Source: Parcubacteria group bacterium (lineage in GTDB: Bacteria > Patescibacteriota > Minisyncoccia > UBA6257 > JACRHW01). Taken from it: 64,000 bases of DNA. The DNA is taken from assembly GCA_016217555.1 (NCBI GenBank), contig JACRHW010000023.1, positions 466-64,465 on the forward strand. The letters are read 5' to 3'. A program made the translations under genes and the position numbers. The notes below the pieces were generated by a model that worked only from the letters and a program-made list of their open reading frames with translations, was not told the DNA's origin and made no database searches. Shown one piece after another: positions 1 through 64,000 of this stretch; position 1 is the stretch's first letter; each line of letters starts with the position of its first letter.

Positions 1-27
1 TTCTCAGTTGGTAAATGACTCTTTAAA

Positions 28-55
28 TTGTACCACAGCCACGATATGGTATACT
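28..55 (+). promoter_or_regulatory. Candidate sigma70-type promoter for the LOG gene (TTGTAC - 16 nt - TATACT)
   Basis: Hexamers read directly at 28-33 and 50-55, about 40 nt upstream of the ATG at 95. Confidence 0.3.
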
Positions 56-94
56 AAAGACTAATTACTAATAAACTAACATACTCACTCACTT

Positions 95-811
95 ATGACT
101 GAAGAACAACGAAAAAAATTAAATGTTCCCGCCTCAGAACTTCCTACCTTTGAAAGTCCTGACGATTTTAGATCATCGCTCCATTGGAAGATATTTCGCA
201 TTATGGCGGAACTTGTTGATGGGTGGCAATTCCTCGCCGATTTTAAAAAAACAGTTACTATCTTTGGTTCCGCGCGCTTCAAAGAGGGAAATGAATGGTA
301 TGAAATGGCACGAAAACTTGGAAAACTTCTCGCTGAAAATGGATATAGTGTGGTGACGGGGGGTGGACCAGGCATTATGGAGGGGGCAAATAGAGGGGCG
401 CATGAAGCAGGGGGTATTTCTATTGGACTCAACATAAAACTCCCTTTCGAACAGCGCATTAATCCTTATGTGAATCGCGATATCTCCTTCCACTATTTCT
501 TCACGAGAAAAACCATGCTCTCCTATGCCGCACAAGCATATGTGTATTGTCCTGGTGGATTTGGCACCTTTGATGAGCTTTTTGAACTTATCACCCTCAT
601 CCAAACAAAAAAAATAGAGGCCCACGTCCCTGTTATCCTGCTCAGTAGGGCATACTGGGAACCCATTGATGCGTTGATACGCACACAACTCCTTGAAAAA
701 TTTGATACTATCGGCGAAAAAGATATGGCAATCTATCAAATCGTAGATACTCCAGAAGAAGCTCTCGAAATCATCAACAAGTCCCCAGAACGCAAAAGCT
801 TTGGATATTAA
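95..811 (+). CDS. LOG family protein (cytokinin riboside 5'-monophosphate phosphoribohydrolase-like, TIGR00730-type)
   Basis: Contains GGGPGIMEG and PGGFGTFDELFE motifs characteristic of the LOG/SLOG Rossmann family. 238 aa. Confidence 0.85.
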   Translation: MTEEQRKKLNVPASELPTFESPDDFRSSLHWKIFRIMAELVDGWQFLADFKKTVTIFGSARFKEGNEWYEMARKLGKLLAENGYSVVTGGGPGIMEGANRGAHEAGGISIGLNIKLPFEQRINPYVNRDISFHYFFTRKTMLSYAAQAYVYCPGGFGTFDELFELITLIQTKKIEAHVPVILLSRAYWEPIDALIRTQLLEKFDTIGEKDMAIYQIVDTPEEALEIINKSPERKSFGY

Positions 812-823
812 TCCCAAGGAACA

Positions 824-1663
824 ATGGACACGCAAAATCAAAAAAAAGATGTAGCCTTTTGGCTCGTTGTGGGAGGTGCTGTTTTTCTTGTTGTCTATTC
901 TGCCCTCTTCAACGTTTGGGGCCAACTAGCAGAATTGTATTACAACTCCTATTATTCACTCGATCTAACAAAAAGTCTTTTCTGGCTCTATGTTATACAA
1001 CCGGAAAGTTCCCCTCTCCCCTTTTTCTTAAGTGGATTTATCACCTGGATGATTACAAGAAAGATCACATCGTGGGCTCCCAAAAAACCAAACGAAACCA
1101 TAGAGCAAAGCGCACAACAACAAGCGCCTCAACCGCCCTTATCCCTCCCAAAAAGCTATATATTACAGATAAAATTTGTCTCATGGTCCATAACTGCCAT
1201 AGCCGCTTTTTACTTTCTTTGGTTATCTAGTTCGCTTTTAATAGGATGGAAAGCTGGAACAGCCAGGCCAGATGAACTTTTCTGGGGATCAATGATGTTG
1301 ATAGCTATCGTAGTTCCCCTTGCATTTCTTGCCTTTTCATTTACATTATTTTCTCTACGTCTTCTCAACAAAAATCCACTAGCCGTACTCGTAGCATATT
1401 TCATTGCATTACTTGTCCTCCTTCCCGCCTCTCTCATGATGTTTAGTGACGCGAGTTTGGGAGGATTTGTTTGGCAACTTTTGTTTTTTCTCATTCCTCC
1501 TTTATTTTTCACTCTATCTCTCATACACACTGTGATAGTAATAAGAACGTTTAATGCAAACGAACCAAAGAAAAACTCCCTTATGACAGTAGCACTTTCT
1601 ACACTCATTGTCGCCGATCTTATCGCATCCATCATCATAAGCGTAAACAGCATAACTCCCTAG
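824..1663 (+). CDS. Hypothetical polytopic membrane protein
   Basis: Long ORF with multiple hydrophobic helices and a Pro/Gln-rich linker. No recognizable motif. Confidence 0.55.
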   Translation: MDTQNQKKDVAFWLVVGGAVFLVVYSALFNVWGQLAELYYNSYYSLDLTKSLFWLYVIQPESSPLPFFLSGFITWMITRKITSWAPKKPNETIEQSAQQQAPQPPLSLPKSYILQIKFVSWSITAIAAFYFLWLSSSLLIGWKAGTARPDELFWGSMMLIAIVVPLAFLAFSFTLFSLRLLNKNPLAVLVAYFIALLVLLPASLMMFSDASLGGFVWQLLFFLIPPLFFTLSLIHTVIVIRTFNANEPKKNSLMTVALSTLIVADLIASIIISVNSITP

Positions 1664-1679
1664 AGGTGACAGCAAGGAT

Positions 1680-2072
1680 TTACCACAAAGAAAACACGGA
1701 GCCATACAACACCGTGTTTTTTATACGCCCAAGAAAAAAAGATGAGGCGTTACATACCAACGAAACACTTAGTGCCCTCTTCCAAGAAAGTCCTAATATA
1801 TATTTATAAAATACTGCCTCTACCAATACTGCAAAAAATTCAGAGAGAATAAGTGCCTTTCTCCACGAATCGTAGAATACTACAGGAAAAACATACCAAA
1901 CATAAGGAATCGTTGCGAATGTTGCAAAAAACCCGACAAGCACAAGACGCCCGAAAGAAGCCCCCTCTTTTTTAATTCGAAATACGCCTCGAACAATCCA
2001 TAGCAGAATAATTGTTTCAATAACAATAGAAAAACCGAGTGCAGAAAAAAAATGCCTAGCGTACGTTAACAT
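1680..2072 (-). CDS. Hypothetical small membrane protein
   Basis: 130-aa ORF with 3-4 predicted TM helices. Its start overlaps the stop of the next gene. Confidence 0.4.
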   Translation of the reverse strand: MLTYARHFFSALGFSIVIETIILLWIVRGVFRIKKEGASFGRLVLVGFFATFATIPYVWYVFPVVFYDSWRKALILSEFFAVLVEAVFYKYILGLSWKRALSVSLVCNASSFFLGRIKNTVLYGSVFSLW

Positions 2073-2965
2073 GTTCTACCAAACAAACCCTTCACGAAAC
2101 ACCATACACGTGCCCACCAAGATTTTTGAACAGCTGAAGGTGCCTGTTTCACCTCTGTACTTGAGGCCTGTTGCTGTGATTGTACAACCTGTTGTACTGG
2201 AAAATCTGTTTCTTTTTTTGATCCATCATCGAGTGTAATGATCTCTTTTGTTTTGTTGAGTATAAGTTTACCGTCAGTAGCGCGAGTAACTACATATGTT
2301 AATTCTCTATTTTTAAGTGAGCTCGGAAGCGGAACCGTAAAATTACCATCGTCTGCAGTGACAACAATATGCCTATCGTCGTCCGCAAATCTTAGAAAAC
2401 CATCATTTGGATTTCGAAAAGCAGAAAAAAGATTCTCCATTTCTTTAAGACCTGTCTGGTATCGAGCAGTTACACTAAACTCCTTACCGTCTGGATATAA
2501 ACTATCTCTAGATCCATAAACAGGAGTCCCAAAACCATTATTCTCACTATAGGGATGGTAAATTGTCTTGCTATTAAAATACTTTAAAAAATCATTTTTG
2601 TGTATAGCCACCAGCCCTGTCATTTTCAATGGAATTACGCCACCACTACTGTCAAATTGACCAAACTCCGCACTATTTGTGATTGGTGCATATGTTTCCC
2701 CGACTGGATCCCTATCATATTCAACCCAATTTCCAAGGAGAATAAGTTCGCCTTTTAAATCGTCTGATAATAAAACCCTGATAGTTGTACCCACCTCTTT
2801 ACATGTTGGATTTTCATACTTCTGCAGATCATAATTATACTCACCCAAACAAGCCGGAGCAGGGGGACCTTTTGGTCCATCATCTGCTTTTACCAGCGCT
2901 GTTGACACAACTAACGCAGATATCGCAACGAAAATTCCCACAATGATACTATTTTGTTTTTGCAT
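2066..2965 (-). CDS. Hypothetical secreted protein (N-terminal signal peptide / membrane anchor)
   Basis: N-terminal hydrophobic segment (IIVGIFVAISALVVSTALVKA) followed by a hydrophilic domain with two Cys near the N-terminus. No known motif recognized. Confidence 0.55.
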   Translation of the reverse strand: MQKQNSIIVGIFVAISALVVSTALVKADDGPKGPPAPACLGEYNYDLQKYENPTCKEVGTTIRVLLSDDLKGELILLGNWVEYDRDPVGETYAPITNSAEFGQFDSSGGVIPLKMTGLVAIHKNDFLKYFNSKTIYHPYSENNGFGTPVYGSRDSLYPDGKEFSVTARYQTGLKEMENLFSAFRNPNDGFLRFADDDRHIVVTADDGNFTVPLPSSLKNRELTYVVTRATDGKLILNKTKEIITLDDGSKKETDFPVQQVVQSQQQASSTEVKQAPSAVQKSWWARVWCFVKGLFGRTC

Positions 2966-3023
2966 ATTTTTAAAAATTAATTACTTAGTTATTTTACCAT
3001 CAATACCCCAGAACACAAAAGTA

Positions 3024-3052
3024 TTGATAAATCCGTAAAAACATCGTACAAT
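3024..3052 (+). promoter_or_regulatory. Strong sigma70-type promoter candidate for hppA (TTGATA - 17 nt - TACAAT)
   Basis: Near-consensus -35 and -10 hexamers with 17-nt spacing. The predicted TSS (~3059) makes the downstream palindromic element a 5' leader of hppA. Confidence 0.5.
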
Positions 3053-3084
3053 CGTAACATTATTACTTAACGTACTTTGAATTA

Positions 3085-3229
3085 CGAAATGTATATTTCT
3101 CACACGTTCGCCACTCCAGCGAATGGCTCACTCTTCCGCAAATGCTTCGTTGTCAATCCAGCTCGCTCCAACTCGGGATTGACAACACCCAGCTTCGCAT
3201 TCGCGGAATGGTTCGAAACACACATTTCG
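3085..3229. ncRNA. Copy 1 of a ~135-145-nt conserved long-hairpin (imperfect palindrome) element in the hppA 5' region
   Basis: Three nested stems: outer (3085-3099/3215-3229), middle (CCGCAAATGC/GCATTCGCGG) and inner (TTGTCAATCC 3150-3159 / GGATTGACAA 3176-3185) around a 16-nt loop. A small side hairpin (GCCA...TGGC) sits in the left arm. A second copy at 51015-51147 keeps all stems by different or compensatory sequence. Confidence 0.6.
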
Positions 3230-3258
3230 TAATTCAAAATAATCTAACAACAATTTTT

Positions 3259-5247
3259 ATGATGAACTACGTCCCAATCGTTGTTTCGATAGTAGGTATT
3301 CTCTATAGTGCCTATCTCATTCGATCGGTCATGTCGCTCTCTGCAGGTGACAAAAAAATGCAGGATATCTCAAAGGCAATCCAGGAGGGATCCCAAGCCT
3401 ACCTCAATCGACAAAACAAAACCGTCGCTGTCGTTGCGGTTATTATTATTGCCGTCCTCTGGTTTACACTCGGTAAACTTACCGCGCTTGGTTTCCTTGT
3501 TGGTGCCTTCTTGTCTGGACTTGCTGGATACCTTGGCATGAATGTTGCCGTACGAGCAAATGCCCGCACGACAGAAGCTGCCAAGAAAGGTATGGAACAT
3601 GCACTCGAGGTAGCATTTCGAGGTGGCGCCGTAACAGGAATTCTCGTTGTCTCTCTCGGACTTCTTGCGGTAAGTGGCTACTACACACTCACTAAAGATA
3701 TTTCTAGCCTTATTGGTCTCGCTTTTGGTGCAAGCCTTATCTCTGTCTTTGCGCGTCTTGGGGGTGGTATTTATACAAAAAGTGCTGATGTGGGCGCAGA
3801 CCTTGTGGGAAAAGTAGAAACAGATCTTCCGGAGGATAGTCCACGCAACCCAGCTGTCATTGCAGACCTCGTGGGTGATAACGTGGGAGACTGCGCAGGT
3901 ATGGCAGCAGACCTTTTTGAAACCTATACCGTTACCATCATTGCAGCGATGCTTCTTACCAATCTCCTTTTTCCAGGAAATCTCTCCCTCCTTACGCTCC
4001 CCTTTAATATTGGTGCATTAGCCATTATCGCCTCCATTCTTGGTCTTTATTTTGTACGTCTCGATAAATCGAAAGACATCATGCGAGCCCTCTATAAAGG
4101 ACTTTTCTCAAGTGCAATCCTCGCAGCTCTCTTTTTTGGAGGATTCATAAAATATTTCCTTGTTGACAGTGGTACGTTATCACATCGCAATATTTTCCTC
4201 TCACTCCTTATTGGTCTTGTCGTAACTGCTATCACGGTTTTGATTACTGATTACTACACGGCGAAAAAATATAAACCCGTACAAGATGTTGCAGAAGCAG
4301 CAAACTCAGGTCATGGCACAAACGTCATCATGGGTCTCGCAGTGGGGCTTGAAGCAACCGTACTTCCTGTGTTTGTTATCGTAGGAGCCATGCTTACCGC
4401 ATTTCATCTTGCAGGGCTCTATGGCGTAGCACTCGCTGGCCTTGGCATGCTCTCCTTAACTGGTATTGTAGTAGCCATCGACTCATTTGGTCCTATCACC
4501 GACAACGCTGGTGGTATCGCAGAGATGACCGAACAATCCGAACACGTGAGAAAAATTACTGACGCCTTAGACTCTGTAGGGAACACAACAAAAGCCGTTA
4601 CAAAAGGATATGCTATCGCCTCAGCTGGTCTTGCTGCGATCGTTCTCTTCTCATCATATATTCAAGAATTTACAGCAACAGGACGAAAAATTGAACTTAT
4701 TCTTCAGGATCCATGGGTTCTTGCCGGTATCCTCATTGGTGCCTCTATTCCTTATCTCTTTGCCTCCATTGCTATGCGCGCGGTAAGTACTACCGCACAA
4801 GCAGTTGTACAAGAAGTACGTACACAACTCAAAGAACATCCTGGCATCTTAAATGGTAGTGCACTCCCTAACTATGCAAGAACAGTGGATATCGTAACGA
4901 AAGCAGCACTTAAAGAAATGACGGTTCCAGCACTTATCCCTGTCGTAGGTGTTGTAGCAATCGGTCTTGTTCTTGGAGCAAAAGCAGTAGGAGGACTTCT
5001 TATTGGTTCTATCGTAACGGGTATCTTTCTTGCCCTCTCAATGACGACGGGTGGCGCCGCATGGGACAATGCAAAAAAACACATTGAAGACGGCAATCAT
5101 GGTGGTAAAAAATCACAGGCTCATCGCGCAGCAGTAACAGGAGATACTGTTGGGGACGTCTACAAAGACACTGCAGGTCCCGCCATTAACCCAATGATCA
5201 AAGTAGTAAATATAGTGGCACTCCTCATGGTAAGATTTTTAAGGTAA
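3259..5247 (+). CDS. hppA: K+-insensitive/V-type H+-translocating pyrophosphatase
   Basis: About 16 TM helices. Carries the GGG(I)YTKSADVGADLVGKVE and DNVGDCAGMAADLFE signature motifs of membrane pyrophosphatases. The ORF track starts at 3142 inside the palindromic element, so the start at MMNYVP (3259) was chosen; the exact start is uncertain. Confidence 0.9.
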   Translation: MMNYVPIVVSIVGILYSAYLIRSVMSLSAGDKKMQDISKAIQEGSQAYLNRQNKTVAVVAVIIIAVLWFTLGKLTALGFLVGAFLSGLAGYLGMNVAVRANARTTEAAKKGMEHALEVAFRGGAVTGILVVSLGLLAVSGYYTLTKDISSLIGLAFGASLISVFARLGGGIYTKSADVGADLVGKVETDLPEDSPRNPAVIADLVGDNVGDCAGMAADLFETYTVTIIAAMLLTNLLFPGNLSLLTLPFNIGALAIIASILGLYFVRLDKSKDIMRALYKGLFSSAILAALFFGGFIKYFLVDSGTLSHRNIFLSLLIGLVVTAITVLITDYYTAKKYKPVQDVAEAANSGHGTNVIMGLAVGLEATVLPVFVIVGAMLTAFHLAGLYGVALAGLGMLSLTGIVVAIDSFGPITDNAGGIAEMTEQSEHVRKITDALDSVGNTTKAVTKGYAIASAGLAAIVLFSSYIQEFTATGRKIELILQDPWVLAGILIGASIPYLFASIAMRAVSTTAQAVVQEVRTQLKEHPGILNGSALPNYARTVDIVTKAALKEMTVPALIPVVGVVAIGLVLGAKAVGGLLIGSIVTGIFLALSMTTGGAAWDNAKKHIEDGNHGGKKSQAHRAAVTGDTVGDVYKDTAGPAINPMIKVVNIVALLMVRFLR

Positions 5248-5264
5248 CTTTCTAAGACATAGTA

Positions 5265-5300
5265 CCCCAAAAACCCTCGAGAGATCCTTGGGGGTTTTTG
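5265..5300 (+). terminator. Rho-independent terminator after hppA
   Basis: CCCCAAAAACCC / GGGGGTTTTTG hairpin with a T-run. Confidence 0.6.
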
Positions 5301-5359
5301 ATTATTATGTATATTCTTGCTACGCTACACGTAGTTCATTTACAACAAGGAGGTATTCC

Positions 5360-5671
5360 ATGAAAGTTAGGTTCTTTATTCACCTCAAACGCAAAGAATA
5401 TGCAAAACGTGTAAAAAAAGAATTAAAAAAACTGATGGGAGGGAAAGTCGTCGTGTATCTGGATCAAAATTGTATACACCAGGTTGGAGAAACAGATCAA
5501 CACACTTATGAAGCAACTTTTGGGGTTACCATTGAATTACGAACTGCGACAAACAAAGAAGCAGATGGTGTAAAATACTGGAGAGTAACATCATACCCAG
5601 AACTACCACCCGAATTAAAAAATCTTGCTGATTTTGTTGAAATAGATCGACCTCTCGCCGTAACTCTATAA
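5360..5671 (+). CDS. Hypothetical small basic protein
   Basis: ORF with a good SD (AAGGAGG, 7 nt before the ATG at 5360). The track's longer version from 5288 lacks an SD. No motif recognized. Confidence 0.5.
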   Translation: MKVRFFIHLKRKEYAKRVKKELKKLMGGKVVVYLDQNCIHQVGETDQHTYEATFGVTIELRTATNKEADGVKYWRVTSYPELPPELKNLADFVEIDRPLAVTL

Positions 5672-5674
5672 ACA

Positions 5675-5702
5675 CAAAACCCGAATACCCTCGGGTCTTT
5701 TT
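5675..5702. terminator. Bidirectional Rho-independent terminator between convergent genes
   Basis: ACCCGA-ATACCC-TCGGGT stem flanked by an A-run upstream and a T-run downstream. Confidence 0.55.
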
Positions 5703-5741
5703 ATTTCTAGGATGTACACATTCGGATGCAGTACGCCCTCT

Positions 5742-6647
5742 TTATCTCCCCATTTCCCTTAAGGCCCTAATCCTCTCTTCGATAGGTGGGTGCGTCATAA
5801 AAAGCGTATGAAGCCATGGCGTCTTCTTCTGACCTTCGAAGGGATCGCTTAACCACAAATGCGCGGTCGTACTATTTGCAGTAGGCATAGGAATAGCACT
5901 CGCCGCGATCTTCTCTAGTGCACTCGCCAAACCCTCAGGATAACGGGTAAGAAGCACTCCCGAGGCGTCTGCGAGCGACTCACGCTTCCTTGAAATAGCG
6001 AGTTGCATAAGCGTAACTGCTATGGGAGCGAGAATAGACAGAGCAATACCTATGATAATAAAAATGCCATTATTCCCACCGTTATCATCGTCTCTCTCAC
6101 GCAATCCACCCCACATCCATGAACGTAAAAACCAATCTGCAAGAAGAGATATAAATCCTGTCAAAACCACAGCGACAGTCGAAACAAGCATGTCTCTATT
6201 TCCTACATGAGAAAGTTCGTGTGCAAGCACCCCCTCAAGCTCGGTGCGATTCATGATCCGCAAAAGACCCTGTGTTACTGCAACCACAGCGTGCTGTGGA
6301 TCACGACCCGTTGCAAAAGCATTGGGCTGATCTTCAGGAATAATATAAATCTTAGGTGTTGGTAACCCTGCGGTAATCGAAAGATTTTCGACAATACGAT
6401 ACAGCTCTGGAGCATCTTCAAAAGAAACAGATTGGGCACCCGCCATACTAAGGACAATTGAATCAGAAAACCAGTAGCTAATGATACTCATAAAAGAGCT
6501 AAAGAAAACAGCTACATACAAAATATTGGAATTTCCATAAGCCCTCGAGAAAACAAACCCAACCCCAATCACCACCACAAAAAACACGGTGAACATCAGC
6601 CATGTTTTTCGAATATTCGCTCCTTTGTATGTATAAATATTTGCCAT
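5742..6647 (-). CDS. htpX: Zinc metalloprotease HtpX (peptidase M48)
   Basis: HELSHVGNRD (HExxH) zinc site, N-terminal TM helices, and M48-like overall similarity. Confidence 0.85.
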   Translation of the reverse strand: MANIYTYKGANIRKTWLMFTVFFVVVIGVGFVFSRAYGNSNILYVAVFFSSFMSIISYWFSDSIVLSMAGAQSVSFEDAPELYRIVENLSITAGLPTPKIYIIPEDQPNAFATGRDPQHAVVAVTQGLLRIMNRTELEGVLAHELSHVGNRDMLVSTVAVVLTGFISLLADWFLRSWMWGGLRERDDDNGGNNGIFIIIGIALSILAPIAVTLMQLAISRKRESLADASGVLLTRYPEGLASALEKIAASAIPMPTANSTTAHLWLSDPFEGQKKTPWLHTLFMTHPPIEERIRALREMGR

Positions 6648-7202
6648 CTAAAACTTCACGGCAACAGGCTCTTTCGCAGCTTCATCGTTGAGTTCAAAGA
6701 ACTCGCGCTTTGTGAAACCAAGTGGTCCCGCAATAACATTGGAAGGAAATTTCTCTATTTGAATATTAAAGTCACGTACGTTTCCGTTATAAAACCTGCG
6801 TGCTGCCTGAATCTTATTTTCGGTATCAGCAAGCTCATCCTGTAGTTTAGTAAACCCCTCAACAGCCCTTAGTTCTGGGTACGCCTCAGCGATAGCAAAG
6901 ACACTCTTTAGTGCCGAAGTCATCATGTTTTCAGCAGCAGCCTTTTCCTGTACTGATTGTGCACCAAGAGCCTGTACTCGGGCCCTACTTACATTTTCAA
7001 ACGCCTCGCGCTCGTGAGTGGCGTATCCTTTTACTGTCTCAACAAGATTAGGAATAAGGTCATAGCGACGCTTTAGCTGCACATCAATATCTGCCCACGC
7101 CTCATTTGTCTGATTTTTCCCCCCCACCAAACCGTTATAAATAAGAATAGCCCAGAGAGCAACTACACCAAGTACTACATAAAAAATATACAATGAATTC
7201 AT
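6648..7202 (-). CDS. lemA: LemA family protein
   Basis: N-terminal TM helix plus the conserved core YNxLV...AWADIDVQLKRRYDLIPNLVETVKGYA..HE. The lemA-htpX pairing is typical. Confidence 0.85.
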   Translation of the reverse strand: MNSLYIFYVVLGVVALWAILIYNGLVGGKNQTNEAWADIDVQLKRRYDLIPNLVETVKGYATHEREAFENVSRARVQALGAQSVQEKAAAENMMTSALKSVFAIAEAYPELRAVEGFTKLQDELADTENKIQAARRFYNGNVRDFNIQIEKFPSNVIAGPLGFTKREFFELNDEAAKEPVAVKF

Positions 7203-7365
7203 ATTTTTTTAACTTATTAATATACAGAAAGAGTACCACAAAAGAACTCCTTTCAAAAGAGCCTTTGGTAAAACAAGAACGAATTACCGATTTCGCAAAC
7301 CGACAGTCTTCCCTGCCTTCTTTGCGTGCTTTTTCTTTGCAATCTTTTTCTTTTTATACATACTG

Positions 7366-7437
7366 TGGTCCCAACGGGAATCGGACCCGTATTTACGCAT
7401 TGAAAGCGCGCTGTCCTAACCATTAGACGATGGGACC
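7366..7437 (-). tRNA. tRNA-Glu (anticodon UUC)
   Basis: Hand-folded cloverleaf: 7-bp acceptor GGTCCCA/TGGGACC, D and T arms (T-loop TCCGATT), anticodon loop CTTTCAA. No encoded CCA. Confidence 0.8.
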
Positions 7438-7683
7438 TTATTCTTTATAATCTTATTTTTTTACCACACGACATGCTTTTTTTCAACCTAAGATATAAAC
7501 ACTAACAAAAAACTAAGTTGTTGCAGAATTAATTTCTCTAAAACTTTACGTGAAGAATTGTCATGGTTAGCACAATTGGTAACCAATAAAGATCAAATCA
7601 CAAAACTTAAAAACGTCAAATATCCCATGCTTCACCATTTGATTCTTTATGCAAATCTATGGTACAAAAGGAACAATCAAAAA

Positions 7684-7773
7684 GGAGGAGTGGCCGAGTG
7701 GTTTAAGGCGACAGTCTTGAAAACTGTTATACCCGAAAGGGTATCGTGAGTTCGAATCTCACCTCCTCCGCCA
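7684..7773 (+). tRNA. tRNA-Ser (anticodon UGA), class II with long variable arm, CCA encoded
   Basis: Acceptor GGAGGAG/CTCCTCC, 3-bp D stem, anticodon stem ACAGT/ACTGT with loop CTTGAAA, variable-arm hairpin TACCC-GAAA-GGGTA, T-loop TTCGAAT, 3' GCCA. Confidence 0.8.
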
Positions 7774-7776
7774 ATA

Positions 7777-7808
7777 AAAATACCACTTTTGAGAAGTGGT
7801 ATTTTTTT
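7777..7808 (+). terminator. Rho-independent terminator after tRNA-Ser
   Basis: AATACCACTT / AAGTGGTATT hairpin followed by a T-run. Confidence 0.6.
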
Positions 7809-7838
7809 ATATTTTGGGTATGCTAAAAATACTATTTT

Positions 7839-8816
7839 ATGCAACACGGATTTTGGGAAAAATTAAAGAAACCGATCATGGCAATAGCACCGATGGCGAA
7901 TGTAACCGATGCCACTTTTCGACAGATATTTGTAGAATGCGGGAGACCAGATGTCTTTTGGACTGAATTCGTCTCTGTCGAGGGACTTCTCTCTCGTGGC
8001 AAGGACCAGCTCCTTATTGATTTTTGGTACACCGAAGCAGAACACCCTATCGTAGCTCAAATTTTCGGAGCAAAACCTGAGCAGTTCGAAAAAGTAGCAG
8101 CAATGATATATGAGCTTGGTTTCGACGGCATCGATATTAACATGGGATGCCCCGACCGTGGCGTCGAAAAACAAGGAGCTGGTGCAGCACTTATAAAAAA
8201 CCCTAAGCTTGCAAAAGAAATTATCAGAGCGACACATCGTGGTGCCCAAGGACTCCCCATCTCCATAAAAACACGTATTGGGTATTCTAAAAACCAGATT
8301 GAAGAGTGGGTCCCCGCTCTCCTTGAGGAAAATATCGCGGCACTCACTGTTCACCTACGCACACGAAACGAAATGTCAGATGTTCCCGCACACTGGGAGT
8401 TTGCTCACGACACAGTAACCCTAAGAAATCGCCTTGCACCCGAAACACTCCTTCTTGGTAATGGTGATCTCTACACATTAGAAGAAGCACATAAAAAGAT
8501 AAAAGAATCGGGAATGGATGGTGCAATGATTGGGCGCGGGATCTTTGGAAACCCATGGTTCTTCTCGGGGTATGTTCCAACAACAAAAGAACGTCTCGTA
8601 CGCATGGTAGAACACACCGAACTTTTTGAAAAACTATTCAAAAGCGATCACGGAAAAAAAGACGGAGGTGTAAAAAACTTTGACATCATGAAAAAACATT
8701 TTAAAGCGTATGTAACAGATTTTGATGATGCAAAAGAACTCCGCATACTCCTTATGAAAACAAAAAACGCATCAGAAGTAAGAAAAATTATAAAGCAATT
8801 TATTGCAACAATATGA
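7839..8816 (+). CDS. dus: tRNA-dihydrouridine synthase (Dus family, TIM barrel)
   Basis: MAIAPMANVTDATFRQI at the N-terminus, DINMGCP catalytic Cys motif, and FMN-barrel pattern. Confidence 0.8.
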   Translation: MQHGFWEKLKKPIMAIAPMANVTDATFRQIFVECGRPDVFWTEFVSVEGLLSRGKDQLLIDFWYTEAEHPIVAQIFGAKPEQFEKVAAMIYELGFDGIDINMGCPDRGVEKQGAGAALIKNPKLAKEIIRATHRGAQGLPISIKTRIGYSKNQIEEWVPALLEENIAALTVHLRTRNEMSDVPAHWEFAHDTVTLRNRLAPETLLLGNGDLYTLEEAHKKIKESGMDGAMIGRGIFGNPWFFSGYVPTTKERLVRMVEHTELFEKLFKSDHGKKDGGVKNFDIMKKHFKAYVTDFDDAKELRILLMKTKNASEVRKIIKQFIATI

Positions 8817-9919
8817 ACACAAACAAAAAATTATTGTTAATCTTATTTCTGGCGAGCATGGCTCCGTATGGCGTCCATGGCGCCTATCGTTTTTCCGATT
8901 TTAAAGCAAAGTCACCTATTCATGTTTACAAATCAGCTCAAACCTCACCCTCTGGAATTACCCCCGACCAAATTAAGACACTATACCATCTTCCTAAAAC
9001 AGGCGAAGAAGGGACGATTGCGATTATTGCTGCATACGATGACCCAACGATAGAAAAAGATCTCAATATATTTAATAAAGCATTCAATCTCCCCTCCTGC
9101 ACCACTCAGAACAACTGCTTCGAAAAACATAAAATGACCAAATCTATAAAAACTGATGGCGGTTGGTCACTTGAAACCTCTCTCGATGTTGAGTGGGCCC
9201 ACGCCATTGCGCCAAAGGCGAGAATCTTGCTCGTAGAGGCAACAACACCAAGCGGAAAAAATCTTCTTGATGCCATCGACTATGCACGAGCACGACCAGA
9301 TATTGTCGCCGTCTCGATGAGTTGGGGTGGATCAGAATTTAAGGACGAAACCGATCTCGATTCGCATTTTACAAGCCTACATCGCATAGCATTTTTTGCC
9401 TCATCGGGTGACAACGGCTGGGGTGCAAGTTGGCCTGCATCATCACCAAATGTGATAGGAGTGGGTGGCACCAGTTTAAAACTCAATACAGATGGTTCAC
9501 TAGCATCAGAAACCGCATGGAGCGGGAGTGGTGGTGGGGTAAGCAAATACGAAAACCAACCAAGTTATCAGAAAGACTACACAATTCCAAAATCAAAAGG
9601 TAAGCGCGCCATCCCCGACGTCTCCTATAACGCCGATCCGAAATCAGGATTTCCTGTTTATAAAAGTTCAACATCTAAAGGGAACTGGTATGTAGTTGGT
9701 GGTACCAGCGCAGGAGCACCACAGTGGGCAGCCATTCAATCATTAGGTCTTTCAGCCTCACTTGAAAATTTCTACAAAGACAAGGCATCAGATAATTATG
9801 CTTCGTTCTTTAGAGATATCGTAAGCGGTAAAAACGGCTCCTGTACCTACTACTGTGAAGCACGAAAACACTACGACTACGTAACCGGCCTCGGAAGCCC
9901 ACAAACTGTACATTTCTAA
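8813..9919 (+). CDS. Secreted serine peptidase, S8/S53 (sedolisin/subtilase-like) family
   Basis: Signal peptide, an SSGDNGW motif, and GGTSAGAPQWAAI (Ser nucleophile motif). The start overlaps the dus stop (ATGA). Confidence 0.65.
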   Translation: MNTNKKLLLILFLASMAPYGVHGAYRFSDFKAKSPIHVYKSAQTSPSGITPDQIKTLYHLPKTGEEGTIAIIAAYDDPTIEKDLNIFNKAFNLPSCTTQNNCFEKHKMTKSIKTDGGWSLETSLDVEWAHAIAPKARILLVEATTPSGKNLLDAIDYARARPDIVAVSMSWGGSEFKDETDLDSHFTSLHRIAFFASSGDNGWGASWPASSPNVIGVGGTSLKLNTDGSLASETAWSGSGGGVSKYENQPSYQKDYTIPKSKGKRAIPDVSYNADPKSGFPVYKSSTSKGNWYVVGGTSAGAPQWAAIQSLGLSASLENFYKDKASDNYASFFRDIVSGKNGSCTYYCEARKHYDYVTGLGSPQTVHF

Positions 9920-9985
9920 ATATTTCTTTTTCTCTGTTTTGTGTTACAACGAAGTTAGTACCTAAACAAAAAATAGGAGGCTCAC

Positions 9986-10591
9986 ATGCTATCAGCATGC
10001 TACATTCTCGAAGAGCATTATTATACGGTTGAAGAAATGATTGCCATGATCGACGAACCAAACCGTTCTATGTGCACCCATATTCTTACTGAAAATCGAA
10101 AACTTTTTCAAACTGTTCAAGGCTCAACAAATAATCATCAGGCGTGGTCCGGAGGCTACTTCGACCACGTTCAAGAAATTATGAATATCGCCATCATTCT
10201 TTATGAACGTCTTAACATTGCTCGCCCCCTCCCCTTCTCTCTTTCTGACGCACTCCTCGTAGTATTTCTTCATGACATCGAAAAACCATGGAAATACGAG
10301 TTAAGCTCCGATGGACAACTCCAAGAAAAAAAAGAGTTAAAAACAAAAGCAGCCCAGCATGAATTCCGCGCAAGAAAACTTGAGGAGTATGGCATTGTTC
10401 TTACAGAAGACCAAAAGAATGGCATGAAATATGTCGAAGGAGAATTTAATGACTACAGCAACCGACGACGCATGATGAACCCCCTCGCAGCACTCTGTCA
10501 CCTCGCAGATGTCACAAGCGCCCGCATCTGGTTTGACCACCCCAGGCAAGAAAAAGATCCCTGGCTTGGCGCACAACGCATTCGAAAATAA
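9986..10591 (+). CDS. HD-domain metal-dependent phosphohydrolase (putative)
   Basis: H...HD...D pattern (YFDHVQE, FLHDIEK, LCHLADVTSAR). Good SD (TAGGAGG). Confidence 0.5.
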   Translation: MLSACYILEEHYYTVEEMIAMIDEPNRSMCTHILTENRKLFQTVQGSTNNHQAWSGGYFDHVQEIMNIAIILYERLNIARPLPFSLSDALLVVFLHDIEKPWKYELSSDGQLQEKKELKTKAAQHEFRARKLEEYGIVLTEDQKNGMKYVEGEFNDYSNRRRMMNPLAALCHLADVTSARIWFDHPRQEKDPWLGAQRIRK

Positions 10592-10596
10592 TAAAT

Positions 10597-10630
10597 AGAA
10601 AAATCGCCCCATTAAGGCGATTTATTTTTT
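10597..10630. terminator. Bidirectional terminator hairpin
   Basis: AAATCGCC / GGCGATTT stem with an A-run and a T-run. Overlaps the stop of the convergent minus-strand gene. Confidence 0.5.
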
Positions 10631-11393
10631 ACTTCCTAAAAAGTGCAAATGCTTTTTTGACATAGGCTACTGCGGCAACAATATCGAGATGATCATCCTT
10701 ATCTCGTAGTCTTCCCTCAGCATCAATGCAAAGATCAGGAAATTCATCAACAAGCGGGGCAACAAGATGAAGGGTGTCAGCACTCAAACCACCCGCCACA
10801 CCAAGCCCTATATCAAGCCCCTTCTTCTCAAGTGCCTGCAAATATTGTCTGAGAACTTCTGTATCAAGTGGTTTCCCCAAACCACCGCTTGGGTCAAGAA
10901 GAACACAATCGATATAGTCAGCATATTCTTGTGCAATCTTGTCAGCCAGCTTTCTTGGTGAATCCTTAACGCACGCAAACGCATGACTACCTACCTGAAG
11001 GACAATAGTTGGCCCACTCCTCATCATATAAAACTTGCGAAGTACTCTTGGGTCCGGCCACCCCATATTAAGCTGAAAGCCGTGACAGTGCGGCCCAGCC
11101 AAACTACGTGCCTTAATCATCTGCTCAAAAAGCAAATCAGGATCCTTTGTGTTAAAATGAATGAGATTCAAAACGCGCGGATCATCCTCTAGAATACTTC
11201 CCATAGTTTCTGGTGTTGGGTATCGATTCGGCCACTTATTAGAAACACCTTCAATTGTTTTTGAACTCGCAAGTACCCCCACCATAAGCTTCCGCCTTGA
11301 ACCCTGCGGGACAACATCTAATAGAGAGACGACATGGGTGTTATTCATAACACCGGTCACCCCAACATACGACTCCATGCAACCCACCTCCAT
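10629..11393 (-). CDS. TIM-barrel protein resembling phosphoribosylanthranilate isomerase (TrpF-like)
   Basis: LLDPSGGLGKPLD and VAGGLSADT motifs match the TrpF phosphate-binding motifs (LDxxxGGxGxxFDW, LAGGLxxxN). C-terminal IDAEGRLRDKD matches the D.NS..E..G.KD end motif. The N-terminal ~40 aa are uncertain. Confidence 0.45.
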   Translation of the reverse strand: MEVGCMESYVGVTGVMNNTHVVSLLDVVPQGSRRKLMVGVLASSKTIEGVSNKWPNRYPTPETMGSILEDDPRVLNLIHFNTKDPDLLFEQMIKARSLAGPHCHGFQLNMGWPDPRVLRKFYMMRSGPTIVLQVGSHAFACVKDSPRKLADKIAQEYADYIDCVLLDPSGGLGKPLDTEVLRQYLQALEKKGLDIGLGVAGGLSADTLHLVAPLVDEFPDLCIDAEGRLRDKDDHLDIVAAVAYVKKAFALFRK

Positions 11394-11448
11394 TTCAATT
11401 TTTCAAGGACCTGCTCTATATAAACCTATTTTTTATACTATGTCGAGC

Positions 11449-13077
11449 CTAAACAAAAAACGATAGTAACTCTTTTTTAAAGACATGGCACAAAAGAATT
11501 ACGCCGCCCAAAAGCCAAAAAGAAGTGAAGATCAAAGAAAATCGTGTCCATGGTGAGATAGGTGACATTATATGTAAATCCCCCGCAGCATAAGAAGTGG
11601 CTCCAAAAGATGTTGTCGCAATCTCCTTACCCGCTGGAGTTACGAGAACAGACCTTGCGTAGGAAGCCGCGAGCATGAGGGGCCTCCAATTTTCTACCGC
11701 ACGATACTCTACCACACGTACCTGCCAATCTGCATAGTAACTCCTCGACATAGTAAAGTCACTTGCCATATCGGCAATAAGTACTGCCCCGCGCCCCACA
11801 TCTCTTGCCACCAAAAAGGAATTAAACCCTTCATTGCAAAAGATCACAGAAATTTTTCCGAAAAATCCAGACAAGGGCGAGTTATTCTCCCCGACCCCTT
11901 CAGGGAAAGATTTTTGTACTTCCGGAGACCACATATCTTTCAATGGAAGAAATTCACCAAATGGAAATAGATTACGTTTGTAAGTCGTTCTGGGCACACC
12001 ACCACCTGTCACCAGACTTGCTCCGTTATGCCACGCATTCGACACTGTTGCATCCATAAACCCAAAAAGTGCCATATACCCAGGAGACAGAATATTTGAG
12101 ACTTTAAGGTTAAGGGTATCGAGTGAAGGATAATGCGCAAAAAATGAAGAAAGGGCCGAAGGACTACTCGGATATACAGAATATGTCGTCTCTGGAAGCA
12201 AAATAAATTTCTGGGTGGATACCCCCCCCAGATTCCTTTCTTGCACCAAACGCAGCAAGCGATCATACGCGTTCAATGTCCCTAGACTATACTTATCACC
12301 ATCACCCACCTGAACAACAATCCCATTTATACTTGCACCTTTTATGTATATTGAATTCACCCAACTCCGAATCCCCCAACCAATCGTCCCCCACACCACA
12401 AGAACAAGACACACCACGATCATCCGAAAAAAATATGTATTCTTAAACAAAATCCTTTTCTCCAAAACAAAAATCCAGTTAATCATCAAAACACCAAAAG
12501 AGACAATCCAAACACCCCCAACACCCGCCAACTGTCCAAAAATACTTGAAGCAGGAAGAAAATACCCCAAAGAAACCCCCATATCAAAATTCAGATAAAA
12601 AAGAATAAGCTCAATAAAAATCCAGAATGAAGACAGTATTGTAACGATCAAAAAGGTTGACATTCGTGACGCAAAAATCAATCTCTTTGAAACAAGCGAA
12701 TATAATCCCCATGCCAATCCATGTAATAATCCCATAAAGACAAGTATGGCAATCACCACCCCCCAAACGATGTAAGGAGAAATTCCGAGCCACGGATATG
12801 GAGCGGAGATAAGATACACATGAAAGAAAAACACGTAATACAAAAACCCAAAAAGAATACCACCCCAAAAGATATTCTTTTCTGAAAAACCTCTAGTAGA
12901 CAAGATTTTAAACCATGGGAAAAAAGCAATAAATACTAGCGGCCAGATATTTAATGGAGGAAAAGCGACAACAAGAAAAGCGAAAGACAAAAGTACAGCA
13001 AAAATAACCCGAACCAACGGGAAGGAAATAAGCTTTTGAAAAGAAATGGTAATCCTCTTAATAATCACACCTTGCAA
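11449..13077 (-). CDS. lnt: Apolipoprotein N-acyltransferase-like (polytopic membrane N-domain + CN-hydrolase domain)
   Basis: N-terminal ~230 aa has 6-7 TM helices. The C-terminal domain has an ISVIFCNEGF Cys motif similar to the Lnt ICYE catalytic Cys. Contains a G8 homopolymer (12222-12229) in frame. Confidence 0.55.
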   Translation of the reverse strand: MQGVIIKRITISFQKLISFPLVRVIFAVLLSFAFLVVAFPPLNIWPLVFIAFFPWFKILSTRGFSEKNIFWGGILFGFLYYVFFFHVYLISAPYPWLGISPYIVWGVVIAILVFMGLLHGLAWGLYSLVSKRLIFASRMSTFLIVTILSSFWIFIELILFYLNFDMGVSLGYFLPASSIFGQLAGVGGVWIVSFGVLMINWIFVLEKRILFKNTYFFRMIVVCLVLVVWGTIGWGIRSWVNSIYIKGASINGIVVQVGDGDKYSLGTLNAYDRLLRLVQERNLGGVSTQKFILLPETTYSVYPSSPSALSSFFAHYPSLDTLNLKVSNILSPGYMALFGFMDATVSNAWHNGASLVTGGGVPRTTYKRNLFPFGEFLPLKDMWSPEVQKSFPEGVGENNSPLSGFFGKISVIFCNEGFNSFLVARDVGRGAVLIADMASDFTMSRSYYADWQVRVVEYRAVENWRPLMLAASYARSVLVTPAGKEIATTSFGATSYAAGDLHIMSPISPWTRFSLIFTSFWLLGGVILLCHVFKKELLSFFV

Positions 13078-13137
13078 TCTTCAACTCATGATATAATAAA
13101 ATAAGAAAATGTTCACTTTATTAAAATAACAAAAAAC

Positions 13138-16100
13138 ATGCGCATCATCGTTAAGTTTTTTTCAGTATTCACCATAAGCGTCACACTATTGACACCAAGT
13201 CTTCTTTTTGCACAAAGCCCAATATCCCAAACCCCAATCCCACTGATAGGGGGTTCTTATGCTCCACCCGCACAAGTCGATGTTGTAAACGTAGTATTAG
13301 AAAAACAACAATACAACGACGGTGATACGATTCGAGGATCATTCGCCCTAAGAAATGAGCGCGCAGAAAGCGTACCTGCTATTTATTACAAAATCATCTT
13401 GGGTGGTGATTTCGATGCACAAGGAAACGCAGGAACAATATACGATGTAAAAACATTCACTCCTTATTTTCTACGCCCCGGAGAATTTAAAACAATACAA
13501 TTTGAATATACACCCCCTATTGGCGTTACAGGAAAACATTTAGGAATAATCATAAATGCATTCCTCGAGCAAGGAACACCAGTGAGTTGGTCATTCCCTA
13601 TTTTTTTAAATGTAGCGGGTGACTTTTCTTATATTAATGCCTCGGATACAAAAATAGTCGTTAATAAAAAGGAATTTTCTACAGAAGAAGGTCCTGCACT
13701 TTATAAAAACCAAGTGGTAGAATACCATGTGACGCTTCAAAATCCCTCCTCAAAACAAATCACAATAACGCCTAAGATTGATATTTACAAACGAGTCGCA
13801 TTACCCCCCACTCTAAAAAGCTATAACGAAAAACAAATAACCCTCGCCCCAAAAGAAAAAAAACAAATAGTTTTTGAACTCCCCGATTTCGATTATAAAG
13901 CAGGCGTCTATGCGGGTACTATCTTGCTCATAAATAAAGAAGGAAAACAACAGGGACCACTATTAACATTCAGATATCTTGTATTAGGTGACACGCTTAC
14001 TATTGAGAATGTTACTCCCTCACACACCAGTGTAACAAAAGGTGCCTCATTCTCTATAAGGGTAGACTACAGCACGCCGTTAATTGATTTTGCTACAAGC
14101 CAAACGGTAGATCTGGGAACACCAATCCTTGAAATACAAGCATATAACGAAAGAGATTCTTTGGTCGCAGAAGGAAAAAGCACAATAAATCCAACCAAAA
14201 TAGAACGAAACAAAATATTCCAACTCAAAGCATCTGATGACGCCAAAGCCCTACGAATCGAAGCCAAAATTCTAAAAGACGACGTCATTATTGCCAAATA
14301 TTCAACCAACCTCTCCTCGGATTATGCAATCCAAAAAGAACGTAAAGATCTCTCCTACCAAGGGACTCTTCGTGCGTGGGTTTATGGAGTTATCGTCATA
14401 CTACTTCTTCTTGCTGCTACTGGCCTTTTTCTCCTCAAAAGAAAAAAGGGGGGCACACTACTTGTCGTTGGAGCAATCTTTCTTGCCATTTTTTCATCTC
14501 ATGAGACAAAAGCACAACTTGGAAAACAAACGCAACTTGGATACCAAACACAAACACAAGAACAACAATGTACTTCGCAAGGAGGAGTTTGGGTGCTTAA
14601 CACATCCAATACAGGAGGATCCTGTACACTTCCACAATCACTTTCGCTTGATTCAGTCGCTGCATCGCCTAACCCAACATCGTGGAGTAGCCAGGTTACC
14701 ACCCTGGGGTGGTCAGGAAAAGATGAAGTAAAAATAATAACAGAGACAAAAGACGTGTGCGTTCCAGGAAAGGCGTGTGTACCACAAACGACACAAAGCG
14801 CCAAAACGTTTCCTACGACCTGCACCTTATCTGGAGATAAATATTCTAATTACAATATCACTTCTTACCAAAATGATAGTGTAAATATGTTTAGTGCGGG
14901 ACCTGTTTTTTTAGGGGGAGATAAATCGTTTATATTAGGAGGTGGCACCAGCGGACCAGGATTCTCCACAGCAGTTCCAGACGAAGGAGCTACTTTTACC
15001 ATTACCTGTAGCAACTCAAATGGATCACATGCTTCACAAGTAATTGGTGTGGGGGTGGGGGGAACTTTCACTTACACAACAGCACCAAGCATTAACGTAA
15101 CTCCATACTTCAACCCCACCGCAGCAGTACAGACAACTCTTGCCCTAACCGCAAGCCCAACACAAGGACTGGTGAAACCTAGAGATACTATTTATCTTGG
15201 TGTAAATACTACCGGATCTGGATGCACAAACACATTTTCAACAGCAGTCTATACCATAACTCCAACATGGCCAGGAGCATCAACACAGTCAGGAAGTAAT
15301 GGTGTTGGGGGACATCAAATTCTTAATTATAATCTTCCTTATACTTTTGCGGTTACAATACCAGAAAATACACCATCTGGAATTTATCGTATTTACCTTT
15401 CTACAAATTATTTTCTTGGTGGATATTGGGAAATTAAAGTTAAGGCTCCAAACCCAACCATCGGATCATTCTCTGCAAATCCAACCACAATAGCGAAGGG
15501 CGGGACCTCTTACCTTTCGTGGTCATCGAATAATGCAACCTATTGCACACTTTCTAGTGTCGGAAACGTCCTCAAAAACTCAAGCTCATACCCTGTTTCT
15601 CCGACGCAAGATACAACGTATACACTTACTTGCTACAATGCCTCAAACGTCCCATCGCCAACATCACAACTCACAGTAAACGTCTTATCAATTGGTTCGT
15701 TTAGTGGGGCAGCATCGATAATACCCAAAGGAGGAAGTACCACACTTACGTGGTCATCAAACCACACAGATTCCTGCTCACTCTTTGCAAATGGAACTCT
15801 GTTTGCAAGTGGACTGAGTGGAAATACTTCTTATACTGTTTCTCCTTTAGTGGATACAACCTATACACTCACCTGCTATGGAGGAGGCACTCAAATTTCT
15901 GCAGGAAATTCAGTACCCATAAAAATTTTAGCAATTGATACATTCACGGGCCCCGCAAACACAACAATACTTACTGGAGATACAGTAAACCTTTATTGGA
16001 CAACAAGGAATGCAGCATCCTGCTCATTATCAAGCGTTGGTAATGTACCTACAACAGCAAATCCATTTACCGTCTCCCCCACCCAAGACTCGACGACCTA

Positions 16101-16824
16101 CACTCTTACCTGTTCTAGTGGCGGTGTTTCGTATACATTCCCCACACCGATCGTCATTAAAATCCTCTCTATCCCAGTCTTCACTATCTACCCCACTACA
16201 ATCTACAGAAGTAATCCTACTACAGCCACTCTTACTTGGATTACCAAAAATGCATCAACATGTAACGCCTCATCGGATCCAAATGTATCTGATTGGTCGG
16301 GATTAAAAACGGTAGGCAACGATGCTTCGGGACAAGGTTCTCAAAAACAACAAACGATAACGCTCCCGAGTCCACCCAAAGGATCTGCACCAAGAAAATA
16401 CACTCTCACATGTACAGGTCCAGGAGGAGCGCCAAGTCTCCCGAAATCCATAGAGGCACCAAAAGATTTCATTTTCCATACCCTACTCACCAAAATAACG
16501 TGTTCAAAAGACAACACAACCTTTGGAGACTGTTCTGGAATAAAGCTTGTTGCAGGAAGCTCAATATATCTTAAGGACGAATCTGATCCAACACCAGGCT
16601 CAACAATTTCAAGTCGTCTATGGACATTTAGTAACGGGAAACCATCAACATGTCCTTCATCTCATGCAGGATGTACTAATCTACAAATCCCAAAAGTATC
16701 CTTCCTTACCGAAGGGACACAAACGGCAACGCTTGTCGTAACCGATTCTGCGGGAGAGACAGAAACGATCTCGAAGACATTCAAAATCTCAAAACCATCA
16801 TTCCAAGAAACAGCGCCACAGTAG
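13138..16824 (+). CDS. Giant surface protein, paralog 1: signal peptide, N-domain, central membrane helical hairpin, 4 Ig-like Cys-containing repeats, conserved C-terminal domain
   Basis: 1,228-aa ORF. Signal peptide MRIIVKFFSVFTISVTLLTPSLLFAQS. TM helix + KRKKGG followed immediately by a second signal-peptide-like helix (aa ~410-455). Four ~85-aa repeats with the pattern L.W.S.NA..C...(YTLTC). The C-terminus is near-identical to paralog 2. Confidence 0.8.
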   Translation: MRIIVKFFSVFTISVTLLTPSLLFAQSPISQTPIPLIGGSYAPPAQVDVVNVVLEKQQYNDGDTIRGSFALRNERAESVPAIYYKIILGGDFDAQGNAGTIYDVKTFTPYFLRPGEFKTIQFEYTPPIGVTGKHLGIIINAFLEQGTPVSWSFPIFLNVAGDFSYINASDTKIVVNKKEFSTEEGPALYKNQVVEYHVTLQNPSSKQITITPKIDIYKRVALPPTLKSYNEKQITLAPKEKKQIVFELPDFDYKAGVYAGTILLINKEGKQQGPLLTFRYLVLGDTLTIENVTPSHTSVTKGASFSIRVDYSTPLIDFATSQTVDLGTPILEIQAYNERDSLVAEGKSTINPTKIERNKIFQLKASDDAKALRIEAKILKDDVIIAKYSTNLSSDYAIQKERKDLSYQGTLRAWVYGVIVILLLLAATGLFLLKRKKGGTLLVVGAIFLAIFSSHETKAQLGKQTQLGYQTQTQEQQCTSQGGVWVLNTSNTGGSCTLPQSLSLDSVAASPNPTSWSSQVTTLGWSGKDEVKIITETKDVCVPGKACVPQTTQSAKTFPTTCTLSGDKYSNYNITSYQNDSVNMFSAGPVFLGGDKSFILGGGTSGPGFSTAVPDEGATFTITCSNSNGSHASQVIGVGVGGTFTYTTAPSINVTPYFNPTAAVQTTLALTASPTQGLVKPRDTIYLGVNTTGSGCTNTFSTAVYTITPTWPGASTQSGSNGVGGHQILNYNLPYTFAVTIPENTPSGIYRIYLSTNYFLGGYWEIKVKAPNPTIGSFSANPTTIAKGGTSYLSWSSNNATYCTLSSVGNVLKNSSSYPVSPTQDTTYTLTCYNASNVPSPTSQLTVNVLSIGSFSGAASIIPKGGSTTLTWSSNHTDSCSLFANGTLFASGLSGNTSYTVSPLVDTTYTLTCYGGGTQISAGNSVPIKILAIDTFTGPANTTILTGDTVNLYWTTRNAASCSLSSVGNVPTTANPFTVSPTQDSTTYTLTCSSGGVSYTFPTPIVIKILSIPVFTIYPTTIYRSNPTTATLTWITKNASTCNASSDPNVSDWSGLKTVGNDASGQGSQKQQTITLPSPPKGSAPRKYTLTCTGPGGAPSLPKSIEAPKDFIFHTLLTKITCSKDNTTFGDCSGIKLVAGSSIYLKDESDPTPGSTISSRLWTFSNGKPSTCPSSHAGCTNLQIPKVSFLTEGTQTATLVVTDSAGETETISKTFKISKPSFQETAPQ

Positions 16825-16840
16825 AAAACTCAACGACCTG

Positions 16841-16872
16841 AAACAAAGCCACGCAATTGCGTGGCTTTGTAG
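16841..16872 (+). terminator. Rho-independent terminator after paralog 1
   Basis: AAAGCCACGC-AATT-GCGTGGCTTT hairpin. Confidence 0.6.
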
Positions 16873-16978
16873 TTATATATGATCACACGATGCAAAAATC
16901 GAAGCTTTACACAAGACGAACACATCTATGCATGGTAAAATAAAGGTGTAAATCTAAAAAAAATAAAACACAAAAAAC

Positions 16979-19900
16979 ATGCGTATTTTAAAATTCTTTT
17001 CGGTCGGAACAATCCTTTTATCATTACTATCCCCTCTCTCGATCTTTGCACAGACACCTACTCCAACACCACCAGCGCAAAAATCTTTTGCACCACCTGT
17101 TCAAGTATATGTTATTGAGGAAACTCTGAACAATGCAGAGTTTAGGGGTGGAGACACAATAAAAGGATCTTTTAAGTTTGTGAACAGAGGAGATGAAAAT
17201 ATTCCTGAAGTATATTACCACTTATCCCTTATGGGCGATTATGACAAAAATGATGCCCCTGGAGTTATTTATGATCAAAAAACATATGGTCCATTTTTCT
17301 TGCATACTCAAGAGACAAAACCTATAGATTTCGAATATACACTACCGAAGGGAATAAGCGGAGATCACATAGGCATACATATTAGTACATTTTTAAAAAC
17401 TGGGTTATTCCTTGGATGGTCACAATCCTTCATAAAAATACAAGGAGAAACACACCGCATAGATTTCTCCAAAGTAAGCTTGGCGGTAGATAAAAACGAG
17501 TTTGATCCAGAAACAGGACCAGCTGTCTATAAAGGAAAACAAATCACCTACAACGTTACCCTGTTTAATCCCTCCACCGATACAATTACATTTACCCCCA
17601 CAAATCACTATATATAAAAGGAATCCTATTCCTCCTGCTATCACAACATACAATGAAAAAGAGATAACCCTCAAATCAAAAGAAAGCAAAGAAGTACGTT
17701 TTCTCTTGCCAACATTCGATTATCAACCATCTGTATATGTCGGCAATATTACCTTTATTACCCAAGACAAAACACCAGCAGGACTCTTCTTAACATTCAG
17801 ATATATAATAATGGGAAAAGTGGTCGGAATAGATTCCATCATATCTGAAAAAACATCTATAGAAAAAGGGCAAACGCTTACTGTTAAAGTAAATTACAGT
17901 GGCGCTCCTGCTGACAATATCACCTTCGAAAATACAAAAATAGGAATTGTCACACTGCGCGTAAAAGTAATAAACGAAACAGGTACGACGATAGGACAGG
18001 GGGAAGAAACTATCGATGCTGATGACCAATCGATGACAACAAAAAACGTCCACATTCTCGCACGAGAAAGTGGGAAAAAAATAAGTGTTGAAGCTCAAAT
18101 CATAAAAGACGGTAGTATCTTGGGGGAATATTCTTCAACACTATCTCCGCCCGAAGAAACAAACAAACTCACCTTATTCCCACTTTCAAAAAAGATCATC
18201 TATTCCTTTATTATTTTTCTCATATTCTTAATGGGCATAATGGTTTTGAAATCAAAAGGAAAAAAGGTAATTACAATTTTCTTGCTAGGACTCTCCCTCA
18301 CAACACCTGGACTAACTATACCAAATACATCACGTGCCGCATCGGGTACCTCCTATTTCCAATATACTTCTTCATCTCATACTTCAGTTCGAGATCTCAC
18401 TTTCGATCTTACTGGCGTAAATCCAATTCCCTACTATCTAAATCCAGGAGAGTCTTTCTATATATCAGGAACATATGTGGGTGGGTTCTGCGCTAATGGT
18501 CATTTGCAAGGAAGCACTTCGGTAAGTATCTCAGGAGGAGGAAGTTGGAGCTGGGGATGGAATATTCAAGGGTCTGGTGGTCATCATCATGGAGTTTTTT
18601 CTCAAGGGTTTGGCTATTGGGTTTCTGCACCAACACAGCCAGGTGTATATAATGTTAATTTCTCGACCAATGCACTTGGCCCATCAATAAACGGCTACTG
18701 GCAAATCCAAGTTATCCCCCCTCCTCCATCAATAAACTATTTTAATGGAGGCCCACTTGTAACCATTCCAGGAATTCCCGCATATCTGAATTGGTCATCA
18801 AATAACGCCTCCTCGTGCACGGTGTGGGGAAGTTCCAGTGGTCTCCCTCCAGTAAGATCTGGTTATCCCGTATATCCAAACCAAGACACCTCATACAGTC
18901 TCACGTGTTATAATTCGGCCGGTGTTTCAGCTAGCTATCCCTACCCCATAACCGTATCTATACTGCGTATTAATTCCTTTGGTGGCAGTCCGCCAATAAT
19001 TGCAAAAGGTGGTTCGGAAAATCTTTTCTGGTCTTCAAACCATGCATCAAACTGCGTTATCCCAGGTGTCGGAACATTCTATCCCGGTTCTTCAGCGACA
19101 GTATCCCCGATACAAGACACTACCTACACACTACAATGTTCTAATGGGGGTGTGTCTATTACCTATCCAACCCCTGTCACCGTCAAAGTTCTATCTATAG
19201 ATTCGTTCGGAACTTCTTCCCTCATCGCTTCTGGGGAATCTGCGACTCTTACATGGACTTCTCATAATGCAATCTCCTGCTCACTATCAGATGGATCCAA
19301 AACAATCGCAAGTGGTCTTCCTGGAAATGGCTCACATCCAATTTCCCCACAACAAGATACTTCGTACACCCTCACCTGCACAAATGGAAGCGTCTCATAT
19401 ACCTACCCCACACAAGTCACTATTAAGATTCTCGATATTCCTATTTTTACCATTGATCCAAAGGAAATCAATCGTGGTCAACAGGCAACGCTCACGTGGA
19501 TTACTAAAAATGCATCCACGTGTACCGCCTCGTCAAATCCGAACGATTCCACGTGGATATATACCAACCCGCCAAAAAATGATAATCAACAATCAAAAAA
19601 TGTTACACCACCAAATCTACCTCCAGGGTCAATACTTCGCAACTATTCTCTCACCTGTACAGGACCTAGTGGAATACCAAGTCTCACAAAATCAATACCG
19701 GCTCCAGGGCTTAAGGTTCACACCCTTCTTCCTGAATTTCAATGTTCAATGACAGGACAACCAGGATCCTTCGGGGATTGTTCAACTATGAAGTTGGTTG
19801 CAGGAACTACAATATATTTCAAAGACACCTCCAGTCCAACCCCACAAGCAACTATTGCAAGTCGGGCATGGATATTTACGAATGCAAAACCAGCAGGATC

Positions 19901-20048
19901 AAATACAGCAACCACAAAAACATCCTTCCTTACCGAAGGGACACAGACAGCAACGCTTGTCGTAACCGATTCTGCGGGAGAGACAGAAACGATTACCAAA
20001 ACATTCAAAATCTCGAAACCATCGTTCCAGGAGACAGCGCCACAGTAG
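16979..20048 (+). pseudogene. Giant surface protein, paralog 2, interrupted by a +1 frameshift in a C5 tract (track ORFs 16979..17617 and 17502..20048)
   Basis: The two overlapping frames align collinearly with paralog 1 (…ITFTP | QITIYKR… versus ITITPKIDIYKR). Removing one C at 17595-17599 restores a single ~1,020-aa ORF with the same architecture as paralog 1. Confidence 0.7.
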
Positions 20049-20062
20049 AAATGTTGAAACCC

Positions 20063-20096
20063 AAAACAAACCCACGCAATTGCGTGGGTTTGTTGT
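20063..20096. terminator. Terminator after paralog 2 (also downstream of the convergent minus-strand gene)
   Basis: AAACCCACGC-AATT-GCGTGGGTTT hairpin. Same structure as the paralog-1 terminator with compensatory G/C swaps. Confidence 0.6.
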
Positions 20097-20123
20097 TATG
20101 TATCATTTCCTACAATGGCTCAC

Positions 20124-20561
20124 TTATCTAAATCGTACAGAAATACTTACCTTATCTATCTCAGAACCGTCCTTTGCAGAATAATCAAAAACCTCAATTA
20201 TTCCTCTCCTACCCTTTGGAAAAATAGAGATGTGTAATTCAAATAAACCAAACTGTCCAACATCAGGTGCTCCCGACATTGCCCGATCCTCAGCAAGAAT
20301 TGTTCCATCCTCGTCCTTTACTCTATATTGAAATACACTCTCGAAGACACGCGCTTCCCCCTTTATGGTAAGGGGAGAGATCACGAACTGATTTGAATGG
20401 GGGCTAATTATAATTATGTTTCCCGAAGACGAAATGCTTTTTGGGTAGTTATTTCCATCCTCTACGATGGACGCATCCTCGTGATAGATAAAACGTAAAC
20501 CCGCAAAGACCACCAAAGAAATAATAGCCATGATTACTACTATATAAAAAATTCTCTTCAT
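20124..20561 (-). CDS. Secreted/anchored protein with an Ig-like (Gmad2-like) beta domain, putative
   Basis: N-terminal anchor helix. The LTIKGEARVFESVFQYRVKDEDGTILAE segment resembles the GerMN-associated Ig-like domain. This is weak recall-based similarity. Confidence 0.35.
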   Translation of the reverse strand: MKRIFYIVVIMAIISLVVFAGLRFIYHEDASIVEDGNNYPKSISSSGNIIIISPHSNQFVISPLTIKGEARVFESVFQYRVKDEDGTILAEDRAMSGAPDVGQFGLFELHISIFPKGRRGIIEVFDYSAKDGSEIDKVSISVRFR

Positions 20562-20565
20562 ACGG

Positions 20566-20922
20566 TTATTTTAACAAAGCAGAAAATGCCTTGAATGGCA
20601 TAAGCACACATTGCTCACGCGCAGAATTCACAGGAAATCCCAGCAATGTTAATGTTTTTTCCTCATCAAATTCAATTAGATTTTTTACCGACTTCCCTGT
20701 GAACTTTTTTGCAAGGAGAGACGCTGATAAACGAGACAAAAAACATCCGTACCCATCAAAACCTATGTTTTTAATAATCCCATCTTCAAGCAAAAAATAA
20801 AACATAAGCCCATCCCCACAGGACTCACTCACCTGTTTTATTTTCTTTGTATATTGAAAAGGTACCCCCTCGAATGGAAGTTTCCCAAGTTTATATTTTT
20901 CTAGATATCCTTGATACGTCAT
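20566..20922 (-). CDS. sufU: Fe-S cluster assembly scaffold, SufU/IscU-like (NifU N-terminal domain)
   Basis: Conserved Cys ligands in SESCGDGLMFY, DGYGCFLS and a downstream Cys. Immediately downstream of sufS (stop/start overlap). Confidence 0.7.
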   Translation of the reverse strand: MTYQGYLEKYKLGKLPFEGVPFQYTKKIKQVSESCGDGLMFYFLLEDGIIKNIGFDGYGCFLSRLSASLLAKKFTGKSVKNLIEFDEEKTLTLLGFPVNSAREQCVLMPFKAFSALLK

Positions 20923-22166
20923 AAGGAAAATATTTTTTTAATGTCGTTAAGCGCCTCAAAAAAAGCATCAATATCCTTTTCATCATTATATAATCCTAAA
21001 CTTATTCTAAGGCTTGCAGGAACTTTTAAAAAAGTGTGGAGTGGCATCGCGCAATGGTGCCCAGCACGCAAGGCAACACCCCTTTCGGCGAAAAGCGATG
21101 CTGCATCGTGTGGGTGTATCCCATTAGAAGCAAAGACACGCTGCGAGCCCTCGCGGCTTCTAACAGGATGTACTCCCTGAATATCAAACGCTACTACACC
21201 GATATTGCCCTCCCGTGGACTTAAAACTCTTGCAAACGAATATGTCTCGAATCTGCGAAATATCTCCTCCACAAGCGCATGTTCATGTTTCTGAATTGCA
21301 TCAAAGCCAATGCGTGTCACACAACGCACCGCTTCAGCTCCTCCAACAACTTCAGCAATAGGAGGTGTACCGGCCTCAAACACATGCGAAGAAGGGAGGT
21401 ACTTTGCATGAGTAAGACCCACCTCAGTTGCCATACCACCCCCCACCATAAATGGCTTCATTTCACACAAGCGACTCTCCTTTATATACAATATCCCAAG
21501 CCCAGTTGGTCCATACATTTTGTGCACCGAAAAAGAAAGAAAATCGCACTGAAGATGTTGTACATCGACGGGAATATGGGGAACCGCCTGCGCAGCATCT
21601 ACAATAAGCGCAATGTTCTTTTTACCAATACTCTCTTTTATTTTTTCTACCGGCACCACATACCCAAGCACGTTTGATACATAGGTAATACAGATGGCTT
21701 TTGTTCGAGAAATAATAAGTCCCTCAAGATCTTTGATATGTAATACTCCAAATCGATCTGGCTTCCAAAAACGTAATGTTAATTTTCTCTCCTTAGCGAG
21801 AAGCTGCCACGGAATAAAATTACTATGATGTTCAATCAAAGAAACCACAATCTCATCCCCCTCCTTACACTGTGTCCTTCCCCATGCATGCGCAACAAGG
21901 TTTAACCCCTCTGTTGCATTTTTTGTAAACACAATCTCCTCCTGTTGTGCATTAATAAACTTCGCGAATGTTTTCCGAGCATCTTCATAAAGTGCATCAG
22001 CCTTTTCTCCTAATCCATAAAAACCACGATGCACGTTTGCATTATCGTGAGTATAAAAATTATTCATCGCATCAATAACCACTCGTGGTTTTTGAGCAGT
22101 TGCAGCGTTGTCGAGATACACTAGATCCTTATTATTTTTAAATATAGGAAAATCGTTCTTATGCAT
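20919..22166 (-). CDS. sufS: Cysteine desulfurase SufS/CsdA (class V aminotransferase)
   Basis: PLP-lysine motif SFSVHKMYGPTGLGILY, active-site HHCAMPLH Cys loop, and N-terminal LDNAATAQKP. Confidence 0.85.
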   Translation of the reverse strand: MHKNDFPIFKNNKDLVYLDNAATAQKPRVVIDAMNNFYTHDNANVHRGFYGLGEKADALYEDARKTFAKFINAQQEEIVFTKNATEGLNLVAHAWGRTQCKEGDEIVVSLIEHHSNFIPWQLLAKERKLTLRFWKPDRFGVLHIKDLEGLIISRTKAICITYVSNVLGYVVPVEKIKESIGKKNIALIVDAAQAVPHIPVDVQHLQCDFLSFSVHKMYGPTGLGILYIKESRLCEMKPFMVGGGMATEVGLTHAKYLPSSHVFEAGTPPIAEVVGGAEAVRCVTRIGFDAIQKHEHALVEEIFRRFETYSFARVLSPREGNIGVVAFDIQGVHPVRSREGSQRVFASNGIHPHDAASLFAERGVALRAGHHCAMPLHTFLKVPASLRISLGLYNDEKDIDAFFEALNDIKKIFSL

Positions 22167-22173
22167 ACATATC

Positions 22174-25100
22174 TTATTTTAACATCTCTCTTAGTGCACA
22201 ATATTCACACTCTTTATCACCACACCTCTTCTCCCAAAACAAGACATTAACGACATCGTGCGCCATAGCAATGATTTGTTCCTCAAGGAGAGCAACTTCA
22301 CTTGTATCAATGTTAAACTTCTCCTTCTTATAAATATCTCGCTCATTGGGTTCAAGAAAGTCTATTTCACCTGAAACCATATGATACTTCCCAGAATCGA
22401 AACGGTCGAGAAGAAGCTTATAAAACACCAACTGTCTCTTATAATCACCATTTGAGTCTTTAGTCAATCCTTCTATCTGGTTCCTAGACTTTGGTTTTCC
22501 TGTTTTATAGTCTACCACATTAACGTCGTTTCCCTGTCCCAATAATTCGATCTTATCAATACGTCCCACAAGACGAATAAGAGCCTCATCTTGTGGAGAT
22601 GTTAGCTCGACTCCTTCGACACGGAATTCATTTAAAACATTGGTATGCCACCCTTCTTTATAACATTCATAATAACCACGCAATGATTTTTCCCCCTTCT
22701 TGAGAAGATCGCTGAACTCTCGCTTCAAGAGAGGTTCTTTTTCTAAAAGCACCCCAAAGCGCTCAAGAAATGCATCCACAGAAATAGTTTCTCCACGCCT
22801 AAGGTGCTCGAATAGTGTGTGTAATGCACCGTGTGCTGCTATGCCATACATGAGGGGTTTTGTTTTTGCCTGTGGAATACGCAAAAGATCAGCATAAAAA
22901 TATTTCCAAGGACATTCAAGATAGCGATTAAGTCCCGTTGCCGAAATACCACGAATTTCAAAAAGATGACGCACAAACTCCTTATCATAGACAGACTCTG
23001 GTGTTGTAATGCGAGAGGCAAAAATAGACACCTTCTCTTCGGGTGAAGAAAAAACACCTCCTCTCTTATCTTCTTCCTCCACATGTTCCTTCTCTATCTC
23101 ACCTATAAACAAAGATGGCATCACGTCTGTTCCATTTTCATCTTGTGCCGAATAGCTTATAACAACCCCCTTCCTTGCTCTCGTGAGTGCTACATAAAAC
23201 AACCTGCGCTCATCATCGCTATCATTATCAACATCATCCGAATCCGGAGAACAAGAAACATCGAGTGGTAGTTTAAAATGCTCTTTTGTCTTTCTACCCC
23301 CCCAATGCCCATCAGACACACCAAAGATATATACATAATCAAACTCGAGTCCTTTTGCTTTATGTGCAGTCATACATTGCACCCCCACAACACGTGTAGT
23401 ATCTCCCCTACTCTTTAATCCAATACGATGACGCTCCATAAGCTCAAGATAGGCGATGCAATCAGAGAGCATAAATGAATCATGATTCCCCACCAAACGC
23501 TCTATCTCTTCGAATAACGCCATTACCTTACTCAAACGTTTTGTGGCATCAGGGCGACTAAGTAAATATCCCAAAAATCCAGATTCTCGGACAATAGTCT
23601 CAAACATAACATGTGCACCAACCTCTGCTGAGAGACCTCTCCATTGGGTAAGGGTCGCATAAAACCGCTCAATCGATTCGCGGGAATCAAGCATCAAAGC
23701 CCTGTCGCGCGAAAGAGAAGATAATATGGCGTACAATGAACATCGTGAAGAACTTGCTCGCTCAACAAGTCGATAAATATCAAAAGGATGGATACCTAAA
23801 AATGAAAGGTGTAGTGCTTTAAGCAGCCACTCATCCTCCCCAAAATAATGAACGGCCTTACATAACGTAATAAGTGCGATAATACTAGGATCCGCCAATA
23901 TACTTTGACCCGACTGAAGAGAAAAAGGAACTGCCGCCTTCTCGAGGGCACCCACAATAGGCACAGCATCTTTGTTGTCTCTATACAATATCGCTATTTC
24001 TTCCGGGGAGACACCATTCTTAATACGTTCTGCTATTTCTCGTGCGAGAAAAAAAAGCTCATCAGTACTCGTCCCAAAAGTACGTATTTTAATGCTCTCC
24101 CCAACAAACGAATCTACTGCTTTAAGTTCCCGACTTATCCCAGAAACTGATTCACCCATACCCCGGGCAAGACCATGTGCCGCATCAAGAATAACCTGCG
24201 TTGAACGATAATTCTCCTGAAGTGCAATCGCCTTAGCACTAGGATATTTTTTTAAAAAGTAAATAAAATTTTGAAGCGAAGCCCCTTGAAAACGAAAAAT
24301 TGCTTGCTTGTCATCACCTACAATAAAAATATTAGGGCTAGTGTCATAACTTGCAAGAAGCTCAAGAAGAGTATTCTGAGCATTATTTACGTCCTGATGC
24401 TCATCGGCAAGAATATAGTGATAACGCTCCTGAAGGGTAAGAAGAAGATCTGGATCAACTCTAAGCATTCGTACTACCTCCATGATCATGTCATTATAAT
24501 CATACAGTCGTCGATCTTTGAGCACACGTTCATATTCACCATACACACACCTCAACTCTTTGTTCTTCTCAATTGATTTTTCAAGCGTCTTATATTCAGA
24601 CTTCATCTTCCCCTCATGCACGCCCTTACTATGGTACAAGTCATCGATTGCCAAAAAACCCTTCTCTTCCTTTTCTACCCGTACCTCAAACTCCACTTCA
24701 TCGATTCCCTCACGCTTCAAATCGCTCAATGCCCTTACGATAGAATGCACATAATATAGTTCATCTCCATGAGGACGTAATATCTGAAGCGGAAGACTAA
24801 GCACCATCTCCTTAATAATTCCGAACTGCTCCGCCTCAGTAATATTCTTAGCGCCAATGATTCTCGGAAACGAATCGGGATATATCTGAATAAGATCATT
24901 ACAAAATCCATGGAATGTCGAAATTCGAACACGATATGCCGGAGCCCCTATAATCTCAAACAACCTCTTTCGCATATTTGCTGCAGCCGCCTCGGTAAAA
25001 GTAAGCGCGAGAATACTATCCGGCGCAATATCTGTTTTCCGCAAAATATTTGCAATACGAAGGGTAAGAATCTGTGTCTTCCCTGTCCCCGGTCCAGCAA

Positions 25101-25191
25101 GCACAACAACAGGACCGTCGATTGCATCAACCGCCTCTCGTTGTCTTGTATTTAATTTTTCATATAATTCCTCGAAGCTCTTTACTTCCAT
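22174..25191 (-). CDS. ATP-dependent DNA helicase, UvrD/PcrA/AddA family, fused to a C-terminal PD-(D/E)xK nuclease with a Cas4/AddB-type 4-Cys cluster
   Basis: Walker A AGPGTGKTQ, UvrD motifs through the ORF, and a C-terminal ...CGDKECEYCAL Cys cluster after a nuclease-like region. 1,005 aa. Confidence 0.8.
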   Translation of the reverse strand: MEVKSFEELYEKLNTRQREAVDAIDGPVVVLAGPGTGKTQILTLRIANILRKTDIAPDSILALTFTEAAAANMRKRLFEIIGAPAYRVRISTFHGFCNDLIQIYPDSFPRIIGAKNITEAEQFGIIKEMVLSLPLQILRPHGDELYYVHSIVRALSDLKREGIDEVEFEVRVEKEEKGFLAIDDLYHSKGVHEGKMKSEYKTLEKSIEKNKELRCVYGEYERVLKDRRLYDYNDMIMEVVRMLRVDPDLLLTLQERYHYILADEHQDVNNAQNTLLELLASYDTSPNIFIVGDDKQAIFRFQGASLQNFIYFLKKYPSAKAIALQENYRSTQVILDAAHGLARGMGESVSGISRELKAVDSFVGESIKIRTFGTSTDELFFLAREIAERIKNGVSPEEIAILYRDNKDAVPIVGALEKAAVPFSLQSGQSILADPSIIALITLCKAVHYFGEDEWLLKALHLSFLGIHPFDIYRLVERASSSRCSLYAILSSLSRDRALMLDSRESIERFYATLTQWRGLSAEVGAHVMFETIVRESGFLGYLLSRPDATKRLSKVMALFEEIERLVGNHDSFMLSDCIAYLELMERHRIGLKSRGDTTRVVGVQCMTAHKAKGLEFDYVYIFGVSDGHWGGRKTKEHFKLPLDVSCSPDSDDVDNDSDDERRLFYVALTRARKGVVISYSAQDENGTDVMPSLFIGEIEKEHVEEEDKRGGVFSSPEEKVSIFASRITTPESVYDKEFVRHLFEIRGISATGLNRYLECPWKYFYADLLRIPQAKTKPLMYGIAAHGALHTLFEHLRRGETISVDAFLERFGVLLEKEPLLKREFSDLLKKGEKSLRGYYECYKEGWHTNVLNEFRVEGVELTSPQDEALIRLVGRIDKIELLGQGNDVNVVDYKTGKPKSRNQIEGLTKDSNGDYKRQLVFYKLLLDRFDSGKYHMVSGEIDFLEPNERDIYKKEKFNIDTSEVALLEEQIIAMAHDVVNVLFWEKRCGDKECEYCALREMLK

Positions 25192-25223
25192 ATTCTTACT
25201 ATATCAGAACATTGTTCACGATA

Positions 25224-25250
25224 ACAAAAAATCGGGCTTTCGCCCGATTT
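25224..25250 (-). terminator. Rho-independent terminator (minus strand) between the kinase-fusion gene and the helicase gene
   Basis: ATCGGGC-TTT-GCCCGAT stem with a T-run on the minus strand. A second weaker hairpin at ~25336-25362 lies directly after the upstream gene. Confidence 0.45.
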
Positions 25251-25365
25251 ACTCATATTGCTCATGATCTATAGTAGTATATTCTAAATAATTCTCTCCA
25301 ATAAAACGCTCATTTTTTGGTACATCAAAAACAAAAAAGAGAGGCTGTCCCCTCTTATATATCTA

Positions 25366-26304
25366 CTACACAAATACACACATTTGTTCTACTGCTTTTT
25401 CGATGCCAACATCCGACTCATTATTTGAAAGAAACACATAAGGAATATCGGATTGCAACGCCTCGGCATCCCATCTTTTGCAATCATCAATACGTCTCCG
25501 TATTGTGGCTTCATCGTCGCCTCGAGTATTAAGCCGTCTCCTTAGCTCATCTTCGGGTGGTGAAAGTACATAAAAGGAAACCACTCGGTGTTCGTAATCT
25601 CCAAATTCCGTAAGACGATTACAAAGAAGCGGTAATACCTCTGGAGTAAGGATCATAAGCCTGAGTCGAGAAGAACCAAATTGTGAAAAAGCATTAAAAA
25701 CAGCTTTCTTTGGTGTACCATACGTATTGCCATGGGCGGACACTATCCATAAGAAATCGGCATTACATTTTTCAAATCTCTCCTGAGAAACATTGTATGC
25801 GTATTCATTAGGAATATCAGTTGGTCTCGGTGAACGACTTGTGAAACTGGTAATCAAACATGAATCTTGCTCCCTCAAAAATCTTCTTATAATACTTGTC
25901 TTACCAACACCCGAAGCCCCCGTAATAGTCATAATTGCTGGCTTTGTCGCTTTTTTATATTCCGACAAACTTCTATACAAAATAGGCTGTCCCTGCACAA
26001 TAGCCTTACGAATACCAAGATGCATTCCTTTTGATACACCTCTGTTCACATACACAACCGTTGCATCAGCTTTTTCCTTCCACGCAAACCCCGCTTCAAT
26101 CCCCAACATTCTTTCTGTGGGAATCTTGTCATCAAGAACTCTCTCTTGGGTATAAAGAAGGTGGCTCGCAAAAGGCGCCTCACCACGAAGAAAACAATCA
26201 TGCATGCACAATCGTGCAAACCGTATATTCTCCTCTGTTCCTTCGTAATTATTTCCTTTGTATGGTGATTCGAGAATGACAAGTTTCATTATATATTCCT
26301 CCAT
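25366..26304 (-). CDS. Fusion protein: N-terminal nucleoside 2-deoxyribosyltransferase/DUF4406-like domain + C-terminal guanylate-kinase-like P-loop domain
   Basis: N-terminal ~110 aa resembles the NDT/Rcl/DUF4406 fold pattern (MKLVILESPYKG...SKGMHLGIRKA). The C-terminus has P-loop GASGVGKTS and SFTSRSPRPTD...EYAY motifs like guanylate kinase (TTRxPRxGE..G..Y.F). Confidence 0.5.
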   Translation of the reverse strand: MEEYIMKLVILESPYKGNNYEGTEENIRFARLCMHDCFLRGEAPFASHLLYTQERVLDDKIPTERMLGIEAGFAWKEKADATVVYVNRGVSKGMHLGIRKAIVQGQPILYRSLSEYKKATKPAIMTITGASGVGKTSIIRRFLREQDSCLITSFTSRSPRPTDIPNEYAYNVSQERFEKCNADFLWIVSAHGNTYGTPKKAVFNAFSQFGSSRLRLMILTPEVLPLLCNRLTEFGDYEHRVVSFYVLSPPEDELRRRLNTRGDDEATIRRRIDDCKRWDAEALQSDIPYVFLSNNESDVGIEKAVEQMCVFV

Positions 26305-26390
26305 TTTAAAAGTACTGCCACTAGTGTACGTAAAAACACTAGAACGCGCAAGACAACATGTTGCACCTCATCTCATCCACACTAAAAAAT

Positions 26391-27650
26391 CTATATCTCA
26401 AAATAGCCCTGAAAGATAAATTCTTTTGCGCGTTTTTCCAATTCGTCACGCCCAAAATATTCCGTAAAAATTTTGTTCCAGAGTGCCTCCTGTTGATGGT
26501 AGGTGTAGGTAATCATCTTTTCTTTTTGTACGAGAGACATTACGGTATCCACAAGATTAAAACTCACAAGCGTATCGTCCCCCTCTTCATTTGTGAAATA
26601 CTCCCCCACCCAATCAAGATTTTCCCAAAATCGCAACGTATGGTCGAGCGCAGGATACACCTCCCCCATACGCATCAAATCCTCTCCCGCACGCGCCCAG
26701 TGAAGTGCTTCGGGATTGATATGGGGTATTTTAAGACGCCAATCGTGAACACCACCCTTCACAAGATAACGTTGTATAACAAACCATGCTATTTTTTCAC
26801 CTTCGACATTATTTACTTTTTCTTCTTTAACGTCACCGCGTAATAAAGAAATAAGATGTTCAGAAAAATCTGCAGAAATCTCTGCGCTTTTTCGCACTAT
26901 ACCAGAATAAAAAGGAATTTCATGTAAATAGTGAAATACCATGCTTATCATCCTCAACAATTCCCCTGAAATACCCAGCTCTACAGGTAATACAAACACC
27001 ACTCCCAACTCCTTAAGATGACTTACGTTGTGCCACTTCTTTTTTACGAATGGCTCCGCAACTCCTCTCCATCGCTCGGAAAGAGTTTTAACCACAATAG
27101 TACGCTCCTCAAAATCATGTGGTGTAAGTTGCTCATATTGCTTGAAAAATATAGTATTAAGCCACTCCGCCCCTTCTACAAATCGCAATGCTGCATAAAG
27201 TTCAAAGAGGTCTTCTTTGGCAACCATCTCCTCCACCGCGGCATAGCCTAAATACGCCATGACTTTTGTGGGAGGTTCCTTAGAAAGAAATTCCTTTGCT
27301 TTTTCCTGCTTGATGAAAAACCCGCTACGAGCCGGAGCTACACGCAATACAGCCTCGAGAATTCGATCGCTATCATCTCTCTTAGACAAGGATGGTCTCC
27401 CAAAAAACTCAAAAATTTTATTGTCATCCGCTTCAACCCTTGAGATAAGCGCGTCGTAACATGCAGCTACCCCATCCTCACGCGCCATCTCAAGTTGCAA
27501 TAACCGATTGTCAACAAGAGTTTCCTGTTCCTCAAAAATACGTTCAATAACCCCAGACTTGCTGGTAACAAACGAAAGCCGTTTACTAATCGTTTCTACG
27601 AGAGCTACATCGACCCGTAATAATTTTGCAATTTTTTCCCGTGAAGACAT
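26391..27650 (-). CDS. Hypothetical protein (419 aa, soluble, no recognized motif)
   Basis: Long uninterrupted ORF directly upstream of, and likely co-transcribed with, the kinase fusion gene. Confidence 0.5.
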   Translation of the reverse strand: MSSREKIAKLLRVDVALVETISKRLSFVTSKSGVIERIFEEQETLVDNRLLQLEMAREDGVAACYDALISRVEADDNKIFEFFGRPSLSKRDDSDRILEAVLRVAPARSGFFIKQEKAKEFLSKEPPTKVMAYLGYAAVEEMVAKEDLFELYAALRFVEGAEWLNTIFFKQYEQLTPHDFEERTIVVKTLSERWRGVAEPFVKKKWHNVSHLKELGVVFVLPVELGISGELLRMISMVFHYLHEIPFYSGIVRKSAEISADFSEHLISLLRGDVKEEKVNNVEGEKIAWFVIQRYLVKGGVHDWRLKIPHINPEALHWARAGEDLMRMGEVYPALDHTLRFWENLDWVGEYFTNEEGDDTLVSFNLVDTVMSLVQKEKMITYTYHQQEALWNKIFTEYFGRDELEKRAKEFIFQGYFEI

Positions 27651-27700
27651 AAAAAAATAAAATACAAGAAATGTGACTTCATTATACAGTGCCCAAGAGA

Positions 27701-27724
27701 AAAATTAAAAGCCCCATTGGGGGC
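27701..27724 (-). terminator. Terminator after the M50 protease gene
   Basis: GCCCC-ATTG-GGGGC hairpin with a T-run on the minus strand. Confidence 0.45.
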
Positions 27725-27737
27725 ATAGTTACTAAAA

Positions 27738-28358
27738 CTACGGCTGTATGGAAACACCAGTAAGCCACTTGAAAACAGCGAACACAACAGGAAGAACGGG
27801 AAGCTTGATCAGCACAAAAATAATGAGCGGGAGAAGAACAATGCTATACATCTCAATTTTTGCACGCCACTCATCAGGAAGCCAAACAGTAAAAAGCCGA
27901 TGGCCATCAAGGGGTGGAATAGGAAGAAGATTAAAAATGCCGAGCAAGAGATTAATAAACGTAATAAGTGCAAGAACTTGAAGAAGGATCGGCATTGTAT
28001 CTAACAGGTTTGAAGAGGCAGAAAAACGGAGAACAAGCCCACAACCTATTGCAACGATAAAATTAACAATAACCCCACCGAGTGTCACACACAAAATACC
28101 TAACCGCTTGGGATATAAATTTTCCTCACAAAAAGGAACTGGTTTTGCCCACCCAAACAAAAACGGAGATTTCATAAGCAGGAGTATGGCGGGCACAACG
28201 ATTGAGCCTAAAGGGTCGATGTGTGCCAGTGGATTTAGTGTTAAACGCCCACGATCGCGAGCGGTCGTATCCCCAAACATCAGTGCAGCTACACCATGTC
28301 CCACCTCATGAATAATTATAGAAAAAATGAGAATAACAATAATCAAGAAAGCTGTCAT
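27738..28358 (-). CDS. Site-2 protease family zinc metallopeptidase (peptidase M50)
   Basis: HEVGHGVAALMFGD (HExxH in a TM helix), a later LDG motif, and multiple TM helices. SD AGGAGGA upstream. Confidence 0.7.
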   Translation of the reverse strand: MTAFLIIVILIFSIIIHEVGHGVAALMFGDTTARDRGRLTLNPLAHIDPLGSIVVPAILLLMKSPFLFGWAKPVPFCEENLYPKRLGILCVTLGGVIVNFIVAIGCGLVLRFSASSNLLDTMPILLQVLALITFINLLLGIFNLLPIPPLDGHRLFTVWLPDEWRAKIEMYSIVLLPLIIFVLIKLPVLPVVFAVFKWLTGVSIQP

Positions 28359-28420
28359 TTTGATCTCCTCCTGTGGTTCGCCGAAGCTTTGTAGCGTAGG
28401 CGACCCCTTGTCGATGAACT

Positions 28421-28450
28421 AAAACAAAAATAGCACGCGAGGTGCTATTT
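28421..28450 (-). terminator. Terminator after the small Cys-rich membrane protein gene
   Basis: ATAGCAC-GCGAG-GTGCTAT hairpin followed by a T-run (minus strand). Confidence 0.5.
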
Positions 28451-28467
28451 GTACAGACAGTATCATT

Positions 28468-28755
28468 TTAGTCCATTATTTGTTCTCCTTTCTTGTCACA
28501 ACATTGTTTCATCCCACCATCTCCACATCCCATCATATTCATGCAGCACTTTCTTTTTTTGAGTTTGAGCGGAGTGGCAAGGATGCCGAGCGCAAGTGTA
28601 TTCATCATCCAAAATATCGCATCATATCCAAACACCTCTCCGTTCCGAGCCGCAACCCATGCTAGGATCAAAGATACAAATCCAAGAAACCAAAGAAGAC
28701 CTCCCAACATTTTTACACACCCGCATGTTTGATGCCACGTATCACATTTCATCAT
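28468..28755 (-). CDS. Small two-TM membrane protein with Cys-rich termini (putative metal-binding)
   Basis: 95 aa. N-terminal CDTWHQTCGC, two hydrophobic helices, and C-terminal KCCMNMMGCGDGGMKQCCDKKG. Confidence 0.45.
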   Translation of the reverse strand: MMKCDTWHQTCGCVKMLGGLLWFLGFVSLILAWVAARNGEVFGYDAIFWMMNTLALGILATPLKLKKRKCCMNMMGCGDGGMKQCCDKKGEQIMD

Positions 28756-28804
28756 ATAGTTACTATAATTAAAACTCCCTACTTCGACCTTTTACATTTT
28801 GAGT

Positions 28805-29443
28805 TTACGAAGAGGTTAATTCCTCATATGCCTTCATCGGATCCTCATTGCTGGTAATATAAGAGGCGGATATCAAAATATTAGCTCCCGCCTCTTTTAC
28901 CAATTTTGCTGTTTTTCCATTAATTCCCCCATCTACTTCTATTATAACACTCGGAAATTGGTTGCGCAGTGTACGAATTTTTCCTAATGACTCCTCACCA
29001 AACTTCTGCCCAGGAGCCCCAGGAATTACAGTAAGTACCTGGATAAGATTAAGTTCTTCAATATACGGAACAACAGTTTCTGTGCTACACGATGGCTCAA
29101 GCGAAATGCCCACCTCAACCTCCCTCTCTTTGCATTGTTTAATTACCTCTTCGGCATTATCTGTAGCACTTACGTGAAAAAGGATTCTCTCCACGCACGG
29201 CTGTAACCACTCCTTAATATATGATTCAGGATTTTTAATCATAAGGTGTATCTCAAAAAGAGGTGTTTCTCCAAACTCCTTTAACTCTCCTGGCGTATTC
29301 CACAATGGATATGTACTAAATTTCCCATCGGTAACATCAAGATGGTATAACCCTTTATGCTTAGGAAGCGCACTCTTAAAAAAAGCAAGCTGCTCTCTCA
29401 CTTCACCAATATTTTTTGCATTAATTCCTGGAATAACTTGCAT
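28805..29443 (-). CDS. rpe: Ribulose-phosphate 3-epimerase
   Basis: HLDVTDGKF, EVDGGINGKTAKLVKEAGANILISASYI, and TIM-barrel pattern. Confidence 0.85.
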   Translation of the reverse strand: MQVIPGINAKNIGEVREQLAFFKSALPKHKGLYHLDVTDGKFSTYPLWNTPGELKEFGETPLFEIHLMIKNPESYIKEWLQPCVERILFHVSATDNAEEVIKQCKEREVEVGISLEPSCSTETVVPYIEELNLIQVLTVIPGAPGQKFGEESLGKIRTLRNQFPSVIIEVDGGINGKTAKLVKEAGANILISASYITSNEDPMKAYEELTSS

Positions 29444-29529
29444 ACGTGTATTTTGTATCTAGTATTTTGTATCTAGTATGCATCCGCCCAAAAACAAACC
29501 AATACTAAATACAAGATACACAATACTAG

Positions 29530-29973
29530 CTACTTAATATCCAATTTTTCTATTCTTCTCTCGTGTCGCTCTTCGCCTGAAAAAGGAAGAGAAAGCCAAA
29601 GAGTGATCATGCTTATTGCTTCGTCTTCGGTAAGAAAACGGACGCCCAAGGAAAGAACGTTTGCATCATTATGTTCACGAGAAAGCTTTATAATTTCGTG
29701 ATTACCGCCATAGTACACAGTTGCCCGTATACCTGACACTCGATTCGCTACCATCGCTTCACCCTGTCCTGAACCACCAAGGATAATTCCCCTACTTTCT
29801 TTATCCTGTGCAACAGCTTCGGCCACAGGACGAATAAAATCAGGATAATCATCGTCGGGATCCAAAGAAAAAGCACCAAAGTCTTTCACCTCGTGTCCCT
29901 TCTCGAGAAGAAAAGTTTTTATCTTCTCCTTAAGTTCAAACCCAGCATGATCAGTACCCAAATATATCTTCAT
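29530..29973 (-). CDS. rpiB: Ribose-5-phosphate isomerase B
   Basis: MKIYLGTDHAGFELKEKI, GIILGGSGQGEAMVANRV, and RpiB/LacAB family pattern. Confidence 0.85.
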   Translation of the reverse strand: MKIYLGTDHAGFELKEKIKTFLLEKGHEVKDFGAFSLDPDDDYPDFIRPVAEAVAQDKESRGIILGGSGQGEAMVANRVSGIRATVYYGGNHEIIKLSREHNDANVLSLGVRFLTEDEAISMITLWLSLPFSGEERHERRIEKLDIK

Positions 29974-30074
29974 AAGATGAACATACTAATATACGAATTA
30001 TACTAATACGTACTAATACCTTTCGTATTCGTAACCATTCGTATCATTTGCATTGATTCGTATATTGGTATTAT
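29974..30074 (-). promoter_or_regulatory. Shared leader module upstream of rpiB (20-nt cassette with 4-codon uORF + TACGAA repeats/palindrome)
   Basis: The 20-mer AAGATGAACATACTAATATA (plus strand) is identical at 29974-29993, 31089-31108 and 32711-32730. ~85 further nt are shared with the gap upstream region. Confidence 0.6.
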
Positions 30075-31088
30075 TTATAGTATTTCTCCTGCCTTCAATA
30101 CATGTTGTACAAGCGTTGAAGCATATCCCCACTCATTGTCGTACCACGAAAGTATCTTTACCAAATCTCCATCGATTACTTTTGTAAATTGCAAATCCAC
30201 AATAGCACCATACGATTCCCCCACGATATCGGACGAAACAAGCTGGTCATTACTTACCTTTAAAATATTCTGCCAACGAGGCTCTGAAGCTGCTTTCGTT
30301 AAAATTACATTCACCTCCTCTACTGTTGTCTTTCTCTTTGCTAAAAAAGTGATATCCGCAAGTGAGCCCGCCACCACAGGAATACGCAATGCGATCCCAT
30401 CAAACTTATTATTAAGTTCTGGGATTGCCCGAGCAACCGCAATCGCTGCTCCTGTTGTAGATGGTGCAATATTCTGCCCCGCAGCGCGGCCACGCCTAAA
30501 GTCTTTACCCTTCGTTGGCCCATCAACAAGGTTTTGTGTTGCTGTATATGCGTGTACCGTGCTTAACACCGCCTTTTCTATCCCTATCGCCTCTGACAAC
30601 ACAGCAATCACAGGAGAAGTAGCATTTGTTGTACACGATCCATTTGAGGTAATAGTACAAGAACTCATGTTGGTATCATTCACCCCCATAAGAATTGTTT
30701 TTCCTCCAGCAGTACCTTCTTCGTCCTTTGCCGGTGCGGTGATCACCACCCGCTTTGCCCCAGCATCCAAATGCACTTTTGCTTTTTCAAATGATTCAAA
30801 TACCCCTGTCGATTCCACCGCAACATCAATACCCATATCCTTCCACGGAAGTTGCATAGGATCTTTAATTTGAAGCACTTTTATTACCACCCCATCTACC
30901 ACCAAATTTCCATCTACCACCTCAACATTTTTATCATAACGACCGTACACTGTATCAAATTTCAAAAGATAGGCGAGATTCTCTACATCCCCAAGATCAT
31001 TAATCGCAATAACATTCGCCTTTCCATGAAGCTGGCGAAACAAAAGCCGCCCAATACGCCCAAAACCATTTATAGCTACATTAATCAT
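30075..31088 (-). CDS. gap: Glyceraldehyde-3-phosphate dehydrogenase (type I)
   Basis: MINVAINGFGRIGR NAD-binding motif and active-site SCTTN. Confidence 0.9.
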   Translation of the reverse strand: MINVAINGFGRIGRLLFRQLHGKANVIAINDLGDVENLAYLLKFDTVYGRYDKNVEVVDGNLVVDGVVIKVLQIKDPMQLPWKDMGIDVAVESTGVFESFEKAKVHLDAGAKRVVITAPAKDEEGTAGGKTILMGVNDTNMSSCTITSNGSCTTNATSPVIAVLSEAIGIEKAVLSTVHAYTATQNLVDGPTKGKDFRRGRAAGQNIAPSTTGAAIAVARAIPELNNKFDGIALRIPVVAGSLADITFLAKRKTTVEEVNVILTKAASEPRWQNILKVSNDQLVSSDIVGESYGAIVDLQFTKVIDGDLVKILSWYDNEWGYASTLVQHVLKAGEIL

Positions 31089-31202
31089 AAGATGAACATA
31101 CTAATATACAAATTATACTAATAATACGAATACGTACTAATACCTTTCGTATTCGTAACCATTCGTATCATTTGCATTGATTCGTATATTGGTATAGTAT
31201 AC
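31089..31202 (-). promoter_or_regulatory. Shared leader module upstream of gap (cassette + TACGAATACG-N13-CGTATTCGTA palindrome + TACGAA direct repeats + TATAAT box)
   Basis: Near-identical to 29974-30074. Perfect 10-bp inverted repeat at 31125-31156. Confidence 0.6.
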
Positions 31203-32144
31203 TTATTTATTATACATCAAATAATCATATATATTGAGGACTGCCCTTATCGCATCTCCTGCCGCAATATTATTCTGTTTATACTTCAAATTTGTAACAT
31301 CTCCTGCTGCCCAAATTCCCTGCATTGATGTTTTTCCATATACATCAACCTCTATTTCTCCATAAGGAGTCGTAGCTGCCACATCTTTTACAAGTTCAGA
31401 ATTAGGGAGACTTCCAATTTCAATAAAAACACCTTGTACATCAAGATGATGAGTTTCTCTCGTGGTGAGCTTGTCGAATCCATTGGTTGTTGTATCTACA
31501 TAAACAAGTTCGTTTACAAAAGAATCACCAATAATTTCTAAAGTCGTGGCATTAAAAATAACTTCCACTTTTGGATCCTGCATAATGCGTTCCTGCGTTA
31601 CCGCATCACCCTTCAGCGCCCCACTACGTTGCAGAAGATATATCTTTGTCGCATATGGTAACAAGTCTATCACAGCCTCCAAACCCGCATTTCCACCCCC
31701 TACCACAGCAACCACTTTTCCACCAAAGAGGGGCGCATCACAAATACTACAATAGGCAACCCCTTTTCCATCAAACTCTTTTTCTCCTTTCACCCCAAGC
31801 TTTCTTCTTCTTCCTCCAGTCGTGATAAGTACCGTCTTTGTCTCATAGCGTTTTCCACCCTCTGTCATCGCAACAAAAACATCTCCTTCTTTAGATACTG
31901 TCTTTATAAGCTCACCCGTCTCTATCTCAATATCCTCCTGTGCACGTAAATGCGTCTCAAAAGATTGAGCTAAATCATATCCGGAAATAGATGGAGTCCC
32001 TATCCAGTTTTGAATATCCTGAGATACGATTGACTGCCCCCCAAAACTTTCTGCAACCAAAAGTGTTTTAATCTTTTTTCGCGCCGCATACACACCCGCT
32101 GCAGATGCGGCAGGTCCTCCCCCGATAATAATAAGATCGTACAT
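31203..32144 (-). CDS. trxB: Thioredoxin-disulfide reductase
   Basis: GGGPAASAAGVYAAR FAD motif, redox-active CSICDAPLF, and GGGNAGLEA NADPH motif. Confidence 0.85.
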   Translation of the reverse strand: MYDLIIIGGGPAASAAGVYAARKKIKTLLVAESFGGQSIVSQDIQNWIGTPSISGYDLAQSFETHLRAQEDIEIETGELIKTVSKEGDVFVAMTEGGKRYETKTVLITTGGRRRKLGVKGEKEFDGKGVAYCSICDAPLFGGKVVAVVGGGNAGLEAVIDLLPYATKIYLLQRSGALKGDAVTQERIMQDPKVEVIFNATTLEIIGDSFVNELVYVDTTTNGFDKLTTRETHHLDVQGVFIEIGSLPNSELVKDVAATTPYGEIEVDVYGKTSMQGIWAAGDVTNLKYKQNNIAAGDAIRAVLNIYDYLMYNK

Positions 32145-32174
32145 ATTTATTTAGTGCCTGAGCCCGTCGAAGGC

Positions 32175-32456
32175 CTACCATTTACCCCATTCACCTTGAA
32201 TAAGTTTTTCTTTCTTTCGTCGCGTCCATCTTTTAATTTGTTTCTCCCTCCTCCTTGCTTCGTCTAAATTATTATATTCCTCGAGGTATACTACTCGTAC
32301 AGGTTTATGTTTTTCTGTATATACCGAACCTATTCTTGATAGGTGCTGCATCCATCTTGTGTCAGGTTGCGAAGTCAATCCAGTATAATAACTCTCATCT
32401 ATACATTCGATGATATAAACATACCATTTCCATTCCATAAGGTACCCCTTCGACAA
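32175..32456 (-). CDS. GIY-YIG nuclease-domain small protein
   Basis: YVYIIEC.DESYYTGLTS...R..QH GIY-YIG core. 93 aa with a basic C-terminal tail. Confidence 0.65.
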   Translation of the reverse strand: MSKGYLMEWKWYVYIIECIDESYYTGLTSQPDTRWMQHLSRIGSVYTEKHKPVRVVYLEEYNNLDEARRREKQIKRWTRRKKEKLIQGEWGKW

Positions 32457-32482
32457 GCTCAGGGAATATAATTTTATAGTAA

Positions 32483-32710
32483 CTAGATTCTAAGGAGTTC
32501 TCTAAGCTTCCCTTCATTAAATCCAATAACAATTTCTCCGTCGACATCAATAACGGGCACCCCAAGCTGGCCTGATTTATCTACCATAGCCTTCCGCGCC
32601 TCGAGATCTTCGAGAACATTTGTCTCTTTATATTCAACGTTATTCTTTGTAAAAAATTCTTTTGCCTTTTTACAATAAACACATGTGGGTGTTGTATAGA
32701 TAGTTATCAT
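32483..32710 (-). CDS. Glutaredoxin-like protein (NrdH/Grx, CxxC)
   Basis: MITIYTTPTCVYCKKAKEFF thioredoxin fold. 75 aa. Confidence 0.7.
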   Translation of the reverse strand: MITIYTTPTCVYCKKAKEFFTKNNVEYKETNVLEDLEARKAMVDKSGQLGVPVIDVDGEIVIGFNEGKLRELLRI

Positions 32711-32730
32711 AAGATGAACATACTAATATA

Positions 32731-33468
32731 TTATTTTTTTAATGCTGTCTCTATCTCTTTTTGGAGCACAGAGAAGGGAACCGCACCTACCACTAATTTC
32801 CCATTAATAAAGAATGATGGAGTGCCCTGCACACCAGCATCCAAGCCATCCTTCACATCCTTAGCCACCTCATCAGCGTACTTGTGTGTATCAAGGCACG
32901 CATTAAACTGTATCTCTCTCATCCCCAACTCCTTTCCCCACTTTTTGAGATCGGCTACCGTTGCCACGCCATTTTTCTGCTCTCCAAAAATTTTGTCATG
33001 CATTTCCCAAAATTTTCCCTGTTCATGCGCACACTCCCCAGCCTCTGCATACGTTTGCGCCATTTCATGAATGGCAAGTGGAAAATCACGATACACCAAC
33101 TTCACTTTACCCGTATCGATATACCCACTCTTTATCTGAGGAAATGTTTCATTAAAAAACTTGCCACAAAATGGACATTGAAAGTCGCTAAATTCTACGA
33201 TCGTAACGGGAGCATTGGCATCTCCCAATATGGGATCGTCATCGGGTAACTTAACAACATCGATCGGGGCAGTTTGAGTGTTTTGCGCTCCAATTGCCGC
33301 AAGATTATTGTTACCACCCCGCGAGGCTACGCCTGGATTATTGGTTGCATAATATACACCTGAAAATATCACACCCACAGCAAGAATCGAAGAAGCAATC
33401 ACAAATGCCCCATTACCTAAATTGTTATTCTGTCTCCCACCAGACGCAGATGATGTTTCTTCCTCCAT
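32731..33468 (-). CDS. DsbA-family thiol:disulfide oxidoreductase (membrane-anchored/secreted)
   Basis: N-terminal hydrophobic anchor. FSDFQCPFCGKFF (CPFC) active site. Confidence 0.75.
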   Translation of the reverse strand: MEEETSSASGGRQNNNLGNGAFVIASSILAVGVIFSGVYYATNNPGVASRGGNNNLAAIGAQNTQTAPIDVVKLPDDDPILGDANAPVTIVEFSDFQCPFCGKFFNETFPQIKSGYIDTGKVKLVYRDFPLAIHEMAQTYAEAGECAHEQGKFWEMHDKIFGEQKNGVATVADLKKWGKELGMREIQFNACLDTHKYADEVAKDVKDGLDAGVQGTPSFFINGKLVVGAVPFSVLQKEIETALKK

Positions 33469-33558
33469 AAAAAAATAAAATTAATTAATAACAGCCAAAA
33501 GAATACCTCAGTATATCAACGAATATATACTGTTGCAAATAATCAAAGGTAGCACGCT

Positions 33559-33597
33559 CCTGTTGTCCCACAAGCGATAACAGTATACAATACCCGT
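33559..33597 (+). promoter_or_regulatory. Candidate promoter for prfA giving a leaderless or near-leaderless mRNA (TTGTCC - 17 nt - TACAAT - ACCCGT - ATG)
   Basis: Hexamers read in sequence. The -10 ends 6 nt before the ATG, and no SD is present. Confidence 0.35.
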
Positions 33598-34644
33598 ATG
33601 CCAGAAATACAAGAATATAAAGAAAAATATGATGAATTGAGCAGTAAGGTACTGTCTCTTTCCTCACGCCCCGATTTGGAAGAATTTAAAACAACATCAA
33701 AAGCACTTTCAAAATTAGGAAAACTCATTGCGCTTCTCGAAAAAAGAGAAAGCAAAGAAAAAGAACTTACAGAACTCCAAGCTCTTATCGCAGGAGAAAC
33801 AAACTCTGAATTTCTCGAAATGGCAGAAAAGGAAAAAAGTAGTATTGAAAAAGAAATTGAAACCCTCAATGAGCTTATCGACGTGGAAGAACACGGGAAA
33901 AAAGAAGCCATCAATGCCATTATCATGGAACTACGTGCTGGAGCAGGTGGAGACGAAGCCTCTCTTTTTGCTATGGAATTGATGCGTATGTATCAACGCT
34001 ATGCGGTAAAAAAGAAATGGGATTTCACCATCGTCGACGAACACAACACCGATCTTGGTGGCATCAAAGAAGCTACCGTCGAAATACATGGAGATAATGT
34101 TTACAACGAATTAAAATCAGAATCGGGCGTTCATAGAGTACAACGCACCCCAGACACAGAAAAGGCGGGTAGGATACACACCTCAACCGCATCAGTTGCC
34201 ATACTTCCTGTCACAGAGACATCCACTATCACCATAAACACAAACGACCTTGATATCAGCTTCTTCCGTTCATCAGGGCCTGGAGGTCAAAACGTAAACA
34301 AGGTAGAAACGGCTGTTCGTATTCTTCATAAACCAACTGGTATCGTAGTAAGCTCACAGTCTGAACGTTTTCAGGCAAAAAACAAGGAAAAAGCAATGAA
34401 AATCCTCGAGGTAAAACTGCAAGAACGTAAAAATGAAGAGGATGCCTCAGAACTCTCGAGCGAACGAAAGAAACAAATTGGTTCTCAAGACCGTTCCGAA
34501 AAAATAAGAACATACAACTTTCCTCAAGATAGAATCACCGATCATCGGATTAATCAAAATTGGCATAACATTGAATCCATCATGGAGGGCAACATAGAGC
34601 CCATCATCGAAGCATTTAGAAACCAAACATCTCAATCATCCTAA
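33598..34644 (+). CDS. prfA: Peptide chain release factor 1
   Basis: GGQ motif (SGPGGQNVNKVETAVRILH), RF1-type P(D)T tripeptide context RVQRTPDTEKAGRIHTS, and 348-aa length. Confidence 0.85.
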   Translation: MPEIQEYKEKYDELSSKVLSLSSRPDLEEFKTTSKALSKLGKLIALLEKRESKEKELTELQALIAGETNSEFLEMAEKEKSSIEKEIETLNELIDVEEHGKKEAINAIIMELRAGAGGDEASLFAMELMRMYQRYAVKKKWDFTIVDEHNTDLGGIKEATVEIHGDNVYNELKSESGVHRVQRTPDTEKAGRIHTSTASVAILPVTETSTITINTNDLDISFFRSSGPGGQNVNKVETAVRILHKPTGIVVSSQSERFQAKNKEKAMKILEVKLQERKNEEDASELSSERKKQIGSQDRSEKIRTYNFPQDRITDHRINQNWHNIESIMEGNIEPIIEAFRNQTSQSS

Positions 34645-34649
34645 AAAAC

Positions 34650-36149
34650 TTATTCGTCCAAGATATCGATATCTTTTTGGAATGCTTGTGCACGATCGGC
34701 AACACGATACCCATACGATCCCACACGCATATACGATCTCCAGCTATTCCCCGCATAATATTTTGCAGCGGCACAATTCTCCTGTGAAAATTGTGTAGAA
34801 TATGATGACACGCACCCAGAAAGTCCATTCTTTAGATATAATGCCGTCCCCGTAAACGCATCGAGGTTGTTAAAGGGAGAGGGCGGATTTCCTCCGGTGA
34901 TTTTTGCAATCCTATCAGCATAGAGCTTCCACGTACTCGGCATAAACTGTGCAGGCCCCATCGCCCCACCATATAACCCATCAGAGGTAATAGGGCACGA
35001 TACGGGGGTGTTATCTGGATTAAGTTTCAAATCTGCAATAAGTGCTAAAAAAATAGGTTTCTCCTTATCGCTCATTACGGTACCACTTGGATTATTTCTC
35101 GGATCATTATAAACGCAACGCCCTACGTTTTTACCAATGATACCGCTCGCAGAAGATTCTTGGGTAAGCACCGATAGAGTAAGTGCCGCTCGTACCCCCG
35201 TTGCCTTTTCAGCTACTTTTGCAATTTTTACTGCATCACCAAAGGGAAGCTCTCCCCCACCAAGAAGACGGAAAATTCTACTACGAATCTCTGCGGCTTT
35301 TACTTTTGTCTCTTTGAGTATTTTTTGATACTCGGACTCCTTTCCTTTTGTAACCTTCAGAAGTTCATGCTTTGTCTCTTGGGTTTTTTCGATAGTCATC
35401 TTTTGTGTCGCCTGGTACGTTCGGAGAGCTGCAGCATCCTTTCGCTCGAGAGACAATGTTTGTTTTTGATCTACATATTGGTCCTTAAGATCTACGTAAC
35501 GTCCAAGTGCAGCATGTAAATTATTCTGAACAAGAACAAGATTATTTAAGTCACCAAAAAAATCAGATAGCTGAGGATTTTCCAAAACAATTTCAAAAAA
35601 AGACTGCCGCCCCCCCTCATAGATACTTTGCAAGATGTCCCCAAGGGCACGTTTTTCAAAACCTATCTTATCCTCTGTCTGCACAATATCTCCCTCCGTG
35701 TTTCTAATCTCCCTATCAAGGGACTTAATGCTTACAGTAACTGCTTTAATTTGAAGATTAATCTTTGCAATTTGTGTGTTGAGTTGACTAATCTCCGACT
35801 GAAGATTGTTTCCCTGTTTTTTATAACGTTCGATGGCCGCTTCATGCTCCGAAATTTGTTTTTCTAAGTCAACAAGTTGTGCTTCAAGCACAGAACGTTC
35901 CTGCGCATAATTTTGAGAAAATACCGCAGTAGGAGCAACCACGAAATTCCGGAGAGAAAGGATCGCCACAACAACGATAACAAAAAAAGATTTCTCAAGG
36001 ATTCTGCTAAGATACGAAGAAAAAGCCCGTGTCTTAGGCCTCTTTGAAACGATAAAAACCGGTGGATTAACTCCTCCGAGCTTTGTCCTTTTTATATCAA
36101 TAAGTATGGTTGGTTTCTGCGGTTCTTCCAACATAAAAATACACAACAC
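34650..36149 (-). CDS. Membrane-anchored coiled-coil protein with C-terminal lytic transglycosylase (SLT/MltB-like) domain
   Basis: N-terminal TM, long heptad-rich region, and C-terminal YGGAMGPAQFMPSTW transglycosylase motif. Confidence 0.65.
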   Translation of the reverse strand: MLCIFMLEEPQKPTILIDIKRTKLGGVNPPVFIVSKRPKTRAFSSYLSRILEKSFFVIVVVAILSLRNFVVAPTAVFSQNYAQERSVLEAQLVDLEKQISEHEAAIERYKKQGNNLQSEISQLNTQIAKINLQIKAVTVSIKSLDREIRNTEGDIVQTEDKIGFEKRALGDILQSIYEGGRQSFFEIVLENPQLSDFFGDLNNLVLVQNNLHAALGRYVDLKDQYVDQKQTLSLERKDAAALRTYQATQKMTIEKTQETKHELLKVTKGKESEYQKILKETKVKAAEIRSRIFRLLGGGELPFGDAVKIAKVAEKATGVRAALTLSVLTQESSASGIIGKNVGRCVYNDPRNNPSGTVMSDKEKPIFLALIADLKLNPDNTPVSCPITSDGLYGGAMGPAQFMPSTWKLYADRIAKITGGNPPSPFNNLDAFTGTALYLKNGLSGCVSSYSTQFSQENCAAAKYYAGNSWRSYMRVGSYGYRVADRAQAFQKDIDILDE

Positions 36150-36237
36150 AACCTTCCGCTACCACAAGGAAGTTATATATAGTATACCAAAAAAATAACC
36201 AATATGCACAAAAACGAAAGAATCAAAATCCACGAAA

Positions 36238-36711
36238 CTATCGCGTAATACTAATCGCCACATTGGATTCTGCATGAGGCGCAGAAACAATAATATGATT
36301 GTTGGGTGTTTTTGAGATGCTATAACCAGTACTGTTTGAAGTAGTAAACAAAGGGTCTTTCGGAAGAATAAGAAGATAGGTGCCGTCTTTAGTGAGAAGA
36401 GAAAGGTCAACGAGGTTGGAACACGACCCCACCGTTGCGCATACCTCAGTAGGAACTTCTGTAATTGCTGGAGGAAAAACGTGGTCGTGATCTATTGCAT
36501 AGCGATACACGGCATTGAGTATCGTCGTTACGTCTGTATCCCGTTTTTCATTACGTGTTGTAGCAGATTGCGATGGAGACTTGAGAATGAATACGATAAC
36601 CACCGCACACACAAAAAGAAAGAAAAAAGTGATGAGAAAAGAATGCAATCTTGATTTTTCTTGAGAAGATGAACCCATACTACAACAGTGTACCACGGAA
36701 TCAAAAAACAC
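36238..36711 (-). CDS. Hypothetical membrane-anchored secreted protein
   Basis: ORF with one N-terminal hydrophobic helix. No motif recognized. The start codon is uncertain. Confidence 0.4.
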   Translation of the reverse strand: MFFDSVVHCCSMGSSSQEKSRLHSFLITFFFLFVCAVVIVFILKSPSQSATTRNEKRDTDVTTILNAVYRYAIDHDHVFPPAITEVPTEVCATVGSCSNLVDLSLLTKDGTYLLILPKDPLFTTSNSTGYSISKTPNNHIIVSAPHAESNVAISITR

Positions 36712-36749
36712 GCCTTGTGTACAAAACGTGTTTCTGGATTCAGGATAGT

Positions 36750-37430
36750 TTACTCCTCTTCCTTTGTTTTCTCCTCTTCTCGTTGTGCCTTCTTCTCCTC
36801 CGTCTCCACCTTCACCGCCTCGACTCCACCAGTGCCTTCCCCCTCCATCTCTTTCATCTCCTCCTCACTCAAAGGTTCAGAGACTGATACAAGTACCATT
36901 TCGGGATCAGTTACTAAAGTTACCCCTTCAGGCAACGCAATATCTTTTGCATGAATCTGACTATCAAATGTTGTAAGAGAGGCGAGGGAGACGGTAATCT
37001 CGTGGGGAAGGTGCTGTGGTAACGCCTCTACCTCAATTTCAGAAGCCACCTTGATGATAATACCGTGGAGTTCCTCCTCAACGGGGGCCACATCGACGAA
37101 TTCAATAGGTACCATCGCCTGAGTTACTTCATCAAGTGCTACCGCGTATAAATCAACGTGCAATATAGTACGTGTAATTGCATCCTCAAGCACATCATGA
37201 ATAAGCACGGGTGTCTTCTCCTCCTTTCCCTCATTATTGGTAACAACAATTTCAACAAGTGTGTTCTCGCCCGCTTCTTTATACATCTTCAAAAAGGCCT
37301 TTCCTTCAAGCGTTAAGTTGGTAGTGGCAATCTTGTTGCCATACAGCACCGCCGGCACAAAACCCGCTCGCCTTAATGTAGCAACTGGTTTCCCCACCAC
37401 CTCTCGTTTTGATGCATTAAGCGTCAACAT
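36750..37430 (-). CDS. rplY: 50S ribosomal protein L25 / general stress protein Ctc, with acidic C-terminal extension
   Basis: MLTLNASKREVVGKPVATLRRAGFVPAVLYG matches the L25 N-terminus. The start is placed at the internal Met (37430) rather than the track start 37499. The Glu-rich tail is typical of Ctc-form L25. Confidence 0.75.
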   Translation of the reverse strand: MLTLNASKREVVGKPVATLRRAGFVPAVLYGNKIATTNLTLEGKAFLKMYKEAGENTLVEIVVTNNEGKEEKTPVLIHDVLEDAITRTILHVDLYAVALDEVTQAMVPIEFVDVAPVEEELHGIIIKVASEIEVEALPQHLPHEITVSLASLTTFDSQIHAKDIALPEGVTLVTDPEMVLVSVSEPLSEEEMKEMEGEGTGGVEAVKVETEEKKAQREEEKTKEEE

Positions 37431-37541
37431 ACAATAAGTACTTACCTTGTTAGCTTTTATATAGTGTTTAACTGTAGCAAAATTTATCTCATGCGTCAAA
37501 TTTAAAAAGCGCCCTTAGACGCTTGTGTATATTTATTTTTA

Positions 37542-38654
37542 CTATCTAGCCAATGCCTTTGCACATCTCAGATACAATGCGGCACTCCACAACTGTTCAC
37601 GACTTCCATGCCCTTCTTTATCAATAGGATCATACCACTCGAAAAATCCAGGAAGGGTGTTCCATTTTGCAAACTGAAGTTGCGCAAGATCTCGCATTCC
37701 AGCCTTGAATGCAGCAAGAATCATGAACCCATTGATAAAAGGCCAAATAATACCACGATGGTTGCTACGTTCCATAAGTATTGCTTCTTCGCTTGTTTTT
37801 GGTGGTAACGTCACACTATATAATACATATCCGCAAGAGGTGTTAAAATCTTCAGCTTTTTCAAAAATAAGCGGTATATATTCTGTCGGGGCGATATTAA
37901 AAAGGACGGCAAGTGCGTTGCCAAGAGTATCCCAATCGTCTGTGCCTGGATAGTCTCTATAGTGGGTTCCTGTCCAAAATCTTCGATTGATTTCTGATTT
38001 AATCCATTCCGCTTTTTCGCTGTCTCCACGCATGCGATACATTTGGTAAAGAAAGCAGTTGTTGGTCAAAACTGGTTTTTTATCAAGGTCGGGTCGTGTA
38101 TCACGCCAATCCACTCCACAAATCAGACCATCTCGAAGCAGGTGTGTTTCTATATATGAAATGGCTTTTTGGAGAGATGACTCGAGACGAAGCAAAAAAA
38201 TAGTACTACCCGTTCTTTCAACATATTTAAGAACCCCCAAAACAAATAACATTTCTGAATCTCGTGTCCAAGGACTAAGCCCCTCAACGCCTTCGCTGCT
38301 CAAAAATGCCTTGAGTAAAAAAGACATCCTTTTTTCGCGAAGACTATTACGAATTTTTATGCCCAACCATCGCCACATATCGTCGAGAAACATAATGGGA
38401 ATCTGTCCGTTGGGTTGTTGCCGCCTTGCAAGTTCCAAAAGATGATTTTTTACAATTTCTTCCCCTCCACTATCAAGAAGGATATCTATGCCTGCGATTA
38501 CAAAATCTCTCGTCCAACATTGTTCTTCATATCGAAAAGGACTTGCCCAAACACCACGTCTTCCGACACAACACCCGACAACACCACCGGCCTCGAGAAC
38601 TTTGCTAGTATCACCGAAGATCATAGTAACAACTCCCCCCATTTTAGTTTTCAA
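37542..38654 (-). CDS. Glycoside hydrolase, (alpha/alpha)6-barrel type (glycogen-debranching GDE_C/GH63-like), putative
   Basis: Recall-based similarity of ...FINGFMILAAFKAGMRDLAQ...FFEWYDP... to amylo-alpha-1,6-glucosidase C-terminal domains. Moderate confidence. Confidence 0.45.
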   Translation of the reverse strand: MKTKMGGVVTMIFGDTSKVLEAGGVVGCCVGRRGVWASPFRYEEQCWTRDFVIAGIDILLDSGGEEIVKNHLLELARRQQPNGQIPIMFLDDMWRWLGIKIRNSLREKRMSFLLKAFLSSEGVEGLSPWTRDSEMLFVLGVLKYVERTGSTIFLLRLESSLQKAISYIETHLLRDGLICGVDWRDTRPDLDKKPVLTNNCFLYQMYRMRGDSEKAEWIKSEINRRFWTGTHYRDYPGTDDWDTLGNALAVLFNIAPTEYIPLIFEKAEDFNTSCGYVLYSVTLPPKTSEEAILMERSNHRGIIWPFINGFMILAAFKAGMRDLAQLQFAKWNTLPGFFEWYDPIDKEGHGSREQLWSAALYLRCAKALAR

Positions 38655-38754
38655 ACTAGCAAGATTTCTCTTGCCATGTCTACGATTTTATACCATGACT
38701 ATAAAAAATTATGCAAATAAAAAACCGCCCAGTGGACGGTCGAGTTTTGTTGCC

Positions 38755-39066
38755 CTAATTCTTTTGATGCTCTTCTCTTACTGCCCTTCCGACGCATACC
38801 GCAAGACAAAAGATACTAAGAAAAGCCGTTGCATAAAAAATGAACACGACTGCCAATGCTAAACCAACTCCACCCATAACATCTCCTGCCTGAGTAGTTC
38901 TAATATCAGCCCAGCAATAAACAAGGTACGATGCGGCGAAAAGAGATATCAACGTAGTTATTTGAAAAAATCTTTTCGAAGCGAAATAGCCTGTACACAA
39001 ACCCCAAAAAAATACTGACAAGGGCAAGAAAGGAGAGAAGAGAAATTTCGTAAAGAGCTCCTCCAT
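38755..39066 (-). CDS. Hypothetical small membrane protein (alternative overlapping ORF 38906..39130 exists)
   Basis: Three hydrophobic segments. Only one of the two overlapping frames can be real. Confidence 0.3.
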   Translation of the reverse strand: MEELFTKFLFSPFLPLSVFFWGLCTGYFASKRFFQITTLISLFAASYLVYCWADIRTTQAGDVMGGVGLALAVVFIFYATAFLSIFCLAVCVGRAVREEHQKN

Positions 39067-39185
39067 AAAGGTATCCTCCTATTTTCTTTGAACTAAAATA
39101 AGGATAGCGTAAGTTTTTAGAAATGTCCATCCAGCGTATTAAATATCTGACGATCGTTATGAATTTGATTATGTATAACCCAGCA

Positions 39186-39209
39186 GGTGGTATGATGCAT
39201 CATACCACC
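39186..39209. repeat. Perfect 24-bp palindrome GGTGGTATGATG|CATCATACCACC
   Basis: Read directly. No loop and no T-run. Lies in the intergenic region downstream of comEC. Confidence 0.5.
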
Positions 39210-39251
39210 CCATGATCCATGCCCCGTGCCACACAATTCAAAGGCCATAGC

Positions 39252-40442
39252 CTATCGTTTTCCATATCGTACTGACCAGAAGCGAGAGACAAAAATTGCG
39301 AGAAAAGAATAGTAGAAAACTATAAACACAAGTGATGCATTCCCCAAACTAAAGTGGAGTAAAAGCGGTATGCGTGAAAAATAATGGATCACGCTTAGTT
39401 CGTATCCAATACAAAATGATGCCAACATACCTACCACGCTTCCCAAAAATGTGCTTATGAATCCAACAAGCCCTGTAAGAAATACAATAAGCATAGTAAA
39501 CGGGATTGCAAAAAGAATAAGAATGTTTGTTATAAAGGCGAGCAGAGAAAAAGAATGAAACGTTGTAATGAGAATAGGAAATGCCATGATTTGGCTTGCA
39601 AGCGTCGAATAAAATTGCGAACGCCAATCAAGAAACGATTTCCCCCCTCCCCATCTTTTCTCAAAGATTGGTGAAAGATAGGTAATGCCAAGTGTAGAAA
39701 GAAAGGAGAGTTGAAACCCAATATCAAGTGCCACCACGTCGGGATTAAAAAGTACCATTCCGAACGCTGCACATAAAATGGCCCTTCGAAAGTGATACCT
39801 TCTCCCTATGAATTGTGCAATGAGAAGAAGTTCCCCCATCACTGCTGCACGCACCAGTGACGCCTCCCCTCCTACCATAATAACGAAGAGAATAACAAGA
39901 ATGCTCGAAACAATAAGTGCAAGTTTTCTATGAAAACGCAAAAAAAGTAAAAAACCAAAAAGGTAGAGACTTATAACCGAAATATTAAATCCGGAAAGTG
40001 CAATGAGGTGTGTAGTCCCCGTTGCGCGCATTTCATTTAAAAGAGAGCTAGGGAGCCCTGCCTTACCCATGAGGAGAGAAACGCCAAAAGAAGCATAAGG
40101 CTCAGGCAGAGCGCGAGTAATATTTTGTGTAAACGCGTTTTTTGTGACAAGTAGATTATTATCTATTACATCGATAGTTTTCTTAATACCTTGTGGAAAT
40201 TGCCATTGCGACACCATAACTATTTGTCGATAAAGCATTGCTCCGGCAAGACATTGTAAGACGATGAGAATAAGTACGGTAGTTTTAAGTAGTTTTTTCT
40301 GCGTAAATAAAATGATGGCATCAATAGCGAAAAGGAAAATAAGATACCACACTATTTCACGCGCACCCAAAAAGGGAGCCACTAGGCTCCCTCCAATAAA
40401 TCCGATCAAAATAGTATCCACCTCCTCCTGAAATACCACCAT
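39252..40442 (-). CDS. comEC: ComEC/Rec2-family DNA internalization channel (competence domain only)
   Basis: Polytopic. The GTTHLIALSGFNISV motif corresponds to the ComEC competence-domain signature (G..HL.AISG.H). Confidence 0.65.
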   Translation of the reverse strand: MVVFQEEVDTILIGFIGGSLVAPFLGAREIVWYLIFLFAIDAIILFTQKKLLKTTVLILIVLQCLAGAMLYRQIVMVSQWQFPQGIKKTIDVIDNNLLVTKNAFTQNITRALPEPYASFGVSLLMGKAGLPSSLLNEMRATGTTHLIALSGFNISVISLYLFGFLLFLRFHRKLALIVSSILVILFVIMVGGEASLVRAAVMGELLLIAQFIGRRYHFRRAILCAAFGMVLFNPDVVALDIGFQLSFLSTLGITYLSPIFEKRWGGGKSFLDWRSQFYSTLASQIMAFPILITTFHSFSLLAFITNILILFAIPFTMLIVFLTGLVGFISTFLGSVVGMLASFCIGYELSVIHYFSRIPLLLHFSLGNASLVFIVFYYSFLAIFVSRFWSVRYGKR

Positions 40443-40453
40443 AAAACATTTAT

Positions 40454-41737
40454 TTAGTACTCCTCGAGTTTACCAATCTCATCGTGATCGCGAATTTTAC
40501 TTAACGCCTTCGCTTCAATTTGACGAATACGTTCACGTGTCACGCCAAACTCTTTTCCCACCTCCTCAAGCGTGTGTGTAATACCATCATCGAGTCCAAA
40601 TCGCATCCCCAAAATTTTTTGCTCGCGAGGAGTGAGATCACGAAGAATTTCAGCAAGCTTGTCCCTCAAAAGACGTTGTGCCGCAGACTGTACAGGAGTT
40701 ATGGTTTTCTCATCCTTGATAAATTCACCAAGTGTTGAGTCCTTATCATCATCACCTACGGGCGATTCAAGCGACACCGTCTCCTGTGAAATTTTCATGA
40801 TATGGTGCGCCTTATCGATATCAATACCCATTTCTGATGCAATCTCTGCCGGTAGCGGTTCCCGTCCCAAGTCTTGTTGGAGGCGGCGCTTTACCTGAAG
40901 AAACTTCGAAATCGTTTCAACCATGTGGACTGGAATACGAATAGTACGCGCCTGATCAGCCAAAGCACGCGTAATTGCCTGCCTAATCCACCATGTTGCA
41001 TAGGTTGAAAACTTGAACCCTCTTCGATAATCAAACTTATCTACCGCACGCGAAAGCCCAATATTCCCCTCTTGAATGAGATCAAGGAGTGTAAGATGTG
41101 GACTGCGACCTACATATTTTTTTGCAAAAGAAACCACGAGCTTAAGGTTTGCCTGGATAAGTTTCTGGCGCGCCTCCTCATCGCCCGCCTCGATACGTTT
41201 TGCAAATGCTTTTTCTTCATCCCCAGTAAGAAGCGGAATCTTTCCTATCTCCCGAAGATATGCCTGCACCGCATCCGAAAGTTCCATGCCTGGGGGAATT
41301 TCTGTAGCTCGATTAAGTTCCTCTTTTGAAATCTCCTCTTGTTGCTGTAACTCAAGAAATTCACGCGCCTCAATTACCTCAATATTCGCCTTCTCAAAAG
41401 ATTCATAAAGCTCCTCGAGAAGCACAAGATCGGTTTCAACACGTGGAAAATAATGCAAAATCTCTGACTCGGTCACAAATCCACGCTCTCTCCCGCGTCG
41501 CATAAGTTCCTCAACAAGTTGCTGTTTCTTCTCTGGAGTAAGTTTTTCGTATACTTCGGCGGGTGCACCTTTTTGCTCCGAAGAACGTGCCTCCTTTCGC
41601 GCATCTGCTGTACGCTTTAAATTTTTAACTTTATGCGTAGAAGAAGTTTTATGCACCACCTGTTTATGCCTATTCGGTTTTGATTTTATGGAAGAAGTTT
41701 TTTTAATTGTTTTCTTCTGTTTTTTTACCTTTGGCAT
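40454..41737 (-). CDS. rpoD: RNA polymerase primary sigma factor (sigma-70/RpoD)
   Basis: Region 2 ([40 protein letters not shown]), region 4 HTH ([20 protein letters not shown]), and a basic N-terminal extension. Confidence 0.9.
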
Positions 41738-41785
41738 ACTTGTTTTGGAAATTAGTAATTAAAAATTAGATTCCATAGCATACCA

Positions 41786-43579
41786 CTATTGTTTCTCTAA
41801 TTCAACCTTTTGCAAATCGGCAAGAAGAAGGGAGATTTCATGAAGTCGCACAGCAACGCCCGCCTCATCACCCTCCTTCTCGAGCATATTAATTTCTGCA
41901 TTTTTTTGTTTAATACGTTCATGAATTGCCTCAAGTTTATATTCCCGTACTACTCGCACAAGTTCATCCTCCCAAGACGTCTCACCAAGAAAAGATTCTA
42001 AGTAGCTCTTCATAAGTATAATTTTTGGATCAACATCTTTCTGACCAAACGTATTATCTTTAAAACTAGGCAACATTTTCTTATGTGTCCCGTGTGCATA
42101 CTCTTCAAGTGTCACAAGTGTAGGGGCAAGTTCTGGCTTATACATTACAAGGGTCACAATCTCATCAAAAAGGAGATCAAGCCGACCAAGTATTGCAATA
42201 TGTCGTTCCTGTACTGGAGAAGTCACCACCTCATCTCTACGATACCCATTTTCACTCTCATATGCCTTTTTCCGCATTATTTCTTCAAGGTCGCGCCGCA
42301 AATCGTCTATACTTACTCGCGCCGCATCTGCAACAGTATTTAACCAATGACCACGTTCTGTAGCAGAAGCAATTGTCGCTACCTTCTCCAAAAACGCCCG
42401 TACTGCTATAAATTTTTTTTGTGCGCCATCACCATCTAACCCCTTAAGAATTATTGGTGTAAGCAGGGTGTGAAAAAAATAATCAGTTGCAGGAATACTT
42501 TCTTTTTCAAATACCTCTGGCGTAACTGATTTCCCTATAAAATACTCGCCAGGATCTTTTCCCTCAAGGATGCGCACAATGCGTGGTTCAAATCCGGCAA
42601 ACTGCGCCATTTCAATTGCACGTTCCGTTGCATGTTGCCCTGCGATATCTGCATCAAAAACAAATATCAAACGCTTGGTGAGATATTTAAGCTGAGTCAA
42701 GTGTTCCTGCGTCATCGCCGTTCCGGAGGTTGCAACCACATTTTTAAGCCCCGCTTGATAACTCATCAAAAAATCCATCTGCCCCTCCACAAATACACAT
42801 GCGTTCTGTTCCCGTATTGCATGCTTCGTAGTTGAAAATCCATAAAGCAACTTGCTCTTATTAAAAATAGCCGTCTCGGGAGTATTCACATACTTCCCCT
42901 CCCGCTCTCCACGCTCTTTAAGACGAATTGCATCGGTCTCAAAAATTCTCCCCGTAAACCCAACTGTCCTCCCCAAGCGATCCTCGATCGGAAACATAAT
43001 ACGTCCTCGAAATCGATCATGGGTATCACCCCCTTTTCTCAAAAACAATCCTGCCGCCTCGCCTTTTTCAATCGGGATACGCCGAGAGATAAAATACTTC
43101 TTTAATAGCTCGGATTGAGAGGGAATATACCCAAGCTTAAACTCACGTATCGTCTCCTCCTTGAGTCCTCTCTTCGTAAGATAATCGAGTGCATCTTTTC
43201 CTGCTGGGCTAAAAAGAATTGCTGAAAAATACTGCGCCGCAAAGTCACAAATGCCATACAAATCTTTATCAATCTGTGCATACGACCCACGCCGATAGTC
43301 ATCGAGCGTCACCCCCGCCTTATCTGCCAAAATACGGAGTGCCTCAGGAAACTCGATATTCTCAAACTTTATTAAAAACCCAAAGGCATCACCTCCTACT
43401 CCACATCCAAAACAATGCCAAATCTGCTTTTCAGGAGAGACAAAAAACGAAGGCGACTTCTCCTTATGAAAAGGACACGCCCCCTTATAATTAATCCCTG
43501 CCTTAGTAAGTTTGATATATCCTTGCAAAAAACTTACTAAATCAAGCCGCTCTTTGATTGTCTCCGTTGGTGAATTCAT
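41786..43579 (-). CDS. dnaG: DNA primase
   Basis: Zinc ribbon CPFHKEKSPSFFVSPEKQIWHCFGCGVGGD and TOPRIM region. The dnaG-rpoD gene order is conserved. Confidence 0.9.
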   Translation of the reverse strand: MNSPTETIKERLDLVSFLQGYIKLTKAGINYKGACPFHKEKSPSFFVSPEKQIWHCFGCGVGGDAFGFLIKFENIEFPEALRILADKAGVTLDDYRRGSYAQIDKDLYGICDFAAQYFSAILFSPAGKDALDYLTKRGLKEETIREFKLGYIPSQSELLKKYFISRRIPIEKGEAAGLFLRKGGDTHDRFRGRIMFPIEDRLGRTVGFTGRIFETDAIRLKERGEREGKYVNTPETAIFNKSKLLYGFSTTKHAIREQNACVFVEGQMDFLMSYQAGLKNVVATSGTAMTQEHLTQLKYLTKRLIFVFDADIAGQHATERAIEMAQFAGFEPRIVRILEGKDPGEYFIGKSVTPEVFEKESIPATDYFFHTLLTPIILKGLDGDGAQKKFIAVRAFLEKVATIASATERGHWLNTVADAARVSIDDLRRDLEEIMRKKAYESENGYRRDEVVTSPVQERHIAILGRLDLLFDEIVTLVMYKPELAPTLVTLEEYAHGTHKKMLPSFKDNTFGQKDVDPKIILMKSYLESFLGETSWEDELVRVVREYKLEAIHERIKQKNAEINMLEKEGDEAGVAVRLHEISLLLADLQKVELEKQ

Positions 43580-43775
43580 AGTTTTATACTACGCAATCTC
43601 TAAAAGAGTTGCAAAACATAAAAACAAGCCTACCATACCATCCTAACACCTAGAAGCTAAAAGCTAACCCCTCGTTCATTATCCCACAATCAAAAATCCC
43701 CATACTCTTGCTAAAAATTACAAACCATGCTAACCTATCTACAGCCCATTTACAACAAGAAGGGGGGTGAACACA

Positions 43776-43960
43776 TGAAGATCAACTGGAGAAACTTTTT
43801 TATTCTCTCGTTCAACCTACTCATAGGTCTCGTAGGTATGGTTATCTTTAGCACGATCATGTTTATATCTGGTATCTCTCACCCCAGTAGTCTCATCTTT
43901 GCTTATCTTATGGGATCATTGATCTTGATCGGATGGTTCAGTCCAAGTATTTTTAAGTAG
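43776..43960 (+). CDS. Small two-TM membrane protein, paralog A (in-frame TAG followed by a homologous start-less unit B to 44125)
   Basis: SD GAAGGGGGGTG. MKINWRNFF N-terminus is shared with paralog C. The downstream same-frame segment ends ...CPPIFEKKN like paralog C (...GPPMFEKQIKK). Confidence 0.5.
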
Positions 43961-44137
43961 GTACTCAATACTCGTTTTGTACTTGCAACCATAGTAGTAA
44001 CGTTTCTCCTATTAGGTCTGTCTGGATATTCTGTATACGATACCTATATTCAAGTTCAAGTAGTAGTCACTTCATTGGTGCTCGGACTGATACTTTGTCC
44101 ACCAATATTTGAAAAGAAGAACTAAAAATGTAAGCCC

Positions 44138-44168
44138 CAAAGCCCTTGCGCATCGCAAGGCTTTTTTA
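44138..44168 (+). terminator. Rho-independent terminator
   Basis: AAAGCCCTTGCG-CATC-GCAAGGCTTTTTT. Confidence 0.6.
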
Positions 44169-44299
44169 TTTCCCCCGCTATGCCACGGCATAGTGCCATT
44201 TCCTTCTTCAGCACTATGCGACCACATAGTGGACATCGTTGTATAGCCATGATATTAAGACACTAGTTCCGTAAAAATAAAATGTGGGGTGGATACACA

Positions 44300-44487
44300 T
44301 GAAAATTATCTGGAAAAATTTTTTTATTAGCTCCTGTCTTATGTTTATAAACATAGCTATCGTGCACATTATGCTGGCCCCATTAAAAATTCCTGCTGCA
44401 GACGTTTCTTTTACCGCCATAATTACGTCGGTATTAGTTAGTCTGTTTGTCGGTCCACCCATGTTTGAAAAACAAATTAAAAAATAA
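44300..44487 (+). CDS. Small two-TM membrane protein, paralog C
   Basis: SD TGGGGTGG. MKIIWKNFF N-terminus. 61 aa. Confidence 0.5.
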
Positions 44488-44490
44488 ACC

Positions 44491-44522
44491 AAAAGACCAT
44501 GCGTAATGCAAGGTCTTTTTTC
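44491..44522 (+). terminator. Rho-independent terminator
   Basis: AAGACC-ATGCGTAATGCA-AGGTCTTTTTT. Confidence 0.5.
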
Positions 44523-44675
44523 GTTCAATTCTGCTATTAGCTAGTTTGGTAGGGCATACGCATTTGGATGCAGTACAAGGAAAACGCGAGGAACGGAGTA
44601 AGCTGTATTTCAGATGATACAGCGTCGAGTACTAGAGCGTTTGACGAAGTAGTGCGCCGAATGCGTATGTTCTCT

Positions 44676-46364
<1,689 letters not shown>

Positions 46365-46447
46365 TTAGGTGTTAGCTTTTAGGGATAGCCGAAACGAAAC
46401 TAACTCTCTACGCCCCCAATAAACTAATACACTAAAACCCAACAAAC

Positions 46448-46741
46448 TTATTCTGCTAATACTGCGAGGATTTCACTCTCTCGCACGACAAGATATTCTT
46501 TTTGATCGACCTTAACTTCATTAGGAGCATATTTGGTAAAAAGGATCATATCGCCCTTCTTTACGCTCATGGGAATAAGTTCACCCTTCTCACTCACCTT
46601 ACCAGGACCTACGGCTACCACCTTCCCACGCATAGGTTTTTCCTTATCGGCCGTGTCGGGTAAGACAATACCGCTTTTTGTCTTTGCCTCCTCCTTTGCG
46701 GATTCTACAAAGACATGATCAGACAATGGCTGGATCTTCAT
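46448..46741 (-). CDS. groS: Co-chaperonin GroES (Hsp10)
   Basis: MKIQPLSDHVFVE...GIVLPDTA...KGDMILF canonical GroES. Confidence 0.95.
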   Translation of the reverse strand: MKIQPLSDHVFVESAKEEAKTKSGIVLPDTADKEKPMRGKVVAVGPGKVSEKGELIPMSVKKGDMILFTKYAPNEVKVDQKEYLVVRESEILAVLAE

Positions 46742-46828
46742 ATTTTAGCTTTTAGCTTTTAGCTTTTAGCTTTTAGGAACCCCTAACGAACTAACACACT
46801 AAAACCTAATAGTCTTTTAAATTTGTAA

Positions 46829-46855
46829 TTGGCACTCTCGACATATGAGTGCTAA
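46829..46855. promoter_or_regulatory. CIRCE operator (HrcA binding site) upstream of groES: TTGGCACTC-N9-GAGTGCTAA
   Basis: Matches the CIRCE consensus TTAGCACTC-N9-GAGTGCTAA at 17 of 18 positions. 88 nt upstream of the groES ATG. Confidence 0.85.
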
Positions 46856-47259
46856 ATGATTGTAGTTCAAGATATGGTCTCCTGTCAACAAAAAAATAAA
46901 GTAACAAATATGAGGAACCCCTCGACCTTGCTCGGAGTCTTTTTTGCTTTTTAAAAAGCAAAAAAGAAAACCGCCCCAAGGAACGGTTCACAATAATTAC
47001 TTCTTATAGGGACTCTTCAGATACGCCAACACATTTTTCGGATCCGCCCACTTTTCCACAAAAGGCAAACATAGATCGCCAGAACCAAGTCCCACATTAT
47101 CACGAATACTGTCATTCGTAAAAAAAATTCTAACCCCATTAAGTTGTCGCGAAATTTCCCGAGCAACATTATGATTTTTGGAACAAGCTTGACTAAATCG
47201 GTAAACAATATAAAGTCAAAGATTGCCCTTGCAGAAGAAAATCAAAGAACTCTTTTATC

Positions 47260-47295
47260 ACCTCCTTTTACTCACGATCGTGAGTAAAAGGAGGT
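47260..47295. repeat. Perfect 36-bp palindrome ACCTCCTTTTACTCACGA|TCGTGAGTAAAAGGAGGT combining an anti-SD-like arm (CACCTCCTTT) with an SD-like arm (AAGGAGGT)
   Basis: Read directly. Lies in a ~1-kb stretch (46860-47910) without convincing ORFs. Confidence 0.5.
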
Positions 47296-47911
47296 TGGAA
47301 GTTTTGTTTAGCGCATGCAAAACTCCCACGCGTATGAACGACGTAACGAGAGCGGAAGTTGCACGAAAGAACACGGCGCTGGAATGACAGCTAAGTAAAA
47401 TACAAAGAGAGCGTTATGCTCTCCTGACTATTTAAAACTATTACTTAAAATTCTTAAAAAGATTAGAAAAAAAAGTTTGAAACTCCTTTTCTCCTATAGT
47501 AAAACTTGGTGCATAAAAAGATCTTGGAGGTGTCCAATCACGTACAATTTTTGCGCATGCTTCGAGGAGCGTCATATCACCAAAGAGAATTTTCCATTCT
47601 TCGTTATTTTTTATTTTAAAAAGATCCTCTTGGCGAAATCGATGTAATGTGTAGAGAAGTTGAATTACTTCATATGGGGTAAGATTTACAAAAAGAGCGT
47701 GCCATGTGGTATGAAGCTTGCCATGAATCCTTTTTATGTTTCGTTTGTCGCTCTTCTTTGTTATCCCAAGTTACCGACTTCTTGGAATGAGATGATGACT
47801 TGTCTTTACCAAAAACCATCACCCCCCTTCTTTTCCTTACAATTTTCAAACCAGAGCCTACTCTAAAAATATCAAAGTTTTAATGGTTGTGCAACACACC
47901 ACTCCATACGT

Positions 47912-48889
47912 TTACCATAATTTTGTAAAATAGTTTTTGAGAATTTCTTTGAGACGTGCATGGCGTTTTTCAAGATTGGGGTGAAGGTTAAGTTCGTGCG
48001 GTGTCGCAAATAAATTTTGTTCCTCTGGAATTCTTTTCTTTTGCCATTCATACATATTTTTTTCAAGAACATCCCCCATACGTCCGCAAAAAATGAATTC
48101 TAGGAATGCGCGGATAGGATTCCAAGAATACACAACACGTGGACGTTCGGAGTAGCGGACACGTTCTTCAAACGAGGAGCGGAAAAAATAATCACGAATC
48201 CATTCATTTGCCTGGAAAAAATGATTTATAAGTGTTTCGTCACGCATGTACACAGGAACAAGTCGTGTATAAAGAAACATCCCCTCTACAAGCCGATCTT
48301 TCATAACAAGTGAACTCGAAGAGAGATAGTGATTAAGACATATCTTATTCTTTATCTCGATATCTGTATGTTTTGGTTTTCTTCGAATACCAAGCATATC
48401 AAAAAAAATAACGGAAAAAAGTCGTAAGGTATACAAACGATTAGGCTGACTAATTACCAGAAAGTCAAAATCAGAATTCTCGCGCACCGTACCCGCCGCC
48501 AAGGAACCAGAGACGAAAACGCCTTGAATAAACGGGAGGAAACGAAAAAGTGATACATGTTTTTTTACCCCCCTCCATTTCTGATCAAGAATACCATCCG
48601 TTGCAATACGATAAGCACCAAATACTTTATGGGTATTTTGAAGAAAAGAAAAAAAGTAAAAACCATGCTCTTCGCGAACAATACCAAGACCCTTGAGTTG
48701 GTCCAACACATCGAGAATATCTGCATACGATATATCTCGTTCCGCACACGTGGTCACCAGCCGTGGCTTGAGGAGAGAGGAGAAAAGTTCAAACGAAGTA
48801 GGATAAATTTTTAATGCATTGAAACAAGTAAGGGTGGTAAGGAGGGCCTCCTCGAGAGAAGAAAACGTATGCTTCGCTATCATTGTCAT
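47912..48889 (-). CDS. Nucleotidyltransferase-domain protein (Pol-beta superfamily)
   Basis: GSLAAGTVRENSDFDFLVI matches the GS-x9-13-DxD nucleotidyltransferase motif. 325 aa. Confidence 0.55.
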   Translation of the reverse strand: MTMIAKHTFSSLEEALLTTLTCFNALKIYPTSFELFSSLLKPRLVTTCAERDISYADILDVLDQLKGLGIVREEHGFYFFSFLQNTHKVFGAYRIATDGILDQKWRGVKKHVSLFRFLPFIQGVFVSGSLAAGTVRENSDFDFLVISQPNRLYTLRLFSVIFFDMLGIRRKPKHTDIEIKNKICLNHYLSSSSLVMKDRLVEGMFLYTRLVPVYMRDETLINHFFQANEWIRDYFFRSSFEERVRYSERPRVVYSWNPIRAFLEFIFCGRMGDVLEKNMYEWQKKRIPEEQNLFATPHELNLHPNLEKRHARLKEILKNYFTKLW

Positions 48890-49917
48890 GAGGTAATTTC
48901 CTCGTCAGATTCGTCACTAGTCAAAGCAGCAAGGGGCTGCTCCGCCTTCAAAAGTTTATCAGAAAAACGATGCAAACGCTTTTCCGAATCTTCATAGGCA
49001 GAACGCATATTAGTAAGATGTTTCCCTAGTGTAAGAAAACGCTCTTCAAATTTTCTATAATCATCTCGCAATCGAGATAAGTGATTCAAGATCTCCTGTG
49101 TCTGATGCTCAATCTGCATACCTCGCAATCCGATTAACACTGTTTGAAGATACGTGTACAGTGTGCTCGGGGAAACGGGAATAACATGTTTTTTGAAAGC
49201 ATATTCCAAGAGGGTATCCTCACCTCGTACGATACACTCATAGTAGATGTGCTCAGAGGGTACGTACATAAAGGCTATCTCGAGCGTGTGCTCGTCAGGA
49301 AGAATATACTTCTTATTCACCTCGTCAATTCTATTTTTTACCGAACGCACGAACGCCTTTCGAAATGCTGCCTTCTCCTCATCTCCCTCCGCAGCATTAA
49401 AACGTACGAAATCTTCAAGAGGAAACTTTGAATCAATCGATACAAGTTTATCCTTAAACATCACCACCGCATCAACCGTCTCACCTGTCTTAAACGTATG
49501 TTGTTCCTCAAAATGCTCTTTAGGAAGTATCTCAACAAGAAGCTGAGAAAGCATAAGCTCCCCCAACCCACCCCTCATTTTAGGTACAGAGAGAATGTCT
49601 TTGAGCGAAGAAATATCCTTTGCCACCTCACTTACCTTTGTGATCTCCTGCCCCATAGAGTGAATACGCGCCTGAAATAGTTCACTTGAATGGCGCATAC
49701 TCTCGTGCCCCTCGCGAAGACGCGTGTTCATTTGTGTTGTTAAATCATTCATCTGCTGAAATAAAAGCGCATTCATACGATGTGCCTCGGCAGTAGTAGT
49801 TTGAAGATGTACCGCAAACTTCTCATCACGATGTTTTGAGTTGAGAGAAAACGTGTACAAAAAATAACACAGGACAAGAAATCCTAAGAATAAGATACCT
49901 AGCAATAGTTGGGTCAT
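48886..49917 (-). CDS. rmuC: DNA recombination protein RmuC
   Basis: N-terminal TM, long coiled-coil, and conserved RmuC C-terminal region (...VDAVVMFKDKLVSIDSKFPLEDF..., ...IAFMYVPSEHIYYE...). Confidence 0.75.
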   Translation of the reverse strand: MTQLLLGILFLGFLVLCYFLYTFSLNSKHRDEKFAVHLQTTTAEAHRMNALLFQQMNDLTTQMNTRLREGHESMRHSSELFQARIHSMGQEITKVSEVAKDISSLKDILSVPKMRGGLGELMLSQLLVEILPKEHFEEQHTFKTGETVDAVVMFKDKLVSIDSKFPLEDFVRFNAAEGDEEKAAFRKAFVRSVKNRIDEVNKKYILPDEHTLEIAFMYVPSEHIYYECIVRGEDTLLEYAFKKHVIPVSPSTLYTYLQTVLIGLRGMQIEHQTQEILNHLSRLRDDYRKFEERFLTLGKHLTNMRSAYEDSEKRLHRFSDKLLKAEQPLAALTSDESDEEITS

Positions 49918-50990
49918 TACAATTTGTCTTTATACTTTTCTAGAAATTCACGAAATTCACCGTCTAAACGCGTAGGGAATTTAAGGTGAACCTCTATGAT
50001 AAGTTTACCACGGCGAGAGGAGTTGAGGTGAGGAAATCCCCTTCCCTCGAACGTTACCACCTGTGGGGTTGCCTTGAATGGCTGTACATGAATACGAAGC
50101 TTCTCCCCATCGATATTCTCGAAACTAACCTCCTTCCCTAAAAGTGCCTCTGCCACGTTTACTGTAATTGCAGACATGGTATCAGCTCCATGACGAATAA
50201 ATCGCGTGTGTGGTTTTATATGAATACGAAGATAAAGATCGCCCGTACCCACCCCCCTCTCACCCGCTGAACCTGCACCCACTACTTTAATAATTTGTCC
50301 GTCATCGATACCCGCATTGATATCGACCGACAATTCTTTGCGTTTCTTTATGCGTCCAGCACCTCTACAAACATTGCACTCCTTCTCAGGTACATTTCCC
50401 TTCCCACGACAGACACTGCAGGTCACCACCTTTGCAAAAGTACCAAAAAAACTTTTCTTTGTTTCACGAATCTCTCCGCGCCCATTACATTCTGTACATT
50501 GTTTCGTCTTTGAAGAAAGTGCGCCTGTTCCCTTACAATCAACACATGAAATAAAATCATCAAAGGAAAGTTTCTTCGTAATACCCTTAAACGCCTCTTC
50601 GAAAGTCATCTCAACCTCTTGTACAATGTCATTCCCTTTCTCACGAGTTCTTCGTCGCTGTGAAAGCCCAATATCTTCAAAGAGATCCCCGAACATATCT
50701 CCCAACCCCGAAGCATCAAACCCCTCGAAATTAAAACCACCCGACTGAAAATCGAAGTCACCAAAACCCCCCTGACCCTGCGAACCAGGTGCTGTACCAA
50801 ATTGATCATAATGCTGACGCTTGCCTTTATCAGAAAGCACCTGATACGCCTCAGTTACCTCTTTAAATTTCTGCTCATTTCCGCCCGCACGATCAGGGTG
50901 ATGTTCCCGTGCAAGTTTTCGATACGCCTTTTTAATCTCCTCCTCTGAGGAATTTTTTGAAACACCTAAAATAGAATAAAAATCTTTCAT
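49917..50990 (-). CDS. dnaJ: Chaperone DnaJ (Hsp40, type I)
   Basis: J domain with HPD (YRKLAREHHPDR), a G/F-rich region, four CxxCxGxG zinc-finger repeats, and a C-terminal substrate-binding domain. Confidence 0.9.
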   Translation of the reverse strand: MKDFYSILGVSKNSSEEEIKKAYRKLAREHHPDRAGGNEQKFKEVTEAYQVLSDKGKRQHYDQFGTAPGSQGQGGFGDFDFQSGGFNFEGFDASGLGDMFGDLFEDIGLSQRRRTREKGNDIVQEVEMTFEEAFKGITKKLSFDDFISCVDCKGTGALSSKTKQCTECNGRGEIRETKKSFFGTFAKVVTCSVCRGKGNVPEKECNVCRGAGRIKKRKELSVDINAGIDDGQIIKVVGAGSAGERGVGTGDLYLRIHIKPHTRFIRHGADTMSAITVNVAEALLGKEVSFENIDGEKLRIHVQPFKATPQVVTFEGRGFPHLNSSRRGKLIIEVHLKFPTRLDGEFREFLEKYKDKL

Positions 50991-51014
50991 AGTTTGTTAA
51001 TTTAAATTGCACCA

Positions 51015-51147
51015 CACCTATCTCTCACACGTTCGCCACTCCAGCGGTGGCTCACTCTTCCGCAGGCGCTTCGTTGTCAATCCAATTCGTTTCACTCAGG
51101 ATTGACAACACCCAGCTTCGCACCTACGGAATGGTTCGAGATAGGTG
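51015..51147. ncRNA. Copy 2 of the conserved long-hairpin element, inside the dnaK operon between the membrane-protein gene and dnaJ
   Basis: ~85% identical to copy 1 in the core. The outer stem is CACCTATCTC (51015-51024) / GAGATAGGTG (51138-51147), a different sequence from copy 1 but in the same position. The middle stem carries compensatory changes. Confidence 0.6.
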
Positions 51148-51167
51148 TACCGCAATTTAAAATATCG

Positions 51168-52196
51168 TTATGAAAGTAAAAGTGTCTCTTTACTTCGCGG
51201 TTCGAATTGAATAGTTACGATACCTATGATTATCAAAAGCTCAAGAAAAATGTATCCTACCACAAGAACTCCCCAATACACAAAAATACCGAAACTCCTC
51301 ACGATAAGAAAACCAAGTACTCCGATAGCAACAAGAAATAACGGCGTCTCTTTAAAGCCCTGCGGAATTATTTTTTCATTGATACTGCTATATGCCACAT
51401 CATAAAGGGACGTTGAGGGTTCAACGCGGGATCCTGTAAACTCCTCCCACTTGCCCCCCAGCTCCTTAACCACATCACGCACTATCTGCTTTTTTTGTGC
51501 TTTCACTTGGGGTGTATTTAAATCTATACCTGCTCCAAGGGATTCTTTTGCATATACATCAAATCTTCGTTCTGCCTCCTGCTTCAGAAAAGCGTCAAAT
51601 TCTAATCCTCCACTAAATCCTGGCAAGAACTTTTGAATAATAGGCATCGTGGAATCAATCATGTCTCGTACATACACCTCTGGGAGAACTACTCGTTTAG
51701 TAGCAACTCCAAACATGCTCATATAAAGCATTACAAGGAACAAGGCGAGTGCATTAAGATACCACCCCATACCACCACGAATTACCTTACTCCACCGTAT
51801 CTTAAGCCCCTCTTCTTTTTCATGAAATATCAAATGACCTCCCCACATCACTGCAAAGATAATGAGTGTTAAAAAGAGAATATCAAGAACATCCTTTGGA
51901 AAAAAAGCTGCTCCTATGGACAATCCCACCACACCCACAATATGCACAATAACAACCAGCCTCCTTTCTGTAAAAAGAAGTGCGCTCAAACAAAGAAAAG
52001 AAAGAAAAATAATACTGCCACCCAAAAACCACCACGAGCTCGACATTCCAAATAAAGGAATAAGCGAGAGCGTTCTTCCTCCTAAAAAACCGAGAACCAA
52101 CGCGGTAACAAAAATAAACACAACGCCAAGAAACGCCTTAATAGGCGTCCTGGTTTTTTCTATATTACTATTCAGTTCCTTCTTTTTTAGGTTCAT
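51168..52196 (-). CDS. Hypothetical polytopic membrane protein encoded within the dnaK operon
   Basis: 342 aa. Basic N-terminus then ~7 TM helices plus a soluble C-terminal part. Overlaps the dnaK stop by 29 nt. Confidence 0.55.
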
Positions 52197-54057
52197 CTTT
52201 TACTTCTTCTTTTGGTTCAGTGGTAGCGTCGGACGCTGGAGTGCCCTCCTTCGCTTTTTCCTCATACATCTTTGCACCAATACGTGAGAGAGCCTGAGAA
52301 AGTTTTTCTGTGGTACTCTTTATCTCGTCCCCATTATCCCCCTCTTTTGTCTTCTTTAAAAGCTCTATAAGCTCTTGTAACTCCTTCTTATCCTCATCAC
52401 TCACTTTTTCTGCCATCTCGCGCAATGTTTTTTCAGCCATGTGTATCATACCTTCTGCTACATTGCGCGCCTCAACAAGTTCCTTCTTTTTCTTATCCTC
52501 ATCAGCGTGCAAGGCTGCATCTTTTTTCATTCGCTCTATCTCTGCATCAGAAAGCCCAGTAGATGCCTCAATGCGTACTGATTGTGTTTTTTGTGTCGCC
52601 TTATCTTTTGCAGAAACATTGAGAATGCCATTCGCATCAACATCAAAAGATACTTCGACTTGCGGTATCCCACGAGGCGCGGGAGGAAGTCCATCAAGCA
52701 CAAATCGTGCCAGCGTTCTATTATCTCCCGCCATCTCACGCTCACCCTGCAATACATGGATCTCTACAGAGGGCTGATTGTCACTTGCGGTAGAAAACAC
52801 CTGCGCACGACTTGTTGGAATTGTTGTGTTTTTCTCAATGACTTTCGTAAATACACCGCCCAACGTCTCAATACCAAGTGAAAGCGGAGTCACATCAAGA
52901 AGAAGAACATCCTTTACATCGCCCTGCAAAATACCCGCTTGAACGGCTGCTCCGATCGCAACCACCTCGTCGGGGTTGATACCTTGATGGGGCTCCTTGC
53001 CAAACAACGCCTTAACTGCCTCCTGAATTGCGGGCATACGCGTCTGCCCACCTACAAGAATGACCTCATTTACATCACTTAGTTTGTATCCCGCCTCCTC
53101 AACCGTCTTTCTAGTAAGCTCGATGGATTTATCAATTAGGGTACGTACCAGACCCTCAAGGGTTGCGCGAGATACCTTTACTTCAAAGTGCTTTGGACCT
53201 GATGCATCCGAGGTAATAAAAGGGAGATTTACCTCCGATTCAATACTTGTCGAAAGTTCATGCTTGAGACGCTCTGCCGCTTCCTTAAGACGCTGAATAG
53301 CGAGACTATCTTTTGTAAGATCGATCCCCTCACGTTTCTTAAACTCCCCAACAAGATACTCAATGATAATCTTATCGAAGTCATCACCTCCAAGGTGAAC
53401 ATCGCCTCCGGTACGTTTTACTTCGATAACATCATCTCCTATCTCGAGCACGGATATATCAAATGTACCCCCACCAAAATCATACACCACAATTTTCTCA
53501 TCCTTCTTTTTATTTAATCCATATGCGAGAGCAGCAGCGGTTGGCTCATTCAATATCCTTTTTACTTTGAGTCCCGCAATCTCTCCAGCATTTTTTGTTG
53601 CCTGACGCTCTGCATCACCAAAATAAGCAGGAACGGTAATAATAACCTCATCGATCGTTTCTCCTATTTTTGCCTCCGCGTCCGCCTTAAGCTTCTGAAG
53701 CACCATTGCAGAAATCTCCTCTGGCCGGTGCCAAGCCTCTCCCATCTTAATCTCCACCCCACTGTTTGAAGCTGCCCTCAAGTCATACGAAAGCCATTTC
53801 TTATCACGCTGCACCTCCTCATCAGTAAATTTTCTTCCAATTAAGCGCTTCACAGAATAAATCGTATTTTTCGGATTTGTTACCGCCTGACGTTTTGCAA
53901 GAAGCCCTACCACGCGCTCCCCTGATTTTGAAAGCGAAACCACGGAGGGGGTAGTTCTATTTCCTTCCGCGTTCTCTAAAATTTTTGGCGTACCTGCTTC
54001 AATAACTGCGATCGCTGAATTTGTTGTACCAAGATCAATACCTAATATTTTTGACAT
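52168..54057 (-). CDS. dnaK: Chaperone DnaK (Hsp70)
   Basis: [34 protein letters not shown] and other canonical Hsp70 motifs. Acidic/Lys-rich C-terminal tail. Confidence 0.95.
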
Positions 54058-54075
54058 ACAAATGATTATGTTTAT

Positions 54076-54546
54076 TTATTTTGCGACTTTAACTTTTGTT
54101 GATCGAATTACATTGCCATGAAGGGTATATCCCTTTTGCATAACCTCCAAAATAGTTCCACTCGGCTTGTCTGAATCTATCACCTCAATTGCCTCGTGAA
54201 GAAAAAGATCAGGTACGGTATCTACTATGGTGACAATTTCTTCAATTCCATAACGTTTTAGCACACCCTTCATTTGATCTTCTATTCTTCCTAACTCCTT
54301 TACAAGTCCTTCATCTTTTAATGATCGTCGTGCCGCATCAAAACTATCAAGCACCACAAGAAGATCTGTCGTAATATCCCTCATCCCCATCTTCCTAAAA
54401 TCTTCAAACCTCATCTTCTCCTCCTTCTGAAAATTAAGATAGTCGGCGCGCGCCCTCTGCCATCCCATTAAATATTCTTCGCGTTCACGTTTTAACTTTT
54501 CTATATCTTCCGTTGGAATATCATTGTTTATATTTTCTTCATCCAT
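54076..54546 (-). CDS. grpE: Nucleotide exchange factor GrpE
   Basis: Coiled-coil N-terminus plus the conserved C-terminal beta domain (...GTILEVMQKGYTLHGNVIRSTKVKVAK). Confidence 0.9.
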   Translation of the reverse strand: MDEENINNDIPTEDIEKLKREREEYLMGWQRARADYLNFQKEEKMRFEDFRKMGMRDITTDLLVVLDSFDAARRSLKDEGLVKELGRIEDQMKGVLKRYGIEEIVTIVDTVPDLFLHEAIEVIDSDKPSGTILEVMQKGYTLHGNVIRSTKVKVAK

Positions 54547-54606
54547 ATTTTAGCTTGTTAGCTTGTTAGCTCTTGGATTCTTCGTCCTAGGAAGCTAACA
54601 AACTGG

Positions 54607-55314
54607 TTACATTTTTTCTAAAAATTGTTTTGATGCTTCTAAGAATGACATATTTCTTTTGTAAGGCATACGCTTTGAACCAATTAAGACCGTTACTCCG
54701 TCAAAATCAGCATTATGCATCGTGAGGAGAAGTACTGCAAGGTCTTTGCTATCAGTAACAGGGCTCTTCTCTCCAATAAATACCTCTAAATACTCCTCGT
54801 TATTTCGCTTGCTCTTGAACTCTTCCAATCGTTCATTGAGACGTTCGATATCACGCACAATAGCTCGTATCGTCTCTGGGGAATCAGTATCAAGATGAGA
54901 AAATAAATCATCAAGTCCCGCCTGATAGCTCACCTCATCTACGTGCACATTACAAAAACTATCACACGTATTTGCTGCAAATTGCGCAAAATTATAAAAG
55001 AAATGCTGATTGGGGTCTACGGAAACAAACTCGTGCTCAAGCGAATCTGAAAAATGATCGGGTTGGAGTGTATCTACGACAAACTCCTCAACAAACCACT
55101 GTAATGCCCGATCTGTTGGATATCGCCCTCCCGAAGTATAAGGTTGATACAAATATCCAAGTTCATCAAGACGGGCAAGTTCATTCCTCAATGTTGCAGA
55201 ACTCAATTCAAAACCACCCCTATCAAAAAGACGCCCAGATGTAATCGCATCATTATCATGCAGATATACATCAAGTGCGAGCTTCAAAATATGCCCCTGC
55301 CGATCTGTAATCAT
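54607..55314 (-). CDS. hrcA: Heat-inducible transcription repressor HrcA (short form)
   Basis: N-terminal winged-helix region (ITDRQGHILKLALDVYLHD...TSGRLF...SSATLRNELARLDELGYLYQPYTSGGRYPT) typical of HrcA. A CIRCE operator sits 73 nt upstream. Confidence 0.8.
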   Translation of the reverse strand: MITDRQGHILKLALDVYLHDNDAITSGRLFDRGGFELSSATLRNELARLDELGYLYQPYTSGGRYPTDRALQWFVEEFVVDTLQPDHFSDSLEHEFVSVDPNQHFFYNFAQFAANTCDSFCNVHVDEVSYQAGLDDLFSHLDTDSPETIRAIVRDIERLNERLEEFKSKRNNEEYLEVFIGEKSPVTDSKDLAVLLLTMHNADFDGVTVLIGSKRMPYKRNMSFLEASKQFLEKM

Positions 55315-55375
55315 ATGTTGAGCTTATAGGTTTTAGCTTCTAGCTATTAGGACGACAAGAATAAAACCTACCTAT

Positions 55376-55413
55376 ATTTTAGCAATTAGCACTCTAATGT
55401 CAAGAGTGCTAAC
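55376..55413 (-). promoter_or_regulatory. hrcA promoter overlapping a perfect CIRCE operator (CIRCE 55387-55413: TTAGCACTC-N9-GAGTGCTAA; -35 TTGACA at 55399-55404 inside the CIRCE spacer; -10 TAAAAT at 55376-55381, minus strand)
   Basis: 18/18 match to the CIRCE consensus. The sigma70 hexamers have 17-nt spacing and are embedded so that HrcA binding would occlude the promoter. Confidence 0.8.
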
Positions 55414-55445
55414 TCAACTGTCCTAAACTAGCCTGCTCTCTTTTA

Positions 55446-55473
55446 ATGTCATTCCCGCTTGTGCGGGAATGAC
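55446..55473. repeat. Palindrome TGTCATTCCCGC-TTGT-GCGGGAATGACA upstream of the hrcA promoter region
   Basis: 12-bp arms read directly. No adjacent T-run on either strand. Confidence 0.45.
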
Positions 55474-55494
55474 ATGAGTATATTTATATAAAAA

Positions 55495-55518
55495 TAGAAA
55501 AGCCCTTGCTGGGCTTTT
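55495..55518 (-). terminator. Terminator after the RHH gene / surface-protein operon
   Basis: AAGCCC-TTGCT-GGGCTT hairpin with a short T-run on the minus strand. Confidence 0.45.
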
Positions 55519-55523
55519 GTTGA

Positions 55524-55778
55524 TTACTTATAAATGGGGAGTACAATAACGTCCTTTGTCGTTTTGTGTACAAGATGAACTTCATATTCCTCATCACAAA
55601 CCTTAGTTAAAACAAAATAGAGAAGCTCCAACGCAACCCTGACGACCACACTTCGACTCTGGGAAGTATTTGTACACAACTCCTCAAGAACCTTTTTTGT
55701 CTTCTCGAATAAAAAAATATTAATGTGCATTGTCTTTCCCTCTTCTTGCACGCTATCATCCTCCTTCTTTTGAGACAA
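55524..55778 (-). CDS. Small ribbon-helix-helix (CopG/Arc-like) DNA-binding protein, putative
   Basis: 84 aa. The segment HINIFLFEKTKKVLEELCTNTSQSRSVVVRVALELLY fits the beta-strand + two-helix RHH pattern. Last gene of the surface-protein operon. Confidence 0.45.
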   Translation of the reverse strand: MSQKKEDDSVQEEGKTMHINIFLFEKTKKVLEELCTNTSQSRSVVVRVALELLYFVLTKVCDEEYEVHLVHKTTKDVIVLPIYK

Positions 55779-55832
55779 AGAACTACTGTAGTATATAACA
55801 GAACTTATGCTTTTTGTCGAATCACCAACTAA

Positions 55833-58800
55833 TTAGCGATTAGTATTCTTTGCACGTTTTAGGATGATTGCGCAGAGAAGAATGAGTATAATGAGACCCA
55901 ATAATTTCCATAGCGTAACACGATCACGTATACCGCCACTATATAAAGTATTGATAATCGTCTCCCGAAATCCTATTGGTTTTAATTCAATGGTGCGCGT
56001 AAGAAGCTGTGATTCTACCTTAAATATCTCAGTTTTAACATCAGTATATCCCAATTTTGAGGCGGTAAGATAATAAGTGCCCTGTGGTACAAAAAAGGCA
56101 AATACACCATCGCCTCCTGTGATATATGGGTTTTTTTGTGCATAGGATATTGCATTCCATAACGTAAATGCATTCGTATGCTCATCTTGCTTATAAAGCC
56201 TGACGTACGCATTGGGTATACGCCACTCCTCTCCCCCTCGCTTGGTATAAACATACCCGGATGGATCAACAAGTATGTTTGTTGTAATCTCCTTTGAACT
56301 CCCATCCTTGTAAAGCACCGACACTGTTGCCTCGTATGCCCCCCTTTCCTGTGGGGCAACGACGTGTGCTGAAAAAGTATCTTTCATTTCAGTAGGTGCG
56401 AGCAAATATGAGGTAGTATCAAAATGAAGGGTAATAGCTTTAACTGATGCCTGTGCCTGATCCTGAAGAAGAGAAAAGATAAGAGGAGTTTCTGTGGTAG
56501 TTTCAATCGGATTCGAAGAAGTAACTGTGTGTATCATCTCACGCCCACCTATATCAGTGATAATAGAAAGAAAGGGGGGTGTCGGAGAAATATTTTGTTC
56601 AAAAGGTTTGGATGGTGTCGTGGAAATCAACGAAGGTGTGTTAACAACGAAAGTTTCGATAGATGGTGTGGTTAAGGTCGGTGTAGGGGTTGCAACAATA
56701 GCACCCGAAGCCACATTACCCTTCGTGTCTATCGTAAAAATACTATAATAATATTTCTTGCCCTGTTGTGCAGTAGTATCAGTTGCCTGTTGTGCTTTTC
56801 CTTCGAATATCACCGTACCTTCTTGAAGAGTAAGCGGGTAGAATGTTTCGCTGCGCACCACTTTTATTGTTTTAAGTTCCGATTGGGGAGGATTTTGCCA
56901 TTCGAGGAGGAGAGCATCTTGTTGTGACGAAATCTCAACATTTTTTACATTTGATACGGATGTTTGATTTTTAAAAAGATTAAGGTCGAGAAGATCAGGA
57001 ACAAGAATGTTGAGTTTTGCTAGTGTATTTTTTAACACCTTTCCATAGACAGGACTTCCTTCGCAAGCGATACCCTGTATGCACTGAAACTCTCCCACCG
57101 CCCCCTCTGTTTTTGGACCAAAAAAAGGAGAGATCGGTCCGGAGTACAATCCTGATTTTGCAAGAAAACTTTTAAGAACATATACATCATCGCCCTGACT
57201 TCCAAGCACAAGGGGACGAAGAAATGCGAGCTGTGGGGGAAGCTCTGGAACGATGGGTTGTGTGGAGGTTGGCGTTGTTTGTTGTTGATTTTGTGAAGGA
57301 GGTGTGGGTGCGGGACCAACAATGATAGGAGTACTATTACTCACAACAGGTGGGGCGGGGGTTATGGTGAGAGACACAGTATGAGAGTTGAACAATGCAC
57401 CCAGCGCAAGAGAGAGTGGGTTGACCACAAAAAGACGGGTGGTCGAAAACGCACCATAATCAGTGTAACCACCCGTCGAAGCTTTTGCCGCTGCACGCCA
57501 ACAATAATTTGCGTTTGATAATCCAGTACGAATTAAATATGCACTTTGAGCACCACCCGAGGTATTATAGATTCCCGTACCACTCCAACCCGGCGTAGAG
57601 GTGGAGTCAAGTGTAGTAATCCCAGAAGAAAATGTCTCTGAAGCACAATTGGTGTCATTACGTGTGACGTATTGAAGACGTACATTGAGAGTACGCGCAT
57701 CACCATCATTCACAGTCATGCCAAAAAATACCGATGAGCCGGTGGTAATACCATCACTAGGGTCGAGAGCAGTAGTGGTGGGCTGAGCACCAAAAACGAT
57801 AGTACCAACACCACCCGACAGTCGACCAGCTATTCCGGCATTGACTGCCCGCATAGAAGTATCCGCCAAACGATTCGTAAAATAAATAGCAATCCGGCCA
57901 CCACCACCAGCGCCACCGGTTGTACTCGTTGAATTACCCCCATTAGCGACGACGGAACCACTCCCCGTCAGCAGACCAGTGTTGATATATACCGATCCAC
58001 CGGCCCCACCACCACCCTGATCGGAACCAGCCACACCATTGGTGGTGATTGACCCATCGAGAGTCAATGTACCAGACAAAGCAAATCGAATAGCGCCACC
58101 ACCAGCGCCACCACCAGCGCCACCACCGCCGCCAGAACCCAAATCAGTCGGTGTCGTTGCACTGTCGTAAATTGCACCAGCCGTTCCTGCTGAACCTTCA
58201 CCCCAATTACCGGCTGCGCCAGCACCACCATGGCCGCCACCGCCACCACCATATCCGCCACAGCTTCTATCACCGCCACCGCCTGGACCACTACCACCCG
58301 ATCCGCCACAACTTATGCTACCAACGTAACCCTGGCCGTTAGCAGTAATGCTTGCACCACTGTCAACCTGCATATTAGTAGCAGTGATAACCACACCAAC
58401 CCCACCCGATACAGCATTTGTATTCTTACCACCCAAAGTCACGGTTGAGGTTCCCACAATGTTCAATGCACCAGACACTGTCAGATCTGATGCGCCACCA
58501 AGCGTCATTAAACTACTACTGACCGTGACGGTTGATCCAGCCGTAATCGGTGAGGTTGTACCGGTGATGAATGTGCCACCACCATCAACAATAATCGTCG
58601 AACCAACAGTGATAGGCGAATTGGCACCGATAGTCAATGAACCGCCGTTTACAGCTAGCGTCCCCGCAAGAATGATCGTTGAACTATCACCAGTCAACAC
58701 CGTTCCACCACTAGCCACAACCAGAGTCTGAATTGCCAGAGTAGTAGAAGCAGGATATACAAAGTTTTTGTAAACCGACAACCTTCGCGTGGCATCGGTT

Positions 58801-59867
58801 AGATGCCCCGACAAATCAGTTACCTGGAAAAAGCCAGTTGTACCTGCGTTCGAAGTCAAACTAAAATTAGTGCCTCCATTAGCAGTTGAAGCAGTGAATC
58901 CGGCAAAGCTGTTGTTGGTAACATAGTAAACTGCCACTCTTCCACCGCCACCAGCGGTATTGCCGATATGGCCAGCATCACTTGAATATCCACTACTACC
59001 CCCATTCGCCACCAGACTCCCTGAACCGGTCAACGTTCCTACTGTCACATAGATTGATCCACCAGAGCCTCCACCAGCGGCGCCATTTCTGCTTCCCCCA
59101 CTAGTCCCGTTGGCGGTAATGGTTCCATTGAGCGTCAGCGTATTAGTCACACTCAGACGAATTGCGCCACCACCAGTACCACCAAACGCACCGCCACTAG
59201 TACAGCAACTACCGGAACCACCCGATCCAAAATCGATTGGTGCCACTGAGGAACCATATGTGGCCTCCGGTGTATTGGGCCCATTGCCCGCTCCGCCATA
59301 TGTCCCACCATTACCATCGTTGTTACAGTTGAGTGGTCCACCACCTGGACCAACACCTGCCGATGAACAGTTGGTGCCGGCAAAACCCTGTCCATCAGCG
59401 ACAATCAATGCCCCACTGGCAACAGACACGTAGGCAAATGAGACTGGAATCTTCGCGCCGCTCGATCCATAAATCTCACTGCCAACAACGAGTCGTCCTG
59501 AGCCAAGAATCGTCAGTGTGCCACCACCGTTAAATGACCAGCCACTCGATTCGTATGTACAACCATGATCACCCACACCAGTACTGTTGAGCGACATACC
59601 ACTCGTACCGCCAATAGTAAGGGTAACACCATCATTAATAGTAAGATTACCGATGTTTGAAGGAATATCACTCGCGTCACACCAGATGGTATTTGTTGAG
59701 ATAGTAGAATCGGTTGCAAAAACACGCGGAATATAATGAAAAGAAAGAACAACAACAACAGATAGTATTACAAAAAAAACAATACTGATATGAAAAAATC
59801 GTTTATGTGTTACTATATTCAATAATTTTTTTATGGAAAACATGTTCAGTAAAAAATCAAAATCCAA
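55833..59867 (-). CDS. Giant (1,344 aa) cell-surface protein: N-terminal anchor/signal, duplicated Gly-rich beta-helix modules with GGGAIR (polymorphic-membrane-protein-like) motifs, PG_binding_1-like domain, Ig/Fn3-like domains, CarboxypepD_reg-like domain, C-terminal TM + basic tail
   Basis: Internal duplication of a ~160-aa module (...FGGTGGGAIRLSVTNTLTLNGTITANG...GGGSGGSIYVTVGTLTGSGSLVANGG... and ...GGGAGGGAIRFALSGTLTLDGSITTNG...GGGAGGSVYINTGLLTGSGSVVANGG...). GDDVYVLKSFLAKSGLYSGPISPFFGPKTEGAVGEFQ matches the peptidoglycan-binding motif. C-terminus LLGLIILILLCAIILKRAKNTNR. Confidence 0.8.
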   Translation of the reverse strand: MDFDFLLNMFSIKKLLNIVTHKRFFHISIVFFVILSVVVVLSFHYIPRVFATDSTISTNTIWCDASDIPSNIGNLTINDGVTLTIGGTSGMSLNSTGVGDHGCTYESSGWSFNGGGTLTILGSGRLVVGSEIYGSSGAKIPVSFAYVSVASGALIVADGQGFAGTNCSSAGVGPGGGPLNCNNDGNGGTYGGAGNGPNTPEATYGSSVAPIDFGSGGSGSCCTSGGAFGGTGGGAIRLSVTNTLTLNGTITANGTSGGSRNGAAGGGSGGSIYVTVGTLTGSGSLVANGGSSGYSSDAGHIGNTAGGGGRVAVYYVTNNSFAGFTASTANGGTNFSLTSNAGTTGFFQVTDLSGHLTDATRRLSVYKNFVYPASTTLAIQTLVVASGGTVLTGDSSTIILAGTLAVNGGSLTIGANSPITVGSTIIVDGGGTFITGTTSPITAGSTVTVSSSLMTLGGASDLTVSGALNIVGTSTVTLGGKNTNAVSGGVGVVITATNMQVDSGASITANGQGYVGSISCGGSGGSGPGGGGDRSCGGYGGGGGGHGGAGAAGNWGEGSAGTAGAIYDSATTPTDLGSGGGGGAGGGAGGGAIRFALSGTLTLDGSITTNGVAGSDQGGGGAGGSVYINTGLLTGSGSVVANGGNSTSTTGGAGGGGRIAIYFTNRLADTSMRAVNAGIAGRLSGGVGTIVFGAQPTTTALDPSDGITTGSSVFFGMTVNDGDARTLNVRLQYVTRNDTNCASETFSSGITTLDSTSTPGWSGTGIYNTSGGAQSAYLIRTGLSNANYCWRAAAKASTGGYTDYGAFSTTRLFVVNPLSLALGALFNSHTVSLTITPAPPVVSNSTPIIVGPAPTPPSQNQQQTTPTSTQPIVPELPPQLAFLRPLVLGSQGDDVYVLKSFLAKSGLYSGPISPFFGPKTEGAVGEFQCIQGIACEGSPVYGKVLKNTLAKLNILVPDLLDLNLFKNQTSVSNVKNVEISSQQDALLLEWQNPPQSELKTIKVVRSETFYPLTLQEGTVIFEGKAQQATDTTAQQGKKYYYSIFTIDTKGNVASGAIVATPTPTLTTPSIETFVVNTPSLISTTPSKPFEQNISPTPPFLSIITDIGGREMIHTVTSSNPIETTTETPLIFSLLQDQAQASVKAITLHFDTTSYLLAPTEMKDTFSAHVVAPQERGAYEATVSVLYKDGSSKEITTNILVDPSGYVYTKRGGEEWRIPNAYVRLYKQDEHTNAFTLWNAISYAQKNPYITGGDGVFAFFVPQGTYYLTASKLGYTDVKTEIFKVESQLLTRTIELKPIGFRETIINTLYSGGIRDRVTLWKLLGLIILILLCAIILKRAKNTNR

Positions 59868-59934
59868 AGGTCAAAACTACAACGCAAAACCTAAAACTAG
59901 TAACTCCTAAAAGCTAACAGCTATGGGCTAAAAG

Positions 59935-60669
59935 CTAGTTTGGTGTTGCCGTAAGTGTAACTGTCGCTCCATAACTTCCATCAGAAATTGTAGCACCTTT
60001 ATTCTCTGCTTTATAGCGAATAGTTGTAGTGTTTCCCACTGCAGACGTTCTCGTATAAATTCTGCTTACAAGTTCCTTGGTGGCGCCCTTAAGGCCCAAA
60101 AAACATAAACCATTTGCAGTCCCACCTCCACATGTTGACCCCGTATTTTTAAAGTTGGTCATCACATCCATTCCTGTTGCAGAAAATCCGAACGCAGCAC
60201 CCGTTGCAAGTTGCCATAATTCAGGAATAGTACTTACCGCTTCGGAGTAATCATTGATCGAACTTGAACTAGAAGCAAGTGCCGGAGTACCGCTCGCATT
60301 AATTTCTAATTTGTATCCTGCAGGATTATCAGTAATTACCGTTACAGAAGTGGTACCAGAAGCGACACCGGATACTCCACTCTGCAGAGCAGGAGTAAGC
60401 GTTGTCGAACTGGCAAGAGATATAGAAATAAAAGACTCGTTGAGCTGTAAAAAACCACCGAAAGCCCTATAGCTTGCACTCTGCATAAGTCCGGGAGCAA
60501 GTTCTCCTGAAGTATCTGTTGCTCTATAATTTGTAGAACTACTAAGACCGGATGCATCATTCAAAGAGTCCTGCAAAATTTTGAAATTTTGGGAACTCAT
60601 AGTATCACCCCACACAAGTGAGGTGAGAATAAAAAAGGCAATTACACTAATGCTGGCACGTGTGATCAT
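59935..60669 (-). CDS. Secreted Ser/Thr/Gly-rich surface protein (244 aa), possibly WxL/cell-wall-associated-like
   Basis: Signal peptide MITRASISVIAFFILTSLVWG, low-complexity S/T/G-rich beta-rich sequence, and a single ELWQL motif. The assignment is tentative. Confidence 0.55.
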   Translation of the reverse strand: MITRASISVIAFFILTSLVWGDTMSSQNFKILQDSLNDASGLSSSTNYRATDTSGELAPGLMQSASYRAFGGFLQLNESFISISLASSTTLTPALQSGVSGVASGTTSVTVITDNPAGYKLEINASGTPALASSSSSINDYSEAVSTIPELWQLATGAAFGFSATGMDVMTNFKNTGSTCGGGTANGLCFLGLKGATKELVSRIYTRTSAVGNTTTIRYKAENKGATISDGSYGATVTLTATPN

Positions 60670-60687
60670 AGAAGAAATGACAAAATA

Positions 60688-62949
60688 CTACGGACTAGTA
60701 CTCGATGCCGTGCTTGTAGTTTCGGAAAATAGTGTTTCTGTCTGAGTTGATGTCGCCGTTGAGTTTGATAAGACAGGCACGGAAGATGTTGATGAGGTGT
60801 TTTCGGGTGTATCAAGTTGCTCGCACGTACCTTTCATTTTTGTAATTTCTCCATTTTGGAGGGTCAGACAATAATAGTCGCCTGTAATCTTATCCTTCAT
60901 GGTTACTCCATTTTCCACCTGGATATATTTTGTACCAAGAAAGGACGTCTGAATTTTATCGAACACCCATGTCCCTGTAGCTTTAACAGTGCCGGTAAAC
61001 GAGGCAAGAGCATTCGTAAGCATTCCCGAAAAACTACCCGACGAAACACCTCCACCACCAAATACATCATCCCCAAGGTGATACCCAAGATTTGCAAAAA
61101 CAAGAATTATTTTAATCTCGCTTGATATCTCGCCTTCATAATTCTCAAGAGCGTAACCAATAATTCTCCCTGATTTCGTTGCTTTCATACCAACCCCTGC
61201 AATATCACTTGAGGTAATTGGGTCACCAATGTGTATCGATCCATTTTTAAGTGAAATTTTTGTAGGAACACGGCCAGAGAGAGCGAGAGGAACACTTTTC
61301 TCCATACTCCCCCCAAGAAGTACACCAGGTTTCTTTGAAACAATACCCAACAACTTATTATCATAAGAAACACTTGACTTACTAACCCCAAGAGATTGAT
61401 TAGAAAAACTTACAATATCTCCAGATTCTAGCGAAGCATCAGAAGCAATATAATTCTCAGCAAGATCAGCACCACCAGGAGTAAATGTTCCATCCGCATA
61501 TACATTACCATTAGTATCAACACGAAAAACTGTATTTTGAACACTTCCGACATCACTGAACGCCTGAAAAATATTTACCGCAGAGGTACTCGTCGCAAGA
61601 TATACATCAAGAGTAGAAGATGGATTTGTACTACCAATCCCCACCCTCCTTTGAGCAAAATCCCCATAGATAAGAGGCGTACTCGAATTATTCGCAATAT
61701 ATAATTTATTGGAACCGGTTTCGTTGTAGCCTGATTGATAACCAAGGAAAAGATTACCATTTCCAAGAGAAGAATAGCCCGCCTGATTACCCAATCCTAC
61801 ATTTTGTGTTCCAGTTAAATTGGAGTACAGAGAATTAAAACCCACAGAAACATTCTCTGATCCAGAAGTATTGAAACGTAAGGCAGCAGAACCCAAGGCG
61901 GTGTTATTGCCACCAAAAGTATCACTGGCAAGTGCATATCCTCCTATTGCTGTATTTATACCACCAGTGGTGTTGGTAGTAAGCGCCCCATCCCCTAAGG
62001 CGACATTGCCACTACCCGTGGTATTACTAAAAAGAGACCTCCAGCCGATACCAACATTAGAGGCACCAGTAGTGTTTGCACCCCCAACCTCGCTTCCAAC
62101 AAATATATTATGTATACCTCCACCACCAGCATTGTTTATATTGCCAGAGCTAGTACCCAAAAATAAATTCGTTGAATCATCCGAGTGCAAACGGAAAAGC
62201 TCAGAACCCGTATTCGTGAGAACTTGGATGATTGGATTTGAGTTTGATTGGGTGCTATTTGCGCGAACAATGAGTTGTGGAATATTTGCAGTTCCCTTGA
62301 CGTCGAGCGCAGCAGAAGGAGTTGAGGTGCCAATACCTAGTCGCACGTTCACTTCATCGTATGTAGAGCTTGCTCCGAAAAATATTTTCCCTTTTGTTGC
62401 GTTTGCTGTTGATTGTAACGTAAGATTTTCACCAGATGCGGTTCCACCTTGCAATGTTTGCCCACCCGATCTTCCCGCAAGAAGTGCAAATTCCGTTTCA
62501 CTTTTTCCTCCCACCTTGTTTGCATTAAACGCAAAAACAGAAGCACCAATACGCTTCCTTGGAGTCATCTCAGCATCCGAGCCAATTTGAACACCCAGAT
62601 AAAGTGGATCCTGGTTAAAATCTACAGCACCCAATGCCCCGCTACTCTCAATCAACGTACCACTTCCAATCAAAGCACTAAATAACCCATTTGCTGTGGT
62701 CGCACTTTGTTGTTCAGCGTAGAGAGCCGATCCACCGCTTGAAACACCATAAATACGAAACTTAACGGTATAGGCTGCATCCGCCACGGCAACATTATTT
62801 GTATCAGTAAGTTTTGCCTGATATGAAATAAGTGAAGTGATTGTAGCATGAGACGTAATAGGAAAGACGATAAAAGAAAAAACAACGTATCCTGATACTA
62901 CGCAGCGTAATAATAATCCCCGTATCTTTTTCACCGCAATCTTTTGCAA
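60688..62949 (-). CDS. Fiber-like secreted protein (753 aa) with 17-residue N(V/T)A(L/I)G..AL..NTTG.. beta-roll repeats (YadA-head / phage-tail-fiber-like)
   Basis: N-terminal signal/anchor. Six or more consecutive 17-aa repeats (NVGIGWRSLFSNTTGSG / NVALGDGALTTNTTGGI / NTAIGGYALASDTFGGN ...). C-terminal globular domain and S/T-rich tail. Confidence 0.7.
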   Translation of the reverse strand: MQKIAVKKIRGLLLRCVVSGYVVFSFIVFPITSHATITSLISYQAKLTDTNNVAVADAAYTVKFRIYGVSSGGSALYAEQQSATTANGLFSALIGSGTLIESSGALGAVDFNQDPLYLGVQIGSDAEMTPRKRIGASVFAFNANKVGGKSETEFALLAGRSGGQTLQGGTASGENLTLQSTANATKGKIFFGASSTYDEVNVRLGIGTSTPSAALDVKGTANIPQLIVRANSTQSNSNPIIQVLTNTGSELFRLHSDDSTNLFLGTSSGNINNAGGGGIHNIFVGSEVGGANTTGASNVGIGWRSLFSNTTGSGNVALGDGALTTNTTGGINTAIGGYALASDTFGGNNTALGSAALRFNTSGSENVSVGFNSLYSNLTGTQNVGLGNQAGYSSLGNGNLFLGYQSGYNETGSNKLYIANNSSTPLIYGDFAQRRVGIGSTNPSSTLDVYLATSTSAVNIFQAFSDVGSVQNTVFRVDTNGNVYADGTFTPGGADLAENYIASDASLESGDIVSFSNQSLGVSKSSVSYDNKLLGIVSKKPGVLLGGSMEKSVPLALSGRVPTKISLKNGSIHIGDPITSSDIAGVGMKATKSGRIIGYALENYEGEISSEIKIILVFANLGYHLGDDVFGGGGVSSGSFSGMLTNALASFTGTVKATGTWVFDKIQTSFLGTKYIQVENGVTMKDKITGDYYCLTLQNGEITKMKGTCEQLDTPENTSSTSSVPVLSNSTATSTQTETLFSETTSTASSTSP

Positions 62950-63017
62950 AAAAGTTATGTAAAAAAAGAATAAAACGAAACTATTATTAGTATATCAAAT
63001 TAAATGTTCGTAAGCAT

Positions 63018-63860
63018 CTAAGTTATCCACAAAGTACGAAATCTGATAACAAGAAAAGCTAAAACAATAGCAAGAAAGATCGCACGAAGAGGTAAGACAA
63101 AAAGATAATTGGTTTTTTGATGTTCTCCCTGAAGATCAAGGGAAACAGAGTAGACCCCCCACTGACGAATAGAGTAGGGAATTCCTATTTTTTTTTCCTC
63201 ACCAGGGAGTATATAAAAAGGCGCGACAGGAACTTCGACAGACTTACCACCAAATACGCTCTTTACCGAAATATTCCCAGACTGCTTCATGTATACGTTT
63301 CCAGAATTTTTGTACTGTATACCAAAGGCAACATCAGAACCTTCCTGCACCAAAGGCACCTCAAATTTCTTAAGCAGACCCGATGGGTGGAGTGCGTGTT
63401 GAGTGTCTATGGTCACAAAAACCTCGGTTGATACTCTACTTACCACCATCACACCACCACCGTTCCGTGTATTTTCACTTATCACGACATTGGCGTAATA
63501 CACTCCATCTCCAATTCCCCCAGGGGCTTGGATAACAAGCGAAGAAGAAATTTTCTCGTTGGGGCGTAAGGTGAAAACAGGAACTTCTACAGTAATCCAG
63601 TCATGGGCATCTGCGACACCATTACCACGACCTTCAGGAGCTACTTTAAAATCAACGGTTTCGTTACTATGATTTACAATAGTGAGAGTACTTGTCCCCA
63701 TTCGATGTTCTGTGAGATCAAAATCAAAATGAACCGGAGAAACAATAAAATCATTTCCCGCAGACAACGGAATGTGTGTAATAGTAAACGCATGCGCGTG
63801 GGGAACAATAAGCCCCACTATTAGACCTAAACTAATAAAAAAATACGTTATTAATTTCAT
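63018..63860 (-). CDS. Secreted two-domain beta-rich protein with C-terminal TM anchor (280 aa)
   Basis: Signal peptide MKLITYFFISLGLIVGLIVPHAHA and C-terminal LFVLPLRAIFLAIVLAFLVIRFRTLWIT. Contains an A9 run (63188-63196, minus strand). The architecture is reminiscent of Gram-positive DUF916/DUF3324-type anchored surface proteins; this is tentative. Confidence 0.55.
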   Translation of the reverse strand: MKLITYFFISLGLIVGLIVPHAHAFTITHIPLSAGNDFIVSPVHFDFDLTEHRMGTSTLTIVNHSNETVDFKVAPEGRGNGVADAHDWITVEVPVFTLRPNEKISSSLVIQAPGGIGDGVYYANVVISENTRNGGGVMVVSRVSTEVFVTIDTQHALHPSGLLKKFEVPLVQEGSDVAFGIQYKNSGNVYMKQSGNISVKSVFGGKSVEVPVAPFYILPGEEKKIGIPYSIRQWGVYSVSLDLQGEHQKTNYLFVLPLRAIFLAIVLAFLVIRFRTLWIT

Positions 63861-64000
63861 TGATGCGATTTTGGTGGTATCGTCCGTGCCTGAGATGGCG
63901 TTACCACACGCAAAGATTGAATCCTCGCCTCTATATCACTTTTCTGAAGAGGGGTAGCAAAAACCAACGCTTTCTCATAATAAGAAATACCCGCAGACGA
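63857..64000 (-). CDS. 3' end (last 47 codons) of an upstream gene running off the window; stop TGA overlaps the next ATG (ATGA)
   Basis: Open frame from the window edge (...SLRVVTPSQARTIPPKSHQ*). Translational-coupling overlap with the 63860 start. Confidence 0.4.
   Translation of the reverse strand, partial: SSAGISYYEKALVFATPLQKSDIEARIQSLRVVTPSQARTIPPKSHQ

Follow-up and report, generated by a model that had tools for sequence, protein, structure and literature searches.

Genomes of the Patescibacteria (CPR) are very small and thought to be poor in repetitive and mobile DNA and, to our knowledge, non-coding elements are almost undocumented in them. For the ERIC, Correia and REP elements, roles as a kind of punctuation have been proposed. 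The closest analogue of the element described here appears to be the REPIN, a hairpin-forming doublet of REP sequences which is mobilised by RAYT (TnpA-REP). REPINs also show compensatory changes across the hairpin formed by a single strand (PMC3116915). Our element is present twice in the window, the stretch of 64,000 nucleotides of a Parcubacteria contig (JACRHW010000023.1) that was analysed, and belongs to a previously undescribed family from a clade of Parcubacteria (Patescibacteria/CPR). Its layout is the reverse of that usual in bacterial palindromic repeats: sequence is conserved in the core, and the ends may change freely provided that they remain paired. On balance, it is probably a non-autonomous mobile hairpin of the REPIN/ERIC kind, propagated or used as a single strand (ssDNA or RNA).

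The initial annotation had described an imperfect palindrome at 3085-3229 and 51015-51147. Both copies are real, but the extent given for them was too short. Their outer stems, correctly described as different in sequence yet self-complementary, are longer than had been stated (about 23-27 bp), and the element therefore reaches on both sides to the borders listed in Table 1. The outer arms of the two copies are unlike over most of their length, and within each copy 22-23 of the 23 positions pair; in copy 1 the pairing can be extended to 27 bp. Other details of the earlier description can be read directly in the sequence: the inner stem (TTGTCAATCC/GGATTGACAA) is the same in both copies with different loops, the middle stems are separated by two double changes from A-T to G-C, and a side hairpin is found in the left arm of each copy. 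The middle stems also differ by three single changes that lead to G-U pairs on the minus strand. The window contains the 22-24-mers of the core exactly two times, compared to a chance expectation of 0.00, and a search of the window with a covariance model (CM), run with filters off, detected only these two copies. A plus-strand ORF runs through copy 1 (3077-3232), but its frame is shifted in copy 2 by an indel of 1 nt, so that the peptide is not conserved and a coding function was rejected.

Table 1. Positions of the element copies, their parts and adjacent features (window coordinates unless a locus number is given)
Feature	Position	Strand	Evidence or remark
Copy 1, whole element, 161 nt	3077..3237	-	CM match, 171 bits; located in the hppA leader, interval between promoter and ATG
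Copy 1, outer stem, 5' arm UUGAAUUACGAAAUGUGUGUUUC	3215..3237	-	23/23 positions paired with 3077-3099, including G-U possible on the minus strand only
Copy 1, outer stem, 3' arm GAAAUAUACAUUUCGUAAUUCAA	3077..3099	-	partner of 3215-3237
Copy 1, long hairpin	3134..3208	-	consensus structure and pair counts
Copy 1, middle stem	3197-3208 with 3134-3145	-	consensus structure and pair counts
Copy 1, conserved internal loop GAAGCUGGG	3188-3196, opposite AA 3146-3147	-	consensus structure
Copy 1, inner stem	3176-3187 with 3148-3159	-	consensus structure and pair counts
Copy 1, variable apical loop	3160-3175	-	consensus structure
Copy 1, side hairpin GCCAUU-CGCUGG-AGUGGC	3110..3127	-	helix 6: compensatory changes in 4/6 pairs; loop CGCUGG conserved
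Copy 1, conserved junction strands	GAGUGA 3128-3133; GAACGUGUGA 3100-3109	-	on both sides of the side hairpin
Copy 2, whole element, 159 nt	51002..51160	-	CM match, 171.9 bits
Copy 2, outer arms	51138-51160 and 51002-51024	-	
hppA (membrane pyrophosphatase), downstream of copy 1	3259..5247	+	Pfam PF03030, E = 1e-253
dnaJ, downstream of copy 2	49917..50990	-	Pfam DnaJ domains
Sigma-70-like hppA promoter TTGATA-17-TACAAT	3024..3052	+	10/12 consensus match; conserved in L024 and L025
Second module	L007:1655-1775; L015:9388-9508; L010:1005-1122; L011:400-515	-; +; -; +	

On the strand that corresponds to the minus strand of the window, the members of the family fold into a three-way junction composed of an outer stem, a two-part long hairpin and a side hairpin. 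The outer stem comprises 21-30 bp (median about 24 bp) and has a loose consensus, UUGAAUUACAAAAUAUCUCUUCC; divergence rises toward the tip of the element. The junction strand GAACCA leads to the middle stem of 12 bp, which in one subfamily contains a 3x3 purine-rich internal loop. It is separated by a conserved asymmetric internal loop (G-N-AGC-W-GGG opposite AA) from the inner stem, which also has 12 bp and begins with an invariant U-G pair. The apical loop is variable in length and able to form a small covarying hairpin of its own. A second junction strand, (A)GAGUGA, precedes the side hairpin of 6-10 bp with its conserved loop CGCUGG, and the last junction strand is GAACGUGUGA. In all 18 copies taken together, the core loops and junction strands are kept in sequence, the stems in pairing only.

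These 18 copies, about 160-185 nt in length, stem from the window, one Parcubacteria MAG (JACRHX01) and 12-13 metagenome contigs from groundwater and lake. An exact-match scan of reference genomes yielded three real copies, all of them in JACRHX01 (loci L003-L005), and three further matches due to chance (e.g. L006). The metagenome scan yielded 13 contigs from groundwater and lake samples, every one of which carries a real copy. The CM was built from 16 copies and recovered all 16; it added a second copy in L004, whose inner stem shows a compensatory change (UUGUCAACCC/GGGUUGACAA), and a copy in L010 that is incomplete at the contig end. Together, the two scans and the CM search of the fetched loci provided 16 copies in addition to the window pair. 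As the collection relied on inner-stem patterns, the breadth of the family and the variability of the inner stem are underestimated. No two copies are near-identical and nearly every copy has an outer stem of its own. No copies were found in about 67 kb of more distant relatives (L020-L025) or in viral contigs, phages and plasmids, and blastn gave no match in 5,426 E. coli genomes.

To what extent the stems are maintained can be judged from the alignment of the 18 copies, which was fitted to the CM. In this alignment, 97.2% of the cells are standard pairs, changes on both sides occur in 34 of the 53 pairs and the covariation score is 0.484. Shuffled controls (0/500) did not reach any of the three values, and moving the partners by 1-3 columns reduced the pairing to only 33-47%. 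An independent analysis with MAFFT and RNAalifold gave the same picture (34 of 55 pairs compensated). That the inner stem is invariant carries no weight in this context because the search patterns partly forced this. From the degree of pairing and compensation, which no shuffle approached, it can be concluded that secondary structure is under selection and that the element is not a passive repeat, as the initial annotation had argued. It had named many copies with randomly broken stems as the outcome speaking against this idea; the opposite was found, since the additional copies have intact stems.

Folding of both strands, also suggested at the outset, revealed that the minus strand is far more stable than the plus strand in copy 1 (-80.0 versus -56.9 kcal/mol) as well as in copy 2 (-80.1 versus -61.2 kcal/mol). 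For the shorter segments of the initial annotation, z-scores of -8.2 and -8.9 (copies 1 and 2) were obtained on the minus strand and of -5.4 and -6.7 on the plus strand. The minus strand folds better because positions with C-A mismatches in the plus strand form G-U pairs in the minus strand. In the family, 76 cells with G-U or U-G stand against 17 with A-C or C-A (59 against 17 without the invariant pair), and the same core-defined strand is the more stable one in 18/18 copies. In the window this strand is the minus strand, antisense to hppA. Pairs of G and U at this frequency, one of them an invariant U-G, are compatible with RNA and with ssDNA alike.

A mutational artefact of replication was considered as the source of the G-U bias and rejected. 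Measured on the folding strand, the flanks have a positive GC skew at 5 loci and a negative one at 12, whereas the element's own skew ranges from +0.16 to +0.32 on the core-defined strand at 17/17 loci tested, whatever the skew of the flanks and despite the strong skew of the window. Thus, the strand asymmetry belongs to the element; it depends neither on the replication strand nor on the direction of neighbouring genes. In the window (1-64000), the plus-strand GC skew stays below zero over the full length (-0.09 to -0.25) and the minus strand carries most genes, from which it follows that the whole window belongs to a single replichore whose leading strand is the minus strand. The GC content of the element is 0.45-0.56, compared to 0.41-0.44 in the flanks.

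The copies are located in tight intergenic gaps in any orientation, and the distance to a start or stop codon is often 5-15 nt. Some lie within operons, either in sense (copy 2, L009, L012) or in antisense direction (both L004 copies, L017), others between divergent (copy 1, L005, L007, L015) or convergent genes (L008, L018). Copy 2 is 8 nt away from the stop codon of a 342-aa gene and 11-13 nt from the dnaJ start codon. The neighbours are housekeeping genes encoding HppA, DnaJ/DnaK, MnmA, LepA, EF-G, TopA (topoisomerase I), SMC, SHMT and DnaX. A gene for a 299-aa protein with a signal-peptide-like N-terminus (secreted) is also among the neighbours. The 342-aa gene between dnaK and dnaJ (51168-52196, minus strand) has no Pfam or NCBIfam match; an orthologue (374 aa) is present in L022, and the hrcA-grpE-dnaK-dnaJ-rmuC operon of L023, similar in other respects, lacks the gene.

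Comparison of orthologous sites revealed that the hairpin is gained or lost as a whole. In the hppA leader of the relatives L024 and L025, whose HppA proteins are 84% and 82% identical to that of the window, the site is empty: the -10 box and the subsequent CGTAACATT are kept and directly followed by a short leader. In the window, the whole hairpin is situated between ...AACGTAC and ATAATC... without a direct repeat. Upstream of dnaJ, where the window possesses the element, dnaJ of L022 is separated from the orthologue of the 342-aa gene by just 12 nt. The element of L018 lies between two convergent terminators, which in L017 are about 10 nt apart with neither an element nor a palindrome between them. 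On the 5' side of the L018 hairpin, 22 extra nucleotides (TTACACCTACAAAAGACTCTAC) were noticed (L018:2551-2575 versus L017:6003-6092) that repeat 11 nt of the adjacent terminator arm; they could be a trace left by the insertion or represent a co-mobilised flank.

Besides presence and absence, inversion and replacement were observed. At the dnaJ site of L014 (DnaJ 85.5% identical), the element is on the opposite strand relative to dnaJ as compared to the window; its core belongs to a different subfamily while its outermost stem, UUUAAAUUG, is the same. Between the orthologous loci L007 and L015, identity reaches about 91% in the flanks and 92-100% in the outermost 12 bp of the arms but only 76% in the interior; the side hairpins differ, and four double changes in the outer stem are all compensated. 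A 67-nt spacer upstream of dnaJ in a relative (L020:682-748 and L021:924-990, DnaJ 87% identical) is weakly similar to the dnaJ-proximal half of the L014 element and may be a decayed half-element.

It was also considered that the element inserts into pre-existing palindromes, the outermost stem being host-derived. This is disfavoured by the three empty sites, which have no palindrome of this kind, and by the window, which lacks empty hairpins of that type. A hairpin at 36696-36743 on the minus strand (GAATCCAGAAACACG...CGTGTTTTTTGATTC), located right after a stop codon, gave a weak match to the outer stem of the CM (21 bits, E = 0.003). In all likelihood this is an ordinary terminator, yet it could also represent a coreless outer stem.

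The initial annotation had placed copy 1 in the 5' UTR of hppA as a candidate structured RNA. A promoter-like site is indeed present upstream of copy 1, as had been predicted, and its -10 region and the subsequent nucleotides are conserved in relatives. This promoter belongs to the host and not to the element, and it would transcribe copy 1 on the weaker-folding strand. The position of copy 1 between promoter and ATG and that of copy 2 directly upstream of dnaJ on the same strand would suit a cis-regulatory RNA (riboswitch, thermometer or leader) of the two genes, but this reading is contradicted and very improbable. The better-folding, G-U-tolerant strand of copy 1 is antisense to hppA; the relatives with 82-84% identical HppA keep promoter and leader without the element; the dnaJ site has an inverted element in L014 and none in L022; and the other 16 copies lie beside unrelated genes, some of them antisense within operons. 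As the element is present or absent at the same site in relatives and folds on one strand, it is no switch controlling hppA. Membership of the riboswitches or cis-leaders was likewise rejected, since instead of a constant position on the same strand before a conserved set of genes, mixed neighbours and orientations were found. At gathering thresholds, Rfam 15 detected only tRNAs and one unrelated SAM riboswitch in the window and 15 loci, and at E ≤ 10 only weak sub-threshold matches (mir-1181, 19 bits; whalefall-1, 14 bits). Even at E = 10 the element thus matched no Rfam family; the initial annotation had not recognised it as a known riboswitch or repeat class either. Both copies are insertions, one into the hppA leader (copy 1) and the other into the dnaK-dnaJ operon (copy 2); effects on these genes would be side effects.

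Given these insertions, the mobile elements with which the family might be confused have to be considered. Like a MITE of an ordinary DDE transposon, the element is short, non-coding, intergenic and multi-copy and has inverted ends. If it were such a MITE or a decaying palindrome, the hairpin would be a by-product of terminal inverted repeats and its structure unselected. This is contradicted by the covariation and can hardly be upheld: neutral decay would have broken the pairing of the window copies' arms, which differ in sequence, and the interior is a conserved asymmetric three-way junction with covarying helices. Furthermore, the termini differ between nearly all copies, even inside one genome, and comparisons of filled with empty sites, in which the boundaries are good to a few bases and the flanks have diverged, revealed no direct repeat at the hairpin boundaries. 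The element thus lacks both the conserved terminal inverted repeats and the target-site duplication of MITEs, and the fetched loci contain no full-length IS with the same ends.

Support for the mobile single-strand hairpin, which we prefer, comes from the gain or loss of whole hairpins, the lack of target duplications and conserved termini, and the inverted or replaced interiors. A trans-acting protein might recognise the folded single strand by its asymmetric loop, the CGCUGG hairpin and the junction. The same protein would cut and join at the base of the long outer stem, in a single-strand transposition like that of REPIN/RAYT or IS200/IS605. An action at this position would explain why selection keeps the pairing of the outer stem rather than its sequence. 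Gene conversion and recombination between copies and between inverted arms could give rise to swapped and flipped cores. What counts against the mobile reading is that neither a transposase nor a reverse transcriptase nor any other candidate partner was detected in about 260 kb of fetched sequence by Pfam, NCBIfam and motif scans. According to Pfam and NCBIfam, the neighbours of the element are only housekeeping proteins or proteins without an assigned family, with no transposase among them; an all-against-all BLAST of the neighbouring ORFs revealed no recurrent protein family beyond synteny, and a motif scan of 397 ORFs no HUH+Y candidate. Moreover, the orientation of the copies (12:5) does not follow the replication strand, which argues against a mechanism of the IS200/IS605 type, for which such a correlation is predicted. 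The distinct outer stems and the lack of near-identical copies fit long-term maintenance in place better than recent bursts of transposition.

Because there is no replication-strand bias, and in view of the many G-U pairs, the intact copies and their distinct stems, an RNA gene or a host function has to be kept in mind. The copies might be independently expressed genes of a trans-acting structured ncRNA, perhaps with a protein partner, that were duplicated around the genome, a possibility which we regard as unlikely. In that case, the stems could be neutral scaffolding or a determinant of specificity or processing, e.g. double-stranded RNA cut by RNase III. The strand-specific fold with many G-U pairs, which is independent of host context, would agree with such genes, as would the GC content raised above that of the flanks and the conservation pattern, the unpaired loops and junction strands being most conserved as in protein-binding RNAs. 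All copies are intact and distinct, suggesting selection on each of them in place. By contrast, the gaps of 5-15 nt at many copies offer neither room for a promoter nor conservation of one, and no sigma-70-like consensus site was found upstream on the folding strand of either window copy. Insertion or loss of a whole hairpin and inversion at one site are characteristic of mobile elements, and for the outer-stem sequences of the two window copies no match was obtained elsewhere in the window or in viral contigs. A use of these arms as guides or spacers, tested for both window copies, was rejected on the same grounds.

Distinctly unlikely is that the element is a punctuation element domesticated by the host, acting on neighbouring transcripts or on DNA in whichever orientation it is transcribed. 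It would then stabilise mRNA, be a target of RNase III/E, act as a terminator or insulator, or form a cruciform or protein-binding site. It would be in line with such a role that the copies are always intergenic, often right after stop codons, inside operons or in leaders of housekeeping genes, that both strands fold far better than shuffled sequence, and that two sites (upstream of dnaJ; L007/L015) are occupied in more than one lineage. On the other hand, the G-U bias of one strand follows the core and not the direction of host transcription, the hairpin is not followed by a U-tract, and close relatives lack the element at the same sites.

More tentatively than the mobile hairpin itself, and with a chance well below even, we suggest a new kind of structure-defined mobile or functional nucleic acid, in which a protein would read the junction core of one strand and exert its action a measured distance away, where a stem of 21-30 bp with variable sequence has its foot. 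If this were true, the ends of transposition would be set by a molecular ruler, or the element would be part of an RNA-protein system with specificity in the variable duplex arms.

Some other structures were noticed near the element and in other parts of the window. Three or four loci share a second non-coding module, conserved and about 70-105 nt long, which is located on the strand of the element and precedes it by 40-70 nt (Table 1). It ends with CTCCCCCTTGAGGRCTC and a U-run, which resembles a terminator, and in L010 and L011 its ends pair (CCACCCAAACC/GGTTTGGGTGG). The module has no Rfam match, is absent from the window and may be an unannotated small RNA gene. In L015, dnaX is located downstream of the element, and L007 has a dnaX homologue at the same position; L015 also harbours the SAM riboswitch mentioned above (12057-12166, plus strand), which is unrelated to the element. 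A palindrome of the window at 55444-55477 (TAATGTCATTCCCGC-TTGT-GCGGGAATGACATGA) resembles GTCATTCCCGCGAAAGCGGGAATCC beside the element in L003 (about 4146-4170), and the two may represent a second family of short REP-like palindromes. A near-perfect palindrome of 17 bp at 47259-47296 (CACCTCCTTTTACTCACG-ATCG-TGAGTAAAAGGAGGT) combines an arm similar to the anti-Shine-Dalgarno sequence with an arm similar to the Shine-Dalgarno sequence; it is part of a 1.5-kb stretch (46346-47912) without an ORF of at least 150 aa. Two divergent tRNA genes of the window (7366-7437, minus strand; 7684-7770, plus strand) are unrelated to the element.

Our data demonstrate that CPR genomes keep a highly structured, strand-specific repeat between core housekeeping genes. 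The CM can be used for annotation and prevents mistaken calls of riboswitch-like leaders; the hairpin in the hppA leader is an example, being an insertion and not a dedicated regulator. The element is also a marker of recent genome change in CPR lineages. Its conserved loops might serve as bait for the protein that recognises them, possibly a new single-strand transposase or an RNA-binding partner.

Among the known systems that depend on folded single strands, retrons (msr/msd) were rejected since no RT domain is encoded by the flanking genes (HppA, the 299-aa secreted protein, DnaJ, the 342-aa protein and others). The element has in common with integron attC sites that structure prevails over sequence, that folding is strand-specific and that tight gaps between genes are occupied. 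However, attC sites keep their outer R''/R' sites, have a variable centre and occur in cassette arrays of one direction beside an integrase, whereas our element has variable ends around a conserved centre and is found in mixed orientations beside core housekeeping genes. Moreover, the R'' (RYYYAAC) and R' (GTTRRRY) sites do not fit the ends of most copies, and with the housekeeping neighbours this led to the rejection of attC. With IS200/IS605 and PATE elements, the family shares the lack of target-site duplications, the dispensability of terminal inverted repeats and a hairpin recognised on one strand. It differs from IS200/IS605 elements, in which either end has separate subterminal hairpins, insertion takes place 3' of a fixed tetra- or pentanucleotide and the orientation follows the replication fork: the 5' flanks of our element vary with only a loose TAY tendency, its orientation is 12:5 by GC skew, and TnpA was not found.

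ERIC/IRU, Correia (NEMIS), RUP/BOX and other bacterial MITE-like intergenic elements are also imperfect palindromes of 100-170 bp in transcribed intergenic regions, found in leaders and operons in either orientation and present or absent among relatives. However, they have conserved terminal inverted repeats and usually a duplication of TA or similar, while a conserved asymmetric core, variable termini and a G-U bias of one strand are peculiar to our element, which has no sequence similarity to these families. The blastn search of E. coli genomes likewise indicated no similarity to the REP, BIME and ERIC sequences of enterobacteria. REPINs come nearest: the element is, like them, short, non-coding, intergenic, present in both orientations, non-autonomous, persistent and adjacent to housekeeping genes, and it forms a long hairpin as single-stranded DNA or RNA with compensatory changes. 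By contrast, no RAYT (Y1 HUH) was seen among the scanned loci, and the element possesses a three-way junction with a side hairpin. Another difference is the distribution of conserved sequence: REPINs have conserved ends (REP 16-mers with GTAG/CGTC tags) and a variable centre, while in our element the centre is conserved and the ends are variable.

Follow-up and report, generated by a model that had tools for sequence, protein, structure and literature searches.

Two adjacent genes in the window, the 64,000-nucleotide stretch of DNA analysed here, encode members of a large family of predicted surface proteins in which a transmembrane (TM) helix in the middle of the chain is followed by a signal-peptide-like second helix. 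The source genome belongs to Candidatus Gottesmanbacteria (CPR/Patescibacteria), and the family has so far been seen in CPR/Patescibacteria genomes only. The central hairpin is a conserved family feature, neither a chance occurrence nor an assembly fusion. The product is probably a Sec-exported polyprotein that signal peptidase I (SPase I) would cut into a base anchored by the hairpin and a fibre that is either released or docked.

Gene 1 (13138..16824, plus strand) is an intact family member encoding a protein of 1228 aa, p1, which is matched by the N-domain HMM at E = 1.8e-130. Gene 2 (16979..20048, plus strand) appears in the ORF list as two pieces, 16979..17617 and 17502..20048, both matched by the same HMM (E = 1.9e-61 and 3.6e-54). 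Its +1 frame shift lies at a run of five C residues (17595..17599, plus strand, read as ACC CCC A), and removal of the one extra C gives a paralogue of 1022 aa, p2, that can be aligned to p1 end to end (N part 38.6% identical, C part 45.7%). A database protein of 780 aa (P0006) is 99.9% identical to aa 243-1022 of p2 and starts downstream of the C5 run. Gene 2, being frameshifted, may be inactive. Judged by sequence, the two genes are old tandem paralogues, about 40-46% identical. Both proteins have the order signal peptide, three beta-sandwich domains, TM helix, K/R loop, second hydrophobic helix with an A-x-A site, Ig-like repeats and PKD-like domain, p2 being without the extra unit that follows the hairpin in p1. 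By hydropathy each contains only three hydrophobic segments (the N-terminal signal peptide, TM1 and the second segment). The earlier note had described two paralogues of 1,228 aa and, after repair, about 1,020 aa with the same architecture, and this description holds.

The 3' ends of the two genes are homogenised over 16696..16875 in gene 1 (the last ~127 coding nt, the terminator and ~5 nt beyond) and 19920..20098 in gene 2, both on the plus strand; the final ~127 coding nt and the terminator are near-identical between them. The terminator hairpin of gene 1, ACAAAGCCACGC AATT GCGTGGCTTTGT, forms a stem-loop at 16843..16870 (plus strand). That of gene 2, AACAAACCCACGC AATT GCGTGGGTTTGTT, lies at 20065..20094, scores on both strands and faces a convergent gene at 20124..20561. 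The stems, AAAGCCACGC...GCGTGGCTTT and AAACCCACGC...GCGTGGGTTT, differ by one compensatory pair, in line with the compensatory swaps noticed earlier. At positions with identical amino acids the codons are also identical in 32/40 cases within the last 42 codons vs 176/409 in the rest (Fisher p = 8e-6), and the near-identity first noticed at the 3' ends thus extends to synonymous sites and to the non-coding terminator. Gene conversion has probably kept the last ~42 codons and the terminators near-identical, atop strong constraint at the protein level. An unlikely alternative is that purifying selection alone, acting on the C-terminal peptide and on the terminator, explains the similarity with no gene conversion. 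Proteins of other organisms (P0001, P0003, P0005 and P0058) do keep almost the same last 40 aa, but selection alone does not readily account for 80% identical codons against 43% elsewhere, nor for a non-coding spacer and terminator that are near-identical as well.

In p1, a hydropathy peak at aa 7-25 followed by L-F-A↓Q (the arrow marks a predicted cut) indicates a Sec signal peptide, MRIIVKFFSVFTISVTLLTPSLLFA↓Q (13138..13212; all features of this paragraph are on the plus strand). The N-domain (aa 30-412, 13225..14373) consists of three tandem beta-sandwich domains without Cys and a short C-terminal helix. It is followed by TM1, AWVYGVIVILLLLAATGLFLL (aa 413-433, 14374..14436), a family-conserved putative stop-transfer helix with a 19-residue Kyte-Doolittle peak of 2.73. 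The predicted cytoplasmic loop KRKKGG (14437..14454) is encoded by a homopolymer tract, AAAAGAAAAAAGGGGGG, at 14437-14453. The loop leads into the signal-peptide-like helix and c-region TLLVVGAIFLAIFSSHETKA (aa 440-459, 14455..14514), identified by hydropathy and family alignment; its hydrophobic segment covers aa 440-454 and T-K-A↓Q comes directly after, the SPase I cut being predicted between A459 and Q460. In p2, TM1 is IIYSFIIFLIFLMGIMVL (aa 406-423, 18195..18248), the loop is KSKGKK (18249..18266), and the internal signal-peptide-like segment is VITIFLLGLSLTTPGLTIPNTSRA (18267..18338), with a hydrophobic stretch at aa 430-440 and S-R-A↓A after it. The -1 residue of p2, A453, falls in an alignment column that is at least 90% conserved. 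The AlphaFold model of p2 shows two antiparallel helices (402-424 and 429-441) and then a disordered A-x-A linker (443-455). Hydropathy, family alignment and AlphaFold thus agree on the TM helix with a basic patch and the second, signal-peptide-like helix with an AxA-type site that the earlier note had pointed out.

The two proteins were compared with known anchoring and export types. No LPxTG-like motif precedes TM1 in p1 or p2, where the helix is internal, and loose matches occur elsewhere in the chains (p1 aa 659, 970 and 1026; p2 aa 447). Neither protein contains a PEP motif, and the C-terminus is without a TM segment; the scan therefore agrees with the first reading, in which no LPxTG or PEP-CTERM motif was found before the central helix. 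A lipobox ([LVI][ASTVI][GAS]C) and a type IV pilin N_methyl match were likewise lacking in both, and both signal peptides are of the Sec type. The CARDB and DUF11 models of Pfam gave no significant sequence match to the N-domain.

An exhaustive HMMER search returned 4618 matches, 294 of them at E <= 1e-30. The N-domain stands at the N-terminus in 85 of the best 150 matches, whose representatives are pairwise less than 50% identical; at least 85 clusters at 50% identity from these best 150 matches were found in Gottesman-, Kaiser-, Taylor-, Staskawicz- and Saccharibacteria. About 80 of the at least 85 N-domain representatives show the hairpin. At the DNA level the N-domain is encoded at eight independent loci in CPR genomes (Kaiser-, Taylor-, Staskawicz-, Saccharibacteria and others). 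At seven of these the hairpin lies inside one continuous ORF; the eighth (L005) ends within the N-domain. Family genes recurrently lie beside nusA or beside pilus genes, the pilus link being one of gene neighbourhood only, in some relatives. Pfam and NCBIfam hold no entry for this family, and a literature search found no paper on it. The window ORFs carry four family marks: the N-domain profile, the hairpin, a C-x-N motif after the hairpin and a P-x-F-x-E tail.

The arrangement of TM1, basic loop and second helix was detected automatically in 75/87 sequences and by eye in most others. The family medians are 20 uncharged residues for TM1, 7 residues for the loop and 19 uncharged residues for the second helix, and the mean net charge of the loop is +3.7. 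In the alignment of 51 sequences, Ala occupies position -1 in 46/51 (G 2, S 1, T 1, M 1) and position -3 is A, T, S, V or L in 51/51 (A24/T12/S6/V6/L3); position -2 is variable and often charged, and the helix breakers P/T/S/G are enriched at -5/-6. Small residues at -3 and -1 are the classic (-3,-1) rule of SPase I, which the aligned second helix follows column by column. The other parts of a signal peptide are also present, namely positive charge right before the hydrophobic core (KRKKGG in p1, KSKGKK in p2), an h-region, and a polar c-region (about 5-7 residues) that contains helix breakers and is disordered in AlphaFold. The A-x-A position is occupied by T-K-A in p1 and S-R-A in p2, sites that are weaker than the family consensus A-x-A↓[FWY]T.

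These data, with topology judged by hydropathy, alignment statistics and AlphaFold, are consistent with the following course of export. The N-terminal signal peptide would start export of the three Ig-like domains; TM1 would halt transfer and enter the membrane, leaving the K/R-rich loop in the cytoplasm. The second helix would then act as an internal signal peptide (N-in/C-out) that restarts export of the long C-part, and SPase I would cut after the conserved A-x-A. The predicted products are an N-fragment held by the two-helix hairpin and a Cys-containing Ig-like/PKD-like fibre, which would begin with the conserved post-hairpin domain and end in the tail [PG]-x-[FYIV]-x-E-[IF]-COOH. The two are probably paired as membrane base and distal fibre or adhesin, and synthesis as one chain would supply them in equal (1:1) amounts and deliver both at one translocon.

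Long h-regions can also serve as uncleaved signal anchors, and the second helix nearly equals TM1 in length (median 19 vs 20). The hairpin might accordingly be a permanent, uncleaved anchor in one chain with two extracellular arms, the small residues marking the exit from the membrane. With its median of 19 uncharged residues the second helix could cross the membrane, and AlphaFold packs both helices as a hairpin, so that this reading deserves some weight while being clearly the less probable one. The prevalence of Ala at -1 (46/51 sequences) and the restriction of -3 to A/T/S/V/L would hardly be expected if no peptidase acted there, and in the split gene forms described below the halves work as separate chains, the segment being an ordinary N-terminal signal peptide in the second of them.

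The C-part of p1 (aa 460-1228, 14515..16821, plus strand), delimited by alignment with p2 and relatives, comprises an extra Cys-containing Ig-like unit, the post-hairpin domain, the repeats, the PKD-like domain and the tail, and contains all Cys residues of p1. Within the post-hairpin domain, one Cys and one Asn (C504/N506) are invariant in the family alignment. Four Ig-like repeats (L.W.S.NA..C ... YTLTC) occupy aa 775-1100 (15460..16437, plus strand). They are 79-97 aa long with one Cys pair each (803/832, 880/913, 962/992 and 1042/1092), and the corresponding repeats of p2 are beta-sandwiches in the AlphaFold model, which bears out the initial description of four Cys-containing Ig-like repeats of ~85 aa. 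The HMMER search found thousands of matches to the repeat in giant proteins of other bacteria. The PKD-like domain of p1 (16465..16791, plus strand) was compared with the Pfam PKD models (PF18911 / PF00801) and scored below the gathering cut-off of 27 (PKD_4: p1, 14.5 bits, E = 0.037; p2, 20.4 bits, E = 5e-4); 7/51 relatives match PKD_4, with a best E of 2e-9, and the C-terminal domain is a beta-sandwich in the model. The chain ends in KPSFQETAPQ (16792..16821, plus strand), the local form of the tail conserved at the C-terminus of the family. It consists of KPSFQE and a clade-specific extension, TAPQ, common to P0001, P0003 and P0058. The penultimate Glu was present in 57/78 family members vs 3/64 non-family matches (p = 5e-18).

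Alternatively, the C-part may be cleaved and released as a soluble secreted protein, the role of the N-fragment being unrelated and the fusion serving co-expression only. The tail is disordered in the AlphaFold model of p2, and association of the N- and C-fragments is unsupported by the model because the tail makes no confident contact with anything (pLDDT < 50). Such a lack of tail docking inside the chain fits soluble release, as does the highly variable middle of the C-part, which ranges from about 300 to 1300 aa across the family. Nevertheless, fusion or tight adjacency is kept in many CPR lineages, and the N-domain, post-hairpin domain and tail are conserved together, as is typical of physically interacting partners. 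Soluble release therefore appears improbable, and paired fragments are the preferred reading.

In three lineages the family occurs as a pair of neighbouring genes, with the break inside the cytoplasmic loop. The first proteins (P0059, P0088 and P0127) stop after TM1 and a basic tail, and the next gene follows with an 8-nt overlap or a 3-nt gap. The second genes open with their own signal peptides (...TPVQA↓Y, ...ATHA↓F and ...KVGA↓T), and 2/3 encode the post-hairpin C-x-N motif; one ends in ...GGNGREI, and the second gene at locus L015 is without the family tail. P0059 and P0088 are only 46% identical, indicating that the split form has been maintained over time, and the split of P0127 is a separate event. 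These natural split forms directly back the earlier suggestion that the architecture resembles a C-terminally anchored protein fused to a secreted one. The note had also proposed a search for the same architecture in related genomes, and had considered that homologues might prove to be two separate genes and the ORF an assembly fusion; the hairpin lies in a single ORF at 7/8 CPR loci, and most homologues are likewise one ORF. A near-identical public contig (L001, GCA_016214705.1) that ends the protein just after TM1 was rejected as evidence for a split gene, since its last 344 nt are unrelated sequence and the neighbouring lnt-like gene has a 172-nt deletion, which indicates a chimeric or poor contig. 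An artefactual origin of the fused ORFs, by assembly or annotation joining of two genes or by stop-codon read-through, to which this contig and the three true two-gene homologues might seem to point, is hardly credible, given that the frame runs unbroken through the hairpin in both paralogues of the window, in about 80 representatives and at seven of the eight loci.

Parallels exist in other systems. FbcH of Bradyrhizobium japonicum was reportedly described by Thony-Meyer and Hennecke (about 1989-1991) as a cytochrome b/cytochrome c1 polyprotein. As proposed for the present family, one gene gives two membrane-associated proteins through a signal peptidase cut at an internal signal peptide after a TM helix. 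FbcH is, however, a respiratory enzyme and a single case vs hundreds of members, and it lacks a large exported domain at the N-terminus, an Ig-like fibre and a conserved C-terminal tail. Bunyavirus Gn-Gc, flavivirus prM-E and alphavirus E2-6K-E1 are polyproteins cut by host signal peptidase. They share with the family the order ectodomain, stop-transfer helix, short cytosolic loop, internal signal peptide and next ectodomain, and cleavage yields two surface proteins that stay in complex; they differ in being viral genes of the eukaryotic ER without homology to the family, which would use bacterial Sec and SPase I. The surface-layer precursor SlpA of Clostridioides difficile also gives two associated surface proteins, but it is cut by a dedicated extracellular cysteine protease and has no internal signal peptide or membrane hairpin. 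An internal signal peptide and signal peptidase are mentioned for the orthobunyavirus polyprotein (PMC6784171).

Sortase-anchored LPxTG multi-Ig adhesins of Gram-positive bacteria resemble the family in carrying, on a monoderm-type surface, a long Ig string that leads into a hydrophobic helix with a basic patch, whereas the family helix lies mid-protein without a preceding LPxTG-like motif and the C-terminus has no TM segment. Surface proteins made of CARDB or other Ig-like domains and anchored by a C-terminal TM helix occur in archaea and monoderm bacteria; the family gave no significant match to CARDB or DUF11, and in about 95% of its members another exported protein comes after the TM helix. 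Foldseek pointed to giant Ig-string fibres, among them the grappling-hook protein GhpA of Aureispira and Chlamydomonas mastigonemes, which have beads-on-string beta-sandwich domains as in the family but no membrane hairpin; with TM-scores of only 0.1-0.18, this resemblance is generic.

The all-Ig architecture suggests a role in host/cell attachment. Tentatively, the family may form a lineage-wide two-subunit surface organelle made from one Sec polyprotein, in which SPase I cuts at the internal signal peptide and the three-Ig N-fragment is the membrane dock of the fibre. The fibre would be bound via the post-hairpin domain and/or the [PG]-x-[FY]-x-E-[IF]-COOH tail, conceivably through strand insertion or a tail-recognising enzyme, and would work with type IV pili in host attachment; the K/R-codon tract would be the place at which the gene is fused, split or switched off.

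CPR/Patescibacteria make up a large share of bacterial diversity. Their cells live in attachment to others, and the majority of their surface proteins are functionally unassigned. For genetics and proteomics, cultivable Saccharibacteria offer three concrete targets: the A-x-A site, the post-hairpin domain and the E-[IF] tail. Proteins of this kind should not be classed by gene callers and topology predictors as normal membrane proteins with two TM helices. Cleavage at the internal site would, to our knowledge, make this the first large bacterial family with the "viral glycoprotein" strategy, in which each chain yields two surface proteins.

Gene 1 (13138..16824, + strand) is an intact ORF encoding a protein of 1228 aa, p1. 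Gene 2 starts 155 nt after it on the same strand and is split into two ORF pieces (16979..17617 and 17502..20048), which give a protein of 1022 aa, p2, once one base is skipped. The two proteins could be aligned from end to end, with 38.6% identity in the N part and 45.7% in the C part. Only three hydrophobic segments were found in each: an N-terminal signal peptide, a TM helix and a second segment. The TM helix (TM1), strong by hydropathy, spans aa 413-433 in p1 and aa 406-423 in p2. The second segment follows six residues past TM1, after KRKKGG in p1 or KSKGKK in p2, and ends at T-K-A|Q in p1 (A459) and at S-R-A|A in p2 (A453). The N parts of both proteins contain no Cys; the 19 Cys of p1 and the 11 of p2 are all C-terminal to the hairpin made up of TM1, the basic loop and the second helix. 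Four repeats of 79-97 aa were present in each protein, with one Cys pair per repeat, and p1 has an extra Ig-like unit ahead of the conserved post-hairpin domain. The earlier note had described the ORFs, the three hydrophobic segments, the Cys-pair repeats and the 3' ends accurately. Its interpretation of the central region as a stop-transfer helix followed by an internal signal peptide was supported and considerably strengthened by the occurrence of the hairpin throughout the family, by the -3/-1 columns of the predicted site and by the split forms.

The family was uncovered by an exhaustive HMMER search against 1.84 billion representatives, which gave 4618 matches, 294 of them at E <= 1e-30. 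One class of matches, giant proteins from many other bacteria, shared the Ig-like repeats only. The second class, 85 of the best 150 matches, carried the ~380-aa N-domain at its own N-terminus. A word-index protein search with the full-length query returned no matches, and with the N-domain alone or a 26-sequence profile it retrieved only the representatives P0002 and P0151. When p1 and p2 were added to the 85 proteins, a simple detector found TM1, the basic loop and the second helix in 75 of the 87 sequences, and the hairpin was visible by eye in most of the 12 that the detector missed. In this set the medians were 20 uncharged residues for TM1, 7 residues for the loop, whose mean net charge was +3.7, and 19 uncharged residues for the second segment; the C-part downstream of the hairpin ranged from 300 to 1300 residues across family members. 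Proteins with this succession of signal peptide, N-domain, hairpin and fibre almost certainly form a genuine family. No Pfam or NCBIfam model covers the N-domain, the post-hairpin domain or the tail; the only model from these collections that appeared was PKD_4, in 7 of 51 members. Matches of Pfam DUF4131 and GtrII to the hairpin (E = 0.003-0.008) were rejected as compositional, reflecting hydrophobic helices. In a literature search that included papers on Saccharibacteria surface biology, neither the family nor internal signal peptides in Patescibacteria were found described. This is an uncatalogued family with an architecture unusual for bacteria.

A degenerate DNA pattern for FRY[IV][IV]xGDIxT, run on GTDB species genomes, yielded nine loci. 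One of these (L010) was a chance match of the pattern, and the other eight encode the N-domain; they belong to Candidatus Kaiserbacteria, Staskawiczbacteria, Taylorbacteria, Saccharibacteria, one 'Patescibacteria group' genome and three further MAGs. The hairpin and the A-x-A site lay within one continuous ORF at seven of the eight N-domain loci, and the remaining one (L005) runs out inside the N-domain. An assembly fusion of two separate genes, the alternative that the earlier note had raised, is thus not what the loci show. An apparent split gene close to the window was also rejected. P0002 (454 aa) matches p1 at 99% identity and ends behind TM1, but immediately past the loop codons its contig continues into unrelated sequence, and a 172-nt deletion lies close by; the contig was treated as poor or chimeric. 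This public contig, L001 (JACRNZ010000096 of GCA_016214705.1, Candidatus Gottesmanbacteria bacterium), is 99.6-99.8% identical to the window at 11865-14457.

Three other proteins, P0059, P0088 and P0127, stop just past TM1 and a short basic tail, and in every contig carrying one of them the next gene is on the same strand. The two genes overlap by 8 nt in loci L012 and L015 and are separated by a 3-nt gap in L017. The second genes open with their own signal peptides, MDNYRYQQWLGWGRSLIGALFAVTVLWLATPTPVQA|YASF, MRRYRVDHFVLSPSAGQLLRIAAVVFCIVAPIATHA|FLSY and MKRINLLLILAITIILSGVAIQPEKVGA|T; two of them contain the post-hairpin C-x-N motif, and the third has the family tail, ending in GGNGREI. P0059, P0088 and P0127 were seen on 5, 5 and 2 contigs, respectively, from different samples, so sequencing error does not account for the split forms. 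With only 46% identity between P0059 and P0088, the split arrangement has persisted over time. The split of P0127, a protein ~33% identical to either of them, is a separate event. The split forms indicate that the second helix acts as the signal peptide of the C-part and that the halves are able to function as separate, genetically linked chains. The fibre part can grow very long: in L012 the second gene codes for 3251 aa. Other giant surface proteins, with Laminin_G_3 domains, adjoin some relatives (L012 1-2996 and 7292-13299; the contig of P0112).

The loop codons of gene 1 form the tract AAAAGAAAAAAGGGGGG (14437-14453). The near-identical contig L001 diverges 4 nt past this tract (L001 2422-2765), and two of the split forms overlap in the +1 frame within the same loop (L012 7292-7299 and L015 7463-7470). 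The loop looks like a hot spot of gene fusion, splitting or breakage.

Site statistics were taken from a 51-sequence full-length alignment in which the column of p2 A453 was set as -1. This column contained Ala in 46 of 51 sequences, and no residue other than A, T, S, V and L occurred at -3. Position -2 varied and frequently held a charged residue, -5/-6 were rich in P, T, S and G, and columns +1, +2 and +4 favoured F/W/Y, T and T, respectively. Small residues at (-3,-1) are the pattern of signal peptidase I substrates, and the columns of the predicted internal site fit it. In the AlphaFold model of p2 made with this alignment (mean pLDDT 81), residues 402-424 and 429-441 were helical and residues 443-455 disordered. 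A Foldseek search with the whole p2 model found only generic Ig strings, with TM-scores of 0.1-0.18. A motif check of p1 and p2 found neither LPxTG nor PEP-CTERM ahead of the central helix, as the earlier note had stated, and lipobox and pilin-type signals were likewise absent from their defining positions. The N-part is not a sortase, exosortase, lipoprotein or pilin substrate. Cleavage at the predicted internal site is probable.

The hairpin is followed by a conserved beta domain in which one Cys and one Asn are invariant (p2 C504, N506) and whose consensus is P.V..N.P...PGQ.F...G......C.N. The middle of the C-part is variable and its end is conserved again. The penultimate residue was Glu in 57 of 78 full-size members vs 3 of 64 non-family matches (p = 5e-18). 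The tail pattern is [PG]-x-[FYIV]-x-E-[IF]-COOH, with P0018, P0021, P0029 and P0063 among the examples, and no TM helix comes after it; the tails in the window are encoded at 16792-16821 and 20016-20045. In the Gottesmanbacteria-like clade the tail reads KPSFQE plus 2-4 more residues. The tail was disordered in the AlphaFold model. It resembles a signal for sorting, docking or processing, of a kind that to our knowledge has not been described.

Genes 1 and 2 are near-identical in their last ~127 coding nt and in their terminator hairpins, with one compensatory G/C exchange in the terminator stem; the noncoding spacer is conserved as well. At positions with the same amino acid, 32 of 40 codons were identical within the last 42 codons, as against 176 of 409 over the remainder of the gene (p = 8e-6). 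This excess and the near-identical noncoding terminators bear out the 3' homogenization that had been proposed from the sequence. The last 40 aa are nearly unchanged in relatives from other organisms, indicating strong constraint at the protein level as well. The best reading is gene conversion on top of this constraint. The gene 2 terminator (20065-20094) scores on both strands and is common to a convergent gene (20124-20561, - strand), whose product is a small Gmad2 Ig-like protein anchored in the membrane (Pfam E = 2.4e-18).

The reading frames of the two gene 2 pieces join at ACA TTT ACC CCC A|CAA, which includes a five-C run at 17595-17599. The shift is +1, and the downstream frame of 848 aa is intact and conserved. 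A programmed frameshift is unlikely, as no stimulatory element was found and a one-base change in the C run suffices. P0006 (780 aa) is 99.9% identical to p2 aa 243-1022 and begins downstream of the shift, so the shift may also occur in an independent assembly; an exact look-up of P0006 matched no record. Instead of a read error, the shift may mark a pseudogene of recent origin or a site of phase variation.

The neighbours of the two genes in the window are housekeeping genes of the small-genome type (sufS, sufU, a PcrA/AddA-like helicase, dnaK, dnaJ, groEL, dnaG, rpoD, prfA, comEC and H+-pyrophosphatase). At four of the eight loci, including that of Saccharibacteria, nusA is divergent from the family gene (L006 1773-3020, L008 1750-3006, L009 3230-4384 and L011 3504-4736), which suggests that the gene is positionally conserved in many Patescibacteria; the arrangement was absent from the Gottesmanbacteria window. 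Several relatives have type IV pilus genes beside the family gene. In L019 (1-4917) it is immediately preceded, on the same strand, by genes for PilC, three N_methyl pilins and the prepilin peptidase PilD; downstream of it are a gene for a PilB-type ATPase in L008 (6368-7999) and genes for PilC and a 458-aa N_methyl protein in L015 (9902-12885). No pilus gene was found within 10 kb of the family genes in the window. An apolipoprotein N-acyltransferase (lnt)-like gene (11449-13077, - strand; TIGR00546 E = 1.5e-27, below cut-off) is divergent from gene 1, and its copy in L001 (493-1032) has an internal 172-nt deletion. Such a gene is unexpected, the CPR cell being presumably single-membrane. It was rejected as a functional clue because the adjacency occurs only in the window and the near-identical L001.

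Two other ORFs of the window were recorded. In a 280-aa ORF (63018-63860, - strand), the signal peptide reads ...VPHAHA|FTITH and the C-terminus carries a TM helix followed by basic residues; the mature protein is predicted to start at A|FT[IV]T, just as the C-parts of the family do in their consensus. Another large envelope protein is encoded by a 1344-aa ORF (55833-59867, - strand) that contains a PG_binding_1 domain (E = 1e-5) and matches Rib weakly. Its N-terminus has a TM helix or signal peptide; its C-terminus has a TM helix whose tail is KRAKNTNR, and LPxTG is absent there.

In the proposed mechanism, the Sec pathway would export the N-domain, and TM1 would halt transfer, with the basic loop remaining inside; by the positive-inside rule, basic loops stay cytoplasmic. 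The second helix would then restart export, and signal peptidase I would cut after A-x-A, giving a hairpin-anchored base and a free fibre. Both large parts very likely lie outside the membrane. The machinery that the family would use, Sec and signal peptidase I, is standard. Functionally, the family comes closest to the glycoprotein polyproteins of viruses that signal peptidase processes and to FbcH, the cytochrome b/c1 precursor of Bradyrhizobium; the N-part alone is like Ig-domain surface proteins bearing a C-terminal TM anchor. The kept linkage of the halves, whether fused or adjacent, and the joint conservation of the N-domain, post-hairpin domain and tail point to a physical partnership. 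A base-plus-fibre complex of this kind might serve attachment, a role that we put forward only tentatively.

Follow-up and report, generated by a model that had tools for sequence, protein, structure and literature searches.

A dispersed repeat with variable paired ends and a covarying core in Parcubacteria: a candidate non-autonomous structured-RNA element in the dnaK operon and the hppA leader

The non-coding repeats CREE/NEMIS (of Neisseria), ERIC/IRU, RUP and BOX are about 100-160 nt long and occupy intergenic or intra-operon positions in either orientation; repeats of the CREE type are co-transcribed with their neighbours, their ends pair as a long hairpin which RNase III can bind and either cut or protect, and they are insertion-polymorphic between related genomes (PMC2649163, PMC2229807, PMC10969869). 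The REP and REPIN sequences, which are mobilised by RAYT (TnpA-REP), are long extragenic hairpin repeats that persist within lineages, are non-autonomous, show compensatory changes in their stems and often lie near terminators (PMC3116915, PMC8266576). The orphan ncRNA motifs of bacteria are intergenic, GC-enriched, multi-stem structures with compensatory changes and conserved junction nucleotides (PMC11109978, PMC8632094).

The element described here was found in a 64-kb stretch of Parcubacteria DNA that was analysed as a whole and is referred to below as the window. Homologues of DnaJ, HppA and a helicase assign the window to the Parcubacteria/Patescibacteria, and proteins identical to its own carry the annotation "Parcubacteria group bacterium". 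It resembles the CREE-type repeats in its size, its dispersed sites in either orientation, its paired ends and its insertion polymorphism; it shares with REP and REPIN the hairpin fold, compensatory stems, apparent non-autonomy and proximity to terminators, and with the orphan motifs a multi-stem, GC-enriched, covarying fold with conserved junctions. To our knowledge, hardly anything has been learned of the non-coding RNAs and small mobile repeats of bacteria in the Candidate Phyla Radiation (CPR), and a search of the full-text literature on non-coding RNAs and repeats of CPR, Saccharibacteria, Patescibacteria and Parcubacteria found nothing relevant.

An earlier note, made from the letters of the window, had described a hairpin element that occurs twice, and its presence in two copies is confirmed by repeat finding, alignment and a covariance model. 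Repeat finding yielded three collinear blocks (families D6/D8/D9) common to 3073-3241 and 50998-51164 on the same strand; in a pairwise alignment the two copies have 83% column identity, in the same register on the plus strand; and the covariance model, which was built from the homologues, detects exactly two copies of an element about 165 nt long in the 64 kb. The segment that the note had delimited, 51015-51147, takes in the core of copy 2 and the inner portion of its terminal helix P1, whereas the full copy extends over 162 nt. The two copies and the genes that flank copy 2 are as follows.

3076-3239, minus strand: copy 1, full length, within the hppA 5′ leader; core at 3100-3214; covariance-model match 3085-3228(-), 163.5 bits
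51001-51162, minus strand: copy 2, full length including the terminal helix P1; fills the spacer between gene X and dnaJ; covariance-model match 51010-51151(-), 155.3 bits, E ~1e-39
51168-52196, minus strand: gene X, for a membrane protein of 342 aa that has no match in Pfam; the stop codon of the gene lies 5 nt upstream of copy 2
49917-50990, minus strand: dnaJ, immediately downstream of copy 2; ATG at 50988-50990, 10 nt from the element

The arms of copy 2 (50998-51024 and 51138-51164) are 85% complementary, and for both copies, on both strands, the predicted folds have z scores of -7.9 to -11.0, with none of 200 shuffles equally stable; the minus-strand fold of copy 2 has z = -8.8.

Beyond the window, seven full copies and one contig-end fragment were found in contigs of related Patescibacteria; the nine full copies are drawn from the window and from loci L002, L003, L004, L006 and L013, in at least five assemblies. 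An exact-pattern scan gave one locus among GTDB genomes, L002, in a MAG labelled Candidatus Saccharibacteria. A pattern scan of metagenomes gave three true loci, L003 and L004 from Hainich groundwater, and L006; a further pattern match, L005, is a chance one inside a coding sequence. The first pattern tried on metagenomes, GAACCATTCC...GGAAGAGTGAGCC, had returned no matches because several homologues read GGAUGAG there. The covariance model found three copies within 11 kb of L006, in mixed orientation, a second complete copy in L004, and one copy in L013, a contig reached via a homologue of a window protein. The core had no match in phage and plasmid collections (blastn, distant mode), and viral contigs contained no match to two core patterns. 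As far as searched, the family is confined to a narrow Parcubacteria/Patescibacteria clade. Where the element occurs, its copies are few, about 1-3 per 10-60 kb.

All nine full copies fit one three-way junction formed by the terminal helix P1, a long arm (P2/P2b) and a hairpin (P3). P1 comprises 22-28 bp in all copies, and its sequence varies while pairing is always kept. P2 has 12 bp and is separated from P2b by an asymmetric internal loop, GRAGCNNGG opposite GA or AA. P2b, also of 12 bp, is nearly fixed in sequence (UGUUGUCAAYCC with GGRUUGACAACG), is closed by a U-G pair in eight of the nine copies and continues via purine-purine mismatches into a small apical stem in which, on inspection, one further pair covaries (G-C in five copies, A-U in four). 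P3 is a 7-bp hairpin with the loop GCUG. Across the family the junction strands (1, GAACCA; 2, GAGUGA; 3, GAACGUGUGAG) are purine-rich and hardly variable, a conservation of the core that is over-estimated because the homologues were found with exact junction patterns. Judging from their sequence and from the pairs predicted by RNAalifold, the junction strands could form two symmetrical tandem G-A motifs beside short helices. In copy 2 the parts are arranged as follows.

51138-51162, minus strand: P1 5′ arm (UUUUAAAUUGCGGUACACCUAUCUC), pairing with 51001-51025
51001-51025, minus strand: P1 3′ arm, whose end is 10 nt ahead of the dnaJ start codon
51025-51137, minus strand: conserved core, with coordinates from the fold and support from covariation
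51120-51131 with 51058-51069: P2; J1/2 is GAACCA
51099-51110 with 51072-51083: P2b; the internal loop is GAAGCUGGG/AA
51084-51098: apical region; J2/3 is GAGUGA
51035-51051: P3; J3/1 is GAACGUGUGA(G)

The 5′ arm of P1 in copy 2 is unrelated in sequence to the inner P1 of copy 1, and the pairing is retained. In the alignment of the nine sequences, which was fitted to the structure model, 94% of pair cells hold standard pairs and 20 of 43 pairs show two-sided changes; none of 500 column shuffles matches the observed values of pairing and compensation, and registers slid by 1-3 columns pair in only 34-49% of cells. Compensatory change affects 10 of 12 inner pairs of P1, 5 of 7 pairs of P3, where the variants include GCCAC/GUGGC, GGAUACC/GGUAUCC and GUCAUCC/GGAUGAC, and 4 of 12 pairs, in the middle, of P2; P2b barely varies among the copies. 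As judged from the aligned sequences, these data show that the fold is maintained by compensatory change.

The two strands of the element differ in predicted stability. For copy 1 the minus strand folds with -84.8 kcal/mol and the plus strand with -58.7 kcal/mol; for copy 2 the values are -81.8 and -62.8 kcal/mol. The claim of the earlier note that both orientations form similar hairpins accordingly stands in part: both strands fold beyond chance, but in the window copies the minus strand does so better by 17-26 kcal/mol. The difference arises because G-U pairs turn into A-C mismatches on the opposite strand: over the nine full copies, the modelled pairs include 42 G-U and 8 A-C. The orientation that corresponds to the minus strand of the window is the more stable one in eight of the nine copies and is about equal to the other in the ninth. 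Given the excess of G-U over A-C together with the stability in eight copies, the element has a defined strand and does not qualify as the 'orientation-independent' hairpin that had been proposed. Calculated with DNA energy parameters, the difference shrinks and keeps its direction (-39.0 versus -33.4 kcal/mol).

Because the two window copies share one DNA strand but differ in orientation relative to their host genes, the mRNA of the dnaK operon carries the native strand and that of hppA its reverse complement. The opposite orientation of copies 1 and 2 relative to the host transcription units had been correctly noted; the assignment of copy 1 as the sense copy has to be reversed, since the native strand, with its surplus of G-U pairs, is the one carried by the dnaK-operon mRNA.

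The placement of copy 1 in the hppA leader holds as described: a promoter lies upstream, the copy ends about 20 nt upstream of the hppA ATG, and its folding strand is antisense to hppA. From the position of the promoter it follows that hppA is transcribed through the element.

3024-3052, plus strand: hppA promoter, sigma-70, TTGATA-17-TACAAT, with 10/12 matches, upstream of copy 1

This promoter is kept in two relatives without the element, L011 (84% identical) and L012 (82%), where CGTARCATTG comes next and the leader measures about 45-55 nt. The promoter and leader start of the window match those of both relatives (TTGATA-17-TACAAT-CGTAACATT), and about 165 extra nt precede the hppA ATG in the window; the covariance model detects no copy in either L011 or L012. 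On this comparison of leaders, copy 1 is an addition to a pre-existing hppA leader, that is, a lineage-specific insertion.

The operon that houses copy 2 runs on the minus strand in the tightly packed order hrcA, grpE, dnaK, gene X, dnaJ, rmuC and a nucleotidyltransferase gene. Gene X is 36% identical (E = 2e-48) to a 374-aa protein encoded at the same position in L009, where DnaJ is 66% identical and the junction reads geneX-TAA-12 nt-ATG-dnaJ, without the element; the corresponding junction of the window is TAA-5 nt-[162 nt]-10 nt-ATG. In the closest relatives, L007 and L008 (dnaK 89% identical), dnaK and dnaJ are 67 nt apart, with neither gene X nor the element in between; L007 belongs to the same MAG as L002, and its DnaJ is 87% identical to that of the window. 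L010 likewise lacks the element according to the covariance model. Comparison with these related genomes identifies copy 2, too, as a lineage-specific insertion. The option of a DNA-level element, raised in the earlier note, is a live one, and relatives have empty sites at both loci; that both copies are lineage-specific insertions had escaped the note. The promoter of the operon (TTGACA/TAAAAT) is overlapped by a CIRCE operator, and a second CIRCE site is present elsewhere in the window.

55386-55412, plus strand: perfect CIRCE operator (TTAGCACTC-N9-GAGTGCTAA; 0 mismatches), overlapping the promoter of hrcA-grpE-dnaK-X-[element]-dnaJ
46829-46855: second CIRCE site, 1 mismatch, upstream of groES

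Copy 2 therefore resides, in its native orientation, on the transcript of a CIRCE/HrcA-controlled operon. Both CIRCE sites lie outside the element, which excludes CIRCE as its identity, and the perfect operator at the promoter shows the operon to be under conventional heat-shock control, distinct from the element.

The position of one copy directly upstream of dnaJ in a heat-shock operon and of the other in the hppA leader, as well as the high stability of the fold, would fit an RNA that acts in cis on dnaJ and/or hppA, whether as a riboswitch, an RNA thermometer, an attenuator or a terminator. This explanation is nevertheless extremely improbable: the two host mRNAs carry opposite strands of the element, close relatives do without it in both this operon and the hppA leader, heat-shock temperatures would be too low to melt a helix of about 26 bp, and the operon already has its perfect operator. 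Nor does the element resemble an intrinsic terminator, given that P1 of copy 2 is followed by UUAACAAACUAUG, with no U-tract, and a scan of the minus strand over 50500-51700 found no terminator. The other copies adjoin unrelated genes in either orientation, often with a convergent gene downstream, so that the low probability which the earlier note had given to a riboswitch is borne out. The nine copies neighbour hppA, dnaJ, rpoC, recA (twice), ftsK and the gene for an ABC-F ATPase, as well as a cold-shock protein gene, a Sua5-like gene and mnmA, and no pair of them occupies orthologous positions. The folding strand is antisense to the flanking genes in about half of the copies (copy 1, L002, L004a/b and L006a) and sense in copy 2, L006c, L006d and probably L003. 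This occurrence at unrelated loci, by lineage-specific insertion, argues against a function specific to the dnaK operon, and the element is not a dnaK-specific regulator.

The reading that we prefer, while holding it tentatively and at somewhat less than an even chance, is that the feature is a copy of a non-coding, non-autonomous, dispersed and insertion-polymorphic structured-RNA repeat of about 165 nt. Such an element would spread by trans-acting machinery, with the conserved core serving either the spread or a role at the RNA level, and its paired ends would loop an inserted copy out of the host transcript. As in classical MITEs, multiple dispersed non-coding copies (nine) are accompanied by presence/absence polymorphism, with empty sites at L007/L008, L009, L011 and L012. 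The conserved terminal inverted repeats of classical MITEs are missing, as the arms of P1 differ between copies and pairing alone is conserved. This lack of a conserved terminal inverted repeat counts against the preferred reading, as does the failure to find a target-site duplication or a mobility enzyme: copies 1 and 2 and the homologues show no evident direct repeat at their ends, the positions of which are uncertain by a few nt, and neither a Pfam scan of the 36 window proteins nor the annotation of L009-L016 revealed a transposase, an integrase or a reverse transcriptase. Nor was an IS found in the window and related loci.

Also against the preferred reading, the core is conserved despite divergence at free positions, as under long-term purifying selection on each copy. 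Copies from the same genome (copy 1 versus copy 2; L006a, c and d) are almost wholly different in inner P1, loops and mid-P2, and nonetheless retain the core and the pairing, whereas a recently active transposon would leave near-identical copies. Because of this pattern, a serious, if rather unlikely, alternative has to be considered, namely that the copies are multi-copy, trans-acting, structured small RNAs, protein-binding or catalytic, which are transcribed in the sense direction or excised through cleavage of P1, with a functional core and with P1 as a helix for processing or stability only. Strong covariation, the near-invariant junctions and P2b, the saturation of free positions between same-genome copies and the U-G pair that closes P2b in nearly all copies agree with such RNAs. 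In L002, L006a and L004b, moreover, the sense strand is antisense to both neighbours and is followed by a terminator or hairpin. A terminator 15-20 nt after the L002, L004b and L006c copies in the sense direction, as expected of a small-RNA gene, likewise speaks against the preferred reading; however, these are the bidirectional terminators of convergent genes. In addition, none of the copies has a sigma-70-like promoter (at least 9/12 matches) immediately in front of it in the sense direction. The TTGACA/TTGTCA conserved within P2b is not a promoter either, given the absence of a matching -10 box on both strands. The clade uses canonical promoters, as seen for hppA and the CIRCE-controlled operon. 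Likewise against such small RNAs, the 5′ ends of copy 1 and L006a are only 20-25 nt from the start codon of the divergent gene, that of copy 2 is 5 nt after a stop codon, and L006d and L013 have a terminator just upstream of the element. Finally, the positions of the copies are not conserved between related genomes.

In L002 the rpoC terminator is followed, after about 20 nt, by the element; L006, which is related, has a different long-stem element, RNA2, at the same site, and in L004 RNA2 and the element are found back to back, which suggests that the two share safe-haven insertion sites. The clustering near terminators and near another hairpin element, the insertion polymorphism and the random orientation would also be expected of a mobile element that acts at the DNA level, with a single-stranded DNA fold recognised in trans by a Y1/HUH transposase in the manner of IS200/IS605 derivatives or REPIN-RAYT and with the strand bias marking the active strand. 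The folding strands of both window copies are on the G-rich strand, probably the lagging-strand template, and the asymmetry persists with DNA parameters, as this explanation would predict. We consider it quite improbable, given that transposases usually recognise conserved ends and those of the element vary, that the approximately 250 kb of sequence examined revealed no gene for a Y1 or HUH transposase, and that the three L006 copies are of mixed orientation within 11 kb, which also removes any strict replication-strand bias despite the agreement of the window copies. Specifically for a REPIN-RAYT or IS200-IS605 derivative, no Y1 (HUH) transposase was found among the 36 window proteins or is annotated in L009-L016. 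An RNA is rated likelier than single-stranded DNA because of the nearly invariant three-way junction, the predicted tandem G-A motifs, which are more typical of RNA tertiary structure, and the U-G closure of P2b in eight of nine copies.

The element was compared with known RNA classes using Rfam 15 (4227 families, including 6S, SRP, Y RNA/YrlA, HEARO, hammerhead, twister, pistol, hatchet, HDV-like ribozymes and riboswitches). At the gathering score, the whole window contains only two tRNAs; at E <= 10, the region 50900-51260 gives only noise matches to a CRISPR repeat and a snoRNA; and at E <= 1, nothing covers the element in the homologous loci. The element is previously undescribed and belongs to no Rfam family. 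6S RNA occurs in 1-2 copies per genome and forms a rod with a large central bubble, the 5′ strand of which templates pRNA; the element, with at least 3 copies in 11 kb of L006, a 5′ junction strand of only 6 nt and no Rfam 6S match, is of a different kind. A conserved small ORF can be dismissed, as the ATG-initiated frame of L006a is absent from the window copies. The arms of P1 do not appear to be guides or spacers: each matches only its partner arm in the window, and no exact 20-21-mers occur in viral contigs.

A self-cleaving ribozyme or a retro-mobile RNA (retrozyme- or retron-like) that excises itself from host transcripts would account for the paired ends and for the tolerance of copies inside transcripts. 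The purine-rich, nearly invariant junctions are compatible with a ribozyme, and GGAUGAGUGA-stem-GAAC loosely recalls the CUGAUGA-stem-GAAA of the hammerhead. The hammerhead, however, needs CUGANGA and GAAA cores, an A15.1-U16.1 pair and a cleavage site with just one unpaired nucleotide. In the element the junction reads C-G-G-A-N-G-A, so that U4 is G; the stem is preceded by an additional GUGA (4 nt) and followed by GAAC, the third junction has 6 nt instead of a single nucleotide, and the 15.1-16.1 pair is absent. Together with the lack of any Rfam ribozyme match even at E <= 10, and of a reverse transcriptase beside any copy, this makes such an origin very improbable. For retron ncRNA in particular, the genes downstream are hppA or the gene of a 299-aa protein, dnaJ and others, and no RVT domain was found.

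Under the preferred reading of a dispersed structured repeat, insertion into a tight operon junction or a 5′ leader may be tolerated because the ends pair and the copy loops out of the transcript. At copy 2, the base of P1 would bring the stop codon of gene X and the start codon of dnaJ within about 15 nt of each other, plausibly preserving their coupling, and the loop-out would explain how 162 nt fit into a former spacer of about 12-15 nt. RNase III classically cuts near-perfect duplexes of at least 22 bp, and such duplexes also block 3′ exonucleases. The 22-28 bp of P1 exceed, in all copies, the duplex of about 20 bp or more required in hairpins processed by RNase III, and the suggestion of the earlier note that the hairpin is of the kind that this enzyme cuts agrees with the predicted fold of P1 (about 25 bp, nearly perfect). 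P1 is thus a plausible substrate of RNase III and/or a barrier to 3′ exonucleases, and the element could, in line with the earlier note, cause the operon message to be split or stabilised and so uncouple dnaJ-rmuC from hrcA-grpE-dnaK-X; such an effect would be incidental to a generic element and not the task of a dedicated device.

A more far-reaching proposal, which we regard as unlikely, is that the family represents a new bacterial unit defined by RNA, in which a constant and strongly folded core of about 115 nt, perhaps an RNP scaffold or a ribozyme, is flanked by two arms that vary freely in sequence and pair into a helix of about 25 bp, and which acts in trans after excision by RNase III or propagates via an RNA intermediate. 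If true, this would account for conservation that falls on the core instead of the ends, and for a strand-specific fold in each copy, however the host gene is oriented.

In any of these cases, the family joins features that are usually separate, a spread like that of MITEs or REPs and the conservation pattern of a functional RNA. Should the core act as RNA, it would constitute a new class of structured RNA in organisms with tiny genomes; should the element be purely selfish, a hairpin that loops out would allow it to occupy, within a heat-shock operon, a spacer of about 15 nt while leaving the operon intact. For genome annotation, the hairpin should not be read as a regulator of dnaK or hppA.

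Among the known systems, the retron ncRNA (msr-msd) is about 170 nt long, with a long variable terminal stem, a1/a2, that encloses long and short hairpins. The element is similar in its length and in the variable terminal stem that encloses hairpins, but no reverse transcriptase gene follows it, the order of the arms matches only on the less stable strand, and it is multi-copy. Unlike the orphan ncRNA motifs, the element is multi-copy, insertion-polymorphic and present in both orientations inside host transcripts. In its behaviour it is closest to the small palindromic repeats of the Correia/CREE, ERIC and REPIN type, although it lacks the properties that define these families: conserved terminal repeats, a visible duplication and a partner transposase, with no RAYT gene in the window and related loci. 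CREE and classical MITEs have conserved terminal inverted repeats, target-site duplications and a high copy number, whereas the element has a terminal helix of free sequence, an internal covarying three-way junction, a strand-specific fold and a low copy number. A REPIN consists of two inverted REPs of conserved sequence with a variable spacer between them, and the element shows the opposite pattern. It reverses the conservation seen in CREE, ERIC and REPIN, combining variable ends with a conserved, covarying core.

The main element, a structured three-way-junction element of ~165 nt, is present in three copies inside 11 kb around recA and ftsK in L006, a related Patescibacteria locus from a metagenome:

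L006 1324-1468, minus strand: main element
L006 2651-2793, plus strand: main element
L006 5758-5901, minus strand: main element

In the last of these copies, P1, the terminal helix that pairs the two ends of the element, is partly degenerate and the 3' junction is altered, and therefore this copy may be decaying.

A second structured element, RNA2, is ~120 nt in length; its terminal stem is long and its core sequence is ...AAACGAAUCCUCAAGGGGGAGUCAGGUG...GGAGACGAGUG. It is unrelated to the main element and was identified in L006 and in another metagenomic locus, L004:

L006 6478-6596, plus strand: RNA2
L004 about 1005-1110, plus strand: RNA2

Just beyond the rpoC terminator, L006 has RNA2 at the site where the main element is located in L002, the related locus from a GTDB genome; in L004, RNA2 and one main-element copy lie back to back. 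RNA2 matches nothing in Rfam, and no copy of it was seen in the window.

Next to copy 1 of the main element, three genes (824-2965) are located between a LOG-family gene and the hppA promoter. Their products, two predicted membrane proteins and a putatively secreted protein of 299 aa, show no match in Pfam. Because in L011 and L012, two relatives that lack the main element, a terminator and the hppA promoter come directly after the LOG-family gene, this block of about 2.1 kb adjoining copy 1 is specific to the window.

Several other repeats were noticed in the window. Two large plus-strand genes, one for a protein of 1228 aa and one for a protein of 848 aa that gives a weak match to a PKD domain, have a 161-nt 3' coding end in common (86% identity) and are followed by similar palindromic terminators:

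16667-16827 and 19891-20051, plus strand: 161-nt 3' coding ends
16836-16883 and 20059-20106: palindromic terminators

Two repeats of ~110 nt (29970-30071 and 31085-31195) are 96-97% identical, and each starts in the region of a start codon, in one case that of a gene for a 147-aa protein and in the other that of gap, both on the minus strand. Within them are sub-repeats of the TACTAATA type as well as an internal inverted repeat, and in appearance they resemble a promoter or leader region that has been duplicated.

32707-32745: partial third copy of the ~110-nt repeat

An unusually long stretch of intergenic DNA (32145-32730, about 590 nt) separates trxB from a DsbA-like gene and includes a 22-nt inverted repeat with 172 nt between the arms.

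Immediately ahead of the groEL, groES and hrcA start codons are runs of 7- and 14-nt repeats, and related copies in the opposite orientation are found near the dnaG start and near the gene for a 1344-aa surface protein:

46347-46397, 46742-46778 and 55318-55351: repeat runs, minus-strand reading CCUAAAAGCUAAAAGCUAAAAG...
43642-43672 and 59905-59937: related copies, opposite orientation

These repeats could be an operator, or else a leader or translation motif. Downstream of groES, a perfect 18+18 bp palindrome (47260-47295; ACCTCCTTTTACTCACGA/TCGTGAGTAAAAGGAGGT) lies in non-coding sequence.

Both hrcA and groES are preceded by CIRCE, the operator of HrcA:

55386-55412: perfect CIRCE, overlapping a TTGACA/TAAAAT promoter upstream of hrcA
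46829-46855: CIRCE with one mismatch, upstream of groES

The CIRCE operators at both genes are canonical, and therefore heat-shock control in this Parcubacteria genome looks conventional.

Follow-up and report, generated by a model that had tools for sequence, protein, structure and literature searches.

[quoted passage not shown]

Gene content and borders of the operon

In the window, by which we mean the whole 64-kb stretch of DNA that was analysed, taken from a Parcubacteria MAG, six minus-strand genes form an operon in the order W-A-B-C-D-E (Table 1). The original prediction, made from the sequence alone, had described five genes; all five of these open reading frames, A to E, are present where it placed them and with the features it gave them, and the ATGA overlap of the W stop and the A start, by which it had coupled A to an upstream gene, is real. 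The count rises to six: the upstream partner, cut off by the window edge, is a 770-aa Wzy_C/TPR membrane protein, recovered in full, and with no phage genes beside it, when the sequence beyond position 64000 was inspected as had been advised. Gene spacing is tight across the operon; the start codons of B, D and E are TTG or GTG, and their positions are uncertain by 5-16 codons. The products all carry signal peptides or membrane anchors, which, together with the Parcubacteria origin of the MAG, agrees with the earlier view that the genes are transcribed together and that their exported or anchored products act as a surface attachment apparatus in a CPR bacterium.

A terminator-like hairpin probably marks the end of the operon. 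Downstream of E lies a separate CIRCE-controlled unit, hrcA-grpE-dnaK, which has a near-consensus promoter of its own and, at 55386-55412, a perfect CIRCE element; the remainder of the window holds housekeeping genes. Neither the 64-kb window nor the 6.7 kb past its edge contained a capsid, terminase, integrase, baseplate or sheath gene. Scans of 29 window ORFs and of 23 proteins from related loci gave no match to usher or PapD Pfam families, and LPXTG motifs and sortases are absent from the cluster.

Table 1. Features of the W-A-B-C-D-E operon, in window coordinates
Feature	Coordinates	Strand	Description
Gene W, 3' end	63857..64000	(-)	Stop overlaps A start; full W = L001 4541-6853 (same genome)
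Gene A, 280 aa	63018..63860	(-)	Signal peptide, two beta-sandwich domains (AF2 model), C-terminal TM helix 258-279
Gene B, 753 aa	60688..62949	(-)	Secreted, tail-fibre-like; S/T-rich C-terminal tail
B N-terminal domain, residues 31-235	62245..62859	(-)	Common to large cassette fibre proteins of other Patescibacteria
B repeats, residues 298-399	61753..62058	(-)	Six 17-residue repeats, N.a.G..aL..NttG..
Gene C, 244 aa	59935..60669	(-)	Signal peptide, N-terminal extension, predicted Ig-like pilin-fold core; 'C2 type'
C N-terminal extension, residues 26-80	60430..60594	(-)	Three S-x-N-Y/F strands; conserved
Gene D, 1344 aa	55833..59867	(-)	Signal peptide or anchor, two Gly-rich modules, PG-binding domain, Ig/fn3/CarboxypepD_reg-like module, TM helix
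D Gly-rich module 1, residues ~202-346	58830..59264	(-)	GGGAIR at 232; beta-helix-like
D Gly-rich module 2, residues ~565-692	57792..58175	(-)	GGGAIR at 589; beta-helix-like
D PG_binding_1, residues 891-933	57069..57197	(-)	Pfam E 1.1e-5, 25.9 bits; gathering cut-off of 23 passed
D shared module, residues ~960-1290	55998..56990	(-)	Common to D' proteins; fn3-like, Rib-like, CarboxypepD_reg-like
D C-terminal TM helix, then KRAKNTNR basic tail	55860..55913	(-)	From sequence
Gene E, 84 aa	55524..55778	(-)	Possible ribbon-helix-helix protein, weak
Terminator-like hairpin, AAAAGCCC-AGCAA-GGGCTTTT + T-run	55498-55518	(-)	6 nt past E stop

Predicted properties of the gene products

The product of A is most likely a PapD/WxLIP-like membrane-tethered chaperone or anchor, as judged from its modelled fold and from sequence profiles. 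It keeps the predicted form of a PapD/FimC-like chaperone together with a C-terminal TM helix, a combination that marks the Pam system discussed below. Independently of the AF2 model, a profile of the A family matches the EfmWxLIP1 PDB sequence over domain 1 (E 1.5e-10), and 23 of 41 A-like proteins match Pfam WxLIP_PGBD (PF06030, DUF916; best 9.8e-7). A searched singly against Pfam gave no match, neither A nor its family matches DUF3324 (PF11797), and A has no sequence similarity to PapD_N/C. WxLIP is the sole significant sequence homology of the A family, and A is the only chaperone-like gene in the cluster.

The C protein (S+T 27.9 %, G 10.2 %) is by profile comparison a distant homologue of PamT and not an equivalog: the NCBIfam model NF058579 CPR_pilus_PamT matches it at 37.9 bits (E 1.2e-9), not reaching the equivalog cut-off of 240 bits, in an alignment that pairs C residues 5-128 with model positions 8-130 of 241. 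This alignment covers the N-terminal half only and takes in the signal peptide. The same model is matched by 130 of the 149 C-family members (best E 1.1e-14), and the distant homology of C to PamT, like that of the A family to WxLIP, is shown at the profile level, the folds of both proteins being predictions. In structure comparison the predicted fold of C is closest to that of polymerising chaperone-usher pilins. Its two cysteines are nearly invariant across the family, which comprises >2,000 clusters and is without any Pfam model. Neither C nor any of 98-149 family members matches Pfam WxL (PF13731) at a threshold as loose as E<=1, and C has no sequence similarity to fimbrial Pfam families. 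C-like domains are also found C-terminally in large proteins of the LamG, DUF2341 or Gly-rich type, and one distant C homologue has glycosyltransferases as neighbours and no A-like gene.

The N-terminal extension of C is a candidate donor-strand segment. Its conservation is 2.38 bits vs 2.18 bits for the core, yet in the AF2 monomer its pLDDT is 56-66 vs >95 for the core, a combination to be anticipated where a stretch folds against a partner. C1-type paralogues in other genomes are without this extension. Neither a second C-like gene nor a two-domain major pilin of the PamA/PamB type was found in the window, and a second C-like domain is absent from B and D (hhalign probability <1 %; hmmsearch).

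B had been described as fibre-like, resembling phage tail fibres or trimeric-autotransporter heads. Its repeats stand up, starting at residues 298, 315, 332, 349, 366 and 383 with a period of exactly 17, and its phage likeness is limited to this repeat module: PHROG tail-fibre and virion-structural families match B at 7.7e-21 to 2.7e-12, and phage tblastn matches are restricted to residues ~284-490 (<=27 % of B, <=49 % identity). A Peptidase_G2 match to residues 457-549 is weak. One B-like relative matches NCBIfam Bdello_MAT_N at 7e-6; B itself has no match to that model.

Both GGGAIR motifs of D lie within sequence that is duplicated inside the protein (blastp, 41 % identity over 145 aa, E 1.9e-7); Gly-rich module 1 has no Pfam match. 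Among the domains first proposed for D, the peptidoglycan-binding domain holds, scoring above the Pfam cut-off and also matched by the NCBIfam SleB N-terminal region (7.7e-6). SleB is cortex-lytic. The CarboxypepD_reg match (residues ~1218-1290; E 1.5e-5, 25.7 bits) falls under the cut-off of 32.3, D itself has no Pfam fn3 match, and a Rib-like stretch at residues 1170-1201 is weak (1.8e-4).

At the operon ends, W is a polytopic membrane protein in which a Wzy_C (O-antigen-ligase-like) domain, aligned over residues 205-353 to model positions 2-148 of 149, scores under the gathering cut-off of 31.7 (PF04932; E 1.9e-6, 28.2 bits), and C-terminal TPR repeats match TPR families at 1e-13. The Wzy_C superfamily includes O-antigen ligases, polymerases and PglL/PilO O-oligosaccharyltransferases. 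The W-A adjacency is kept in loci L003/L006 and L004/L005; among the related loci examined, W is known only from this clade and one Moranbacteria locus. The reading frame of E is as predicted, and its assignment as a ribbon-helix-helix regulator is weak, since the Pfam RHH_1 match (E 2e-3, 18.4 bits) lies under the cut-off of 20.5 and the search against PDB sequences gave no match; PHROG 876 'transcriptional repressor' matches at 8.8e-5. E was seen in the window and in L001 of the same genome, and in no related locus examined.

The cassette in other Patescibacteria and its relation to known systems

Linkage was counted in 46 independent Patescibacteria loci, this genome being excluded. An A-like gene adjoins a C-like gene, or is fused to it in frame, in 43 of the 46. 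The usual cassette order is C1-A-C2-D'-B. Its D' protein, ~430-550 aa long with fn3 and a TM anchor, matches the C-terminal third of D; it comes after C in 35 of the 41 loci with room, and a C1 paralogue lies upstream of A in 32 of 40 with room. With phmmer, D module ~960-1290 matches D' genes in 36 loci; D' proteins, most of which also have a C-terminal TM helix, match Pfam fn3 (1.8e-11) and CarboxypepD_reg (2.9e-5). The B N-terminal domain was found by iterated profile in 34 of 52 sources (51 loci and the window), elsewhere usually in the gene directly after D'. Of the best 150 family representatives, 40 are 400-700 aa long, and ~16 of these are fusions of the form A-TM-SP-C; D'-B gene fusions also occur. 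In-frame A-C fusions imply 1:1 production, which suits a stoichiometric complex more than a catalytic chaperone for a long polymer. In relatives, genes of the A, C, D' and B types keep together; the A-B-C-D order of the window departs from the common arrangement. These data point to a cassette widespread in Parcubacteria-type lineages, related to yet distinct from the Pam pilus.

Pam pili were recently described from the CPR bacterium Candidatus Mycosynbacter amalyticus (Troman et al., bioRxiv 10.64898/2026.03.03.709456). [quoted passage not shown] That study reports Pam mainly from Saccharimonadia and Microgenomatia and does not mention Parcubacteria. The present cluster shares with Pam the Sec-exported parts with neither usher nor trans-envelope machine, the anchored chaperone-like A, the predicted Ig-like C, the co-localised B and a CPR-restricted distribution; D', with fn3 and a C-terminal TM helix, and the C-terminal third of D may correspond to PamR. 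It differs in having one chaperone-like gene and no PamA/PamB-type major pilin, in the score of C far below the PamT cut-off, in its host lineage (Parcubacteria and relatives), in the enlargement of D by two beta-helix modules and a PG-binding domain, and in the translational coupling of W. Pam neighbourhoods also hold ATP synthase genes; a Pfam scan of 20 window ORFs gave none.

The Firmicute WxL/Csc clusters encode WxLIP proteins of DUF916-DUF3324-TM architecture, a strand of which is predicted by AlphaFold2 to insert into the WxL partner (Hassan et al. 2023, PMC10599100; PDB 9i1y, 9i25). The cluster logic is the same, with one anchored WxLIP-like protein, two small partners and an anchored protein, as are 'large' forms bearing the partner domain at the C-terminus. 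However, WxL/Csc clusters are recognised by >=2 adjacent WxL-domain (PF13731) proteins and no such pair is present here: C has no detectable WxL domain and a predicted fold like that of chaperone-usher pilins. DUF3324, LPXTG and sortase are likewise missing, a giant tail-fibre-like protein is a core member, and the phylum is Patescibacteria. Chaperone-usher pili (archaic Csu, with CsuC chaperone and CsuA/B pilin) depart in that the present system has no outer membrane or usher, its chaperone-like A is membrane-anchored, PapD_N/C or fimbrial Pfam similarity is lacking, and the C extension has ~55 residues as against a single short strand. The organism, as a member of the CPR, is a monoderm.

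B shares its 17-residue repeat module with phage tail fibres; with the mosaic adhesive trimer (MAT) fibre adhesins of Bdellovibrio (Caulton et al. 2024, PMC10769870) it shares modular variation behind a conserved N-terminal domain and an organism likely living on other cells. It differs in missing the MAT model and in being Sec-secreted from a chaperone/pilin cassette, not a virion or predator invasion locus. Since A appears to be a PapD/WxLIP-like chaperone or anchor and C a PamT relative with the pilin fold, donor-strand fibres (Pam pili, WxL clusters) are closer models than the S-layer-like or trimeric-autotransporter-type structure originally suggested.

Proposed assembly and competing readings

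On balance, we favour the view that W-A-B-C-D-E encodes a Sec-dependent surface fibre or adhesin system of the usher-less donor-strand type, a Parcubacteria version of the Pam and WxL systems, which most likely sits anchored in the cytoplasmic membrane of a tiny, probably host-dependent bacterium. In the mechanism that we infer, the C-terminal helix would tether A to the outer face of the membrane, where A would bind newly exported C and contribute a strand completing its Ig-like pilin fold. The 55-residue extension of C may then engage the next component via donor-strand exchange, to build a short adaptor or, alternatively, a thin fibre made of C alone. D would serve as the membrane-anchored base, fixed in the envelope by its TM helix, basic tail and PG-binding domain; its Ig/fn3-like module would be the part common to the anchors of other cassettes and its beta-helix modules a lineage-specific extension. 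B, as a putative trimeric tail-fibre-like adhesin, would join the structure through its conserved N-terminal domain and provide the distal host- or substrate-binding element. W may glycosylate S/T-rich exported proteins or link the structure to a wall polymer, and E is possibly a small DNA-binding regulator.

Host finding and attachment are central questions in the biology of ultrasmall CPR/Patescibacteria, a radiation whose largest portion, and the one least brought into culture, is formed by the Parcubacteria-type lineages. To our knowledge, host finding and holding have so far been tied only to type IV pili and, very recently, Pam pili (one cultured Saccharimonadia species). The present cassette defines a candidate parts list, namely a tethered chaperone, tip-type and donor-type pilins, an anchor and a variable fibre adhesin, in which the variable B fibres are candidate specificity determinants and so become targets for cryo-ET, proteomics and host-range prediction. 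It further makes an evolutionary connection of Gram-positive WxL surface clusters with chaperone-usher-like fibres open to testing. A tentative extension, which we would call possible, is that the Firmicute WxL/WxLIP, Saccharimonadia Pam and Parcubacteria systems all branched from a single ancient assembly system of monoderm envelopes that uses donor strands and no usher; in it, an anchored PapD/WxLIP-type protein would both fold and anchor pilin-fold subunits. The Parcubacteria branch would have become adapted to presenting giant tail-fibre-like adhesins that vary rapidly and by which episymbionts recognise their hosts, with some genomes making cleavable polyproteins (A-TM-SP-C, D'-TM-SP-B) and the present one coupling the system to a dedicated Wzy-like glycosylation or ligation enzyme.

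Several observations count against the fibre reading: the weak C-PamT match, the missing PamA/PamB-type pilin and second C-like gene, the A-C fusions, the C homologue found without A among glycosyltransferases, the differing gene order, and the score of W under the Pfam gathering threshold together with its narrow distribution. The cluster might instead specify a non-filamentous surface complex of the WxL/Csc type, with A holding C stoichiometrically at the wall or membrane, D and B co-displayed as adhesins, and neither polymer nor pilus. We regard this as rather unlikely, though the WxLIP homology of A speaks for it, as do the mirroring of C1-A-C2-D' by WxL clusters (TM-anchored WxLIP, two partner proteins, small or large, and an anchored protein), the C-like domains that end large proteins in the manner of 'large WxL proteins', the equimolar production implied by the A-C fusions and the PG-binding domain of D. 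Set against these are the failure of any C-family member to match Pfam WxL, the resemblance of the C fold to polymerising pilins, and the presence of the extension in C2-type and its lack in C1-type proteins, which is the donor/tip subunit pattern expected of a fibre; moreover, the related Pam proteins appear as filaments in cryo-EM.

It is improbable that the genes encode unrelated exported proteins, wall-remodelling or S-layer-like, that lie side by side and build no joint structure. The kinship of the D PG-binding domain with that of SleB, the Wzy-like nature of W and the lack of a direct family assignment tying B, D and E to A and C would fit such a collection, but the linkage of A, C, the D' module and the B N-terminal domain recurs in dozens of divergent genomes, A-C and D'-B gene fusions occur, and spacing is tight with translational coupling. 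As the original prediction had held, derivation from a prophage or tailocin tail-fibre module is highly improbable. B does match PHROG tail-fibre/virion families and phage tail fibres; this likeness is confined to the repeat module, the surroundings are housekeeping genes free of phage structural genes to 6.7 kb past the window edge, all products bear Sec signals, and the cassette is chromosomal and conserved across Patescibacteria.

Operon layout and boundaries

All five minus-strand ORFs of the original prediction (A to E) are found in the sequence (see table), with B, D and E opening on TTG/GTG start codons whose positions are uncertain by a few codons. The coupling of A to the gene upstream (W) was also borne out, the stop of W overlapping the start of A as ATGA. 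W is cut by the window edge; we read it on a public contig from the same genome (L001), which is identical to the final 9,977 bases of the window but for one mismatch and continues 6.7 kb beyond them. Its product, 770 aa long, is a polytopic membrane protein that ends in TPR repeats and contains a Wzy_C domain, aligned over the full model at E 1.9e-6 and slightly below the gathering score. Upstream of W on L001 lie small HAD-like ORFs, a 477-aa membrane protein on the opposite strand, a nucleotidyl-transferase, a diadenylate cyclase and a tgt fragment. At the other end, the terminator-like hairpin after E is followed by a near-consensus promoter that overlaps a perfect CIRCE element and lies ahead of hrcA-grpE-dnaK. 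The hairpin, the separate promoter of hrcA-grpE-dnaK and the W-A overlap together delimit the unit as W-A-B-C-D-E.

The CIRCE copy at the hrcA promoter (TTAGCACTC-N9-GAGTGCTAA) has a counterpart upstream of the groES/groEL region; with a chance expectation of 0.03, these elements represent ordinary HrcA regulation, and the hrcA copy also marks the boundary of the surface operon. Between the E terminator and the hrcA promoter is a perfect inverted repeat (ATGTCATTCCCGC-TTGT-GCGGGAATGACAT), from its sequence a candidate for a bidirectional terminator or for an operator.

Features of the window and of related loci and proteins
Feature	Source	Position	Strand	Length
Gene A	window	63018-63860	-	280 aa
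Gene B	window	60688-62949	-	753 aa
Gene C	window	59935-60669	-	244 aa
Gene D	window	55833-59867	-	1344 aa
Gene E	window	55524-55778	-	84 aa
Terminator-like hairpin downstream of E	window	55498-55518		
Perfect inverted repeat	window	55446-55475		13 bp
Near-consensus hrcA promoter	window	55403-55376	-	
CIRCE, perfect	window	55386-55412		
CIRCE, one mismatch	window	46829-46855		
S/T-rich giant protein	window	13138-16824	+	1228 aa
S/T-rich giant protein, paralogue	window	16979-17617 / 17502-20048	+	about 1000 aa
In-frame fusions A-TM-(signal-peptide-like segment)-C and D'-B, proteins	P0017, P0022, P0026 and others			
Same two fusion types, loci		L010 9062-10663, L021 8120-9682, L032 9017-10741, L038 3411-5015, L039 9110-10708; L031 3053-5328		
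Weak HTH_17 family, examples		L007 7126-8133, L025 6294-7166, L024 13665-14030		
C-like domain at C-terminus of large protein	P0062			2187 aa
C-like domain at C-terminus of large protein	P0161			1205 aa
C-like domain at C-terminus of large protein	P0024			670 aa
Most distant C homologue of the word search	L002 (contig ERR15087775_7067)	10001-10735		

The exported proteins and their relatives

Taken singly, A matches nothing in Pfam, NCBIfam or PHROG, and homologue searches recovered only seven clusters. Its AlphaFold2 model, built on a shallow alignment of seven sequences (pLDDT 77.9, one confident model), shows two beta-sandwich domains followed by a helix at the C-terminus (residues 258-279). 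Ig-like folds match many structures at this level, and we therefore sought support independent of the model. A profile of 41 A-like proteins from the related loci matches the PDB sequence of WxLIP1 (E 1.5e-10), and 23 of these proteins match the Pfam WxLIP_PGBD model. This was the sole PDB match among our sequence and profile searches, those with A, B, C, D and E singly and with the C-family profile giving nothing significant. WxLIP, found at the surface of Gram-positive bacteria, combines a signal peptide with two Ig-like domains and a TM helix, and AlphaFold2 predicts that one of its strands inserts into the WxL partner (PMC10599100). Thus, the model and the family profile identify A as a predicted tethered PapD/WxLIP-like protein.

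C is S/T-rich, as first described (Ser+Thr 27.9 %), and matches the NCBIfam model 'CPR-type pilus protein PamT' with an E-value of 1.2e-9, the N-terminal half alone being aligned and the score being 37.9 bits vs a cut-off of 240. An exhaustive profile search gathered 2,375 family representatives at E<=1e-3 (222 at E<=1e-30), and 130 of the 149 members tested match the PamT model (best 1e-14). No Pfam model exists for the family; an identity with the WxL or fimbrial Pfam domains was ruled out at the sequence level, as 98-149 members gave no match to them even at E<=1. TafC matches in 7 members most likely stem from laminin-G domains and not from the C domain. C may hence be regarded as a distant pilin-fold relative of PamT, through a sequence link that is weak in score. 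Its AF2 model (98 sequences) has an overall pLDDT of 86, with values >95 for residues 80-244 and of 56-66 for residues 26-80. Conservation of the N-terminal extension, which contains three S-x-N-Y/F strands, equals or exceeds that of the core (2.38 vs 2.18 bits) though its AF2 confidence is low, a combination that fits a segment folding onto a partner.

Long members of the C family end in a C-like domain placed behind LamG, DUF2341, fn3 or Gly-rich beta-helix domains and parallel the 'large WxL proteins' of Firmicutes; these multidomain proteins point to the C domain as an attachment module of general use. The L002 homologue (P0008, 31 % identity) has no adjoining A-like gene, its neighbours being GT4 glycosyltransferases, a MurJ-like flippase and a DUF4012 protein, which hints at a glycan link for some members. 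Its occurrence among glycosyltransferases without A indicates that C-like genes are not always part of a cassette.

The beta-roll repeats noted in B number six copies of exact period 17 (residues 298-399), and its phage-like part is confined to this repeat module (residues ~284-490). The original prediction held a prophage origin to be unlikely; it is ruled out by the lack of phage genes in the window and in the 6.7 kb beyond position 64000 on L001, together with the repeat-limited likeness of B. The N-terminal domain of one B relative resembles that of the Bdellovibrio MAT adhesins (PMC10769870).

In D, the predicted GGGAIR motifs (residues 232 and 589) lie within a segment that is duplicated internally, its copies sharing 41 % identity over 145 aa (E 1.9e-7). 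The peptidoglycan-binding-like domain is a PG_binding_1 domain above the Pfam threshold (residues 891-933), and a TM helix precedes the terminal KRAKNTNR, as predicted; Rib-like and CarboxypepD_reg-like matches are weaker than PG_binding_1. A C-like domain concealed in B or D was ruled out (hhalign probability <1 %). Local G+C is 0.49 at 58001-60000 vs about 0.41 elsewhere; the rise overlaps the Gly-rich (GGN codon) modules of D and is an effect of coding composition, no sign of foreign origin. The proposed RHH nature of E stands weakly, with RHH_1 at 18.4 bits vs a cut-off of 20.5 and PHROG 876 at 8.8e-5; further searches brought no more support for it, with nothing from the PDB. E was found in its own genome (window and L001) and in none of the related loci, and a regulatory role for it is speculative.

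A conserved cassette across Patescibacteria

A scan of species-representative genomes with the TDNPAGY-containing subset of the C family yielded 47 related loci, a set consequently biased towards genes of the C2 type (one of two C-like types) with that motif. Nearly all come from Parcubacteria-type Patescibacteria (Taylor-, Lloyd-, Nomura-, Vogel- and Kaiserbacteria, Paceibacterota, Moranbacteria). Two cassette contigs of 8.1 and 2.0 kb are labelled 'Nanoarchaeia archaeon' (L040, DATGWK010000115.1) and 'Gammaproteobacteria' (L035, CAZXEV010000107.1); mis-binning is likely, since the distribution is otherwise restricted to Patescibacteria.

HMM searches of the predicted ORF sets of 46 independent loci revealed that an A-like gene (~325 aa, signal peptide and C-terminal TM helix) adjoins, or is fused in frame to, a C-like gene in 43. 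Next comes D', a smaller D-like protein of ~430-550 aa (35 of the 41 loci with room), with a signal peptide, fn3 domains, a CarboxypepD_reg-like domain and a C-terminal TM helix, which matches D over residues ~960-1290. It is usually followed by a large protein (up to 2,820 aa) with the N-terminal ~200-residue domain of B, a domain detected in 34 of 52 sources (51 loci and the window). Of the 40 loci with room, 32 have a second C-like gene, C1, before A. In C1 proteins (median 226 aa) the alignment to the family profile begins no earlier than about position 83, so that they are devoid of the N-terminal extension, which is present in C2 proteins (median 258 aa), the type to which C belongs. The clade of the window (L003-L006) has the order W-A-B-C(-D), without C1.

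Of the best 150 C-family representatives, 40 measure 400-700 aa, and about 16 of these are A-TM-SP-C fusions; five genome loci carry such fusions besides. The fusions look polyprotein-like, with an internal signal peptide after the TM helix. From their sequences, the A-C and D'-B fusions suggest equimolar co-production, and their products are possibly cleaved by signal peptidase.

A family with a weak HTH_17 motif is found in 26 related loci: its long form (~280-440 aa), which adds a TM segment and a conserved domain at the C-terminus, lies upstream of C1, and its short form (~120 aa) between D' and B. Judging from sequence, the family may regulate the cassette; the window lacks it and has E instead.

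A putative usher-less fibre system and its genomic setting

The proposal of a surface attachment apparatus holds in outline; its specific nature is that of a chaperone/pilin-type cassette akin to Pam and WxL, with a sixth gene. Troman et al. (bioRxiv 10.64898/2026.03.03.709456) proposed that the Pam pilus of Ca. Mycosynbacter amalyticus consists of Sec-exported parts without an usher, and noted that its conserved neighbourhood is centred on a tail-fibre-like protein. Sec export and the lack of an usher are common to the present locus, whereas PamC, PamD, PamR, PamA and PamB can be likened to its proteins by description alone. The kind of system is thus known, if very recently described, and the present locus is a variant. 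The preprint mentions neither Parcubacteria nor WxL (bioRxiv 10.64898/2026.03.03.709456), and we found no literature link between DUF916/WxLIP and Patescibacteria.

In our view the locus probably encodes the Parcubacteria form of a surface-fibre system that relies on donor strands and has no usher, each mechanistic step being computational. A would act as chaperone or anchor, C as the donor-type subunit, D as a base fixed in membrane and wall and enlarged by two beta-helix modules and the PG-binding domain, and B as the distal adhesin; strand complementation, polymerisation of C and the order of subunits are all inferred. W could add glycans to the exported proteins that are rich in S/T, or connect the structure with a polymer, as deduced only from its Wzy_C-superfamily membership and translational coupling. 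The in-frame A-C fusions argue for equimolar complexes and thereby make a non-filamentous surface complex of the WxL type the main rival, which we judge rather unlikely. The fibre system would extend a pilus principle very recently found in CPR bacteria to their largest group, supply a defined conserved cassette for Parcubacteria-type lineages and suggest a link to Gram-positive WxL clusters.

The source genome is a Parcubacteria group MAG per NCBI (locus tags HZA35_03790, HZA35_03800). The remaining window is housekeeping (dnaJ, rmuC, groEL, dnaG, rpoD, comEC, gap, trxB, an H+-PPase, an AddA-like helicase and a cysteine desulfurase), and HMM searches found no second C-like or A-like gene in it even at E<=10. 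It also encodes two paralogous S/T-rich giant proteins with signal peptides, the second apparently split into two overlapping ORFs. Their long ORFs (13138-16824 and 17502-20048) have no Pfam match, and by HMM they are unrelated to A-D. The C-terminal ~40 residues are nearly identical in both (…FLTEGTQTATLVVTDSAGETETI.KTFKISKPSFQETAPQ), and from their sequences they are another candidate surface-protein pair of the same genome.
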